Source of the DNA: Acidobacteriota bacterium | Lineage (GTDB): Bacteria > Acidobacteriota > UBA6911 > JACQSX01 | Direction of reading: 5' to 3' | Assembly (NCBI GenBank): GCA_036507075.1 | Contig: DASXQR010000110.1 | Coordinates: 1 to 36,390 of the forward strand | Length of the DNA stretch: 36,390 nt | The notes under the pieces: generated by a model | What the model was told of the DNA's origin: nothing | Databases searched by the model: none | Seen by the model: the letters and a program-made list of their open reading frames with translations, nothing else | Made by a program: the position numbers and the translations under genes | In this document: in pieces, positions 1 to 36,390 of the stretch | Layout: the number at the start of each line of letters is the position of its first letter | How positions within the stretch are numbered: position 1 is the stretch's first letter

Positions 1-140
1 CCGCGCGCGTCAGCAAGCGGACTCTCCGGAATAACGGCACGCAGATAAGCTTTGTAGATTGTGGTCGCCAGGTTATCCTTCACAACGGTAATTCTGAAGT
101 GACACATCGAGGGTCCGCTTGCTGACGCGCGCGGCTCGGC
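1..140. repeat. REP-like inverted repeat pair (ccgcgcgcgtcagcaagcggac ... gtccgcttgctgacgcgcgcggctcgg)
   Basis: Arms at ~1-27 and ~108-140 are reverse complements; the same family recurs at 28432-28733. Confidence 0.8.
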
Positions 141-158
141 TGGCGGTCCCATCCGCCC

Positions 159-232
159 CCTCCTGCCTCCTGCCTCCTGCCCCCTGCCTCCTGCCTCCTG
201 CCTCTCCCTGTGTTCCCTGTGCCCCTGTGGTA
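159..232. repeat. Heptamer tandem repeat (cctcctg)n followed by a half copy of the ctgtgttcc-ctgtgccc-ctgtggt element
   Basis: Directly visible tandem units downstream of the amgK-like gene. Confidence 0.7.
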
Positions 233-251
233 ATTTTTTTCCCGGCCGCCA

Positions 252-1262
252 TCAGGCGAAGATCTCCTGTTCCAGCAGGGCCTGGATCTGTGGAAATCTT
301 TTCAACTTCAGCACTGCCTGGTAGGCCCGATGGAGCGTGCCCGGAATGTACTGCTGATAAATGAAATTGCTTCGGACCGTGATCTGGTATCCATAAGTGC
401 CCAGGGCTTTCAGCAGGCGCTGTACCGACATCAATTCAAACTGCGTCCAGAAGTCGTGATAGTCCTCCGGTTTCAGGTGTTTCAGAGAAAGGAAATACCG
501 CACCATGGCGTGCATCTGGGACTCTGTCAGGTCGATTGAGTCCTTCAGAATCGAAACCAGATCATACGCGGACGGCCCCATTCGCGCGTCTTGAAAATCG
601 ATCACGAACATCTGATCTTTGATCATCATGATGTTGCGGCAATGGTAATCGCGATGCGTCAGATACCGCGGGTAAGAAGCCAGTTCGTGGGAAATGGCAT
701 CAAATTCACGGTAAAGAGCCGACGTCCTGACATCGTTATAATTCATCTGCCGATAAGAATTGACGTAGTGCTGGAAGAAAAACTTGAATTCGAAGGAAAG
801 CTTCTCGTAATCGAAAGCCAGCTTGCACGCCTGGTACTCCGGCGTGCAGCGTCTGCTCGCTTCCGTTTGAATACGCGCTATTACATCAATGGCCTGCTTG
901 AGCAGCGAATCCCACTGGGTGGTGGGAAGACTGATCAGCCGCTTCTGCAGCGACTCGTCTCCCAGGTCCTGCTGCATTACGATGCCCCGCTCTTCGTCCA
1001 TTTCGATGATTTCGGGAAGGGAAATGCCCGCCTGGCCGAACAGCATGTAAACCTGGTAGTAGGGAAAGTCCTTCACCTGGAACGGTTCCGGGTACACCGC
1101 GATAATAAAGCTCTTGTTGTCTTCCGTGGTGAGTCGAAAATACTGGCGCGCCGATGCATCTCCCACCAGCTTGGACACGAAATTCCGCCCGGGAGTGGTA
1201 CAGTCGTTGATAAATTCCATCAGCCGCTGTTGAACGGGCGGCAAGACCTGTTGCTCAGTCAA
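252..1262 (-). CDS. amgK: APH-family phosphotransferase, AmgK-like anomeric MurNAc/GlcNAc kinase
   Basis: GDASARQYFR, HRDYHCRNIM, IDFQDA and QRLLKALGTYG motifs; adjacent to a nucleotidyltransferase. Confidence 0.75.
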   Translation of the reverse strand: MTEQQVLPPVQQRLMEFINDCTTPGRNFVSKLVGDASARQYFRLTTEDNKSFIIAVYPEPFQVKDFPYYQVYMLFGQAGISLPEIIEMDEERGIVMQQDLGDESLQKRLISLPTTQWDSLLKQAIDVIARIQTEASRRCTPEYQACKLAFDYEKLSFEFKFFFQHYVNSYRQMNYNDVRTSALYREFDAISHELASYPRYLTHRDYHCRNIMMIKDQMFVIDFQDARMGPSAYDLVSILKDSIDLTESQMHAMVRYFLSLKHLKPEDYHDFWTQFELMSVQRLLKALGTYGYQITVRSNFIYQQYIPGTLHRAYQAVLKLKRFPQIQALLEQEIFA

Positions 1263-2205
1263 GAATGTTCCCCAGGGGATAAACGATCAGTCCGGAATCA
1301 AGGTATTTCTCAAACCGGGGTGCGGCGGAGTCTGCCGGAACAATTGCTGAATTCTTGAAGGCTGCTCCCTCGGGAATAACTACTCCGTCGCCGATTACGC
1401 AATTCTCGATCCGGCATGCGTCGCCGATCCGGACTCCATCCCAGACTACGCTGTCGCTCACGCGAGCGGAAGAAGCTATCTTGGAAACATCCCCGATCCA
1501 GTTTCCCCCAGACTTCACATTGAGCCGCCAGTACCTGGCCAGAGTGCTGAATTCAAGCCAAGTCCCACGGGCATGATAACACGCAATCAATTCGCCGCAA
1601 TCGAGTGCGCGCGTGTAAACATCGCGCACCATGTCGGAAAACCCGGGCGACGGCACGTATTCCCAAATCCGGCGATCCAGGATATGAATCCCCGTGAAAA
1701 TAAGACCTGTGAAGGCGTTTTCATCGGTGGTCCGGCCGAAACCGTTGACTCTTCCTGTTGAATCGACATAAACCGGATTAAATGCTTCACCCGGAATGGG
1801 ATCAACCATCACCAACGTCGCAAGCGCCCTGGTTTCGCGATGGTGCCGTATGGCGGGCTCGAGATCGAAGTCGAACACGATCTTTCCGTTGATCAGCAGA
1901 AACTGGTCCTCTGACGCCAGTTCCGGCCGCACCTGATTAAGCGCGCCGGCCGTGCCGAGAATTTCAGGCTCGAAAGAAAAGCGGATCTTGAGCTGCGGCA
2001 CGTGCGCCTGACCTGCGGCTCGGCGCACCGTGTCGGCCAGATGATGCAGGTTGACGAATGCTTCCCTCACTCCGGCCTGTTCAAGTTTTCGCAGGCAGTA
2101 GCAGAGAATCGGAAGGCTGTGATAAGGCATGGCGGGCTTGGCCCGGCAGAGCGTGAGAGGAAGCAGTCGGGTTCCAAAACCCGCCGCCAAGACCATGCTC
2201 TTCAT
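1255..2205 (-). CDS. NDP-sugar nucleotidyltransferase (MurU / mannose-1-P guanylyltransferase-like) with C-terminal hexapeptide repeats
   Basis: MKSMVLAAGFGTRLLPLT..KP motif and EPEILGTAGAL; ATG at 2205 overlaps the upstream stop (ATGA). Confidence 0.85.
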   Translation of the reverse strand: MKSMVLAAGFGTRLLPLTLCRAKPAMPYHSLPILCYCLRKLEQAGVREAFVNLHHLADTVRRAAGQAHVPQLKIRFSFEPEILGTAGALNQVRPELASEDQFLLINGKIVFDFDLEPAIRHHRETRALATLVMVDPIPGEAFNPVYVDSTGRVNGFGRTTDENAFTGLIFTGIHILDRRIWEYVPSPGFSDMVRDVYTRALDCGELIACYHARGTWLEFSTLARYWRLNVKSGGNWIGDVSKIASSARVSDSVVWDGVRIGDACRIENCVIGDGVVIPEGAAFKNSAIVPADSAAPRFEKYLDSGLIVYPLGNILD

Positions 2206-2774
2206 CGAAAGACCATGTCGCGCGCGCTTCGACCGTTCCGTCTGCAATGGGACAGGAACAGGGAGTAATAGCTCTCCCGGATAAAGTCTTTCTTTTTGTA
2301 GCCCAGACTCTCGGCAACCCTGGTAACGCTCTTCGCGTCGCCTTCCAACTCGACAAAATTACCGATGGGCGTCTCGTCGATCATCACTTTTACAAATCGC
2401 GGCCGGCTCTTCTCGCGCGAACCGGAGCGCGTCTGATACACAGTGCGATACTTTTGATAGCGAAAAGCAACTTTGTATCCAAGCTTGCGGAAGATTTCCA
2501 GGACCTCCGCTGGATTAACCTCGGTCTCGAGTTCCTCGCGCACCTTGAATATCGAATTTGCAAGCGGTGGCCCTTTGAACGTCAAATAGCCTTTTCCTCG
2601 TTCGTTTCGGACCCTCAGCAGCAGTCCATTCTCCCGTAACCTCAATTTCGGAAGGTCGAGCACGGAATTATCCTCGAATTTTCGTTCCGCAACCCGGCGA
2701 GGCCGCAATCTCCCCAGTTTCTCCAGAAATTCCTTCAGGTTGCACACCGGAAGTTTGATTTCAACTTCTCTCAT
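2202..2774 (-). CDS. CYTH-domain protein (class IV adenylate cyclase / triphosphate tunnel metalloenzyme)
   Basis: N-terminal EVEIK, LLRVR, LTFKG, REELE, KYR and FVELEG motifs. Confidence 0.88.
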   Translation of the reverse strand: MREVEIKLPVCNLKEFLEKLGRLRPRRVAERKFEDNSVLDLPKLRLRENGLLLRVRNERGKGYLTFKGPPLANSIFKVREELETEVNPAEVLEIFRKLGYKVAFRYQKYRTVYQTRSGSREKSRPRFVKVMIDETPIGNFVELEGDAKSVTRVAESLGYKKKDFIRESYYSLFLSHCRRNGRSARDMVFR

Positions 2775-3274
2775 CAGTCCCTCTCCTGCATCTCCTGCTG
2801 AAAGGCGTTTAGCGTATCATCGTCAAAAAGTACAAAAATCACCTTTCTGAGACTTTTCGTGCCGGTGAACCGCTTTGCTTCACGAATCATGATGCGGGCG
2901 CATTCTTTCACCGGAAAACGGCCTACTCCGGTCCCAAACGCCGGCATTGCAACGGAAGAAAGCCCCAGCCGGTCACCCAGAGCCAGAGCGCTTTGAGTGG
3001 CGCCTCGGATGTAATTTGCGTTGGTTACCAGGTCCTGTCCCATGACGGCGGCATGCAGCACGTACTTATAAGGAAGCCGGCCGGCCGAAGTTTCAATGAC
3101 CTCGCCTATTTCAATGGGGCCGCGGGAAACTGCTTCCTTTTCAATTTGATCGCCTCCCTTTCGCCGGATCGCGCCCGCGACTCCCGCCCCCATCCAGAGA
3201 TGGTTATTGGCGGCGTTGACGATGGCGTCGGCGGAAGCCTCGGTTATGTCGCCTTTGAGGATTTCAATCAGCAT
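2774..3274 (-). CDS. Macrodomain protein (ADP-ribose binding/hydrolase, YmdB-like)
   Basis: GDIT, AIVNAAN, GAGVAGAI, HA and PAFGTGVG motifs. Confidence 0.92.
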   Translation of the reverse strand: MLIEILKGDITEASADAIVNAANNHLWMGAGVAGAIRRKGGDQIEKEAVSRGPIEIGEVIETSAGRLPYKYVLHAAVMGQDLVTNANYIRGATQSALALGDRLGLSSVAMPAFGTGVGRFPVKECARIMIREAKRFTGTKSLRKVIFVLFDDDTLNAFQQEMQERD

Positions 3275-3310
3275 GTAATTCTTACATTGAATACTGCTGA
3301 ACTACCTGCA

Positions 3311-3436
3311 AATGCGGATTTCCGAATGGGGAATGGGGAATAAGGCAATTAAATCCATTTTCCTTTGTGGCGGGCCCGCTCGCCATAAGACCCTCGGTTC
3401 GACATTCCGCATTCCGCACTCCGACTTCCGCATTTC
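3311..3436. repeat. Inverted pair of heptamer arrays (gaatgcg/gaatggg ... attccgc)
   Basis: Facing heptamer arrays around a ~60 bp spacer; same family at 17969, 31485 and 36195. Confidence 0.75.
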
Positions 3437-3486
3437 AGAGTCCAGTCAAGGATCCAGCCGAGGAAACAACATCCTGCGAATTCAGA

Positions 3487-4671
3487 TCAAGAGTACAGAA
3501 GGTACTTTTTACGAATCTTCCAAAACCCCTGCGTGCTTTCGCTGCATGCTTTCTTGAATTCTCGAAGACTGCGTTGCTCTTCCACCATCTTATGCAAGCG
3601 GCCGGTTCCGAAAAGAACCTCGATGGGAAGCTTTTCGTATTCGTATTCGTAGGGAGGCTGGCTCCACTGAAACCGGCCTGGATCCTCCGCATGGAAGGCA
3701 AGCAGAACGGCGCAGCCAGAAAGGAAAGGATCGAAGCGATCGCGGTCGACAACATGAATCTGAACCCCTCCGCACAAATCTCCCTGGTGCTTATGAAAAG
3801 TAGGTATGAAACTTGCCGGCCTGAAGAAAACACCTTCCAGCTTGAATCGATTGAGTCGCTGCGCCAGTTTTTCGGGTTGTATCCAGGGCGCTCCGATCAG
3901 CTCGAACGGCCGCGAGGTTCCGCGTCCTTCGGACAGATTGGTTCCTTCCAGCAAGCAGATTCCCGGATAGACCACTGCTGAATCCAGCGTTGGGATGTTG
4001 GGGGAAGGCAATACCCAGGGGCGCCCGGTCTGGTCGTACCACATTTTGCGCTTCCAGCCTTTCATCCGAATCACATGAAGCTCGCACCGTAAACCGCGCT
4101 CCTCTCGAAAATAGCTTGCCAGTTCTCCCACCGTCATGCCGTGCCGGTGCGGCAGTGGATGCAAACCCACAAAGGAGCGGTACCCTTCCTCGAGCAGAAA
4201 CCCGCCCAATCCGACGCCCGTAATAGGATTGGGCCGATCCAGAACGATCACTTCCTTTCCTGACTCCTGGCAGGCTTCCATGGCCAGAGCAAGCGTATAG
4301 TTAAAGGTGTAGTAGCGCGCTCCCACATCCTGGACGTCAAACACCAGAGCGTCGACATCCTTCAACATCTCAGGAGTCGGCTTGCGCGTCTGGCTGTACA
4401 GGCTGTACATCATCAGACCGGTGCGACGGTCTGTAAAGCTTTGCCACTCAATCATATTGTCTTGGGTTTCGCCACGGATCCCATGCTGGGGTCCAAACGC
4501 GGCAGTTACCCGCAGCTTTCTGTCTTCAAAGAACAGATCCAGCGCGTGGCGATACTGGTAATCAATAGAGCTCTGATTGGCAATGATCCCCAGCCTCTTT
4601 CCTCGAAAAAGAGCGGCATGAGAGGATATCCGATCCAGGCCTGCAAGCACTTTAGGCTTGGCAAACTTCAT
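3487..4671 (-). CDS. namZ: DUF1343 / exo-beta-N-acetylmuramidase NamZ family
   Basis: FGPQHG, FDVQDVGARYYT, LDRPNP, HGMTVGELA, PSPNIP and EGRGTSRPFE motifs; no signal peptide visible. Confidence 0.88.
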   Translation of the reverse strand: MKFAKPKVLAGLDRISSHAALFRGKRLGIIANQSSIDYQYRHALDLFFEDRKLRVTAAFGPQHGIRGETQDNMIEWQSFTDRRTGLMMYSLYSQTRKPTPEMLKDVDALVFDVQDVGARYYTFNYTLALAMEACQESGKEVIVLDRPNPITGVGLGGFLLEEGYRSFVGLHPLPHRHGMTVGELASYFREERGLRCELHVIRMKGWKRKMWYDQTGRPWVLPSPNIPTLDSAVVYPGICLLEGTNLSEGRGTSRPFELIGAPWIQPEKLAQRLNRFKLEGVFFRPASFIPTFHKHQGDLCGGVQIHVVDRDRFDPFLSGCAVLLAFHAEDPGRFQWSQPPYEYEYEKLPIEVLFGTGRLHKMVEEQRSLREFKKACSESTQGFWKIRKKYLLYS

Positions 4672-5579
4672 AAAGAAAACCTTGTCTTTCGCGCCTGTAG
4701 AAAACCGAGCGTTTCGAGAACGAGCCTGCAGCCCAGATTGAGCGTGATATTGGAAGTATCCAGTGGAGGCGAGATTTCCACGAGATCCATCGCTGTGATT
4801 TTCAACTTGCTGAAAACAATCTTCAGAAAATTCAAAACTTCACGGGGACTTAGCCCGCCGGCGACTGGAAATCCGGTTCCGGGAGCAAACGCAGGATCGA
4901 ATACGTCAATGTCGAGGGAAAGATAAATGCTGTCCAGCTCGTACAGGACATCAATGGTGCGCGTGGCGCACTTCTCGGCCCCGGATGTCTGGAAATCCCG
5001 AGCGGTAATGTAAAAAAGATTGTTACGCTGCATGAACTCGATTTCCTCTCTGGAAAAAGAGCGCAATCCAACCAGAGCGACTCTCTTGGCCGAAAAGGGA
5101 GCCGATTCCAGCACCCGCCTCATCACACAGGCATGGCTGAAGCGCTGGCCTTCGTAGTCGTCCCAAAGATCCGGATGCGCATCCAGCAGCAGCACGCCGC
5201 AGTTTCCCTTCTCTCTGCGCCCGAACGCCTGGATGAGCGGAATAGAAACTGAATGATCCCCTCCCAGGTGAAGTAAAAACGCATTGCGTGGAAAAGCAGA
5301 GAATCGGCGATCGATGAATTCATGGAACGATTCGCGGTTCTTTCCGATGCGAACATCCCCCACGTCGGTGAGTCGCAGCCGGTCGATAATCTCTCCCGTC
5401 TCGGTAACCGGCCAGTCGGTGCGCGCTGTGGCGCGAAGTCTCTCGGGAGCCAGCGCGCTTCCCCTGGGACCCGCCACTCCGTCATCAAAGGGCACGCCTT
5501 GGACAATGACGTCAATCAGGTCCAACTCGGAGTCCGGAACCACTTGTGCGAGGTCAAACCAGTCTTTTCGAGGAATCAT
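4668..5579 (-). CDS. speB: Agmatinase / ureohydrolase family
   Basis: GGDHSVS, DAHPD and SLDIDVFDPAFAPGTG Mn-binding motifs. Confidence 0.8.
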   Translation of the reverse strand: MIPRKDWFDLAQVVPDSELDLIDVIVQGVPFDDGVAGPRGSALAPERLRATARTDWPVTETGEIIDRLRLTDVGDVRIGKNRESFHEFIDRRFSAFPRNAFLLHLGGDHSVSIPLIQAFGRREKGNCGVLLLDAHPDLWDDYEGQRFSHACVMRRVLESAPFSAKRVALVGLRSFSREEIEFMQRNNLFYITARDFQTSGAEKCATRTIDVLYELDSIYLSLDIDVFDPAFAPGTGFPVAGGLSPREVLNFLKIVFSKLKITAMDLVEISPPLDTSNITLNLGCRLVLETLGFLQARKTRFSL

Positions 5580-6394
5580 CCGGAATCCGCAGTCTTCATA
5601 GGGCTCTCCACCAATCGCAGCTTCTCGTTCCTGCCGATCAAGCCGTCCTCATGAGCCATCTGATAAAAGAGATTCAATCCTTCCATATTCTCCGGGTCGA
5701 GATCATAGTTCAGTTTGTTTTCAAGGTAATCCCGAACGACAGCCGTCGAGAGCGGAATTCTTGCGGTAGAGTAGCTCACAATCTCATTTAAGTGCCTCAG
5801 GCCATAGTCTTTGCTTTCCAGAAAATACCGAACATAGGCTTCCATCTCCACCCCCTGACGTACCGCCCAAAAGGCAAAAACGAACGGTTTTCCCGTCAGC
5901 TCCACCCATTGCCGCACCAGATCAAACACGAAATACCGCCCGCGTGGCACCAGCAGCGCGGGATTTCCTATGATCAGCGCGGCGTCGTTTTCAGACAGCA
6001 TCAGCTCCAGATCGCCGTGCGCGGAATGATAGCGCGGGGAGATCTTGAATTTGCGCCGCAGCAGGATGCGAATCAGCGTCGCAGAAGTCCGGCTGCCGGT
6101 GTCAAGCGCCACGGTCTTGACTTCCGGGAACGGTTTCTTGCTCACGAAAAGAACGCTGTCGACTTCCTGCCTGGACGCGATCGCAGCATGCGGCACGACC
6201 CTCAGGCCATCAATGCGCTGGTATTCAATTGCGGGAATTAATCCAACGTCCGCCCGGCCGGAAGCAAGGCGATCGGCGCACACCGCGGGAGTATCAAACG
6301 AAATCTCAAAGGCGTCGGGAAAAATCTTCTGCATGAAGCCCCACTGCAGCGGAAACGCATTCAGAAAATGGATGAACGAAAGGCGCAGCCTCAC
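5576..6394 (-). CDS. mqnA: Chorismate dehydratase MqnA (futalosine menaquinone pathway)
   Basis: FLNAFPL, V.SVL, SRTS, LIIGN.AL and W...TG.PFVFA.W motifs; GTG start at 6394 chosen because the ORF's upstream extension runs through a repeat. Confidence 0.82.
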   Translation of the reverse strand: MRLRLSFIHFLNAFPLQWGFMQKIFPDAFEISFDTPAVCADRLASGRADVGLIPAIEYQRIDGLRVVPHAAIASRQEVDSVLFVSKKPFPEVKTVALDTGSRTSATLIRILLRRKFKISPRYHSAHGDLELMLSENDAALIIGNPALLVPRGRYFVFDLVRQWVELTGKPFVFAFWAVRQGVEMEAYVRYFLESKDYGLRHLNEIVSYSTARIPLSTAVVRDYLENKLNYDLDPENMEGLNLFYQMAHEDGLIGRNEKLRLVESPMKTADSG

Positions 6395-6476
6395 AAGCTG
6401 AACGCTAGCAGAAGGAATTTCCTTTTTCAATTTTTCTGTATGCCGGATTTTCGGTGGATGTAAGCTGTTGCAAAGA

Positions 6477-7943
6477 ATGAAACCACAAAGACACAAAGGG
6501 CACAAAGACACCGTTGTTCTTCGTGCCCTTTGCGCTTTTGTGGTTGTTTTATGTTTTGTTCCCCGCGCCACGCTAGCCGACACGCTGGAGGAGATTCGAA
6601 AGCGCGGAAATCTGCGCTGGGGCGCCGATCTTGAAGGCGGGGCCCCTTACGTTTTTCCCGATCCAGCCAATCCCCGAAAAAGCATTGGATTTGAGGTTGA
6701 CATCGCCAACCAGATTGCCCGGCGGCTTGGCGTGAGCCAGACTCCGGTGCAAACTCCGTGGGATGAAATCCCCCAGGCGCTGAGGCGCGGCGATTTCGAT
6801 ATCGCGCTCAATGGAATCGAGGTTACCCCGATCCGAGGGCAATTCATCGATTTCACCGTTCCCTACTATCATTTTTCCGAGTCGCTGATGGTGCGCCAAT
6901 CAGACCAGACAACCTCGCGGCTGGAAGATTTGAAGGGCCGGAAAGTGGGAACTCTGAAAGGAACGCTGGCCGATGAAATACTGCGCCGCATCCCCGAGAT
7001 CCGGGTTGTGTCTTATGACGGCCAGGTGGAGCCCTACAAAGATCTGGCTCTGGGACGTCTGGACGGCGTGCTGCTGGATGATCCCATCGCGCGCTACTAT
7101 GGCGAAGCAGTGCCGGGACTGCGCTATGCAGCCAAGGGAATTGGCTCCGGCGAATATGCCATCGGCGTTCGCAAAGGGGATGCACGCCTGCTTAACCAGC
7201 TCAATCAGATTCTTAACTCGATGCAGGCGGATGGGTCTCTGGTTTCAATCTTGAAGTCGTGGAGCCTCGATCAGACGTCCGGGCAGGTCACGCGCCGCGC
7301 CTATACCGCTTCCCTGTGGATTTACCTGCCACTGCTGGTGCGGGCGGCCGGAATGACGCTTTTTCTTTCGATTTTTTCCATGACCGTCGCGGTGGCAGCC
7401 GGAGTGCTTCTCTGTCTCGGAAAGACATACGGTCCGGTGATCATCCGGTCGCTTGCATCCGGGTATATCGAATTTTTTCGAGGTACACCTTTACTGCTGC
7501 AGTTGCTGGTGATTTATTTCGGATTTCCGGTTATTGGAATCAACCTTCCTGCATGGATTGCCGCAGTTCTCGGCCTGGGGCTGAACTACGCCGCCTACGA
7601 AGCTGAAATCTATCGCGGCGGCATTCAGTCAGTGCCGGGCGGCCAGATGGAAGCGGCGTTGTCTCTGGGAATGCCGCAGTCGCTGGCGATCAGAAAAGTC
7701 ATCCTTCCGCAGGCCCTGCGCGTTTCCCTTCCCGCCTCGACGAACGATTTCATCGCGTTGTTTAAAGATTCCTCGCTGTGCTCGGTCATCGGCGTGGTGG
7801 AGCTCACCAAGCAGTTCAACATCCTGGCCGTATCGACATGGCGTGTAATGGAACTGGGAGTTATGACAGCTGTTCTTTATCTGGCGATGAGCTACCCGCT
7901 GGCTCTGGTGGCTCGTCGTTTGGAGGCTATGCTGAGAAGATGA
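6477..7943 (+). CDS. Polar amino-acid ABC transporter, fused substrate-binding domain and permease
   Basis: SBP_bac_3 motifs (GFEVDIA, RGDFDIA, DFTVPYY) followed by FRGTPLLLQL, AYEAEIYRGG, GQMEAA and KDSSL. Confidence 0.92.
   Translation: MKPQRHKGHKDTVVLRALCAFVVVLCFVPRATLADTLEEIRKRGNLRWGADLEGGAPYVFPDPANPRKSIGFEVDIANQIARRLGVSQTPVQTPWDEIPQALRRGDFDIALNGIEVTPIRGQFIDFTVPYYHFSESLMVRQSDQTTSRLEDLKGRKVGTLKGTLADEILRRIPEIRVVSYDGQVEPYKDLALGRLDGVLLDDPIARYYGEAVPGLRYAAKGIGSGEYAIGVRKGDARLLNQLNQILNSMQADGSLVSILKSWSLDQTSGQVTRRAYTASLWIYLPLLVRAAGMTLFLSIFSMTVAVAAGVLLCLGKTYGPVIIRSLASGYIEFFRGTPLLLQLLVIYFGFPVIGINLPAWIAAVLGLGLNYAAYEAEIYRGGIQSVPGGQMEAALSLGMPQSLAIRKVILPQALRVSLPASTNDFIALFKDSSLCSVIGVVELTKQFNILAVSTWRVMELGVMTAVLYLAMSYPLALVARRLEAMLRR
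6481..6545. repeat. Palindromic accacaaag-cacaaag element inside the start of the ABC gene
   Basis: aaccacaaagacacaaagggcacaaag ... cttcgtgccctttgcgcttttgtggtt. Confidence 0.85.
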
Positions 7944-8680
7944 TCGAAATTCAGGCGCTCTTCAAAAAGGCCGGGGGCAGGACTATTCTCAGCGACGTCA
8001 CCACGGCCATTCCACGAGGTGAAACGGTGGCAATCGTAGGGCCCTCGGGCGCGGGTAAAAGCACTCTGCTTCGCTGTCTCAACGGTCTGGAACGCTTTGA
8101 CGCAGGACAAGTGCAGATCGCGGGACAGCATTTAGCTTCCGGATCTTCACGTGACCGCGGAGCCGCGCTGCAGGCGATAAGACGGCAGGTTGGAATGGTG
8201 TTTCAATCTTTCAATCTCTTCCCGCATTTGACGGTGCTGGAGAACCTGTGCCTGGCGCCGCTAAAAGTCCTGGGAAAACCCCGAGCCGCGGCCCAGCAGA
8301 CTGCGCGCCAGTTGCTGGGTGAGGTAAATCTGAGCGGCTTTGAAAATCGATATCCGCGGCAGCTCTCCGGCGGAGAGCAACAGCGCGTTGCGATTGCGCG
8401 GGCGCTTGCCATGGAACCGCAAGTGATATTGTTTGATGAGCCGACTTCCAGCCTGGATCCGGAACTGGTATTTGAAGTGGTGGAGGTGATCGAACGCCTG
8501 GCGCGACAAAACTACACCCTGCTGATCGTCACCCATCAGATGGGTGTAGCAAAACGAGTGGCGGGACGCGTCTTATTTCTCGAATCGGGGCGAATTCTTG
8601 AGGATTCACCGGCCGTGAAGTTTTTCAGCTCCCCCCAAACCGAGCGCGCCAGGGAGTTTCTGGAGAAAGTTAGTTTTTAA
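7940..8680 (+). CDS. Amino-acid ABC transporter ATP-binding protein (GlnQ-like)
   Basis: GPSGAGKS, LSGGEQQRVAIARALAM and FDEPTS; ATG at 7940 overlaps the upstream TGA. Confidence 0.93.
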   Translation: MIEIQALFKKAGGRTILSDVTTAIPRGETVAIVGPSGAGKSTLLRCLNGLERFDAGQVQIAGQHLASGSSRDRGAALQAIRRQVGMVFQSFNLFPHLTVLENLCLAPLKVLGKPRAAAQQTARQLLGEVNLSGFENRYPRQLSGGEQQRVAIARALAMEPQVILFDEPTSSLDPELVFEVVEVIERLARQNYTLLIVTHQMGVAKRVAGRVLFLESGRILEDSPAVKFFSSPQTERAREFLEKVSF

Positions 8681-8722
8681 AAAAACTTTCGCATAAAACG
8701 CTCCAACCCCGTTATGTAGGGC

Positions 8723-9820
8723 ATGGATCCGACGTTGCTCTATTGGGTTGCACTGCAGGCGCTCGAGTCGTGCGGTGTCCGAAACGGCCACCGTTTGCTT
8801 CGGATCTTCGGGCAACCGGAGCCTCTTTTCAGGAATGATCGCAAGCACCTCGAACTGCTCGGCTTAAGCGCTGAAGCCATTCAGGAAATCCAGACCGGGC
8901 GCATTCTCAGGACCGCAGAGCAGATTCTGCGGCGGTGCGAGAAATGCCAGGCACGCGTAAATACCTTCCAGGACGAGGGTTATCCTCACCTGCTGAAACA
9001 AATTTTTGATCCGCCACTCTTAATCTATTTGAGGGGGCACTGCGAGCTGGCCGGCGGGGATGCCATCGCAATCGTAGGCGCCCGGCGCGCTTCCAGTTAC
9101 GGAATCCACGCGGCAGAATGGCTTTCCAGTGAGATTTCAGGTCACGGCTTGACCGTGGTGAGCGGCATGGCCAGGGGAATCGACGGTGCCGCGCACCGCG
9201 GCGCCCTGATGGCTCGTGGCAACACTCTGGCCGTGCTCGGAAACGGCGTGGATGTGGTATATCCGCGGGAAAATAAAAAGCTCTTCTATGAAATTCTCGA
9301 GAAAGGGTGTCTGTTGTCGGAGTTTCCGCCCGGCCGATATCCGATACCGGCGAATTTTCCCATCCGAAACCGCATCATCAGCGGACTCTGTCACGGTGTT
9401 CTGATCGCCGAAGCGTCCGAGTTCAGCGGATCGTTAATCACCGCCAGAATGGCATTGGAGCAGGGGCGAGAGGTTTTTGCCGTGCCGGGAAACATAACCT
9501 CTCAAAAAAGTTTCGGCCCCAATTTTTTGATCAAGCAGGGCGCAAAGATCGTGCAGTGCGTGCAGGACATCCTGGATGAGCTGCCCGAAAAATTTCGCCG
9601 CGTTCCGGCAAGAAAGGTCCACAGGAAAGAACAACAGGACGATCCCCTGCTGGCCCAGGTTCCGCTGGACGCCGAAATCACGTTCGATCAGCTCCTGGGA
9701 CGCTCCGGCTTGAACTTTTCCGAACTCTGCTCCCGTCTCTTCCAGCTTGAACTGGAGGGTAAGATTCGCAAGTTGCCGGGAAATATGTACGTGCGAAAAC
9801 TGTCCCCGGCACCCGGTTGA
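8723..9820 (+). CDS. dprA: DNA-processing protein DprA
   Basis: AIVGAR, VSGMARGID, FPIRNRIISG, SGSLITA and GREVFAVPG motifs; upstream of topA. Confidence 0.95.
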   Translation: MDPTLLYWVALQALESCGVRNGHRLLRIFGQPEPLFRNDRKHLELLGLSAEAIQEIQTGRILRTAEQILRRCEKCQARVNTFQDEGYPHLLKQIFDPPLLIYLRGHCELAGGDAIAIVGARRASSYGIHAAEWLSSEISGHGLTVVSGMARGIDGAAHRGALMARGNTLAVLGNGVDVVYPRENKKLFYEILEKGCLLSEFPPGRYPIPANFPIRNRIISGLCHGVLIAEASEFSGSLITARMALEQGREVFAVPGNITSQKSFGPNFLIKQGAKIVQCVQDILDELPEKFRRVPARKVHRKEQQDDPLLAQVPLDAEITFDQLLGRSGLNFSELCSRLFQLELEGKIRKLPGNMYVRKLSPAPG

Positions 9821-9978
9821 AAATGACGCTAATCCCTTATGAGCGCTGTCACTTTGCAGCAAATCCACAGGCATTTTCTCAATGGTAAGCAGGATCACAA
9901 AAAAAAATTTTCTTCCAATCGCGCTTTTCCTGTGTGCTATTTTGAAAAAAAGAGTCTGAGGACTGGACGAAACTTCTT

Positions 9979-12420
9979 ATGACGAAATCGATGGTGATTG
10001 TGGAATCACCGGCAAAAGCGAAGACTATCGGCAAGTACCTCGGCGGAGATTTCATCGTCAAGGCTTCGTCCGGCCACATCAAAGATCTTCCCAAAGGAAA
10101 TCTCGGCGTCGATGTCGACAATGACTTCGAGCCCACCTACAAAATAATCCCTGGAAAAGAAAAGGTCGTCGATGAACTGAAGAAAGCAGCCAAGAGTGTG
10201 GCTGCGATTTATCTGGCGGCGGATCCGGACCGTGAAGGTGAAGCAATCTGCCAACACCTGGCCGAGATATTCCGTTCTTCCAGAAAGAGCGGTCAAAAGA
10301 TCTATCGCGTCCTTTTTAACGAGATCACCAAGAGCGCCATTCTGAGCGCGTTCGACAAACCCGGAGGAATAGACGAGAACAAAGTTGAGGCCCAACAGAC
10401 GCGCCGCATCCTGGACAGGCTGGTGGGTTACAAGATCAGTCCTCTGCTGTGGGAGAAAGTACGCCGCGGGCTCTCCGCCGGCAGGGTTCAGTCGGTGGCC
10501 CTGCGCATGATTGTCGATCGCGAACGCGAGATTCAGGCCTTCAAATCAGAAGAGTACTGGGTCTTTATCGCGAATCTGAGCGGCGAGACGCCGCCTCCGT
10601 TCGATGCGAAGGCAATCAAGCTGGATGGAAAGAAATTTCAGGTAGGCAGCCAGGAGCTCGCAGAGGAAATCGAAGCGCATCTCCGGCAGGTTTCTTTCCG
10701 CGTCAGCAGTGTCGTCGAGAAGGAAAAGAAGAAGAACCCGGTTCCCCCTTTCACCACCAGCAAGCTGCAGCAGGAAGCGGCGAGAAAGCTTCGCTTCGCT
10801 GTCAAACGTACCATGATGATTGCCCAGCGATTGTATGAAGGAATCGAAATCGGCGACGAAGGCGCGGTGGGCCTGATTACCTACATGCGCACCGACTCCA
10901 CCCGGGTGGCGGAATCCGCGCTGCAGGAAGTGCGCGGTTATGTCAAAGACCGCTACGGCGATCCGTACCTTCCCGAAAAAGCATCGCGCTACAAGAGCCA
11001 GAAAGGCGCGCAGGAAGCGCATGAAGCGATCCGGCCAACACTGGTGGAACGGACTCCGGAGAGCATTAAGAAATACCTCGATCGCGATGAGTACCGGCTT
11101 TACGACTTGATCTGGAAGCGGTTTGTGGCTTCGCAGATGCAGGGGGCGATTTTCGACCAGACCGACATTGAGATCGAAGCGGGGCGGGTGCTGTTCAAAG
11201 CTTCCGGCGCCGTTCTCAAGTTCGACGGCTTCCTCAAGGTTTATCATGAAGAAAGAGATGAAGACGCGCCGGCCGAGGCTGAGGCTCTCGACAGCGAAAA
11301 CCTGCTGCAACTACCGCTGGTGCGCGAAGGCGACGTGCTTGCGGTGAACAATTTGACAAAGGAGCAGAAGTTCACCCAGCCTCCTCCACGCTACACCGAA
11401 GCCACCCTGGTCAAGGCGCTGGAAGAAAAGGGCATCGGCAGGCCCAGTACATATGCCCAGATCGTCAACGTCATTCAGAATCGCGACTACGCGAACAAAC
11501 AGGAAGGAAAATTCTTCCCCACCGAAACGGGAATAGTTGTCACCGATTTGCTGGTGCAGCATTTTAAGGAAATTCTCGATTATCAGTACACGGCGCGCAT
11601 GGAAGAAACGCTGGATGAAATCGAAGAGGGCAAAGAGGACTGGATCGCTACGCTCCGGGACTTTTACAAGGAGTTCAAGAAGGAACTTGATCTGGCGTCT
11701 CGCCGCATGCAGAACCTGAAAAAACAGGAAATCGAGACGGAAGAGATTTGCGACAAATGCGGCAACAAGATGGTCATCAAGTGGGGCCGCTTCGGCCGCT
11801 TCCTGGCCTGCAGCAATTACCCTGAGTGCAAGAACACCAAGGAACTGGAGCGCGAAGCCCGTTCTGATTCCAGCGCGCCGGAGCCCGCCATTGAAACCGA
11901 GCCGTGCGAGAAGTGCGGCCGTCCGATGGTACTAAAAAAAGGAAGATTCGGAGAGTTTTTCGCCTGCAGCGGATATCCCGAATGCCGCACCACACGCAAG
12001 ATCGTTTCCAGCGGCGGCGAGCGCCATGTCAAAATGGACGTACCCACGGGTGAGCGATGCCCCAAGTGCGGCGAAGAAATGGTGATCAAGCACGGTCGCT
12101 TCGGCGAATTCACGGCGTGCAGCAAATACCCGGACTGCCGCTACATCAAGCAGGAAACTACGGGCGTGCAATGTCCCAAGTGCAAAAAGGGCGAGTTGGT
12201 CGTCAAGAAGTCCAGGCGGGGCAAGGTGTTTTACGGCTGCAGCTCTTACCCGGAATGCGATTTCGTCCTCTGGTACAAGCCGATTGCGGTTCCATGCCCA
12301 CGCTGCGGCGAGCGCTTCCTGATCGAGCGCCAGACCAAAAAAGAAGGCCTGATCCGGTACTGCCACCGCGAGGACTGTGACTACAAAGAAGCCGTGGAAG
12401 AAGCCCCCGCCAGCGCCTGA
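9979..12420 (+). CDS. topA: DNA topoisomerase I with C-terminal zinc-ribbon repeats
   Basis: IVESPAKAKTI, DPDREGEAI, SAGRVQS, LITYMRTDS and GIGRPSTYA motifs; four C4 ribbons plus a partial fifth. Confidence 0.97.
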   Translation: MTKSMVIVESPAKAKTIGKYLGGDFIVKASSGHIKDLPKGNLGVDVDNDFEPTYKIIPGKEKVVDELKKAAKSVAAIYLAADPDREGEAICQHLAEIFRSSRKSGQKIYRVLFNEITKSAILSAFDKPGGIDENKVEAQQTRRILDRLVGYKISPLLWEKVRRGLSAGRVQSVALRMIVDREREIQAFKSEEYWVFIANLSGETPPPFDAKAIKLDGKKFQVGSQELAEEIEAHLRQVSFRVSSVVEKEKKKNPVPPFTTSKLQQEAARKLRFAVKRTMMIAQRLYEGIEIGDEGAVGLITYMRTDSTRVAESALQEVRGYVKDRYGDPYLPEKASRYKSQKGAQEAHEAIRPTLVERTPESIKKYLDRDEYRLYDLIWKRFVASQMQGAIFDQTDIEIEAGRVLFKASGAVLKFDGFLKVYHEERDEDAPAEAEALDSENLLQLPLVREGDVLAVNNLTKEQKFTQPPPRYTEATLVKALEEKGIGRPSTYAQIVNVIQNRDYANKQEGKFFPTETGIVVTDLLVQHFKEILDYQYTARMEETLDEIEEGKEDWIATLRDFYKEFKKELDLASRRMQNLKKQEIETEEICDKCGNKMVIKWGRFGRFLACSNYPECKNTKELEREARSDSSAPEPAIETEPCEKCGRPMVLKKGRFGEFFACSGYPECRTTRKIVSSGGERHVKMDVPTGERCPKCGEEMVIKHGRFGEFTACSKYPDCRYIKQETTGVQCPKCKKGELVVKKSRRGKVFYGCSSYPECDFVLWYKPIAVPCPRCGERFLIERQTKKEGLIRYCHREDCDYKEAVEEAPASA

Positions 12421-12426
12421 ATCACC

Positions 12427-12577
12427 CGTCAGTACCGCGGGCGTCAGCCCCCGCACAGCTAATCGACCACAATCTCCTTACGTCAGTACCGCGGGCGTGA
12501 GCCCGTGTCCCGGCACATAAAACCTAAGTAAATGTAACCTTGCAACCGTGCGCGGGCTGACGCCCGCGGTACTGACG
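12427..12577. repeat. REP-like cluster: two direct and one inverted copy of cgtcagtaccgcgggcgtcagccc
   Basis: Copies at 12427-12450 and 12481-12505, inverted copy at 12553-12577. Confidence 0.85.
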
Positions 12578-13542
12578 GTGCCCAGCGACACTGTCGGGGG
12601 TGGGGGGCGGTATTCGCGGATCGTAAAATGATCGACGGCATAAATTCCCGCCACGCAGACGCCGGCTAGAATGACAGCGAGAAAGCAGCGCCCCAGCCAT
12701 CCGCGGTGAAGCCACCAGTACCGTGCCGCTGCAAAAGTAAGCCAGCATTCCATGGTAAAAGGCGGGAAACCGAGGTAACCTGCGAGCGGCATTTCAAAGA
12801 TCCTCGGGAATTGAAGATACGGCAGAGAATAAACCCACTTTGCGCCTGCCCAATAATTCCAGAACTCCCAGAAAAAGCCGCAGATCAAACCGCTCGCCAG
12901 CAACAGGACAGGCGTTCGACGATTGCCAAAGAACAGGTTCGCCACCAGGTTTGTTTCTCCCAATCTTTCCATCCAGGGATCGAGAATGAATACCAGTCCC
13001 CCCCAGACGACCGGAAAGAACAGGGCGGGATACACCAGCGGCAGAATCATCATCACGATGCCGCCGATCACAGCGATGCGCGCGTAATGAGGTTTCCACG
13101 GAACCTGCGGCTTGCCTGCTTGCCTCGATTCGTCCCGGCCCGCGCCTTGGAACCGCCCTTCCAGCCAGCGGACGGTCTCAAAAACGCCAGGCAAAACCGT
13201 TCCAAAGGAGATGAAATAGCCGGGCCACCGCACAGCGCGCTCCATAGGCACGCCGCGGTAGATCCAATTGTGGAGCCGAACATTGTATAGCTCGAAAACA
13301 AACCAGAACGCCGCCGAAAAGAGAACTAGAAGGCAGTAGGCAAACGGGGCGCGAAAGAGCGATGGAAACCTGAACGACGACTCTGCGGCGCGAATCTCGT
13401 TCAAAGAGGCCAGCAGCAGAATATAGCACCACCAGGCGATGCTGTAGAAATGGGTGTAGAAGGGCTCGGTCCGATTCAACATCAGCCAGAACGAAACGAG
13501 CCACGCTATCGACGCAAGGAACGCCAAAATTCGGGGAGCCAT
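12478..13542 (-). CDS. Conserved hypothetical polytopic membrane protein
   Basis: Many Trp/Phe-rich TM segments; internal repeat W..FE.YN..L.NW.Y / WEFWNYW...KWVY..P; start chosen at MAPRILAF because the longer ORF overlaps the neighbouring peptidase. Confidence 0.7.
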   Translation of the reverse strand: MAPRILAFLASIAWLVSFWLMLNRTEPFYTHFYSIAWWCYILLLASLNEIRAAESSFRFPSLFRAPFAYCLLVLFSAAFWFVFELYNVRLHNWIYRGVPMERAVRWPGYFISFGTVLPGVFETVRWLEGRFQGAGRDESRQAGKPQVPWKPHYARIAVIGGIVMMILPLVYPALFFPVVWGGLVFILDPWMERLGETNLVANLFFGNRRTPVLLLASGLICGFFWEFWNYWAGAKWVYSLPYLQFPRIFEMPLAGYLGFPPFTMECWLTFAAARYWWLHRGWLGRCFLAVILAGVCVAGIYAVDHFTIREYRPPPPTVSLGTVSTAGVSPRTVARLHLLRFYVPGHGLTPAVLT

Positions 13543-13571
13543 AGAACGACGCAAAGTCGGAAGCGCAGCCT

Positions 13572-14798
13572 CTACTTCAATCCTGTCTTGTCGGACTTCA
13601 CCAGGCCATGCTCGCTCAAGATCTGCCGAACACGATCGAGCGGAAGCGCCTCGAGCCGGTGATTTTGAAAACCCGTCATCGTTTCGGCGCGCCACAGCGA
13701 GTTGTAAATTGCTTCCTCGGTCGCTTCGATTACGGCCTCGAACAGCGGCGAGATCGCATCGTTGGTCAGTTCTTCCATCGGCGAAACGAGCGCCTGTGTG
13801 CCATGGCGCACCCGAACGGACGCCGCAGTGCTGAACGCGATCACATAATCCCCGCTGCCGTTTCCGAAGCTGGAGCCGGTGCGAGCCATGCCCGCCACCG
13901 CGCGGCGCGCCAACCGCATCAGACTGCGATGCATCAGTGGAGCATCCGTCGCCACCACTATCATGCACGACCCGTCGGCGGTTGCCGGCGGCGAAGATTT
14001 CGGTGATCGATGGGCGGCCGCTCCCGTCGCCGTCGAACCCTTAAGGTAGTATTCACCCAATTTGATCCCGACCGGAGCGCCCAATACCTGGAGCACGCCT
14101 CCAAAGTTTGTCTGTACCAGCACTCCCACCGTGTAGCCGCCTAACCTGGAAGGCAGAACGCGGGATGAGGTTCCAATGCCTCCTTTGAAGCCGTAACACT
14201 GTGTTCCCGTGCCGGCGCCCACATTGCCTTCAGCCGGCTGTCCCGTTTTCGCGGACCGGACAGCATCAACAACATCGCTCGATCGGATTACTCGCGACCG
14301 AATGTCATTCAGGTATCCATCGTTGGTTTCACCCACCACGGCGTTTAGTGACTGCACCTTTTCATTTTCCGCCAGGGCCAGCATGTAATCCAGGATTCCC
14401 TCCATCGCCCGCGCGACAGACAGCGTATTGGTGAGCACAACGGGTGATTCCAGATTTCCCAGCTCATTCACCTGCGTGTAACCGGCCAGTTTCCCGAAAC
14501 CATTGGCCGCGTAAACAGCGGCGGGAACTTTTTCCTGAAAAAGATTGGCCCCGTGGGCCAGGACGGCTGTCACGCCCGTGCGAATCGATTCACCCTCGAT
14601 GCGGGTCACATGCCCCACCTTCACGCCGGCCACGTCGGTAATTGCGTTCCAGCGCCCTGGTTTCAAAACGCCGACGCTTATCCCCCAGTCTCGGATACGA
14701 GGTCGCTCGGCGTGGAGGAGAACCACAAAGGCACAAAGAACACAAAAAGAGACTCTCTTTGTGTTCTTTGTGCCTTTGTGGTGAAAACGCGCATTCAT
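13572..14798 (-). CDS. DmpA / peptidase S58 (P1 family) aminopeptidase
   Basis: NAITDVAGVKVGH, NGFGK, GETNDG, EGNVGAGTG, KGGIGTSSR, DG|SC autoprocessing site and GSGD. Confidence 0.92.
   Translation of the reverse strand: MNARFHHKGTKNTKRVSFCVLCAFVVLLHAERPRIRDWGISVGVLKPGRWNAITDVAGVKVGHVTRIEGESIRTGVTAVLAHGANLFQEKVPAAVYAANGFGKLAGYTQVNELGNLESPVVLTNTLSVARAMEGILDYMLALAENEKVQSLNAVVGETNDGYLNDIRSRVIRSSDVVDAVRSAKTGQPAEGNVGAGTGTQCYGFKGGIGTSSRVLPSRLGGYTVGVLVQTNFGGVLQVLGAPVGIKLGEYYLKGSTATGAAAHRSPKSSPPATADGSCMIVVATDAPLMHRSLMRLARRAVAGMARTGSSFGNGSGDYVIAFSTAASVRVRHGTQALVSPMEELTNDAISPLFEAVIEATEEAIYNSLWRAETMTGFQNHRLEALPLDRVRQILSEHGLVKSDKTGLK
14722..14782. repeat. Palindromic accacaaag-cacaaag element inside the start of the S58 peptidase gene
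   Basis: accacaaaggcacaaagaacacaaa ... tttgtgttctttgtgcctttgtggt, a near-perfect inverted repeat. Confidence 0.9.
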
Positions 14799-15715
14799 TC
14801 AGGTCTTACCCGGGGCCTGATTGTTTTTCTGAGGTTGTCTTCGACCGCAGGCAGCGTTTTGATGACCACTTCGCCCACCTGGCGCAGGCTTTCGGCACTC
14901 ACTTTGTCAAGCGTGTCGGCGGGAGTGTGCCAATACACATTGCCGGGACCGTAGTCGAAATCAATTAGATCGATAGCAGGAATGCCTTCCATGAGAAAGG
15001 GAGTGTGGTCATCCATCACATATTGAGACGCGGGTTCGAATCCGGAATAATTTCCGCGTGCTGCGGTATCCCAGAAAAGATCATTGAGCCAGCCGGTGGA
15101 AGAAGAATCGCGGCGGATGTTCAAGTTCCTGTCGCCAATCATGTCGAGCAGAATGAACGCTTTGATGCGCGATAAGTCTCCCGACCCCTTCAAGCGGCGC
15201 ACCATTTCGCGGCTGCCGTAAAGGCTGTCGAGATCGCTCCACTGCCGGATCGCCTCTTCGCCGTCAAAGAATACAAACCAGTACTGGAAGTCGGATTTCC
15301 GGGAAGCCAGTACTCCGGCCAGTTCCAGCAGTAATCCGGTGCTCGAACCGCCATCATTGGCGCCCACAAACGTAAACTGATCCGAAGTGAGAGTGTCGTA
15401 GTGACTGGCGAACACTATGACCGGATTGGCGCTGTTGCGTTGCCGCGCGATCACGTTTACCATCTTCAGAGTGCCGGCGGGAGTGATGGCGTCGAAGGTC
15501 TGATGTTCCACATCCAAGGGCCGTACCTTCAATTCGTCATCAATGTATTGCAGCGCTCTCGCATGGCCTTCGCTGCCCACCGAGCGCGGCCCGTAGGAAA
15601 CCAGCTTTTCAACATGAGAAAATGCTCTTCCCGAATCAAACGTAGTCGCTTCGGATGACGTTTTTCCGGAGCAATTGAACAAAAGAAGCAGAATCAGAGA
15701 CATGAGTTTTTTCAT
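14795..15715 (-). CDS. M28-family peptidase / glutaminyl cyclase-like, probable lipoprotein
   Basis: MKKLMSLILLLLFNC signal; SHYDT, GANDGGSS, FFDGEE, LDMIGD, DDH.PF and YWHT motifs. Confidence 0.88.
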   Translation of the reverse strand: MKKLMSLILLLLFNCSGKTSSEATTFDSGRAFSHVEKLVSYGPRSVGSEGHARALQYIDDELKVRPLDVEHQTFDAITPAGTLKMVNVIARQRNSANPVIVFASHYDTLTSDQFTFVGANDGGSSTGLLLELAGVLASRKSDFQYWFVFFDGEEAIRQWSDLDSLYGSREMVRRLKGSGDLSRIKAFILLDMIGDRNLNIRRDSSSTGWLNDLFWDTAARGNYSGFEPASQYVMDDHTPFLMEGIPAIDLIDFDYGPGNVYWHTPADTLDKVSAESLRQVGEVVIKTLPAVEDNLRKTIRPRVRPE

Positions 15716-15872
15716 CGTTCTTGCCCTCAGCCCCCATTCTGGGGGACAGACCCCTTTTGTCCCATTATCGGGAGGTTCCACTGCCAACAGTTGAATTTTA
15801 ACCCGCAGAATTTGCTATGCTAAACTCTTTTAAACCTTGCTGCCATGTCAATAAGTTGGAGGAGTCATCCTT

Positions 15873-17966
15873 ATGAAAGTCTTTGATCCTGAAAACATCA
15901 GGAATATTGCCTTTGCAGGTCATGGCGATTCCGGAAAGACCTCCCTTGTGTCAGCCATCCTTTTTTCAGCCGGGGCCGTTAACCGCCTGGGTCGCGTGGA
16001 TGACGGTACCACAGTGACCGACTATGATGATGACGAGATCGCGCGCAAGATCACCCTTCAGACAGCCCTGGCTCATTGCGAGTGGAACAAAACCAAGTTG
16101 AACTTAATCGACACTCCCGGGTACCGGGCCTTTATCCACGACGCCAAATCGGCCATGCCTGCCGCCGAAGCGGTAGCGGTTGTAATCGACGCTGTCGGCG
16201 GGGTTGAAGTGCAGACGGAGCTGGTTTGGGAATATGCCGACGAGTTCGGTCTGCCTCGAGTTATTGTGGTGAATAAGCTCGACCGCGATCGCGCCAGCTT
16301 CGATCGCACTATGCAATCGATTGAATCCACCTGGGGGCGGATCGCCATTCCGGTGCAAATTCCTATCGGTGAAGAAAAGACTTTTACCGGCATTATTGAC
16401 CTTCTTAAGAACCGGGCGTTTGTTTATCAACCGGATGGATCCGGAAGATTCAGCGAACAGGACATACCCGCCGACCAGGCGGATGAGGCGCGCTCGCGGC
16501 GCGAAAAACTGATTGAACAGGTTGCCGAATCCAACGACGACCTGATGGAAAAGTTCTTCGAAGCGGGAACGCTGACCGAAGAAGAAATTACTGTCGGTTT
16601 GAAGAAGGCAGTAAGCGAAAACAAGATAGTCCCGGTAATGGTGGCCTCGGCTTCAGGCAACGTGGGCGTCAAACAGCTTCTGGATCATCTTGTCAGTTTT
16701 GTTCCCTCCCCCCTGGAGCGAAGGCCAGTGGAAGCGACTGACCAGAAATCAAATCAGAAGATCAGCCTCAAGGTTGACGCCGGCGGGCCGCTGGCGGCTT
16801 TTGTTTTCAAGACCATTGCCGATCCGTTTGCCGGCCGGATCTCACTGCTTAAGGTCTTCAGCGGTTCGCTAAAGGCCGATGGCTCCGCTTACAACTTATC
16901 AAAGGATTCGGCTGAACGCATCGGAGCTCTGCACGTAATGCAGGGGAAATCTCATGAGAACGTCCCCGAGATCAAGGCGGGCGACATCGGGGCGGTAGCC
17001 AAGCTGAGGGATACCACCACCGGTGATTCCCTCGGAGAAAAATCGCGTCCCGTTGTTTTCCAGAAGGTCACGTTCCCGGAGCCCGCAATCAGCTTTGCCA
17101 TTGAGCCGAAGACCCGGGGGGACGAGGATAAGATCAGCAGCGCAATGGCAAAAATTCTGGAGGAAGATGGCTCGCTCCGATTTGATCGCGATCCCCAGAC
17201 CAAGGAATTCCTGCTATCAGGCTCAGGCCAGCTTCACGTCGAGGTCACTGTTGAAAAATTAAAAAAGCGTTATGGCGTTGGAGTGACGCTGAAGCCGCCA
17301 AAGGTGCCCTATCGTGAGACCATTACGGGCAAAGCCGAGGCGCAGGGCCGGCACAAAAAGCAGACCGGCGGGCACGGCCAATATGGCGATTGCTGGATCA
17401 AAATGGAGCCCCTGGCTCGCGGAGAGGGCTTTGTATTTGAGGACAAAATCTTTGGCGGCTCCATTCCCAAGAACTTTATTCCAGCCGTGGAGAAAGGAAT
17501 CATCGAATCGGCTCATCGGGGTTACCTTGCCGGCTTCCCGGTGGTCGATTTCAAGGTTATTCTGTTTGACGGCTCCTACCATGACGTCGATTCGTCGGAG
17601 TTGGCGTTTAAAATTGCCGGATCGCTCGCCTTTAAAAAAGCGATGGAACAGGCAAAGCCGGTGCTGCTGGAACCTGTGATGAACATCGAGGTTTACGCGC
17701 CGGATGAATTTGCGGGGGATCTGATGGGAGATCTGAACAGCCGTCGGGGACGGATCCAGGGAATGGATTCCAAGGGTCACAATCAGATCATTCGCGCGCA
17801 GGTTCCGATGTCAGAAATGCTCACCTATTCACCTGATCTCACCTCGATGACGGGCGGGCGCGGTAACTTTCACATGGAGTTCTCGCACTATGATCCGGTT
17901 CCGGCGCATATCGCCGCAAAGATCATCGAGGAGAACAAACGCGAACGGGAAGAAGGCGTCGCCTGA
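15873..17966 (+). CDS. fusA: Elongation factor G paralog (EF-G2-like)
   Basis: Full five-domain EF-G with DTPG, NKLD and KKQTGGHGQYG; non-canonical G1 GHGDSGKTS and RKITL; stand-alone, not in the str operon. Confidence 0.9.
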   Translation: MKVFDPENIRNIAFAGHGDSGKTSLVSAILFSAGAVNRLGRVDDGTTVTDYDDDEIARKITLQTALAHCEWNKTKLNLIDTPGYRAFIHDAKSAMPAAEAVAVVIDAVGGVEVQTELVWEYADEFGLPRVIVVNKLDRDRASFDRTMQSIESTWGRIAIPVQIPIGEEKTFTGIIDLLKNRAFVYQPDGSGRFSEQDIPADQADEARSRREKLIEQVAESNDDLMEKFFEAGTLTEEEITVGLKKAVSENKIVPVMVASASGNVGVKQLLDHLVSFVPSPLERRPVEATDQKSNQKISLKVDAGGPLAAFVFKTIADPFAGRISLLKVFSGSLKADGSAYNLSKDSAERIGALHVMQGKSHENVPEIKAGDIGAVAKLRDTTTGDSLGEKSRPVVFQKVTFPEPAISFAIEPKTRGDEDKISSAMAKILEEDGSLRFDRDPQTKEFLLSGSGQLHVEVTVEKLKKRYGVGVTLKPPKVPYRETITGKAEAQGRHKKQTGGHGQYGDCWIKMEPLARGEGFVFEDKIFGGSIPKNFIPAVEKGIIESAHRGYLAGFPVVDFKVILFDGSYHDVDSSELAFKIAGSLAFKKAMEQAKPVLLEPVMNIEVYAPDEFAGDLMGDLNSRRGRIQGMDSKGHNQIIRAQVPMSEMLTYSPDLTSMTGGRGNFHMEFSHYDPVPAHIAAKIIEENKREREEGVA

Positions 17967-17968
17967 AT

Positions 17969-18078
17969 CAGAATGCGGAGCGCGGAATGCGGAATGCGGA
18001 ATAAAAAAATGAATTGGTCTCAGGTTCCGCGGCGTGAAATGGAAATATTCCGCATTCCGCATTCCGAAATCCGCATTT
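17969..18078. repeat. Inverted heptamer arrays (gaatgcg)n ... (attccgc)n
   Basis: Facing arrays between fusA and rluD. Confidence 0.8.
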
Positions 18079-18103
18079 GAGCGCGGATCCCTCGCCCCCA
18101 TTC

Positions 18104-19048
18104 ATGCAACACCAATTGATCGTCAACGAGGAAGATGCCGGAAGCCGCCTGGATAAATTCCTTGCACACAGTCTGCAGGATTTCAGCCGTACCTTTTTTG
18201 CCCGCTTGATTGATGAGCAAAGGGTGTATGTCAATGGAGTTGCTGAAACACGGGCGCGGCGCTCTCTTAAAGCCGGCGATTCGATAAGCCTTACCATCCC
18301 TCCTCCCGAACCCTCCACGCTGCAGGCTGAAGATCTTCCCTTGGACGTGCTATACGAGGACGACTGGCTGGCCGTTGTGGTAAAAGCGGCCGGAATGACG
18401 GTTCATCCGGGAGCAGGCCGGCGCAGCGGAACACTGGCGAACGCCTTGATGCATCGCTTTGGTACGCTTTCCCGCGCGGACCCGTCTCGTCCGGGAATAG
18501 TTCACCGTCTGGACCGAGACACATCCGGGCTTCTGCTAGTTGCCAAAAACGAGCGTGCCCACCACAAACTGGCGCGCCAGTTTCAGCGGCGTGAAGTGCA
18601 GAAACACTATCTGGCGCTGGTCTATGGAACCGGCCTGGATCTGCATGGCAAGATAGAGTTGCCCGTGGGCCGCCACCCGCACCATCGAACTCGCATGGCC
18701 GTGACGCGCGCCGGACGTCCTGCCCTCACCCTGTACGATGTGCTGGAAACCTTTGCTCATTTCACCTACCTGAAAATCAACTTGAAGACCGGACGCACAC
18801 ACCAGATTCGGGTGCATCTTTCACACAAAAACCATCCTGTAGTGGGAGATGCCGTCTATGGAAGAGGCCGGCTACAGAACGTTCAGCGCCCTGAGATTGA
18901 AGGCCGGCTGCGCCAGTTCAACCGGTTATTCCTGCATGCAGCGTCCCTGAGCTTTCTTCATCCGAAGACGGGCGCGGCGATGACATTTGAGTCTCCGCTG
19001 CCGCCGGACCTTGTCGATCTGCTGGACTTTCTGAGGCGGAATGATTGA
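18104..19048 (+). CDS. rluD: RluA-family 23S rRNA pseudouridine synthase with S4 domain
   Basis: RLDKFL, VHPGAG, GIVHRLDRDTSG, TGRTHQIRVH, HPVVGD and LHA motifs. Confidence 0.9.
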   Translation: MQHQLIVNEEDAGSRLDKFLAHSLQDFSRTFFARLIDEQRVYVNGVAETRARRSLKAGDSISLTIPPPEPSTLQAEDLPLDVLYEDDWLAVVVKAAGMTVHPGAGRRSGTLANALMHRFGTLSRADPSRPGIVHRLDRDTSGLLLVAKNERAHHKLARQFQRREVQKHYLALVYGTGLDLHGKIELPVGRHPHHRTRMAVTRAGRPALTLYDVLETFAHFTYLKINLKTGRTHQIRVHLSHKNHPVVGDAVYGRGRLQNVQRPEIEGRLRQFNRLFLHAASLSFLHPKTGAAMTFESPLPPDLVDLLDFLRRND

Positions 19049-19106
19049 GCAATCTCGGTGGCCTGACTCGGCACGCGCGCAGCAAATCGACCCGTGCCTC
19101 CTCCCG

Positions 19107-19228
19107 GTCACTACCGCGTGCGTCAGCCACGCGCCGCGCATAGCGGCCGACCTGAGGCTTAAGCTCGGAACTGACGGGTCAGAGATGGCTTTGATAAGAG
19201 CGCCGCGGGCTGACGCCCCGCGGTACTG
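19107..19228. repeat. REP-like inverted pair (gtcactaccgcgtgcgtcagcc ... gggctgacgccccgcggtactg)
   Basis: Same family as 12427-12577. Confidence 0.7.
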
Positions 19229-19344
19229 TAAGAGGCAGAGGTGGCTCGGCTTCTTGGTTCCGACTTACAGCGGGCTGTACCTCGGAGGTGAATGTAATGC
19301 GCTCGTTGCGGCTCTGTATTCGAACGCCCTGAATGGTAAAATAG

Positions 19345-20283
19345 ATGGCCATGCCGAATTGGAAGTTTCTTGCTGTCTTGTTAACCATCGCCCTGGCCCT
19401 GCTGCTGGCATCGCCTCTGAGGGCCTTCCAGTCCGCCGAGGCACTGCGCGACCAAAACATCATCCGCAGAGAAGTCAATCGGGTGAATGTAGTGGTGACC
19501 GCCGTCGACAAGAAAGGCAAGTTCGTCACAGACCTGACCCAGACTGATTTTAAGGTTTTCGAGGACGGTAAACCGCAGGTCATTACCAATTTCAGCAAGC
19601 AGACGGACCTTCCGCTCAATATTGCGCTGGTAATCGACACCAGCAGTAGCGTTACGGTGAAGCTCCCCTTCGAAAGGGATGCGGCTGTCGATTTTATTCA
19701 CAACGTGATGCGCGAAAACGACAAAGCGCTGCTGGTGGAATTTGATACCGGGGTAACTCTGCTGCAGGACCTGACCTCTAAACCAAACGAAATCTCCAGG
19801 CAGATTGGAAAGTTGCGCGCCGGAGGCGGCACCTCACTTTATGACGCCCTTTGTCTGGTAGCTTCGCAGAAGCTCAAGAATCTGCAGGGCCGCAAGGTAA
19901 TCGTGCTCCTTTCCGACGGCGCCGACATCGATTCGAAGGCTACACTTGAGGAAACTCTGGAAAAGCTGCGCGAGTCGGATGCATCCGTCTACGCCATCAG
20001 CACTTCAGGCTACGGTGTCGGCGGGGAGGTTCAGGGGGACAAGGCGCTGCGAAGGCTGGCCGAGGAAACCGGCGGCCGGATTTACTTTCCCTATTCGGCG
20101 AGCCAGATGACCCAGCATTTTTCCAGCATTAACCAGGAACTCCGAAGCCAGTACAACCTCGCTTATGAATCTCAAAATCCCATGAAGAACGGCGGCTATC
20201 GCAGCATCAGAGTCAAAGTTGACCGCGACAACGTCCAGTTGCGTCACAGAAAGGGCTACGTGGCGCAGATCCCGCGAAGCTGA
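19345..20283 (+). CDS. Secreted VWA-domain protein (VWFA-related, acidobacterial type)
   Basis: Signal peptide; V.DKKG.FV.DL...DF.VFEDG; MIDAS DTSSS, GGTSLYDA and LSDG; ELRSQY.L.Y. Confidence 0.9.
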   Translation: MAMPNWKFLAVLLTIALALLLASPLRAFQSAEALRDQNIIRREVNRVNVVVTAVDKKGKFVTDLTQTDFKVFEDGKPQVITNFSKQTDLPLNIALVIDTSSSVTVKLPFERDAAVDFIHNVMRENDKALLVEFDTGVTLLQDLTSKPNEISRQIGKLRAGGGTSLYDALCLVASQKLKNLQGRKVIVLLSDGADIDSKATLEETLEKLRESDASVYAISTSGYGVGGEVQGDKALRRLAEETGGRIYFPYSASQMTQHFSSINQELRSQYNLAYESQNPMKNGGYRSIRVKVDRDNVQLRHRKGYVAQIPRS

Positions 20284-20299
20284 GGAGCCGTAAAAGAAT

Positions 20300-21217
20300 T
20301 CACTCTTTCAGCGACGGTTGATCAATACTTGCCGGCAATTCGGGCAACGGTTCCCCTCGAGCCGGGTCGTCCGCCAGGGCTTTGCCCCATCGCCGCATTC
20401 GCGCAAGAAAATCCTTCAACTCTTCGGTTTCCGGAACCCGCTGGTTATTCTCATAGCCCTGGATCAAAATTTCTGTTTTGTGAAGAAGCTCGACCAGCAT
20501 CTCCCGCCGCCATTCAGGCCGGAGATCCTGATCGGGCAGGCGCGCGTGCAGCGCTTTGACCCTCCAGCGATCCATTCCCCAGAATTTGCGAGACAGTTGA
20601 TCTGCATGGCCGCCAAACTTCGTGATCAGCCGATCATTTACCAGCGAGACGGGAAACCTTGATGTGACGCGCAGCCAGAATTCGTAATCCTCGCAGACGG
20701 TAAAAGCAGTGTCGAAGACCCCCACTCGCTCCAACACGGACCGATGAACCAGCGATGACGAGGGACTGACAACGCACAGCGGAAGGCACTGGAGAAAGAT
20801 CCAGCCGCCGTGCTTCTGATGTTTCTTCATCGGATTTACCCGGCGCCCCCGCCGGATCCAGATCTCATCGGTATGACAGATTCGATCCCCGGTCGCGCCG
20901 ATCATTTCAAATTGTCTTTCCAGCTTTGCCGGCAGCCAGACGTCATCGGAATCCAGGAATGCAAGCCAGTCAGAGCGGGCCAGTTCTATGCCGCAGTTTC
21001 GGGCTGCCGATACTCCCTGATTCTCAGTCCTGTGATAGCGCACTCGCGGATCGGCGCCGAAGCGATTGCAGACATTTTCCGTGCCGTCCCGGGAGCCATC
21101 GTCCACGATGATCAGTTCCCAGTCAGCAAAAGTCTGCGTCAGAACAGATTCAATTGCGCGGGGAAGCAGCAACGCGCGATTCCATGTAGGAATGATGACG
21201 GAGACTTTGGGGATCAA
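20300..21217 (-). CDS. Glycosyltransferase family 2
   Basis: VSVIIPTWNR, VDDGSRD, GVSAARN, FLDSDD and EDYEFW motifs. Confidence 0.92.
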   Translation of the reverse strand: MIPKVSVIIPTWNRALLLPRAIESVLTQTFADWELIIVDDGSRDGTENVCNRFGADPRVRYHRTENQGVSAARNCGIELARSDWLAFLDSDDVWLPAKLERQFEMIGATGDRICHTDEIWIRRGRRVNPMKKHQKHGGWIFLQCLPLCVVSPSSSLVHRSVLERVGVFDTAFTVCEDYEFWLRVTSRFPVSLVNDRLITKFGGHADQLSRKFWGMDRWRVKALHARLPDQDLRPEWRREMLVELLHKTEILIQGYENNQRVPETEELKDFLARMRRWGKALADDPARGEPLPELPASIDQPSLKE

Positions 21218-21247
21218 TGGCGTATCGCCGCCGGCAGTTAACCAGAT

Positions 21248-21515
21248 GGTTATCGGGTTATCGGGTTATCGGGTTATCGGGTTATCGGGTTGCGGGTTAC
21301 CGGTTTTCGGGTTACGAGTTTTCGAATTACGGTTTTCGAGTTACGGGTTTTTGAAATTGCGCAATTTAGAGTTTTAAGCCTGCAAAGTTCGAAGCCCCAC
21401 GAATTCTCTGAATCTTCGATCCGGAACTCGTAACCTGATGACCGTCCGAAACCCGTAACCCGATAACCCGATAACCCGAAAACCCGTAACCCGATAACCC
21501 GTAACCCGAAAACTT
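21248..21515. repeat. Inverted octamer arrays (gggttatc)n ... (aacccgat/aacccgta)n
   Basis: Degenerating octamer array at 21248-21350 mirrored at ~21425-21515. Confidence 0.85.
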
Positions 21516-21526
21516 ATAGGCTGCAA

Positions 21527-24034
21527 CTAAGCGAGGGGTCGACCTTCGAATGAGATTAATCGCGGCTTTGATTTAAGTTTGCGATCAGTGCGCTGCACTT
21601 TGTTGGAGTACATGTTCTGATCGGCCAGCGCGATCAGCGCCTGCATATCCCTGCCATCTTCGGGAAATGTGGCGCACCCGACGCTGATGCCGATGCGAAT
21701 AACGGCGCCGTCCAGTTGCATTTCGTGCTCGTCAACGCTTCTCTGGATGCGCTGGATATTGTCTTCGGCCTGCGCCCGGTTTGCGCCCGAGAGCATCGCT
21801 ACAAATTCATCGCCGGCATAACGCACGCATGTGTCCGATTTGCGCATCTGATTTCGAAGGATGTGGGACACTTCAACCAGCAGCCTGTCCCCCACCTGGT
21901 GCCCATAGGTATCATTCACATGCTTGAATCTTTCCAGGTCCATCACCAGGATTGAAACCGGATAGCCGAGCCTTTCGGCGCGCCGAAATTCCTGCTCCAG
22001 GAAAATGTAGAGGTATCTGGAGTTGGGAAGTCCTGTCAGCAGGTCGGTATAGGCGTCCTCCTGGGTCTCTTCAAAGATCAGGGCGTTGTTGATGGCCACC
22101 GCGGCCTGTCTTCCAATGGTCTCCAGCAGCCGCTGGTGATCCTGGGAGTAATTTCGCGCGAATTCCGAATAAAGCGTGATGACGGCTACGATATTGCCTT
22201 CACTCGATAACGGCACCGACAAGCAGCTCTGAAACACATTCTGCAATTCACGCGAATCAGGAAAATCCCCGGCAGGTGAGGCATTCAGGATGGATTGATT
22301 GTTGGCCACCACCCAACCCGTGCAGCCTTCGCCACGCGCCGGATGCAGCTTTTCGATCTGCTCGGCATCTTTTCCCTGCGCGTGGAAGCACGACAGGCTG
22401 TCCCCGCCGCTGTCTACCAGGAAAATCCCGCAGGCGCTGTACGAGATGATGTTCTTGATCTTCCCCGCGATAATAGCCAGTGTCTCCGATACGCTTAAGG
22501 ATTTGCCCACGTTCTGAGAAAGCTCGTAAATGGCATGGATCTCTTTGTGCGTGGCCGCGATATCGTGAAAAACCGTGGTTTCAATGCGGTGCTTGCGACT
22601 GGTCACCTCAGCGGCAACAGATTCTTCGATGCTTCGCAGCACCGTCTCGGGCAGATGTGCTTCCTCTTCCCGCGCCCGCTTTTCCAGCGTCTCAATGTTC
22701 TCGGAAAACAGCCGCACCAGTTCCGGATCGTAGGAAATACTCGCCTCTTTCTGAATATAATCCAGCGCGACTTCGCGACTAAGCTCCGCCCGATAGGGGC
22801 GGTCGGAGCGCAGGGCGTCGTAACAGTCGACGATGGACAGAATGCGAGCGCCCAGGGGGATGGCGTCACCCTTCAGTCCATCGGGATAACCGCTTCCGTC
22901 CCACTTTTCATGATGGTGTTTGACCGTAGGCACGACGGGGAATGGAAAGTTCACAGAACTGAGAATGTCCGCACCCACTATGGGGTGGATCTTCATCTTC
23001 TGGAATTCACTTTCCGTAAGCGCGGTCGGCTTGTTGAGGATGTACTCGGGAATGGCCAGCTTTCCGACGTCGTGCAGAAGCGAAGCGGCCCTGAGTCCCT
23101 CTATTTCGCGAGTATCCCCTATACCTGCCAGCTCGGCCAGTCCCAGCGCAAAGCTCTGCACCCGGCGAACGTGGCCGTGCGTGGTTTGATCCTTCGCGTC
23201 AATGGCCATGGCCAGCGAGCTGATGGTTGAGTGGTAAAGCTCGTTCACTTCCGCCACGTGTTTCTGGGCCTGTTCGATCCTGTCCAGGTAAACCTTATAG
23301 GTGAAGTAAAAGACCATCACAATCGGAATGGTCACGGACACCAGATAGATACTTTCTCTGGGGACGTAATGGCGCGGCAGGTATACCACCAGAGTGGCGG
23401 CGGCAGCTCCTGCAAAATGGGTTAAAGAGGTCCAGAGGAAATTGTCCCACCACAGGTCGACAAAGCGAGTCCTGGTCACCAAAGACATGGCCAGGGCGAC
23501 GGAACCGCTGTTGAAGATGAACAAAACAATGGAAGCAATACTCAGCGAGAGCAGGACCTTGATCAGGTCCGGAGGAGAGGCAACGGGAAATTTTCCATTG
23601 CTGTAAAAGTGATAGAAAACCTTGCAAGCAAGAAAAGAGCCGATTGCCACGTTGGAGAAATTAAAAAGGAACCGGTATCCGCCGTCCAACTGCTTGCGCA
23701 TCTGGCTGCGCAGGTTGGATACCAGCGTGTCGACGACGGTAAGAATGACCGTCACATATGGGCCATACCAAAGGATTGCTACGTAAATAAAGACGTCTGA
23801 TAAGGTTACCGTCAGTGAGTGGGCCCGATTGGTCATGGTGGGAATTCGGACCGATAGAAGACCTCCCACGGTGGCAAGCACGGCCAGGAAAACCCATTCG
23901 TCATTCCTGCGGCTCACTACGAAAACCTGGAAAAGCGACCACACAAGGATGGCGCATCCTAAAAGATTAATTGTGTAAATAAAGGCTTTTGCTGGCAGGC
24001 TCAGGGGGGCGGAACTGTCCTCTTTAATGATCAT
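21527..24034 (-). CDS. Membrane-bound c-di-GMP signalling protein: ~7 TM sensor - HD-GYP - GAF - GGDEF
   Basis: Hydrophobic N-terminal ~250 aa; DAKD..T.GH, LLHDVGK and HHEKWDGSGYP; GAF (GCTGWV, CLSVPL); D.LTGLPN, FKHVNDTYGHQVGD and RKSD..RYAGDEF. Confidence 0.93.
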   Translation of the reverse strand: MIIKEDSSAPLSLPAKAFIYTINLLGCAILVWSLFQVFVVSRRNDEWVFLAVLATVGGLLSVRIPTMTNRAHSLTVTLSDVFIYVAILWYGPYVTVILTVVDTLVSNLRSQMRKQLDGGYRFLFNFSNVAIGSFLACKVFYHFYSNGKFPVASPPDLIKVLLSLSIASIVLFIFNSGSVALAMSLVTRTRFVDLWWDNFLWTSLTHFAGAAAATLVVYLPRHYVPRESIYLVSVTIPIVMVFYFTYKVYLDRIEQAQKHVAEVNELYHSTISSLAMAIDAKDQTTHGHVRRVQSFALGLAELAGIGDTREIEGLRAASLLHDVGKLAIPEYILNKPTALTESEFQKMKIHPIVGADILSSVNFPFPVVPTVKHHHEKWDGSGYPDGLKGDAIPLGARILSIVDCYDALRSDRPYRAELSREVALDYIQKEASISYDPELVRLFSENIETLEKRAREEEAHLPETVLRSIEESVAAEVTSRKHRIETTVFHDIAATHKEIHAIYELSQNVGKSLSVSETLAIIAGKIKNIISYSACGIFLVDSGGDSLSCFHAQGKDAEQIEKLHPARGEGCTGWVVANNQSILNASPAGDFPDSRELQNVFQSCLSVPLSSEGNIVAVITLYSEFARNYSQDHQRLLETIGRQAAVAINNALIFEETQEDAYTDLLTGLPNSRYLYIFLEQEFRRAERLGYPVSILVMDLERFKHVNDTYGHQVGDRLLVEVSHILRNQMRKSDTCVRYAGDEFVAMLSGANRAQAEDNIQRIQRSVDEHEMQLDGAVIRIGISVGCATFPEDGRDMQALIALADQNMYSNKVQRTDRKLKSKPRLISFEGRPLA

Positions 24035-24068
24035 TAGGCGTCGTCGTTCCGAGGGCTGGCGTCAACGC

Positions 24069-24104
24069 AAAGAGGGGGGATACACCACATCCCCCCCCTT
24101 TTTT
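24069..24104. terminator. G/C stem-loop, probable (partial) intrinsic terminator
   Basis: aaagaggggggat-acaccac-atccccccccttt; T6 tail on the + strand, short TCTTT tail on the - strand. Confidence 0.6.
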
Positions 24105-24160
24105 ATCTCAATTCCGTTGCAGTTTACAGGAGCGCGAACGCTGCTCCCATGACATCCAGC

Positions 24161-24196
24161 CTACGTAGTCCAGTAGACGATTGATCTGATTATCAT
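24161..24196 (-). CDS. Small peptide MIIRSIVYWTT (11 aa; alternative in-frame ATG at 24235 gives MPKLSSRRKRRSSMIIRSIVYWTT)
   Basis: AAAGGAG 7 nt before ATG; reads ATG ATA ATC AGA TCA ATC GTC TAC TGG ACT ACG TAG; shares IVYWTT with the neighbouring peptide. Confidence 0.7.
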   Translation of the reverse strand: MIIRSIVYWTT

Positions 24197-24266
24197 ACTA
24201 GATCTCCTTTTTCGTCGAGAAGAAAGTTTTGGCATAGCAACCTCAACAGCAACTGGTGCTACCCTT

Positions 24267-24320
24267 TTACGTCGTCCAGTAAACGATCTGATTTGTCCAG
24301 TAAACGATTTGAGTATTCAT
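24267..24320 (-). CDS. Small peptide MNTQIVYWTNQIVYWTT (17 aa)
   Basis: Protease stop TAA is followed directly by AGGAG-5nt-ATG; two QIVYWT units with synonymous differences. Confidence 0.78.
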   Translation of the reverse strand: MNTQIVYWTNQIVYWTT

Positions 24321-24330
24321 GTCTTCTCCT

Positions 24331-26340
24331 TTATGCAAATTCGCCGGTTACAATGCTGTTAGTCCAAGTGATGAAATTGGTCCACGTAATCAGGTCCGAA
24401 TTGGTCCAGGTGATCAGATTGGTCCACGTGATCAGATCAGAGTTTGTCCAGGTGATCAGATCGGAGTTTGTCCAGGTGATCAGATCCGAATTCGTCCAGG
24501 TGATGAGATTGGTCCAGGTAATCAGATTCGTCCAGGTAATAAGGTCCGAATTGGTCCAGGTGATCAGGTCCGAATTGGTCCAGGTGATCAGGTCTGAATT
24601 GGTCCACGTAATCAAATCCGAAGCGGACAAAACTACGGGACTTGACCAGCTCACACTGTCAGTTGAGCCGCTTTTCCCCGTGAAAATCGGGTGATAACGC
24701 TGGATCAGCGGATCGCTCCAGGCCTTGTCGGTAATGGTAATCGCACTAGACCAGACTCTGCCGCTTCCCCAGACAGCGGCAGAATTAGAGCGGATGTAGC
24801 TTCCGTACACCACTCCCCTGCCGAGGATCATGGCCTGTCCCCAGTCAACTTTCTCGCTTCCGATATGCGAAAAGGGAACCGTGGCTCCCGCCTGGATAAT
24901 TCGATCCCCCGGTGTCCTTGACCTGATATCCCGGGTAATTACCGTTGCAAGACGCGCGGCGCCTTCGATGTTCACTTCGCCATTGCCCTGCTCCAGGAAA
25001 TTGGGGCGGGTCATTTTTTCGGCCGTGTACATCATCACAGCACGGGCCAGGTTCGTATTCAGGTCGGGATTGGCCTCCAGAACCAGGGCGAAAGCGCCGG
25101 AGACTACCGCTGCCGACATGGACGTGCCGCTGAGCGTTATCAGCTCATTGTCGGGGGAAAGCTGGCCGGGATAGGTTCCCGCCAGATAGGAACCCTTCGC
25201 GTTGATGGAAGTGATTCGGTGGCCCGGAGCTACGATATCGGGCTTTAAGAGACCATCCGGGAAAGAGGGTCCAATTGCGCTGAATCTGGCAATTTCGTCG
25301 TCGGATCGAGAAACAGTGCCGTTTGATTTTGTGGCGCCCACCGCCACAACCAACGGGTTGTTTGCCGGCGAGTAGATGCCGCCAACCACAGTCCGTCCTT
25401 CGAAGTAACCCGAATTGCCGGCGGAAGCCACAACAATTATTCCAGCTTCAACGGCGCGCTGAGCGGCTCGCGACAAGGGGTCTGTGGCATAGCCTTCCTT
25501 AGGTCCGTGACCGGCCGAAAGGTTGATTATGTTGATCCCATACTGACGCTTGTTTCTTACACACCAATCCAGCGCGCTTATAACGTCACTGGTGCGACCC
25601 GAACCATCATCCCCAAGTGCCCTCAGGGAAATCAGGTTTACGTCAGGGGCCATTCCTCGGAACGAGCTGCCGGCACTCTCAAGTCTCCCGCCAATGAGTC
25701 CGGCAACATGAGTTCCATGGCCGTAACCATCCCGGCTCTGGAAGTCGTTGCCGTCCTCTGCGGCAGAGTTGGTGAAATCTCGTGAGGCAATTACCCTCAG
25801 ACCAACACGTCGATCGATACCGCTGTCGATCACCGCCACCGTGACGCCCTTACCGGTCAAACCGAGTGCCGCCCCTGCCTGCTGAGCCCCCGTTGTCTCG
25901 GACGTCAAGCTTGCGTCAGGTTCATAGCCGCTCGCTTGAACCGGGTCGTCGGCCGAGACGCGAACCACATCCTCGCCGAGCGCAAGATCGACCAGTCTTT
26001 CCATGGGAAGCTCGAGTGCCTGCGCCTGAATCAGGGAAAGCTGTTTCAGCACGCGCCCTCCCAGAGCTTGAACCCAGGCTTCATTCAGCCGGCCTCGATC
26101 GACAGCTTCAGACTTTTGAGCGCGGTTTTGAAACTGGACAATCACTCGGACTAGGCGTGACGTCTGCCTGGATCGATAAGCTTGGGCAAGTTCACTCAGA
26201 ACATCCGGTGACAGGCGCTTTTCGAGCCGGTTGTAAAGGCTCTCGTAGGGTTTGGAAGTGGCAGCGATCGCGGGAGTCGTCAGGACAATGAGAATAGCGA
26301 GCGCGAACAGCCACTTCCGCTTGACGATGGTGTGGGCCAT
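24331..26340 (-). CDS. Secreted S8 (subtilisin-like) serine protease with C-terminal Trp-repeat tail
   Basis: AAGGAGG RBS; signal peptide; prodomain; triad VAVIDSG / HGTHVAG / SGTSMS and oxyanion SAGN; 12 (SD)LITWTN repeats. Confidence 0.95.
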   Translation of the reverse strand: MAHTIVKRKWLFALAILIVLTTPAIAATSKPYESLYNRLEKRLSPDVLSELAQAYRSRQTSRLVRVIVQFQNRAQKSEAVDRGRLNEAWVQALGGRVLKQLSLIQAQALELPMERLVDLALGEDVVRVSADDPVQASGYEPDASLTSETTGAQQAGAALGLTGKGVTVAVIDSGIDRRVGLRVIASRDFTNSAAEDGNDFQSRDGYGHGTHVAGLIGGRLESAGSSFRGMAPDVNLISLRALGDDGSGRTSDVISALDWCVRNKRQYGINIINLSAGHGPKEGYATDPLSRAAQRAVEAGIIVVASAGNSGYFEGRTVVGGIYSPANNPLVVAVGATKSNGTVSRSDDEIARFSAIGPSFPDGLLKPDIVAPGHRITSINAKGSYLAGTYPGQLSPDNELITLSGTSMSAAVVSGAFALVLEANPDLNTNLARAVMMYTAEKMTRPNFLEQGNGEVNIEGAARLATVITRDIRSRTPGDRIIQAGATVPFSHIGSEKVDWGQAMILGRGVVYGSYIRSNSAAVWGSGRVWSSAITITDKAWSDPLIQRYHPIFTGKSGSTDSVSWSSPVVLSASDLITWTNSDLITWTNSDLITWTNSDLITWTNLITWTNLITWTNSDLITWTNSDLITWTNSDLITWTNLITWTNSDLITWTNFITWTNSIVTGEFA
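24358..24621 (-). repeat. Coding tandem repeat: 8x SDLITWTN + 3x LITWTN + 1x FITWTN
   Basis: 24- and 18-nt units counted in both DNA and translation. Confidence 0.95.
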
Positions 26341-26419
26341 CCAGTCCTCCTTAACGCAGTGGAATCATCCAGAGCTCCCTTGTCGGAGCCTGGAGCACCC
26401 AAACAATGAGCGAGTTCCA

Positions 26420-26552
26420 CTTCGGCGACCGGTCGACCTGCCCTCAACCGTTCAAGGCTGCTTGCGCCTGTCCAATGACACACAGCCCGTTCGGCCTCGG
26501 ATTTAGGTCCGCGGCTTTGCGCCCTGATCTTTCAACCAGGTTGCCCTTTCGG
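26420..26552 (-). ncRNA. c-di-GMP-I (GEMM) riboswitch aptamer, proximal copy with long P3 insertion
   Basis: Minus strand CCGAAAGGGCAACCTGGTT-GAAA-GATCAGGGCGCAAAGCCGCGGACCTAAA...GGTCGACCGGTCGCCGAAG matches the GEMM pattern GGCAA-stem-GAAA-stem-GCAAAGCC..G.CTAA...GCC. Confidence 0.78.
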
Positions 26553-26567
26553 TGGTGGTGCCCCCCT

Positions 26568-26655
26568 CGTACGGCAGCCGTCGAAACCTTATCGTCCAGA
26601 CTTAGGTCCGCGGCTTTGCTTAGCCATCTTTCGACTGGCTTCGCCTTTTCGTCGT
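26568..26655 (-). ncRNA. c-di-GMP-I (GEMM) riboswitch aptamer, distal copy
   Basis: Minus strand GAAAAGGCGAAGCCAGTC-GAAA-GATGGCTAAGCAAAGCCGCGGACCTAAG...GGTTTCGACGGCTGCCG; shares the 18-nt core GCAAAGCCGCGGACCTAA with the proximal copy. Confidence 0.75.
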
Positions 26656-26714
26656 TAGCCTTTACCGCTACGTAAAGGTGCTACAGTTGGGTGTGGGTCG
26701 TACAGATGGGCGAA

Positions 26715-26743
26715 AGTATCGTCGGTAAGCAGGCCACTGTCAA
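26715..26743 (-). promoter_or_regulatory. sigma70-type promoter for the riboswitch-protease operon
   Basis: TTGACA-17 nt-GATACT on the minus strand, ~60 nt upstream of the distal aptamer. Confidence 0.65.
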
Positions 26744-26939
26744 GGAAAAAGTGTCAAAAAGTTGACGAATACGTCATTTTTTTGGTGTGTCCGTCATGAA
26801 TGTGACACTATCCCAATTGGTTGTTAGCAAGCTTAAGTGCACTGATTTGATCAAAATGGATGGGAATCGTTCTTAATCGCATCGGCACACATGCCTTCGA
26901 CATGTTTTTGCAGCCTTGATGATCTGCCGGGCAGTGCTG

Positions 26940-28352
26940 CTAACGACGCTGACGTTGGGCGCGGTTGGCATTACCGGGAATCCAGCGGGGTTGCTCCAGT
27001 TCTCGGTTCCACGCTTCCCAGGCGGCCGCCAGGTGCCTCACTTTGTCGGGTTCTCTCTCGGCCAAATTGTTCTGTTCTCCGATGTCGGTTGCCAGGTTGT
27101 AAAGGTGAGCACCCTCGGTGCTGGCAGGCGTTCGGCGTTCAATGAAATCCGCTCCAGCCCCTGGGGCCCTTACCAGTTTCCACTCACTTTCGCGGATCGC
27201 CAACTGTGGACCGAATCGCCAGTAAAGCGCACCATGAGGCCTTGCCTTGTTCTTGCGATTTAAATATGGAAGCAGGTCGACGCCATCCAACTTCCATTCC
27301 GGTTTGATATCGACGCGGGCGGCCATCATTGACGTAACAGGAATATCCATCTGGATGACCGGATAATCATAAACCTTCCCGGACGGCAGTTTTCCCTTCC
27401 ATTGCACAATGAAAGGAATGCGGATCCCGCCCTCCCAGGTCTGCGCTTTGAATCCACGCAGCGGATTGTTGCGCGAAGCGTTGACCCGAGTGGGTCCGCC
27501 ATTATCGCTGAAGAAAAAAATCAGTGTGTTCTCCTCCAGGCGCTGCTTGTGCAGCAATGTCAACACACGGCCAACGTTGTCATCGAGAGCGGTGTGCATG
27601 GCGGCAAACGTGCGTCGCAGCGGATCCTGGATGTGGCTGACTCGCGGCATGTACCTTTCGGCAGCCTCCATCGGCCCGTGATCGGCGTTGAAAGCAAGAT
27701 AGAGAAACCACGGCTTTCCCCTGTGTCGTTCGATGAATGAAACGGCTTCGTCCCCGAACATATCCGTAGTGTAAGTCATCTGCCTGACAGGCTCGGTGCC
27801 GCGCATGATCGCGCCGTCGTTGTTGTGCAAATAGCTGTGCGCTCCTCCGAGGAATCCGAAGAACTCGTCGAATCCCCGCTTTTGCGGGTGAAATTCAGGT
27901 CGATATCCCAAGTGCCACTTTCCGACCAATGCGGTGGCATATCCGGCGGCCTTGAGACGATCAGCAAGCGTTGTCTCGGTGAGGGGCAATCCGAAATTGG
28001 GATCGGCAGTGGCTTCCGGCCCGGGATTGAACTCATGACCGAAGCGCTGCTGGTAACGACCCGTCAACAGGGCGGCGCGCGTCGGACTGCAATAAGGCCC
28101 CGAGACATACCCGTTGGTAAAACGGACACCGTTGCGCGCGAGCGAATCGATATTGGGCGTGGGAACATCCTTACAGCCGTTCACTCCGACGTCGGCATAC
28201 CCGAGGTCGTCGGCAACAATAATCAGAATGTTCGGCCGATCGGCCTTGGCCCCCACGCTTCTCCATGGTCCGAAAATAATGGCGACGGAAACTACGACCA
28301 GCAGAAACAGTAAACTCTTAACGCGCCGCATTGGTGCTGTTTTTTGCGTCAT
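26940..28352 (-). CDS. Secreted arylsulfatase-A-like (formylglycine-dependent) sulfatase
   Basis: Signal peptide; PNILIIVADDLG, CSPTRAALLTGR, GKWHLG, SDNGG and EGGIRIPF motifs. Confidence 0.95.
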   Translation of the reverse strand: MTQKTAPMRRVKSLLFLLVVVSVAIIFGPWRSVGAKADRPNILIIVADDLGYADVGVNGCKDVPTPNIDSLARNGVRFTNGYVSGPYCSPTRAALLTGRYQQRFGHEFNPGPEATADPNFGLPLTETTLADRLKAAGYATALVGKWHLGYRPEFHPQKRGFDEFFGFLGGAHSYLHNNDGAIMRGTEPVRQMTYTTDMFGDEAVSFIERHRGKPWFLYLAFNADHGPMEAAERYMPRVSHIQDPLRRTFAAMHTALDDNVGRVLTLLHKQRLEENTLIFFFSDNGGPTRVNASRNNPLRGFKAQTWEGGIRIPFIVQWKGKLPSGKVYDYPVIQMDIPVTSMMAARVDIKPEWKLDGVDLLPYLNRKNKARPHGALYWRFGPQLAIRESEWKLVRAPGAGADFIERRTPASTEGAHLYNLATDIGEQNNLAEREPDKVRHLAAAWEAWNRELEQPRWIPGNANRAQRQRR

Positions 28353-28416
28353 GAATATAGCCCCTCGCGAATCCTCTCTGACACGGCATCCGCGTTTCTA
28401 CGAGCGTGGGAGTAAG

Positions 28417-28733
28417 GACCCAATGCCCATATCCGAGCCGCGGGCGTACGCAAGCGGACCCTCCGCTGGTAGTTTGCCACGAATGCACGAAGACAGGAAG
28501 GACAACGACCCAATGCCCATATCCGAACCGCGCGCGTAAGCAAGCGGACCCTGCGCGGGTAGTTTGCCACGAAGGCACGAAGACAGGAAGGACAACGATT
28601 GCCTTAGAAGTGCCACTTCTCCGACAACCTGGATCGAGTTATGAGAAGTGTTACGTCAAAATGAACAGCGATTCTTCGTGGCTTCGTGGCAAATCCCCGC
28701 GGAGGGTCCGCTTGCTTACGCGCGCGGCTCGGA
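28417..28733. repeat. Composite repeat: 90-bp tandem duplication (28417-28506, 28507-28596) plus inverted arm (28674-28733)
   Basis: Each unit contains ccgagccgcgggcgtacgcaagcggaccc and tttgccacgaa.gcacgaag; the right arm is the reverse complement. Confidence 0.88.
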
Positions 28734-28791
28734 CTCGCTGACTTTTGACCTTTGAGTTTCGATCCTCAACGGACTACTGACAACGGACAGG

Positions 28792-29949
28792 TCAGTCAAC
28801 CTTCTTTCGCAGAAAGGCCGGCACGTCAAAGCCATCCTCACCGGCTGGAATAAAAACCGCGTCCCTTTCCGGCGGCTTGCGTTCCACGATTCTATCGAAG
28901 GGATAAACACCGGTGTGGCGCGCCTTGTCCGTAGAAGGCAACGTGGCGCGGCCGGAAGGAAAATCAAATCCGGTGGCGATCACCGTGATTTTCACCCGCT
29001 CTTCCATTGCATCATCAAACACTGAGCCAAAGATAATGTTGGCATCCGGATCCGCCGACTCGCGAATAATGCTGGTGGCCTCGCTGACTTCATGCAGAGT
29101 CATGCTGTTGCTGCCGGTGATATTAATCAGCACTCCCTTGGCGCCGTGAATGGATGTTTCCTCCAGTAAAGGGCTGCTGATCGCTTTCTGGGCAGCCACG
29201 ACAGCGCGATTCGCGCCGGTTGCGATACCGGTGCCCATCAGCGCCATTCCCATTCCGGTCATGATCGTCCGCACGTCGGCGAAATCCAGATTAATCACGC
29301 CCGTTACAGTAATCAGATCGGAAATGCCCTGCACCGCCTGCCGCAGGATGTCGTCGGCGATTTTGAAGGCTTCCTGCAGCGTGGTTCCCGGTTCAACGGT
29401 ATGCAGAAGACGCTCATTGGGAATCGTAATAACGGTGTCCACGGAGTCTTTAAGTTCTGCCAGCCCCGCTTCCGCCTGCGCCATGCGGCGTTTTCCTTCA
29501 AAGTGAAACGGCTTTGTCACCACAGCCACTGTTAAGGCGCTCAACTCTGACGCAAGGCTGGCGATGATGGGAGCCGCGCCCGTCCCTGTTCCACCTCCCA
29601 ATCCTGCGGTGATAAAAACCATGTCGCATCCATCCACCAGCTCGATGATTTTCTCCGTATCTTCCAATGCCGCCTGACGGCCGACCTCGGGGTTGGCGCC
29701 GGCGCCCAACCCCTTTGTCAGGCGCGAGCCGAGTTGCAGCTTTACCGGAGCCAGCGAGGTGCGCAGCGCCTGCAAATCGGTGTTGGCCGAAATGAACTCA
29801 ATCCCCTGAATGCCTGATTCGATCATTCGATTTATGGCATTGCCGCCGCCACCGCCGATCCCGACCACTTTGATGCGAGCGCCGTTGGGCGGGCCTTCAT
29901 CAAATGAGAATCGAATATTCTGGTCATCGTCGCGCCGTTCCTTCAGCAT
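28792..29949 (-). CDS. ftsZ: Cell division protein FtsZ
   Basis: [32 protein letters not shown] and C-terminal DVPAFLRK. Confidence 0.98.
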
Positions 29950-29977
29950 AAAACCTCCAAAAATAAGTTAAAGTTTT

Positions 29978-30041
29978 CTTAGTGTCCTTTGTGCCTTTGT
30001 GGTGATTCCTGTCGCACCACGAAGGCACAAAGGACACAAAG
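29978..30041. repeat. Palindromic cacaaag element with arms in reversed order, between ftsA and ftsZ
   Basis: cttagtgtcctttgtgcctttgtggtg ... caccacgaaggcacaaaggacacaaag. Confidence 0.85.
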
Positions 30042-30047
30042 AATCTC

Positions 30048-31295
30048 CTAAGTAAGCAAGTTCAAAAACCAGTGCCGCATCTTTCCCGAGGCCTTGTCGA
30101 ACAATCCCCGCGCCACTTCAGGGCGTATCATCTTCTGGGAGCCGACGGTGCGGGCTTCCTGCGCATAGAGCAACAAGCCAACCGTGGTTGCATATTCCGG
30201 CGCACTCCAGCTCTCGTCCAATCCGGGAAGCTCGACCGGAATGCCGGGTCGGACAGGCATCCCAAGAATGCGTTCCGCCACGGCGTCCATTCCCTGTACT
30301 AAAGACATTCCTCCCGTTAACACCGCGCCGGCCACCAACTCCCGCCTGCATTGCCAGGAGTCGATTTTCTTTTGCACCAGGGTGAAGACTTCTTCGGCCC
30401 GCGCTTGAATTACCTGGCACAGCATCTCGCGGCTGATCAGCCGCATACTGGTGCCGGCCAGTGAACTGACTTCCAGCAGCTCCTCCAGTGCAACCAGCGA
30501 GGCTTCAGCGCACCCGTGCTCCCGCTTGAGTTTTTCTGCTTCCGCCAGCGGTGTTCGTATTCCCACGGAAATGTCCTTTGTGAAATGCTGGCCACCCATG
30601 GGAATCGTCTCGGAGTGGCACAACGTTCCGTGCAGATAGACGGCCACATCCGTAGTGCCGCCGCCAATGTCAATCACCGCCGTGCCCAGATCTTTCTCAT
30701 CCCAGGTAAGCACCGCCATGGCAGCGGCCAGTTGCGGCATGACAGTGCCTGCCACAATCAAGCCGCTTTTGTTGATCACGTTGATGATGTTTTGAACCGT
30801 AGAGGCGGTGTTGACAATCACGTGAATCCGGACACCGAGCTCTTCTCCCATCATCCCGAGTGGATCGGAGATGCCGGATTGTCCGTCGAGTGTAAATTCC
30901 TGCGGCAAAACATGGATCACCACCATCCCTTCGGGGATCTTAAAATTTCTGGCCGCATCGATCGCTCCGTAGATGTCTGACCGGGTTACCTCGCGATTCT
31001 TGTTTCTTATGGGAATGACGCCGTTGCCGTTCATTCCCTGCAGTTGACTGCCCGCCACGGCGACAAACACGGACTCGATGCCGACAGCCGCCTGCCGTTC
31101 CGCTTCCTGAACAGAATTCCTTATGCTTTCCACCAGGTCTGAAATACTTGTCACCACTGCGCGCTTGTATCCTTCTGTTGGTGCAACACCGGCCCCCAGC
31201 ACGCGCATGGAATCCGTATTCAGTTCGGCGATCATGGCGCATGTCTTGGACGCGCCGATGTCGAGGACGGTAATCAGGTTTGTTTTCTTGGCCAT
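30048..31295 (-). CDS. ftsA: Cell division protein FtsA
   Basis: LDIGASK, IHVLPQEF.LDG, DIGGGTT, AEKLK and VLTGG motifs; C-terminal amphipathic helix. Confidence 0.96.
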   Translation of the reverse strand: MAKKTNLITVLDIGASKTCAMIAELNTDSMRVLGAGVAPTEGYKRAVVTSISDLVESIRNSVQEAERQAAVGIESVFVAVAGSQLQGMNGNGVIPIRNKNREVTRSDIYGAIDAARNFKIPEGMVVIHVLPQEFTLDGQSGISDPLGMMGEELGVRIHVIVNTASTVQNIINVINKSGLIVAGTVMPQLAAAMAVLTWDEKDLGTAVIDIGGGTTDVAVYLHGTLCHSETIPMGGQHFTKDISVGIRTPLAEAEKLKREHGCAEASLVALEELLEVSSLAGTSMRLISREMLCQVIQARAEEVFTLVQKKIDSWQCRRELVAGAVLTGGMSLVQGMDAVAERILGMPVRPGIPVELPGLDESWSAPEYATTVGLLLYAQEARTVGSQKMIRPEVARGLFDKASGKMRHWFLNLLT

Positions 31296-31304
31296 CTTTG
31301 GTTG

Positions 31305-31517
31305 TTAGTTGTCAGTGGTCCGTTGTCAGTGGTCCGTTGTCAGTGGTCCGTTGTCAGTGGTCCGTTGTCAGTTGTTCGTTGCCCTTGTCGGCTGAAGGTA
31401 CTTTCCAAGGTTCACTCGATACTCGACATTTGACCCTCGTCACTCCCAGCAACGTCCAACTGACCACGGACAACGGACAGCCTTATTCCGCATTCCACAT
31501 TCCGCATTCCGCATTCG
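31305..31517. repeat. (gtcagtggtccgtt)n 14-mer array with inverted partner (~31458-31479), followed by an attccgc heptamer array
   Basis: Directly visible between ftsQ and ftsA. Confidence 0.85.
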
Positions 31518-31521
31518 GTTC

Positions 31522-32400
31522 TCATCCCGTATGATCATCACGGAGCGCGATTCCCGAATCGTCTCCATTTTTGGTGTGGAAGATGATTTTGTTCTTGACG
31601 CTCAAGTCGACTGAATCCAGCGGGCCGTATTTCGCAGAAAGGCTCGACATCAGCGACAGCTTGGAGAGGAACGTCTGGTATCGCTCGCGATAATCCGAAT
31701 CCCCCACCAACACGCGGATCGGTTGATCCAGAGGTATCAATGCCACCCGGTTTGCATCTGTAACATCGATTTCCGAGACCTTGTCGGACAATTTCTCGGG
31801 GCCTGAATCCAAGTCCGAAAGAACCTGGTGCACAGTATCCATCTTCTGTTGATTGACAGCGCTGGCACTTCCCGCGGCGGCACTTTCAAGCCCGCGTACG
31901 ACGGGGAAATCCAGATGCTGAAACTGCCGGCCATAAGGTCCGAGGATGACGCCCTGTCGGTCGACCAGAAATAATTCCGACTCAATTTTCGCCAGCGCAA
32001 CCGGACGCCGCTCCACCACCAGGATTTTCAGCTTATCCGGCGCCACTCGCATCACCTCAACGGCGCGGACCCATGGTTGTGACTCCACATAGGCACGCAC
32101 CTTGTTCAACCGGATGCGGTAAATATTCCGGGGAAACTCGGACCGAATGACGCGGCGCAACTCGCCCGTGTCAAGATGGCTGCTTCCGAGAATCTGCACC
32201 TCCCTGAGTTCAAAGGCCTGATCGTTGGTGACGAAGATAAAAAAAGCCGTCAGGGCAAACATCAGGACCGTCATCAACATCACCCGCGATGCCCAGACAA
32301 CTACCTTTTTCCACAATGGACGGCTGTCGCGGTGACGCTTGATGTCACGCTTGCGCTGAGCTTTCAGGTGCCGCTCTTCAAAGTCCCTTTCAATTGCCAT
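31522..32400 (-). CDS. ftsQ: Cell division protein FtsQ/DivIB
   Basis: Basic N-terminus, single TM, POTRA domain (PWV..V.V.R..P..L.I.V.ER.P); lies between murC and ftsA; start 32400 or 32406. Confidence 0.9.
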   Translation of the reverse strand: MAIERDFEERHLKAQRKRDIKRHRDSRPLWKKVVVWASRVMLMTVLMFALTAFFIFVTNDQAFELREVQILGSSHLDTGELRRVIRSEFPRNIYRIRLNKVRAYVESQPWVRAVEVMRVAPDKLKILVVERRPVALAKIESELFLVDRQGVILGPYGRQFQHLDFPVVRGLESAAAGSASAVNQQKMDTVHQVLSDLDSGPEKLSDKVSEIDVTDANRVALIPLDQPIRVLVGDSDYRERYQTFLSKLSLMSSLSAKYGPLDSVDLSVKNKIIFHTKNGDDSGIALRDDHTG

Positions 32401-33769
32401 ATTCATCCTTCCGCCTTTGCAGAATTCTTTCGCCGAAGCGGTATACATCTCCTGCTCCGATGGTGATAAACAGATCGCCCTCGCGCAGCGCGGCGGCGAC
32501 CCTTTGTTCGACTTCCGTGTCTGGAACGAAAGTCGCCCCCCCATGCCCCGCGCCGGTTATGGCGGATACGAGTCGCTCCCCCGTGACACCCTCGATGGGC
32601 GGCTCCGACGCGGCGTAGATGTCTGTAACAAAGAGCTGGTCGGCATCTTTGAAGCAGCCCAGAAAAGCATCGAACGCGTCCCGGGTGCGCGTGTAACGAT
32701 GCGGTTGAAACAGAACCACCAACCTCCGCCTCGAATCCTTCGCGGCCCACAAGGTGGCACGAATCTCGGTGGGATGGTGTCCGTAGTCATCATAAAACCA
32801 GACCCCACCGGCTTCGCCTTTCTTCTCCATTCGCCGCGCCACGCCGCGAAAGCGCGACAGGGACTCGACGATCAAATCATCATCGACGCCGATCAGCCGT
32901 GCCACAGCGACTGCCGCCAGCGAGTTCAGAACGTTATGAATTCCGGGAACAGGAAGCCTTACCTGCCGCCAGAGCTTGCCCCCGATAATTACCGGGAAGT
33001 TCGATCCCCGGACAAAATCCATGAATGCATTCGGCGCGCAGATATCAGCACCGCGAGTCCAACCGTACGTTACAGGTTGCCCTTTTATCCTCGGCAGAAT
33101 ACGGGTTGTTCTTTCATCATCGATGCACACCACGCAGCCCCCTGCATCGGCCGCACCTGCAAAGTCAGCGAACGCCTGAACAAGATCTTCCTCGTCACGG
33201 TAAGCGCCCATGTGCTCCAGGTCGATGTTCGTGATTACCGCGCATCGGGGACGAAGCTTGAGAAACGACCGGTCACTTTCATCCGTTTCGGCGACAAGAT
33301 ACTCTCCGCGCCCAATGCGGGCATTGCTTCCGATCTGAACCACGGATCCGCCCACCAGGCACGTCGGATCAAGCCCGGCATCCAGCAAAATCATCGAAAT
33401 CATCGCAGTCGTGGTAGTTTTGCCGTGAGATCCCGCGATGCCGATGCCTCGCTTTTCATTCATCAACCGCGCCAGCAGATCTCCGCGATGGATCACGGAT
33501 ATGCCGCGACGGCGGGCCTCTTTCACCTCGGGGTTGTCGGCTCCAACAGCGGAGCTGATCACGACAAAGTCCGGATTTTCCACGTTTTCTGCGCGGTGCG
33601 CGCCGAGCGAGACACGCGCTCCCCTGGCAGTCAACTGCTGCACCTGCGGCGACGACTTCAGATCGGAGCCAGATACCTGGTGCCCCATGTCGGCAAGCAG
33701 CAGCGCCAGCCCGCTCATGCCAATTCCTCCAATTCCGACAAAGTGCACATGTGATTTTTTTTCCAACAT
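32390..33769 (-). CDS. murC: UDP-N-acetylmuramate--L-alanine ligase
   Basis: HFVGIGGIGMSGLA, GSHGKTTTT, ETDESD, DDYGHHPTEI and FQPHRYTRT motifs. Confidence 0.97.
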   Translation of the reverse strand: MLEKKSHVHFVGIGGIGMSGLALLLADMGHQVSGSDLKSSPQVQQLTARGARVSLGAHRAENVENPDFVVISSAVGADNPEVKEARRRGISVIHRGDLLARLMNEKRGIGIAGSHGKTTTTAMISMILLDAGLDPTCLVGGSVVQIGSNARIGRGEYLVAETDESDRSFLKLRPRCAVITNIDLEHMGAYRDEEDLVQAFADFAGAADAGGCVVCIDDERTTRILPRIKGQPVTYGWTRGADICAPNAFMDFVRGSNFPVIIGGKLWRQVRLPVPGIHNVLNSLAAVAVARLIGVDDDLIVESLSRFRGVARRMEKKGEAGGVWFYDDYGHHPTEIRATLWAAKDSRRRLVVLFQPHRYTRTRDAFDAFLGCFKDADQLFVTDIYAASEPPIEGVTGERLVSAITGAGHGGATFVPDTEVEQRVAAALREGDLFITIGAGDVYRFGERILQRRKDEYGN

Positions 33770-33775
33770 GATTCT

Positions 33776-33839
33776 TTTCACCACAAAGGCACAAAGAGCA
33801 CGAAGATCACGTCTGTGCGCTTTGTGCCTTTGTGGTGAA
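33776..33839. repeat. Palindromic accacaaag element spanning the murG stop / murC leader
   Basis: ttcaccacaaaggcacaaagagcac ... gtgcgctttgtgcctttgtggtgaa. Confidence 0.85.
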
Positions 33840-34949
33840 TTCTTTGTCCACCAACCCCAGAGCCAGCTCGATAATCATTTCCGCGCTGCGGGGGTTGGCG
33901 AATTCCCGAATTGCAGACTCCATGGAGCGCCGTCGCTCCGGATCGCGCAACAAGTCGGCCACCGCCTCGAAAAGACTCCGGGCGCTGAGATCCGATTGCG
34001 GCAGCATCCGTGCCGCTCCTCTGGCCTCCAAGCTCCTCGCGTTAATGGTCTGGTGATCGTCCGAAGCAAAGGGAAACGGAACCAGAATGGCGCATTTCCC
34101 GGACGCAGAGAGCTCAGCCAGAGTCGAGGCTCCGGCGCGGCAAACAACCACTGTGGCCGAAGACATCATCTGGGACATGCGCTCGATAAAGGGCTCCACC
34201 CTCCACCAGTCACTTGCATGCTGCCGGTACTTTGCGTATTCCCCTTCTCCCGTCTGATGAATTACCTGCAAAGCGGGGAAAGCCTCCTTCAGAAGCGGTA
34301 TCGCTTCTGCGGCTACCGTATTAATCGCCCGGCTTCCCTGGCTGCCGCCGAAGATCAGCAGCCTGGGAACGTGGTCGCCACCGCCGGCCGCCTTTGTCTC
34401 AAGCTCGATGGCGTTGGGTGTCGCCGCCTGAAAGAATTCCTTTCGCACCGGAATGCCGGTCAAACGCATCTTTCGCCCAAAATACTGATGTGAATCCGGG
34501 AAAGCCACGGCGGCCACCCGGATAAAGCGCGACAGCCAACGGTTTGTGATTCCCGGTTTTGCGTTTGGTTCGACGATCATGGTGGGAACGCGCTGCAAGC
34601 TCGCCGCCACGATGGCCGGACCCGAGCTGTAGCCTCCCACGCCGATAGCTACATCCGGTTTGAATCTCTGATTGATTCTCACACAGCGAAACAACGATGC
34701 CGGCAGTTGGAAAACATTCTTCAGCCTGGTAGTCATCGAGACGCCCTTGAGCTGCGACAGCTCCAAAAGCTCCAGCGCAATGCCGGCCTGGGGCACCAAT
34801 CGTTCTTCCAGACGTCCCCGCGCGCCCACGAACAAGACATCACCCGAGGTCCTCCGCTTCCATTCCTCGGCCAGTGAAATCCCGATGAAAATATGTCCTC
34901 CGGTTCCACCGCCTGCGATCAGCAGGCGCAACACGTGGTCTTCAACCAT
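33807..34949 (-). CDS. murG: Lipid II GlcNAc transferase MurG
   Basis: AGGGTGGH, GGY.SGP, GGSQGS, CRAGAST and DHQT.NA motifs; start uncertain (34949 or 34985). Confidence 0.96.
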   Translation of the reverse strand: MVEDHVLRLLIAGGGTGGHIFIGISLAEEWKRRTSGDVLFVGARGRLEERLVPQAGIALELLELSQLKGVSMTTRLKNVFQLPASLFRCVRINQRFKPDVAIGVGGYSSGPAIVAASLQRVPTMIVEPNAKPGITNRWLSRFIRVAAVAFPDSHQYFGRKMRLTGIPVRKEFFQAATPNAIELETKAAGGGDHVPRLLIFGGSQGSRAINTVAAEAIPLLKEAFPALQVIHQTGEGEYAKYRQHASDWWRVEPFIERMSQMMSSATVVVCRAGASTLAELSASGKCAILVPFPFASDDHQTINARSLEARGAARMLPQSDLSARSLFEAVADLLRDPERRRSMESAIREFANPRSAEMIIELALGLVDKEFTTKAQSAQT

Positions 34950-34981
34950 CACGATCAACCGACACAAAGCAGCCCATACGC

Positions 34982-36145
34982 TCACGGTTTGATGCCGGCA
35001 GGAGCCGGAGCTCTACTGATGGGGATCGAAGGCTTGTTTCTCTGGAGTCTCCGGACGGAGTGTGCCGAGACATTCAGAAGCAACCCCATGCCCAGAAGTG
35101 TCGCCATCAGCGAAGAGCCTCCCATGCTGATAAGAGGAAGCGGCAGCCCCTTGTTAGGCATCAGACTGAGGACCACGCTCATATTGATCATGGATTGAAT
35201 CACCACCAGGTTGGTGAGCCCGAGAGCAAGGTAATAACCAAATTCATCGCGCGCCCTGACTGCAATCTTCAAACCACGCCAGAACAACAATAGAAACAGG
35301 ACCAGCACCAGAGCGCATCCCCAAAGTCCGAGCTCTTCCCCAATGACGGCATAAATAAAGTCGGTGTGAGGCATGGGCAGGAAGAAAAGTTTCTGCTTTC
35401 CGTTTGCCAGGCCGGCTCCCCAGGGACCGCCGCTTCCAATCGTAATCAGTGACTGGCGAATCTGATAGCCGATACCCAGCGGATCGCCCAGCGGATCCAG
35501 AAACGCAAGCATCCGGTTGCGACGATAGGCCACGCTGAACACGAGCAGGTACATTGCAGGCAGTGCCGCTGCCAGCGCGATCACCACATAACGCAGGCAC
35601 AACCCGGCAGCCAGCAGCATAATGGTCGCGATCAGCAGGATAAAAGTGCTGGTTCCCAGGTCTGGTTCTTTCAAGATCAGGCCCGCCAGCAGCCCCACAG
35701 GAATGACACAGGGCAACAGCCCTCTTTTCAGATCGTTAATCTGTTCATCTCTGCGGCTGAGATAAAAAGCCAGAAAGACCACAACAAAAAGCTTCACAAA
35801 TTCAGAAGGCTGGAGAGAGAGGGCGGCCAGGCGTATCCAGCGCCTGGCGCCATTCGCGGGATGAAAATAGAAGACAGCCGACAGCGCAGCGATCGCCAGG
35901 CAGAATGCCGGTATCAGAATCTTGTGCGAATCGAGCCGGCGATAATCGATTCTGATTGCCGCGATCATCAACATCAGGCCTCCGAGGGCGCAGCATGCCT
36001 GTCGCACGACAAAGTAATAGCTGTTGCCGAGAGACTCCCGCGCCATCACCATAGAGGCGCTGTAGCCCATGGTGAGGCCACAGAAAAGCAATGCCAGGGT
36101 TATCCAGAGCAGAGGCCTGTCCATTCTATTGTCAGTTGGTTGCAT
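34982..36145 (-). CDS. ftsW: SEDS peptidoglycan polymerase FtsW
   Basis: NGARRW, QPSEFVK, EPDLG, GYQ, HTDFI, GEELG and LPLISMGGSS motifs; start 36145 or GTG 36190. Confidence 0.95.
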   Translation of the reverse strand: MQPTDNRMDRPLLWITLALLFCGLTMGYSASMVMARESLGNSYYFVVRQACCALGGLMLMIAAIRIDYRRLDSHKILIPAFCLAIAALSAVFYFHPANGARRWIRLAALSLQPSEFVKLFVVVFLAFYLSRRDEQINDLKRGLLPCVIPVGLLAGLILKEPDLGTSTFILLIATIMLLAAGLCLRYVVIALAAALPAMYLLVFSVAYRRNRMLAFLDPLGDPLGIGYQIRQSLITIGSGGPWGAGLANGKQKLFFLPMPHTDFIYAVIGEELGLWGCALVLVLFLLLFWRGLKIAVRARDEFGYYLALGLTNLVVIQSMINMSVVLSLMPNKGLPLPLISMGGSSLMATLLGMGLLLNVSAHSVRRLQRNKPSIPISRAPAPAGIKP

Positions 36146-36194
36146 CCGTTTATCTACAGTCCGGAGCCTTTCACTCGTGACTAGATCCACTTTC

Positions 36195-36387
36195 GATTGC
36201 GGAAATCGGAATGCGGAATGCGGAATAAGTATCGGTACTCATTTTGACCACGAATCGGTTCTCTGTCGTATTCCCAACTCCCTATCCCGCATTCCGCATT
36301 CCCCATTCCCCATTCCGCATTCCGCATTCCGCATTCCGCATTCCCCATTCCAAATTCCACATTCCGCATTTCAAATTCCGCATTCAA
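36195..36387. repeat. Inverted heptamer arrays (gaatgcg)n ... (attccgc/attcccc)n
   Basis: Short left array at 36197-36225 and long right array at ~36287-36385. Confidence 0.85.
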
Positions 36388-36390
36388 TAT

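Follow-up and report, generated by a model that had tools for sequence, protein, structure and literature searches.

Organization of the locus

The window, by which we mean the whole stretch of 36,390 nucleotides of Acidobacteriota DNA that was analysed, contains a promoter, two c-di-GMP riboswitch aptamers, a secreted S8 protease, two micro-ORFs and a membrane receptor, all oriented alike, as a preliminary description of this DNA had stated (Table 1).

Table 1. Features of the cassette. Coordinates are positions in the whole window; all cassette parts lie on the minus strand.
Feature	Position	Strand	Basis
Receptor MASE9-HD-GYP-GAF-GGDEF (AGDEF), 835 aa	21527..24034	-	Pfam: MASE9, HD_5, GAF, GGDEF
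MASE9 membrane domain of receptor	23261..24034	-	PF20972, 24.8 bits (cut-off 24.3)
Possible terminator, a G-C-rich hairpin separating micro-ORF 2 from the receptor gene	24068..24103		Terminator scan
Micro-ORF 2, 11 aa, one IVYWT unit	24161..24196	-	Own RBS, AAGGAG Shine-Dalgarno
Micro-ORF 1, 17 aa, two IVYWT units	24267..24320	-	Own RBS, AAGGAG Shine-Dalgarno
Secreted S8 subtilase, 669 aa	24331..26340	-	PF00082, E 1.6e-50
Twelve (SD)-[LF]ITWTN repeats, aa 574-661 of protease	24358..24621	-	Repeat count
3′ arm of long-range leader helix	26390..26399	-	Pairing search
c-di-GMP-I riboswitch aptamer 2	26417..26558	-	RF01051, 36.9 bits on 26478-26555
c-di-GMP-I riboswitch aptamer 1	26570..26655	-	RF01051, 38.2 bits (gathering 35)
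5′ leader segment, complementary to 26390-26399	26677..26685	-	Pairing search
Sigma-70-type promoter TTGACA-17-GATACT	26715..26743	-	Sequence scan; similar site in L022, L031, L045

The described promoter is present. The call alone is not above chance, as the scan saw 2 promoter-type sites where 3.2 were expected, but a similar site occupies the equivalent position in three of five homologous leaders. The two GEMM-like aptamers were likewise borne out: both exceed the RF01051 gathering score and sit in a 5′ leader, and they were the only matches in a whole-genome RF01051 search in which 150 of 580 candidates were scored. Alignment with nine other aptamers places an insert of ~43 nt in P3 of aptamer 2 and its 3′ end near 26417, so that the aptamer extends beyond the RF01051 match. 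Compared with RF01051 members generally, the aptamers are ordinary, notable only for the genes they control and for a long-range helix that would enclose both. The complementary segments recur, with differing sequences, in the window and in all four homologous leaders tested, and we infer that the helix is part of the expression platform. To probe the direction of riboswitch control, P1 was forced in five leaders; the cost of opening the Shine-Dalgarno region shifted by +0.7, 0.0, -0.1, +1.0 and -0.5 kcal/mol, with no consistent sign, and in at least two leaders the automatic choice of P1 was wrong.

RF01051 was found in 5 of 44 other loci scanned. The riboswitch feedback loop proposed earlier has its aptamers here, but judging by where these occur it is specific to this lineage, and we rejected it as a general trait of the module. 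The idea of one operon reaching through the receptor also needs revision. The described hairpin is present, but the terminator call (24074-24096) is on the plus strand only, the minus-strand U-tract being weak. In two orthologous loci (L021 and L025), equivalent hairpins do have a U-tail on the sense strand. It is therefore doubtful that one operon extends through the receptor, which may, from the sequence, be separately transcribed.

A subtilase with a Trp-repeat tail

The protease is laid out as a signal peptide, a prodomain, a catalytic domain (aa 163-448) and a Trp-repeat tail. The signal peptide, of Sec type, spans about aa 1-26 as judged by eye. Catalytic residues D172, H208, N309 and S407 are present and invariant in 59 sequences, and by its PF00082 domain, Asp-His-Ser triad and prodomain the protein is an intact S8 subtilase. 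Twelve (SD)LITWTN repeats had been described in the tail; there are indeed 12 ITWTN units, but one of them reads FITWTN against 11 LITWTN, and SD precedes only eight. The tail is a candidate multi-copy peptide precursor. Its fold is not resolved in the AlphaFold2 model (pLDDT under 50 for aa 515-669).

Such a tail could instead be structural, folding as a beta-solenoid or polymerising into an amyloid-like fibre and so serving as an anchor for the protease or as part of a c-di-GMP-controlled matrix, with the micropeptides seeding or capping it and the receptor only a co-located regulator. Matrix is commonly under c-di-GMP control. Among 1321 Trp spacings measured in 152 tails, a spacing of six occurs more often than any other (37%), but most spacings are other than six. 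Some related proteases carry Trp-less GDGIV-type tails that resemble hexapeptide repeats, and so suit a structural repeat, in 8 of the 51 loci that hold a complete S8 gene with 3 kb on both sides. An ESM Atlas search matched the tail to a cluster in which 28% of members have PF00132 Hexapep, which we take as a lead only; the Pfam scan gave no Hexapep match for the window's protease. We return to this reading with the micro-ORFs.

The receptor is a MASE9 protein with a predicted inverted S-component fold

The receptor had been described as a protein of about seven transmembrane helices followed by HD-GYP, GAF and GGDEF domains. That domain order holds, but the membrane domain is modelled with eight helices (mean pLDDT 86) and belongs to a named family, MASE9. 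PF20972 scores 24.8 bits on the domain alone and 23.0 in the whole protein, against a cut-off of 24.3; it matches 21 of 23 homologues at E 0.1 or better, and the top ESM Atlas matches are MASE9 clusters. The eight membrane segments, a short intramembrane hairpin and fused signalling outputs are all as in MASE9. Homologous domains come fused to HD-GYP-GAF-GGDEF, fused to a kinase or stand-alone, and a profile built here matches some 4,800 representative sequences clustered at 50% identity.

All HD-GYP motifs are present in the window's receptor (HD, HHExxDGxGYP and the downstream metal ligands), and both checked motifs occur in 33 of 41 linked receptors. The GGDEF motif, rather than matching its name, reads AGDEF and is accompanied by an RxxD inhibitory site; among 21 homologues, seven have GGDEF, five AGDEF and nine were not parsed. 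An AGDEF cyclase of V. cholerae, VCA0965, was found to be active (PMC3974145). Going by these residues, the HD-GYP motif set is intact and the cyclase set, in its AGDEF form, probably so.

When the MASE9 model was compared with solved structures, S-component 4hzu_S gave Z 13.3 and rmsd 3.1 over 160 residues, a Z near 13 being where the tool advises caution if proteins are helical. Ranks 1-15 were all S-components, and the first unrelated row had Z 8.3. Foldseek agreed, with S-component entries in the top 17 listed rows (best E 1.6e-3). As modelled, MASE9 has the ECF S-component fold, its six-helix core being superimposable on solved S-components. In a set of 212 sequences, net charge is +1.6, +3.5 and +1.2 on the three gate loops and between -0.3 and 0 on the four loops opposite. 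Most of the conserved residues that are polar or aromatic (D80, F82, F124, N125, W195, F199, W201) adjoin the predicted cytoplasmic loops; those predicted to lie in the periplasm are short and show little conservation. MASE9 appears to be an inverted S-component, a topology call that rests on helix parity and charge bias and would turn its pocket towards the cytoplasm. The receptor would then not be an AgrC-like outside sensor. A co-fold of the membrane domain from L039 (106-row alignment) with that locus's own 36-aa three-unit peptide scored 0.00 against a mark of 0.32 (controls unfolded), which speaks neither for nor against binding.

Protease, receptor and micro-ORFs are linked across Acidobacteriota

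In this genome, all four Trp-tailed S8 paralogues directly precede a MASE9-like gene. We collected 78 GTDB loci, 43 of which have a MASE9-like gene near the protease; in the 51 loci defined above, 39 proteases are Trp-tailed, and 29 of these have such a gene within 3 kb, with 10 having none, relatives in these counts not being independent. Starting from the receptor instead, 15 of 28 PF20972 matches in 101 genomes have a Trp-tailed protease within about 3 kb and 13 have no protease nearby. Neither partner is therefore obligatory in cis. Fifteen of 40 relatives have an S8 match under 1e-50, and every one of these has the membrane domain (E 1.7e-16 or better), compared with none of three genes in a control of unrelated S8 genes (n = 3 only). 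The protease and membrane-domain genes are often almost fused, with gaps under 60 nt, and a stand-alone membrane domain lacking c-di-GMP domains is still protease-linked in 17 loci. Systematic sampling was confined to Acidobacteriota, and one added sample shared genomes with the relatives from the window's class. The membrane domain had no match in a plasmid collection, and a search for related loci with a single protease as query found nothing.

Receptor homologues had been expected to adjoin Trp-tailed S8 proteases and short ORFs of the same motif, and they do: 16 of 24 gaps before HD-GYP-fused receptors hold an RBS-led, motif-ending micro-ORF where shuffles give 0.12, the pattern (hydrophobic-hydrophobic-W-x(x)-stop) having been written after the peptides had been seen. 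On these surveys, the linkage of protease, receptor and micro-ORF is strongly conserved in Acidobacteria. The expected co-variation of motif was found in part. In a hand-made table in which kin are not independent, the residue after Trp agrees between tail and peptide in 15 of 23 loci (8.6 by permutation) but differs in 8, and the Tyr or His before Trp in this lineage's peptides is usually absent from the tails.

Of the 78 loci, 20 include an SBP_bac_5 peptide-importer gene, but neither the window nor L021-L054 has a linked one; this genome's two importer homologues (34-35% identity) lie elsewhere. Alternatively, the protease might act from the periplasm on the receptor itself, by cleavage or by docking of the uncut tail, with the micropeptides as membrane-associated modulators or inhibitors rather than mimics of a released signal. 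The secreted protease with its intact triad, the near fusion of the two genes and the missing importer would all fit. However, this leaves the motif common to tail and peptides unexplained, and the conserved receptor residues lie mostly on the cytoplasmic side, away from the short periplasmic loops; we consider it very unlikely.

It is also improbable, if a little less so, that the peptides are read by a cytoplasmic protein in RRNPP-like fashion, for example a large sigma-54 activator, and that MASE9 senses something else. Such an activator is encoded in 11 of the 78 loci, is convergent with the receptor in the protease-less loci of family f6, and in two cases carries TPR repeats. A MASE9-like gene is found near the protease far more often in those same loci, the window's locus has no activator, and the N-terminal parts of the activators of L109, L085, L102, L105 and L118 have no match in this genome. 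We rejected a TPR-sigma-54 activator as constant partner on its frequency and its absence here.

Micro-ORFs are conserved and also occur away from protease and receptor

Both of the micropeptides first described are present, each behind its own Shine-Dalgarno sequence, and orthologous loci hold counterparts of both. The products have no signal peptide or export leader, and the micro-ORFs stop one or two residues past Trp. At the level of their codons, the peptides are conserved as protein sequence, with 172 synonymous and 32 non-synonymous pairwise codon differences in 17 IV[YH]W cores. A back-translated peptide pattern gave 18 matches in five genomes with the system, all ending at a true stop although TGG was allowed, and none with the reversed control or in five genomes without the system. 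G023 had two matches, which may be chance, and G015 and G037, where the peptides differ, had none. Chance micro-ORFs were rejected by the shuffle expectation, the synonymous codon bias and the pattern controls.

Micro-ORFs also occur where no protease is alongside. Of ten tested loci whose receptor has no neighbouring protease, seven have micro-ORFs upstream of it (each at a shuffle rate of at most 0.04), and five genomes among these had no S8 match better than 1.5e-9. Nor are they confined to receptors: in four of five family genomes a micro-ORF follows ftsL in the division cluster, away from any receptor, and motif peptides occur at two further receptor-free sites in G002, alone on another contig, and after proteases without a downstream receptor. 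There were none in the 17 loci with a stand-alone membrane domain, which has no output.

These findings bear on two readings. The micro-ORFs lie upstream of hairpin and receptor in the window, L021 and L025, and every one contains Trp, which would suit cis-acting leader peptides that control read-through into the receptor by attenuation or by ribosome arrest at Trp. Yet the same peptides occur at the receptor-free sites, there can be as many as three copies, each with its own start and at no fixed distance from the receptor, and their motif is that of a secreted protein's tail; we see little prospect of this being their role. The structural reading of the tail, though unlikely, fares somewhat better. 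Micropeptides without a signal peptide would not meet a secreted tail, and they stop just past Trp and adjoin receptors where no protease was found; the membrane domain is linked even without c-di-GMP domains. An amyloid or matrix role accounts poorly both for free peptides and for a linked receptor.

A proposed model for peptide sensing by MASE9

The genes, motifs, linkage and peptide conservation can be read in the DNA; the fold and topology of the receptor are predictions. Collectively, they are consistent with a model that we regard as probable, in which Trp peptides, either intracellular or cut from the tail and re-imported, are the ligands of MASE9 in a c-di-GMP-setting module. The ligands would be short peptides with a free C-terminus, ending hydrophobic-hydrophobic-Trp plus one or two residues, and would bind in the cytoplasm-open pocket of the inverted S-component. 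One source would be the micro-ORFs, whose products would already be intracellular; the other would be the secreted S8 tail, cut outside into similar units that an Opp/Dpp-type importer would bring back. Binding would shift the receptor's HD-GYP/GGDEF balance between breaking and making c-di-GMP, and, in this lineage, c-di-GMP would in turn regulate the genes for protease and peptides by way of the tandem riboswitch. We only infer that the genes are expressed, that the tail is cut, that peptides are imported and bound, and which way the enzyme and the riboswitch would switch. The membrane peptide sensor first proposed keeps its neighbours, proteases and peptides, with a pocket predicted to face inward.

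More speculatively, and with odds against it, inward S-component receptors may read 7-11-residue Trp peptides in the cytoplasm such that tiny genes, controlled by a c-di-GMP riboswitch or coupled in translation to ftsL in the division operon, and look-alike tail peptides report a cell's own state versus that of its neighbours. If so, this would be a new kind of bacterial signalling: the tail peptides, after import, would report on neighbours, and a single receptor would set c-di-GMP by comparing how the cell itself is growing or dividing with how dense the population is.

The trans micro-ORFs (ftsL), the micro-ORFs beside receptors in genomes in which such a protease was not found, the apparently inverted S-component fold and the linked importer are new here. 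Were the model true, a peptide-signalling class would be added to Acidobacteriota, the S-component 'transceptor' idea would extend to an inverted, peptide-binding form, and genes of 7-11 codons, below usual gene-calling limits, would act as trans signals, one of them inside a cell-division operon.

Comparison with known systems

No published description of the module was found in the open-access literature. The paper on MASE9 (PF20972) suggests intramembrane binding and names no ligand, and the words 'peptidase' and 'protease' are absent from its main text (Galperin and Chou, bioRxiv 10.1101/2021.11.05.467447). For the single family member studied, Streptomyces HdgA, the mutant is described as having no developmental phenotype (PMC6205966). 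A widespread orphan sensor family would gain its first candidate signal, one that is specific, synthesisable and testable in E. coli.

The closest likeness in fold is to the 5TMR-LYT family (BtsS, YpdA, KinB), S-component-fold receptors that likewise carry one more helix at the N-terminus and, in the cytoplasm, signalling domains, GGDEF and GAF among them (Partipilo and Slotboom 2024, PMC11109136). 5TMR proteins have seven helices, an outside N-terminus and a site near the outside for small molecules such as pyruvate (PMC11109136), whereas MASE9 has an eighth helix, and so its predicted orientation is reversed. PF07694 (5TMR-LYT) matched 1 of 23 homologues weakly (E 0.011) and did not match the window's receptor; 'MASE' is absent from the main text and three searched supplement files of PMC11109136. 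ECF S-component transporters act together with an EcfAA'T module, have an outward site and end after helix 6; the receptor continues past the core with further helices on either side, is fused to cytoplasmic enzymes, and by its charge bias should have the gate loops inside.

The proposed signalling has two further parallels. In RRNPP systems (Rap/Phr, PlcR/PapR, Rgg/SHP, ComR/XIP), a peptide gene adjoins a cytoplasmic TPR receptor, and a secreted precursor is matured by proteolysis and re-imported by Opp; XIP is a Trp-containing hydrophobic peptide. The module shares small peptide genes beside the receptor, Trp-containing hydrophobic peptides and, by our model, secretion, maturation and Opp re-import. 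Its receptor, however, is a membrane c-di-GMP enzyme, its precursor would be the protease's own multi-copy tail, its micro-ORFs have no export leader and its host is an acidobacterium; there is no TPR gene among the window's scanned proteins. AgrC and ComD are membrane histidine-kinase peptide receptors with an adjacent peptide gene and feedback on signal production. The module resembles them in having a membrane receptor, an adjacent peptide gene and possible positive or negative feedback on signal production. The Pfam scan found no AgrB/ComAB-type processing exporter in the locus, and, unlike AgrC and ComD, the module would act mostly through c-di-GMP turnover, from a pocket predicted to face inward.

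Organization and regulation of the window locus

The S8 protease of the module is 669 aa long, with a triad that is intact by sequence motifs, a Sec signal peptide judged by eye, and a tail of 12 ITWTN units. AlphaFold2 modelled its prodomain and catalytic domain well and left residues 515-669 unresolved. Each of the two micro-ORFs has an AAGGAG ribosome site. The receptor (835 aa, MASE9-HD-GYP-GAF-GGDEF) carries a complete HD-GYP motif set, an RxxD site and AGDEF at the GGDEF position, a variant whose activity has been shown in one enzyme from V. cholerae (PMC3974145). Named homologues belong to Acidobacteriota almost throughout. Close upstream lies ftsW-murG-murC-ftsQ-ftsA-ftsZ, with a repeat and a sulfatase gene in between, and in three family relatives the protease directly follows ftsZ. 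The sulfatase is missing from the equivalent position in three relatives. As in the window, a GT2 gene comes after the receptor in loci L021, L022, L025, L031, L037 and L040, across several families.

Coordinates of the module, its surroundings and related loci (G000, the window's genome; C, contig; L, homologous locus)
Feature	Position	Strand	Details
Whole module	window 26743 to 21527	minus	promoter, two aptamers, protease, two micro-ORFs, hairpin, receptor
Sigma-70-like promoter	window, upstream end of module, from 26743	minus	promoter scan
ftsZ-to-sulfatase repeat	window 28417-28598		90-nt repeat, two direct copies and an inverted partial copy
Palindromic element, receptor to GT2	window 21248-21513		arms are 7-8-mer tandem repeats
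Similar short tandem arrays	window 159-204, 31301-31381, 36287-36385		
GT2 glycosyltransferase gene	window 20300-21217		after receptor
ftsL-ftsI IVYW micro-ORF	L199:7740-7766 (G000:C176)	minus	eight codons, own RBS
Paralogous cassette L043	G000:C133:15021-23688		MASE9-PAS-kinase-REC, S8, stand-alone MASE9, REC-HD-GYP, REC-sigma-54 activator
Different S8 protease	G000:C51:455-5999		beside HD-GYP gene, anti-sigma-like ORF and TPR-CHAT-like protein (labels by eye)
GNAT acetyltransferase genes	L056:8089-8730, L106:7782-8447, L079:7948-8856, L127:7717-8616		right after protease; no linked MASE9 gene in these loci
Split protease	L047:5430-5681		stop precedes Trp-repeat tail, which continues next as a separate frame

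Two c-di-GMP-I aptamers (RF01051) lie above the Rfam cut-off in the window locus and were the only matches in a search of the genome that scored 150 of 580 candidates. RF01051 was found in 5 of the 44 other loci scanned, several of which lack the upstream region, always ahead of the protease; common features of the leaders are a promoter-like site and two complementary segments that enclose the aptamers at long range. The preliminary description had taken the whole run as a single riboswitch-led operon. In L021 and L025 the hairpin between peptides and receptor carries a U-tail in the sense direction; in the window this tail is weak. Because of this intervening hairpin, and because the window receptor has no clear ribosome site, the riboswitch probably governs the protease and peptides, as proposed, and the receptor is probably read separately or via read-through.

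Trp-tailed proteases neighbour the MASE9 domain

The window's genome encodes three further S8 paralogues with tails of the I[IV]W[SAT][DE] type, each with a stand-alone copy of the membrane domain (255-265 aa) directly downstream. Of 40 relatives, 15 gave an S8 match under 1e-50, and every one of these carries the membrane domain (E 1.7e-16 or better). The domain is also present in 9 that gave no such match, and the other 16 lack both; the domain adjoins the protease in 15/20 loci taken from these relatives. We then counted 51 of the 78 GTDB loci collected with an S8 alignment, leaving out 27 with an incomplete gene or short flanks, using a membrane-domain profile built from other sequences. 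The domain lies at most 3 kb from the protease in 29/39 loci with a Trp tail, 2/8 with a Trp-less repeat tail and 2/4 without a tail. Searching from the receptor, PF20972 gave 28 matches in 14 of 101 genomes, a sample centred on a genome first reached via its protease and sharing four genomes with the earlier sets. Such a protease lies within about 3 kb of 15 of these matches and is missing from that range for the other 13, of which one sits on a 1.9-kb contig. Four of the five genomes whose MASE9 matches are all unlinked carry the protease subfamily elsewhere. The expected neighbourhood of receptor homologues and Trp-tailed S8 proteases is seen from both directions.

The tail motif differs by locus, around [NSTG]-[IVL]-[VIL]-W-[GST]-[DSNT], and 89 of the 120 top homologues have at least five Trp within the last 150 residues. 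A quarter of the Trp-tailed proteases are unlinked, as are many MASE9 genes, which counts against MASE9 binding Trp peptides. We consider the rival reading of the tail as a structural repeat unlikely.

Related S8 proteases with Trp-less, hexapeptide-like tails (L075, L076, L079, L087, L127, L128; proteins P0008, P0045, P0102) are in many cases from Blastocatellia, some arranged as three or four genes in tandem, and most are missing a linked MASE9 gene. Cassettes similar to L043 are found in L033, L026 and L050. The split in L047 is possibly a frameshift or a broken gene; L050 and L143 also have frameshifted proteases.

Micro-ORFs precede HD-GYP-fused receptors

We scanned 44 gaps from protease to membrane domain for an RBS-led ORF ending hydrophobic-hydrophobic-W-x(x)-stop, a pattern written after seeing the peptides, and took expectations from dinucleotide shuffles. 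Micro-ORFs precede HD-GYP-fused receptors in 16/24 gaps versus 0.12 expected, and in 16/18 of those at least 100 nt long; the same pattern found none before stand-alone domains (0/17) or in other gaps (0/3). The micro-ORF is present in orthologous loci as two or three copies, each with its own start, and 17 cores from six loci show 172 synonymous versus 32 non-synonymous codon differences. By these sequence comparisons, the micro-ORFs are real in an evolutionary sense. In L028, a deacetylase-like ORF, judged by eye, lies between peptide and receptor.

In a hand-made table of 23 loci, whose kin are not independent, the residue after Trp is the same in tail and neighbouring peptide in 15, versus 8.6 by permutation (p 0.003). 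The anticipated co-variation of tail and short ORF is seen in part; the residue differs in the other 8 loci, which counts against Trp peptides as MASE9 ligands. In close orthologues the last peptide residue follows the tail: N in the window, S and N in L021, D in L022 and L023.

Micro-ORFs are also found upstream of receptors with no adjoining protease, in 7/10 loci, and looser inspection adds one each in L150 and L188. In five such genomes (G022, G026, G028, G034 and G036; completeness 93-98%), the query used returned no S8 match stronger than 1.5e-9. A scan of the window's whole genome turned up a third IVYW micro-ORF, between ftsL and ftsI. A counterpart of 8 codons lies over the ftsL stop in three of four family relatives and is reduced to a 4-codon remnant in the fourth, and an ftsL-linked micro-ORF was found in 0/25 genomes outside the family. 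Ahead of the window genome's copy, a 17-codon GTG ORF containing IIW overlaps the ftsL stop. Among relatives, a further peptide copy stands by itself on a different contig of G002, and in both G002 and G004 a second protease tail occurs with peptides and with no receptor in the downstream stretch seen. In five genomes with the system, the back-translated peptide pattern had 18 matches, all ending in a true stop, and it had none in five genomes without the system; the reversed control pattern gave none, and five further genomes gave 4 matches, two of them unexplained. From their placement, the peptides behave like trans-acting products. Cis-acting leader peptides would likewise precede receptor genes, but would not be expected as solitary copies, and we regard this as the least probable of the alternatives.

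In family f6 (L146-L152), up to four micro-ORFs of SAILWL and TEIEILE...IVWY types precede MASE9-HD-GYP receptors, with a convergent sigma-54 activator and no adjoining protease.

The membrane domain is predicted to open inward

The membrane domain exceeds the MASE9 cut-off by a narrow margin, and a second search agrees. MASE9 was defined by Galperin and Chou, who name no ligand for it (bioRxiv 10.1101/2021.11.05.467447). The predicted model (pLDDT 86) comprises eight helices plus a beta-hairpin over residues 62-76. It resembles ECF S-components in fold (Z 13.3, rmsd 3.1 over 160 residues), and these fill ranks 1-15; a second fold search also gives S-components, at weak E-values. S-components and 5TMR receptors are described as having their binding cavity, and the loop that follows helix 1, towards the outside (PMC11109136). 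MASE9 has a six-helix core with one helix before and one after. Given this extra helix at each end and C-terminal enzymes that must be cytoplasmic, the modelled core should be inverted relative to S-components, with its pocket inward. In agreement with this, net charge across 212 sequences is +1.55, +3.54 and +1.24 in gate loops L1, L3 and L5, and -0.31 to -0.01 in the opposite loops; conserved polar or aromatic residues lie mostly beside the positive loops. Proteins P0121-P0129 (about 470-500 aa) each match a MASE9-like profile twice and are apparently tandem membrane domains.

A predicted inward pocket fits peptides without export signals, and would require import of tail-derived ones. An SBP_bac_5 gene is found in 20/78 loci and is absent from those of the window's lineage, with two homologues elsewhere in the window's genome; the lack of a linked importer in this lineage counts against Trp peptides as MASE9 ligands. 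Stand-alone domains, with neither peptides nor output, also count against a peptide-binding MASE9. Action of the protease on the receptor from the periplasm is a further rival reading, which we regard as very improbable. A sigma-54 activator is present in the locus in other lineages (11/78); the alternative that such a cytoplasmic activator is the true receptor seems quite improbable. On balance, we lean towards a model in which Trp peptides are MASE9 ligands. Micro-ORFs would supply them inside the cell, re-imported tail fragments would be a second source, and both would act from the cytoplasmic side; the output would be c-di-GMP, which in the window's lineage would feed back.

Relation to known systems

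The function proposed here is predicted from sequence and structural models, and it puts forward for MASE9 a specific ligand hypothesis that would be cheap to test. We found no description of the module in the open-access literature searched. Judged by its genomic record, the module is real, conserved and undescribed in the literature covered. Its parts are all from known families, and by the defining tests of RRNPP, Agr/Com and 5TMR systems their combination stands apart from all three.

Follow-up and report, generated by a model that had tools for sequence, protein, structure and literature searches.

The locus: a protease, two micro-ORFs and a receptor

Along the minus strand of the window, by which we mean the whole stretch of DNA analysed (36,390 nucleotides), two c-di-GMP-I riboswitches are followed by a gene for an S8 subtilase, two micro-ORFs, a hairpin and a gene for a MASE9-HD-GYP-GAF-GGDEF receptor (Table 1; G, C, L and f numbers are our handles for genomes, contigs, loci and families, G000 being the genome of the window). 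The N-terminus of the protease is hydrophobic and, judged by eye, resembles a signal peptide; the enzyme appears to be secreted. Its tail is made of repeated Trp units, for which AlphaFold2 gives no confident fold (pLDDT below 30 with a 12-sequence alignment). In the receptor, the GGDEF motif reads AGDEF. Riboswitches of the same type stand upstream in three of 20 other loci scanned, one in G001 and two each in G004 and G005. A hairpin similar to that of the window is present in G001, where it has a terminator-like score on both strands.

The original prediction described the two micro-ORFs with their Shine-Dalgarno sequences (SD), IVYWT units that differ at synonymous sites, and an in-frame ATG at 24235 that would provide the second ORF with a basic leader. 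All these features are confirmed to the letter in the sequence. The ATG is there and would give a 24-aa form, but none of the six related loci inspected has a counterpart, and we rejected the leader form as non-conserved and probably incidental. A sigma-70-like site at 24218-24189 was discarded as well, as it is no better than chance.

Table 1. Features of the locus, with related loci of the same genome given by contig
Feature	Position	Strand	Remarks
c-di-GMP-I riboswitch aptamer 1	26570..26655	-	38.2 bits (gathering 35)
c-di-GMP-I riboswitch aptamer 2	26478..26555	-	36.9 bits
S8 subtilase	24331..26340	-	669 aa; Asp/His/Ser motifs intact
Protease tail	24358..24621	-	12 (SD)[LF]ITWTN units
SD of micro-ORF 1	24326..24330	-	AGGAG; abuts protease stop codon TAA (24333-24331), 5 nt upstream of ATG
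Micro-ORF 1	24267..24320	-	17 aa, two IVYWT units, Trp third from C-terminus; MNTQIVYWTNQIVYWTT-stop
SD of micro-ORF 2	24204..24209	-	AAGGAG; 7 nt upstream of ATG
Micro-ORF 2	24161..24196	-	11 aa, one IVYWT unit; MIIRSIVYWTT-stop
Candidate 24-aa long form of micro-ORF 2 (rejected)	24161..24235	-	in-frame ATG 24235, GAGGT SD
G+C-rich hairpin, gap between micro-ORFs and receptor	24074..24096	.	terminator-like score on + strand only, not above shuffles
MASE9-HD-GYP-GAF-GGDEF receptor	21527..24034	-	835 aa; HD and GYP motifs intact
MASE9 membrane domain	23252..24034	-	ECF S-component-like core
Paralogous Trp-tailed S8 locus	G000:C210:12157-14810
Paralogous Trp-tailed S8 locus	G000:C133:18236-20926
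Paralogous Trp-tailed S8 locus	G000:C62:32164-34804
ftsL copy	G000:C176:7740-7816	-	outside window; two chained ORFs, VSIIWADEIPENKKENS and MTIVYWTE

A strict search of the 6.1-Mb genome for the motif followed by a stop codon returns three matches, every one with AAGGAG: the two micro-ORFs of the window and one copy 3' of ftsL. In three shuffled genomes the counts were 0, 0 and 2, falling to 0, 0 and 0 once an SD of at least four bases was required. A looser search, accepting the motif at any place in a small ORF, is not above chance (8 matches in the real genome against 5-6 in shuffled ones). The three Trp-tailed S8 genes found elsewhere in the genome have no micro-ORF; close behind each comes a MASE9-like gene that stands alone, with a product of about 255-265 aa and no output domain.

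Conservation of the micro-genes

Micro-genes that echo the tail motif proved to be conserved: RBS-led ORFs ending in [IV]-[VIL]-[YH]-W-x-x-stop are kept at orthologous loci, among which the tail units vary (LITWTN, SVMWTS, QILWSD, QVIWTD). A protease with SVMWTS units (G001) is followed by MNTQIVYWTD, MRNQIVYWTSIVYWTN and MNSIVYWTN, and one with QILWSD units (G004) by MVRIVYWTD, MVQIVYWTD and VSTGKIVHWDN. Similarly, GSLWSD goes with MKIIYWTE and MRIVYWD (G005), SILWGD with MKFVVYWGD (G023), GAMWAD with MVHWID (G037), and QVIWTD with multi-unit IVHWTD ORFs (G013, where the ORF reaches 36 aa, and G021). Loci of other classes, fetched via the receptor alone, show the identical gene order and ORFs such as MSKLIIWGE, MTPIIVWS and MQKIIVWD. 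Majority membership of the 79 named related loci is in the Acidobacteriota. In an Armatimonadota locus (L111), a 15-aa ORF ending in AVWVD lies 26 nt 3' of the S8 stop codon, and the arrangement may thus extend beyond the Acidobacteriota.

The check proposed with the original prediction was carried out by scanning all six frames downstream of homologous S8 genes, and it found RBS-led Trp micro-ORFs. For counting we used a fixed rule, an SD-led micro-ORF with Trp 2-4 from its end, and applied it to 107 distinct Trp-tailed S8 loci; the rule was set after the data had been seen, and related genomes are not independent. Where the S8 gene precedes a MASE9-HD-GYP gene, a micro-ORF is found in 22 of 28 loci (or in 19 of 24, once four loci retrieved solely through the motif are set aside). 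None occurs in the 11 loci with MASE9 without HD-GYP, a weak figure since the spacers there average 71 nt. S8 genes with no MASE9 detected within 1.5 kb have a micro-ORF in nine of 60 cases, those with an unresolved receptor in one of two, and truncated loci in none of six. The reverse complement gave no hit, and shuffles at most 0.5 per group (0.1 expected for the 28-locus group). One locus among the 28 (L201) and one of the ftsL negatives discussed below (L252) belong to an unpublished genome, G015, and no conclusion rests on either. Six of the 28 protease-receptor loci have no micro-ORF by the fixed rule, although one of these, L109, carries one just beyond the span searched. The closest paralogue in G005 (L060) is also without one, so that the micro-ORF is dispensable. 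Copy number per locus goes from 0 to 3.

The codons tell the same story. In 35 units from anchored loci, variation falls mainly at third codon positions and all three types of stop codon are used; pN/pS comes to 0.21 in the reading frame, as compared with 0.68 and 0.97 in the two shifted ones, for units which were chosen by motif and are biased to that extent. Over 137 genomes of the class, a DNA pattern gave 46 stop-ending matches against 4 with the reversed pattern; this pattern let TGG through, so that 16 of 62 rows had to be dropped, and at least four of the remaining 46 are without a start codon or off-motif. In a scan of the phylum, three of 401 genomes matched, all of this class, one of them being a chance match with an in-frame stop; as the pattern left out TAG stops, the result speaks only weakly for a Y/H form limited to the class. 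Two metagenome scans, one with a pattern that left out TAG stops, returned no match. Decay of tail-repeat DNA, for which frameshifts or non-synonymous drift at orthologous loci had been named beforehand as the mark, is made unlikely by these comparative data.

As far as sequence can tell, the micro-ORFs are a real and conserved family of micro-genes, the function of which we infer below, and the two in the window are very probably translated genes for short peptides. The family is apparently undescribed so far: no description of the system was found in the open-access literature.

An altered copy of the tail unit

How do the peptides relate to the tail of the protease? The contrast had been read as a local T-to-Y change next to Trp. 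This is wrong: T before Trp is itself unusual in tails (23 of 940 units). In the same 940 units Y never precedes Trp and H does so once, while Y or H is the rule in the micro-ORFs of this class. Micro-ORFs of other classes have an aliphatic residue before Trp and differ from the tail mostly at the end. The residue after Trp, on the other hand, is shared with the tail of the same locus in 18 of 30 cases (permutation mean 9.1) and, within the class, in 11 of 15 (permutation mean 7.5), both figures being uncorrected for phylogeny. The shift and the match together make the peptide a systematically altered, yet locus-tuned, copy of the tail unit.

In both ORFs of the window, and in 55 of the 58 ORFs compared, two residues follow Trp, which is for the most part a consequence of the search rule. 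The ORFs range overall from 6 to 36 aa; 42 of the 58 have 6-11 aa and no leader. In the best explanation, to which as a whole we would give an even chance, the C-terminal [IV]-[VIL]-[YH]-W-x-x unit is the active part of the peptides and works in trans.

Two further sequences may be placed beside these. At L172, about 105 nt 3' of the S8 stop codon, a 32-aa ORF has a single SAVWGS unit preceded by an apparent signal peptide. In G050 an identical 21-mer occurs at nine places; it is probably a repeated mobile element and stands outside this family.

Copies at ftsL and orphan copies

The third strict match of the genome belongs to a pair of chained ORFs on contig C176 (Table 1). The first starts on the ftsL stop codon, and the second overlaps the stop of the first. 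Relatives have VKILYWTD (G001), MTIIHWTD (G002) and MTILYWTD (G003) at the ftsL overlap, and in G004 (L247) the copy has decayed to MTMR; an ftsL-overlapping micro-ORF is thus present in four of the five genomes of the family (relatives' loci L245, L246 and L248). It was found in none of 25 other genomes of the class, as represented by the best 30 loci of 130 genomes with an ftsL match. In most of these 25 genomes ftsI starts at the ftsL stop codon or within a few codons of it; in the family with the ftsL copy ftsI is displaced by 156-281 nt, and the micro-ORF occupies the slot that the ftsI start normally uses. In G001 and G004, ftsI and the protease gene are about 15 kb apart on one contig.

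Low-complexity tandem repeats of 7-8 nt fill several spacers: positions 21217-21526 and 36190-36390 of the window, positions 1-120 of C176, and the ftsL-ftsI spacers of G001 and G003. One repeat type is common to the end of the window and the start of C176, which suggests that the two contigs are adjacent in the dcw cluster. The genome also has a second MASE9-HD-GYP-GAF gene (G000:C228:66382-68562, plus strand); the 1.5 kb upstream of it contain neither a Trp-tailed protease nor a micro-ORF. Its product is possibly an orphan receptor for the ftsL peptides.

Finally, some copies are orphans. Eight loci (L068, L069, L095, L096, L098, L100, L102 and L103) have ORFs of 23-26 aa ending in VVYWTD or IVYWTD; those of family f12 share a conserved leader that contains Cys and Pro. 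Four orphan ORFs are flanked by a TPR gene on one side and a convergent SPOR-domain gene on the other. Over 11 orphan loci, the gene that follows lies on the other strand in five (four of which are one orthologous site), on the same strand in four and undetermined in two.

A membrane domain with an apparently inverted core

The membrane domain of the window's receptor scores 23.0 bits with PF20972, against a cut-off of 24.3, and that of an orthologue (L110) 38.7 bits. When the structural model of MASE9 (pLDDT 87.5) is compared with known structures, the 15 best matches are ECF S components, with Z 13.6-9.2 and an rmsd of 3.3-4.7 over 153-192 residues. These span about residues 40-230 of the domain, and the next, unrelated, match is at Z 8.3. 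Foldseek gives weak agreement, with E 3.7e-3 at best (TM 0.46/0.65) and no match at E of 0.001 or below. The earlier description of MASE9 has eight predicted transmembrane segments, fused to HD-GYP or HD-GYP-GAF-GGDEF, and proposes binding within the membrane; its main text contains neither 'peptidase' nor 'tryptophan' and names no ligand (bioRxiv 10.1101/2021.11.05.467447).

Loops L1, L3 and L5 of MASE9 carry 8.3 K/R together, against 2.1 in the other loops, and the difference has the same sign in 96 of 96 sequences. Many conserved residues are at the L1/L3/L5 side (S79, D80, F124, N125, W195, F199 and W201), and helix 6 is separated from the cytoplasmic HD-GYP by a further hydrophobic helix. 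S components and 5TMR receptors, in the passages that PMC11109136 devotes to them, have their binding site near the outside and helix 6 leading into the cytoplasm. Given the extra helix after helix 6 and the opposite charge bias, the core of MASE9 appears inverted; its pocket side probably faces the cytoplasm, as judged by charge bias and helix counting only. The idea that the peptides might act from the cytoplasm, already put forward with the original prediction, is strengthened by this putative topology: peptides without a signal could reach an inward pocket, where tail units would need import.

A proposed role, and its rivals

We are led to propose, as a reading with about as much chance of being right as of being wrong, that the signal-less micropeptides are cytoplasmic ligands of MASE9 that tune c-di-GMP, with the tail units as their exported counterpart. 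Having no signal peptide, they would stay inside the cell, in the cytoplasm or the inner membrane leaflet, and bind the inward-facing S-component-like pocket of the neighbouring MASE9. The tail of the protease would be an exported, aliphatic version of the unit, in need of cutting and re-import; the Opp-type genes that occur near some of the loci (see below) speak for such a route, and their absence beside the locus of the window speaks against it. The Y/H peptide would be a distinct, in-house ligand, agonist or antagonist, that sets or opposes the signal of tail-derived units. The riboswitches would close a c-di-GMP feedback loop, and the ftsL-coupled copy would tie the supply of peptide to translation of the division operon. 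Counting against MASE9 as the target, micro-ORFs are also found far from any receptor.

The peptides could also be exported without a Sec signal, as the precursors of SHP, ComS and iCF10 are, and act on MASE9 from the outside, in the manner of pheromones or inhibitors. Their hydrophobic character and C-terminal core would fit, the orphan forms look like precursors, the ORF of L172 has its single unit behind an apparent signal peptide, and ComX likewise has its Trp 3-4 residues from the C-terminus. We hold this route to be rather unlikely, nevertheless: most ORFs are short and leaderless, the charge bias puts the pocket side of MASE9 inward, and neither an exporter nor a modifying enzyme was seen among the recurrent neighbour families, of which 17 of 22 clusters were scanned in Pfam and the other five judged by eye.

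Ranking after export, and unlikely too, is another partner in trans, either a cytoplasmic TPR or sigma-54 regulator in the RRNPP manner or the S8 protease, for which the peptide would be an inhibitor or a folding aid. Such a partner would account for the micro-ORFs at S8 loci without a nearby MASE9 (the nine of 60). A sigma-54/PilZ activator recurs near S8 genes, an Opp-type peptide-binding protein gene is found near 16 of 103 loci examined, mostly S8 loci, and one orphan locus lies 3' of a TPR gene. The micro-ORF, however, goes with MASE9-HD-GYP more closely than with the protease by itself, a search of this genome at E 1e-12 did not turn up the kinase-led neighbour gene, and the protease is apparently secreted whereas the peptides are not. 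In the genome of the window no Opp operon stands beside a Trp-tailed S8 gene, and homologues are on other contigs.

Lower again in our ranking is an action in cis, where the micro-ORFs would be ribosome-stalling or attenuation leaders controlling the downstream receptor or ftsI. It would suit a motif fixed directly before the stop codon (bearing in mind that this position is largely search-imposed), the hairpin downstream in G000 and G001, and the place of the ftsL copy upstream of ftsI. Yet the gap to the next gene can be as short as about 10 nt or exceed 1,000 nt, five of the 11 orphan loci (four being one orthologous locus) are followed by a gene of opposite orientation, and both the likeness to the protease tail and the covariation with it would be left unexplained. 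Very unlikely is a structural role, with the tail stacked as a beta-solenoid or in an amyloid-like manner and the micropeptides as loose rungs by which the stack would be capped or seeded: the regular Trp repeats of 6-8 residues and a weak hexapeptide-repeat lead in the ESM Atlas (28% of the members of one cluster, the clusters being unnamed) are offset by the low pLDDT of the tail, by irregular unit spacing and by the probable location of tail and peptides in different compartments. That the ORFs are functionless, decayed or chance copies of tail-repeat DNA, directly behind which they lie, with codons in common, a copy number down to zero and one decayed ftsL copy, is scarcely credible and largely refuted by comparison: the units of the window are closer to micro-ORFs of other genomes (best 13-16 of 18 nt) than to their own tail (11-12 of 18), different families preserve the SD and the places of start and stop, and there are copies far from any tail.

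Taken at its widest, the reading of the micropeptides as cytoplasmic ligands would amount to a new class of peptide signalling: an inside-out S-component sensor would compare a reimported tail unit with leaderless peptides of 6-17 residues, and one peptide gene, having taken over the ftsL-coupled start site, would feed translation of the division operon into c-di-GMP. This wider picture is speculative, and we rate it as doubtful. If true, it would tie the expression of division genes in Acidobacteriota to c-di-GMP; an inward-facing S-component receptor would be unexpected, as would a signal-like peptide gene translationally coupled within the dcw operon. MASE9 is an orphan sensor without a known ligand, and the micro-genes name short candidates; as these are short enough to synthesise, the question of its ligand becomes directly testable. 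Conserved genes of 6-11 codons are, besides, among the smallest known, under annotation cut-offs.

Comparison with known systems

In its logic the locus resembles peptide-pheromone circuits. Of these ComQXPA, the quorum-sensing system of Bacillus with the pheromone ComX, comes to mind first. The passages on ComX in PMC5331326 and PMC4008528 describe precursors of 52-73 aa with Trp 3-4 residues from the C-terminus, prenylated by the adjacent ComQ and read by the histidine kinase ComP, the gene lying beside a multi-pass membrane sensor. Here too we have a short peptide, Trp 2-4 residues from its C-terminus and a gene beside a membrane sensor; but the ORFs have 6-36 aa (11 and 17 in the window), the sensor is MASE9-HD-GYP/GGDEF, and the unit is repeated on the tail of a protease. 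No ComQ prenyltransferase is adjacent, the flanking genes being those of the S8 protease and of MASE9-HD-GYP. Prenylation of the ComQ type was considered and rejected, the three PF00348 genes of the genome being on other contigs, with second motifs of the DD type and not the ND/GD of ComQ; none has a Trp micro-ORF behind it. At G000:C107, about 10970-11638 on the minus strand, a polyprenyl-synthase domain stands behind an N-terminal Cys-rich region in an open frame of 627 codons.

The RRNPP, Rgg/SHP and ComR/XIP systems have tiny ORFs beside the receptor gene, maturation by proteases, re-import through Opp and binding on the cytoplasmic side; the receptor of RRNPP and Rgg/SHP is an adjacent soluble regulator with TPR domains. 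In the enterococcal cCF10/iCF10 pair, a peptide that comes out of a larger exported protein is countered by one from a small ORF. The tiny ORFs beside a receptor gene are common to our locus and the RRNPP-type systems. The differences are a membrane receptor with an S-component fold and a c-di-GMP output, a protease that itself carries the units, and ORFs that are mostly leaderless; no TPR family was detected in the 20 window proteins scanned, both flanking genes included. RiPP precursors of the triceptide and biarylitide types have a radical SAM/SPASM or P450 modifying enzyme in their cluster, and no such enzyme was seen in the recurrent neighbour clusters (17 of 22 by Pfam, five by eye). As compared with arrest or attenuator leaders, spacing to the next gene varies here, and some copies face a convergent gene.

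On the side of the receptor, the domain architecture agrees with the published HD-GYP-GAF-GGDEF fusion of MASE9 (PF20972), as that preprint describes it. The 5TMR-LYT receptors, in the relevant passages of PMC11109136, use a six-helix S-component core as a receptor, with an extra helix H0; the main text of that paper does not mention 'MASE'. In our model the six-helix core of MASE9 likewise superposes on solved S components. The latter have their binding site near the outside, whereas the L1/L3/L5 side of MASE9, going by its K/R bias, would look inward.

Follow-up and report, generated by a model that had tools for sequence, protein, structure and literature searches.

Our analysis of a 36,390-nucleotide stretch of DNA from an Acidobacteriota bacterium (contig DASXQR010000110.1; hereafter, the window) revealed a locus whose arrangement is likely an undescribed peptide-signalling loop. 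Two c-di-GMP-I riboswitches are followed by a protease with a tryptophan-repeat tail, two micropeptide genes and a gene that encodes a MASE9-HD-GYP-GAF-GGDEF protein. In the reading that we favour, and to which we give an even chance, MASE9 receives a peptide signal for which the tail serves as a multi-copy precursor, the leaderless form of that signal inside the cell is provided by the micropeptides, and c-di-GMP closes the loop. The arrangement is new, each of the protein families in it is known, and no known system accommodates it; its function is what we infer here. Searches of the open-access literature turned up no account of the cassette, nor of the tail or micropeptides.

The protease gene (24331..26340, minus strand) encodes an S8 subtilase of 669 aa with a signal-peptide-like N-terminus, a prodomain, a catalytic domain and the Trp-repeat tail. 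The catalytic domain covers residues 163-448, with the triad D172, H208 and S407 and the oxyanion residue N309, and a score of 172.5 bits for Pfam PF00082 (cut-off 21.8) places the protein in Peptidase S8. The catalytic residues are invariant among the relatives. The signal-peptide-like N-terminus was read from the sequence; among the relatives, whose export was judged by a hydrophobicity proxy, a hydrophobic N-terminal stretch occurred in 98 of 102 compared with 3 of 102 for a control window. The closest solved chain was the subtilisin-like protease 3afg (E 1.5e-41, query residues 64-460), with which our protein shares the prodomain and the subtilase catalytic domain; no solved chain matched the tail (residues after 463) at the search threshold. 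Searches of plasmids returned nine generic S8 matches, one of which was inspected and had no sensor neighbour, and no MASE9 match.

The perfect repeat array of 12 (SD)[L/F]ITWTN units (24358..24621, minus strand), which was read at the codon level and in an independent soil run, lies within the final 96 codons of the ORF 26340-24331 on the minus strand. It is preceded by a linker with the five degenerate Trp units VDWGQ, AVWGS, RVWSS, KAWSD and VSWSS (24640..24849, minus strand) and is followed by a Trp-less C-terminal unit, SIVTGEFA, and the stop codon (24331..24357, minus strand). The lengths of the units are, in order, 8, 8, 8, 8, 6, 6, 8, 8, 8, 6, 8 and 6, with SD present in eight of the 12. 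The preliminary description of this DNA had called the 12 repeats protein-identical, which is true only of the five-residue core ITWTN (12/12), since the first residue is leucine in 11 units (LITWTN) and phenylalanine in one (FITWTN). All of the codon variants it had named were found in the array, and its claim that selection on the peptide, rather than recent slippage, shaped the repeats was borne out. Compared with the consensus codons, 14 distinct variants were synonymous and one was non-synonymous (binomial P = 2e-8), while the site counts of 5.7 synonymous and 18.3 non-synonymous predict the opposite ratio; the pairwise pS and pN among the units were 0.67 and 0.011. Selection therefore acts on the tail peptide. 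We give practically no credence to the array being a neutral product of slippage: tail words are uniform within species and different between them, as under concerted evolution, but the excess of synonymous variants refutes this explanation, and at least four Trp-type units were found in 145 of the 178 tails of relatives. Contigs of the independent soil run X2 span 24376-24671 and differ in a single letter at 24493, which, when read by hand, is a synonymous Thr change; the array is therefore no artefact of the assembly. Runs X1, X3 and X4 yielded short pieces only, which added nothing on the array.

As had been described, degenerate units precede the array, with W500, W524, W530, W541 and W565 at 24849-24640. 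The unit of W500, the first of them, is probably structural rather than a precursor core, because W500 is nearly invariant across the family and sits in a small beta subdomain of the predicted model. The earlier idea of a multi-copy precursor stands in part: it probably does not extend to the W500 unit, and it is strengthened by the conserved sensor neighbour and by micropeptide genes of the same core, in which Trp is followed by one or two residues and then the stop. The suggestion that SD serves as a conserved spacer was rejected for the family, as linkers are diverse among the relatives and the periods range from 6 to 15. Periods are mixed within 108 of the 145 tails, and such variation is as would be expected for a linear motif. 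Ice binding via T-W-T was dropped because the Thr pair is missing in relatives.

It is unlikely, in our estimation, that the tail is instead a structural repeat (a beta-roll, a beta-helix or an amyloid-like ladder), which is kept on the enzyme or polymerises extracellularly, the micropeptides either playing some separate role as single strands or being the sole MASE9 ligands. This explanation draws on sub-threshold matches in the tails of relatives, four of the 20 proteins scanned matching Pfam LbR_Ice_bind at 21-27.5 bits (cut-off 30) and four of 20 matching Hexapep/LbH, all of them under the cut-off, as well as on a language-model look-alike cluster (score 0.91) of which 28% was Hexapep. The beta-helix family PF00132 and the grass antifreeze beta-roll PF21300 share 6-7-residue repeats, a hydrophobic strand and a Gly/Asp/Asn turn with our tail, period 6 is the commonest (84 of 145 tails), and 47 of the 178 tails have a cap-like ending of the G[DEN]x0-4 type. 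Moreover, Trp-free tails of the GDGVVIGD type exist, which resemble hexapeptide beta-helices and also occur upstream of MASE9 genes; these tails and the prevalence of period 6 speak against the signalling loop as well. The MASE9 domains beside the Trp-free tails (four) differ in many positions from those beside Trp tails (54), and the four look like one clade. Against a structural tail stand the irregular periods and linkers, the tails with two or three units only, and the tail in the window itself, for which a Pfam scan found no repeat family and the Atlas no structure at TM 0.5. AlphaFold of the whole protease gave the tail a pLDDT below 50 and no confident fold for residues 531-669, which is a weak point since repeats align poorly. 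A structural tail also leaves the tie to MASE9 and the ends of the micropeptides at W+1 or W+2 unexplained.

Both of the micropeptide genes are unannotated, and their products end in IVYWTT and have no signal peptide. Gene 1 (24267..24320, minus strand) encodes 17 aa with two IVYWT cores, its AAGGAG ribosome site overlaps the protease stop, and it has orthologous copies; a strain variant at 24270, read by hand, is synonymous. Gene 2 (24161..24196, minus strand), which encodes 11 aa, is also led by an AAGGAG ribosome site. The genome has 2229 small ORFs that are led by a ribosome site, of which only 13 end in such a motif and three contain IVYWT. Using a filter that allowed 0 to 3 residues between the last Trp and the stop, the stop followed after two residues in 29 of 37 micropeptides and after one residue in the other eight, which suggests, at the level of sequence, that a free C-terminus matters. 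In 14 of 25 loci, the tail and the micropeptide share the residue that follows Trp (permutation p 4.5e-4, with kin that are not independent), a match that could come from descent by duplication. The micropeptide word is [K/R/Q]-[I/L]-[V/I]-[Y/H/V/I]-W-[T/G]-[D/E]-stop and the tail word is [D/N]-[S/Q/G/T]-[I/V]-hydrophobic-W-[G/T/S]-[D/N], with a systematic difference at positions -4 and -3. Among close relatives, the micropeptide core stays constant (IVYW) while the tail word changes (LITWTN, SVMWTS, QILWSD), and therefore tails and micropeptides may have different partners. When metagenome contigs were scanned with a micropeptide pattern, the one match lay on a phage-like contig that had neither a protease nor MASE9 in the vicinity, and it was taken as chance.

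A terminator-like hairpin (24067..24105) lies between the micropeptides and the sensor gene, and three orthologous loci have a similarly placed one; this separation counts against the loop. A further micropeptide copy was found right behind ftsL in four of five family genomes, translationally coupled to the ftsL stop. SecM, MifM and TnaC are precedents for ribosome stalling and arrest, and the micropeptides might be stalling leaders that control the next gene (the sensor or ftsI), with the tail repeating an arrest motif as in a secretion monitor of the SecM kind. The hairpin, the coupling to ftsL and the conserved C-terminal motif directly before the stop are in line with this. Nonetheless, we hold it to be highly improbable: the distance to the next gene ranges from about 60 to more than 500 nt, as many as three micropeptide genes can stand in tandem, two or three cores are found within one leaderless peptide in several cases, and at two loci the micropeptide and the sensor have a whole gene between them.

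The sensor gene (21527..24034, minus strand) encodes an 835-aa membrane protein with the order MASE9 - HD-GYP - GAF - GGDEF, in which the MASE9 domain takes up about 24007-23249. The HD and GYP motifs are intact, and the GGDEF motif is an AGDEF variant with an RxxD site. The score for PF20972 was borderline against the cut-off of 24.3, at 25.4 bits in the genome search and 23.0 in hmmscan of the whole protein; MASE9 paralogs reached up to 37.2 bits. The model of the domain (pLDDT 88) has eight membrane helices, two of them short, and the conserved positions are S/T68, F73, F115, N116, F163, N166 and W186 in domain numbering. It matched NikM (Z 14.2, rmsd 3.6, 185 aligned), CbiM (Z 13.4) and RibU (Z 12.0), and in a wide structure search the best 15 rows were all S-components (Z 14.2 to 8.9); the best Foldseek E was 1.2e-3. 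MASE9 is thus predicted to have the fold of an ECF S-component, with a six-helix core and the capping loops L1, L3 and L5. The eighth helix places HD-GYP on the same side as the equivalents of these loops, in which the mean Lys+Arg was 2.1, 3.4 and 2.3 compared with 0.5 to 0.8 in the other loops. Because of this helix and the positively charged pocket loops, the modelled core is likely inverted, with the pocket loops facing the cytoplasm.

The association of these genes is repeated elsewhere. In the own genome, all four tailed proteases lie directly upstream of a MASE9-like gene, while the five weaker S8 matches are all on contigs without one. Among 79 related loci, a MASE9-like gene was found at most 1.5 kb downstream of the protease in 35 and elsewhere in the locus in eight; 17 had too little room to tell. 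Within 700 nt upstream, micropeptides were found at 20 of 44 MASE9-HD-GYP genes, compared with 0/17 stand-alone, 0/11 kinase, 0/10 GGDEF and 2/9 unclassified MASE9 forms. The 19 of 79 loci with room but no MASE9 and the 24 of 44 MASE9-HD-GYP genes with no micropeptide in that distance are observations against the loop. The nine neighbours scanned were S8, the sensor, a sulfatase, GT2, VWA, FtsZ, FtsA, EF-G and RluD.

Both riboswitch aptamers match Rfam RF01051 (cut-off 35), aptamer 1 (26570..26655, minus strand) at 38.2 bits and the tandem aptamer 2 (26478..26555, minus strand) at 36.9 bits, and a whole-genome search showed them to be the sole matches in the genome. Riboswitches lead the protease in five of 16 scanned loci (in five genomes), with 37.3-57.8 bits in the ortholog loci; none was found in 12 distant loci or at the four other loci of the own genome, which counts against the loop. 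Upstream of the aptamers lies a sigma-70-like promoter match, TTGACA-17-GATACT (26715..26743, minus strand), which is a consensus match only, two such matches having been found in the region where 3.2 were expected by chance. At the window locus, a scan for sigma-54 motifs found nothing, and sigma-54-like promoter motifs were seen at the three paralogous proteases encoded in the own genome. These motifs lend something to the idea that the peptides signal to a TPR-containing sigma-54 activator, following an RRNPP-like logic, and that MASE9 is only a co-regulated neighbour. So does a kinase-like/AAA/TPR/sigma-54 protein (Pfam) that is divergently upstream of the protease in locus L118, with similar large ORFs in L124, L125 and L130. 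We nevertheless find this very unlikely, as neither the window locus nor its orthologs have such an activator beside them, a single query with the N-terminal part of the L118 protein found no match in the own genome, and the micropeptides track the HD-GYP form of MASE9.

According to the signalling loop that we favour, the exported protease would cut short Trp peptides out of its own twelve-unit tail. If the cut falls after the second residue behind Trp, the products would be (SD)LITWTN peptides whose free C-terminus equals that of the micropeptides. The released peptides would reach the MASE9 pocket by re-import or through the membrane, and a version of the same motif made within the cell would come from the two micropeptide genes. 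Binding would shift the balance between the HD-GYP and GGDEF activities, and c-di-GMP would feed back via the riboswitches on the expression of the protease and the micropeptides. The effect of the tail peptides may agree with that of the micropeptides or oppose it. Since the protease looks exported and the predicted pocket is cytoplasmic, the loop needs an extra, hypothetical entry step, which is a point against it. As regards re-import by an oligopeptide permease, the own genome encodes three family-5 binding proteins, but such proteins are also present in 11 of 14 control genomes.

The topology problem disappears if the motif is a MASE9 ligand on an uncut tail, i.e., a tethered multivalent ligand that the cytoplasmic pocket sees during synthesis or export. 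Secretion would then be monitored by the sensor, or the tail would cluster the sensor. Of the whole protease, the tail leaves the cytoplasm last, stand-alone MASE9 genes start about 20-150 nt past the protease stop, and multi-core leaderless micropeptides would suit the cross-linking of dimeric enzymes. However, the protease domain would then be superfluous, yet its catalytic residues are invariant, and the micropeptides end just after Trp as if a free C-terminus mattered; we therefore consider a tethered ligand distinctly unlikely. A further formulation, which we put forward tentatively and regard as possible rather than probable, is that MASE9 is an inside-out S-component receptor. Leaderless peptides of 6-36 residues, encoded by mini-genes in selected operons, among them the cell-division operon with its copy behind ftsL, would report the expression of these operons to c-di-GMP enzymes inside the cell. 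The exported protease would bear a polymer of a variant, species-specific word and excise it from itself as a between-cell signal. If so, this would be a peptide-signalling family in Acidobacteriota that is unrelated to RRNPP, Agr and ComX, in which the enzyme that processes the signal also contains it.

The sensor domain MASE9 is widespread and has no known ligand, as far as the available text of bioRxiv 10.1101/2021.11.05.467447 goes. The locus supplies candidate ligands, 6-17-residue peptides that can be purchased as synthetic products, and the question of the MASE9 ligand thus becomes a binding assay. If the favoured loop is true, it would mean c-di-GMP-tied peptide signalling in a bacterial phylum that is abundant and poorly studied, a protease serving as the precursor of its own signal, an S-component fold extended to an inward-facing receptor, and conserved genes of 6-11 codons, one of them coupled to ftsL, that were missed by annotation.

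Several known systems resemble parts of the locus. ComQXPA of Bacillus combines a short peptide that has Trp near its C-terminus with a multi-helix membrane sensor, and both traits are common to our locus; the protease-borne array has no counterpart in it, and no ComQ-type prenyltransferase was found among the nine neighbours. A cyanobactin (PatA/PatG) RiPP system was rejected, as TIGR03895 scored 50.9 bits against a cut-off of 421 and no tailoring enzyme was present among the scanned neighbours. In contrast to PF00132 and PF21300, the tail in the window is unmatched and its periods are irregular. The MASE9-HD-GYP phosphodiesterases (Pfam PF20972) include the Thermotoga maritima TM1467 type and HdgA of Streptomyces venezuelae (bioRxiv 10.1101/2021.11.05.467447); the main text of that source mentions neither a peptidase nor Acidobacteria, and its available passages give no ligand candidate, fold or gene neighbourhood. 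The 5TMR-LYT sensor kinases such as BtsS have in common with MASE9 the predicted core of six helices, to which an N-terminal helix is added, and the fusion of the sensor to a cytoplasmic output; the helices of these kinases number seven, H6 extends into the cytoplasm and the pocket faces outwards (PMC11109136, the available text of which mentions neither MASE nor HD-GYP). MASE9 differs from them in its eighth hydrophobic helix and its Lys/Arg-rich L1, L3 and L5, and with no 5TM-5TMR_LYT Pfam match it falls outside that family. In the RRNPPA systems of Bacillota (Rap/Phr), as outlined in the available text of PMC11343458, propeptides, including duplicated pheromone propeptides, are exported, cut by an extracellular protease, re-imported and read in the cytoplasm. 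Under our best reading, repeated 5-6-residue cores would likewise be exported, cut, re-imported and read on the cytoplasmic side. Unlike in RRNPPA, twelve cores are fused to the protease in place of a separate small exported propeptide gene, the candidate receptor is a membrane domain of the S-component type with no TPR match in the adjacent gene, the output would be c-di-GMP, and leaderless micropeptide genes are present.

The protease gene of the window (26340-24331, minus strand; 669 codons) encodes an S8 subtilase (172.5 bits over residues 163-448) with the catalytic residues D172, H208, S407 and N309 present, while no NCBIfam model matched the protein at its cut-off. Its N-terminus reads like a signal peptide, and a hydrophobic 12-mer was found within the first 40 residues of 98 of 102 full-length relatives compared with 3 of 102 in the control window. 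In the AlphaFold model (105 sequences), the prodomain and the catalytic domain are confident, and behind them W500 lies in a small beta subdomain; the pLDDT stays under 50 over residues 531-669. The array at the 3' end of the gene (residues 574-661; 24621-24358, minus strand) has twelve units: SDLITWTN occurs eight times, LITWTN three times and FITWTN once, and SIVTGEFA comes after the last. The preliminary description had claimed that third codon positions vary among the units and that selection acts on the peptide. The reading of the units bore out the former, and the latter was confirmed by the distinct variants from the consensus codon, of which 14 were synonymous and one was non-synonymous (P = 2e-8; 5.7 synonymous and 18.3 non-synonymous sites; pS 0.67, pN 0.011); the twelve units comprise nine distinct 18-nt cores. 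Contigs of the soil sequencing run X2, which belongs to a study other than the window's possible source, span 24376-24671 with a single difference listed; this one and another in the first micropeptide gene are both synonymous, as read by hand from the coordinates.

The homolog search yielded 3153 proteins among 8000 candidates, and the related loci come mostly from Acidobacteriota. Among the 120 matches listed, the tails mostly consist of hydrophobic-hydrophobic-Trp repeats whose words differ from that of the window. A survey covered 178 proteins whose tails reach at least 45 residues, and at least four units were counted in 145 of them. In these 145 tails, Trp residues are most often 6 apart in 84 and 7 to 15 apart in most of the remainder, where missed units inflate the long spacings; 108 tails had mixed spacings. 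Beta-roll or hexapeptide family matches, all below the cut-off, were found in 8 of 20 relatives scanned, a look-alike cluster was 28% Hexapep, and Trp-free hexapeptide tails also stand before MASE9 genes. These observations favour the strongest rival explanation, a tail that is a structural solenoid, which we consider possible but unlikely. Three to five tailed proteases form tandem arrays at four loci (L007, L041, L042 and L052), those of L042 and L052 with Trp-free hexapeptide tails. Judging by sequence reading, acetyltransferase-like ORFs adjoin the protease at eight loci (L036, L038, L050, L072, L074, L080, L207 and L208), and three of them end in hydrophobic-VWG, resembling a tail unit.

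The preliminary description did not mention the micropeptide genes, the hairpin, the sensor gene or the riboswitches around the protease gene. Two small ORFs, each led by an AAGGAG ribosome site, come immediately after the protease stop: micropeptide gene 1 (24320-24267, minus strand; 17 aa, two IVYWT cores) and gene 2 (24196-24161, minus strand; 11 aa, ending in IVYWTT). By the comparative evidence, they are real genes. Of the 35 loci in which a MASE9-like gene follows the protease, 10 have micropeptides between these two genes, and micropeptides recur in many class-level loci. When all MASE9 genes having 700 nt of upstream sequence were counted, a micropeptide preceded 20 of 44 MASE9-HD-GYP genes and 2 of 9 unclassified ones, but none of the 17 stand-alone, 11 kinase or 10 GGDEF forms, although the stand-alone genes abut the protease and leave little free room; in two further loci, the peptide lies one gene away. 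Small ORFs with a ribosome site number 2229 in the own genome, and 13 of them end in such a motif. At two loci with no tailed protease in the stretch examined (L120, 7563-7842; L121, 6843-6995), peptides of 10-22 residues ending in ILWL, VLWM or ILWT precede MASE9-HD-GYP, with an HlyD-type protein and a GAF sigma-54 activator as neighbours.

Trp micropeptide genes also occur in the cell-division operon (own-genome locus L141, G000:C176, about 2743-2817, minus strand; also L143, L145 and L146). There, an MTIVYWTE gene stands ahead of ftsI, and the ftsL-like gene on its other side matches DivIC with E 4.7e-4, which falls short of the cut-off; between the two, a second Trp peptide gene overlaps the ftsL stop with its start. 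Three more genomes have a matching 8-codon gene that overlaps the ftsL stop, which makes four of the five family genomes; among 25 loci from outside the family, none has it. No protease or sensor was found near these ftsL-linked genes, and one relative has a further copy away from either. That the micropeptides or the tail are arrest peptides seems scarcely probable.

Across 23 loci, the tail word is [D/N]-[S/Q/G/T]-[I/V]-hydrophobic-W-[G/T/S]-[D/N] and the micropeptide word [K/R/Q]-[I/L]-[V/I]-[Y/H/V/I]-W-[T/G]-[D/E]; between close relatives, the micropeptide core is constant while the tail word varies. The 37 micropeptides compared came from 26 hand-picked loci (one was dropped because a wrong ORF had been chosen). 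The stop lies two residues behind the final Trp in 29 and one residue behind it in eight; distances of 0 to 3 would have passed the filter. Tail and micropeptide share the residue after Trp at 14 of the 25 loci compared (permutation p 4.5e-4), but related loci are not independent of each other, and common descent would produce such a match too. A cut after W+2 would release tail peptides with a micropeptide-type C-terminus; P4 would then be hydrophobic and P2 small, which is what subtilisins usually prefer. An uncut tail that acts as a tethered ligand is improbable.

Two c-di-GMP-I riboswitches, the only ones in the own genome, lie upstream of the protease; none was found at the four other own-genome loci. 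Of 16 loci scanned, 5 have riboswitches ahead of the protease, and of 12 distant loci none does. The sulfatase gene between ftsZ and the riboswitches (26940-28352) looks like a later insertion, since the riboswitches directly follow ftsZ in two orthologous loci (L115 and L138). A terminator-like hairpin separates the micropeptides from the gene of an 835-aa MASE9-HD-GYP-GAF-GGDEF protein, in which the HD and GYP motifs are intact and the GGDEF site reads AGDEF; such variants can be active. A family-2 glycosyltransferase gene (20300-21217) follows, as in most orthologous loci across the class. Orthologs with 55-59% identity retain riboswitch, protease, micropeptides, sensor and this GT2 gene, and most of their loci stand behind ftsA-ftsZ. 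Tandem repeats with units of 7-8 nt and a 90-nt repeat in two copies lie between genes at 159-204, 21248-21513, 28417-28598, 31301-31381 and 36287-36385; similar short repeats occupy the ftsL-ftsI gap of relatives.

A MASE9-like gene was detected no more than 1.5 kb downstream of the protease in 35 of 79 related loci and elsewhere in the locus in 8, with 19 lacking it and 17 having no room, using a custom profile iterated on the same loci. All four tailed proteases of the own genome directly precede such a gene, and its five weaker S8 matches lie on contigs without a MASE9 match. Of 61 genomes from the class, 45 carry the domain; in the phylum, 14 of 71 do when the threshold is stricter. Three of the four adjoining genes encode stand-alone membrane proteins; their proteases (L001, L002 and L003; G000:C210, C62 and C133) are paralogs with words of the GVIWSD type, directly preceding a MASE9 protein without an output domain. 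A sigma-54-like promoter motif lies ahead of each; that the receptor is a TPR sigma-54 protein is very improbable. Two tandem MASE9 domains in one protein stand behind a tailed protease at L090 and L197/L206.

The top 15 matches to the MASE9 domain model (pLDDT 88, pTM 0.85) were all ECF S-components, among them NikM (Z 14.2), CbiM (13.4) and RibU (12.0). The tool itself notes that Z near 13 is borderline for helical bundles, but the matches span the entire core and have one fold in common; Foldseek agreed (E about 1e-3). S-components and 5TMR kinases have an outward pocket and an H6 that ends in the cytoplasm (PMC11109136). Unlike these, the MASE9 model has an extra hydrophobic helix after H6, which would bring the HD-GYP domain to the side where L1, L3 and L5 lie. 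Over 46 MASE9 sequences, these loops average 2.1, 3.4 and 2.3 Lys+Arg versus 0.6, 0.8 and 0.5 in the opposite loops. Because of the extra helix and, by the positive-inside rule, the Lys/Arg-rich loops, the pocket likely opens to the cytoplasm, so that an inverted S-component is predicted, which fits leaderless peptides as candidate ligands; the stand-alone form could be a sink, an anchor or a transporter. The MASE9-defining paper left the ligand open and suggested binding within the membrane (bioRxiv 10.1101/2021.11.05.467447).

We give even chances to a peptide-signal loop in which the riboswitches would control protease and micropeptides, and MASE9 would read the peptides with c-di-GMP as output. 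Gene order, conservation, selection and motif kinship are observed, while the fold and orientation of MASE9 are predicted. We infer that peptides would be cut from the tail, enter the cell and bind MASE9, with c-di-GMP feeding back; the weakest link is an exported tail against an inward-facing pocket.

No description of the cassette, tail or micropeptides was found in the open-access literature. By the family tests, the cassette fits neither Rap/Phr, ComQXPA nor the cyanobactins. Under the signal-loop reading, it would nevertheless work like Rap/Phr signalling with duplicated pheromones (PMC11343458).
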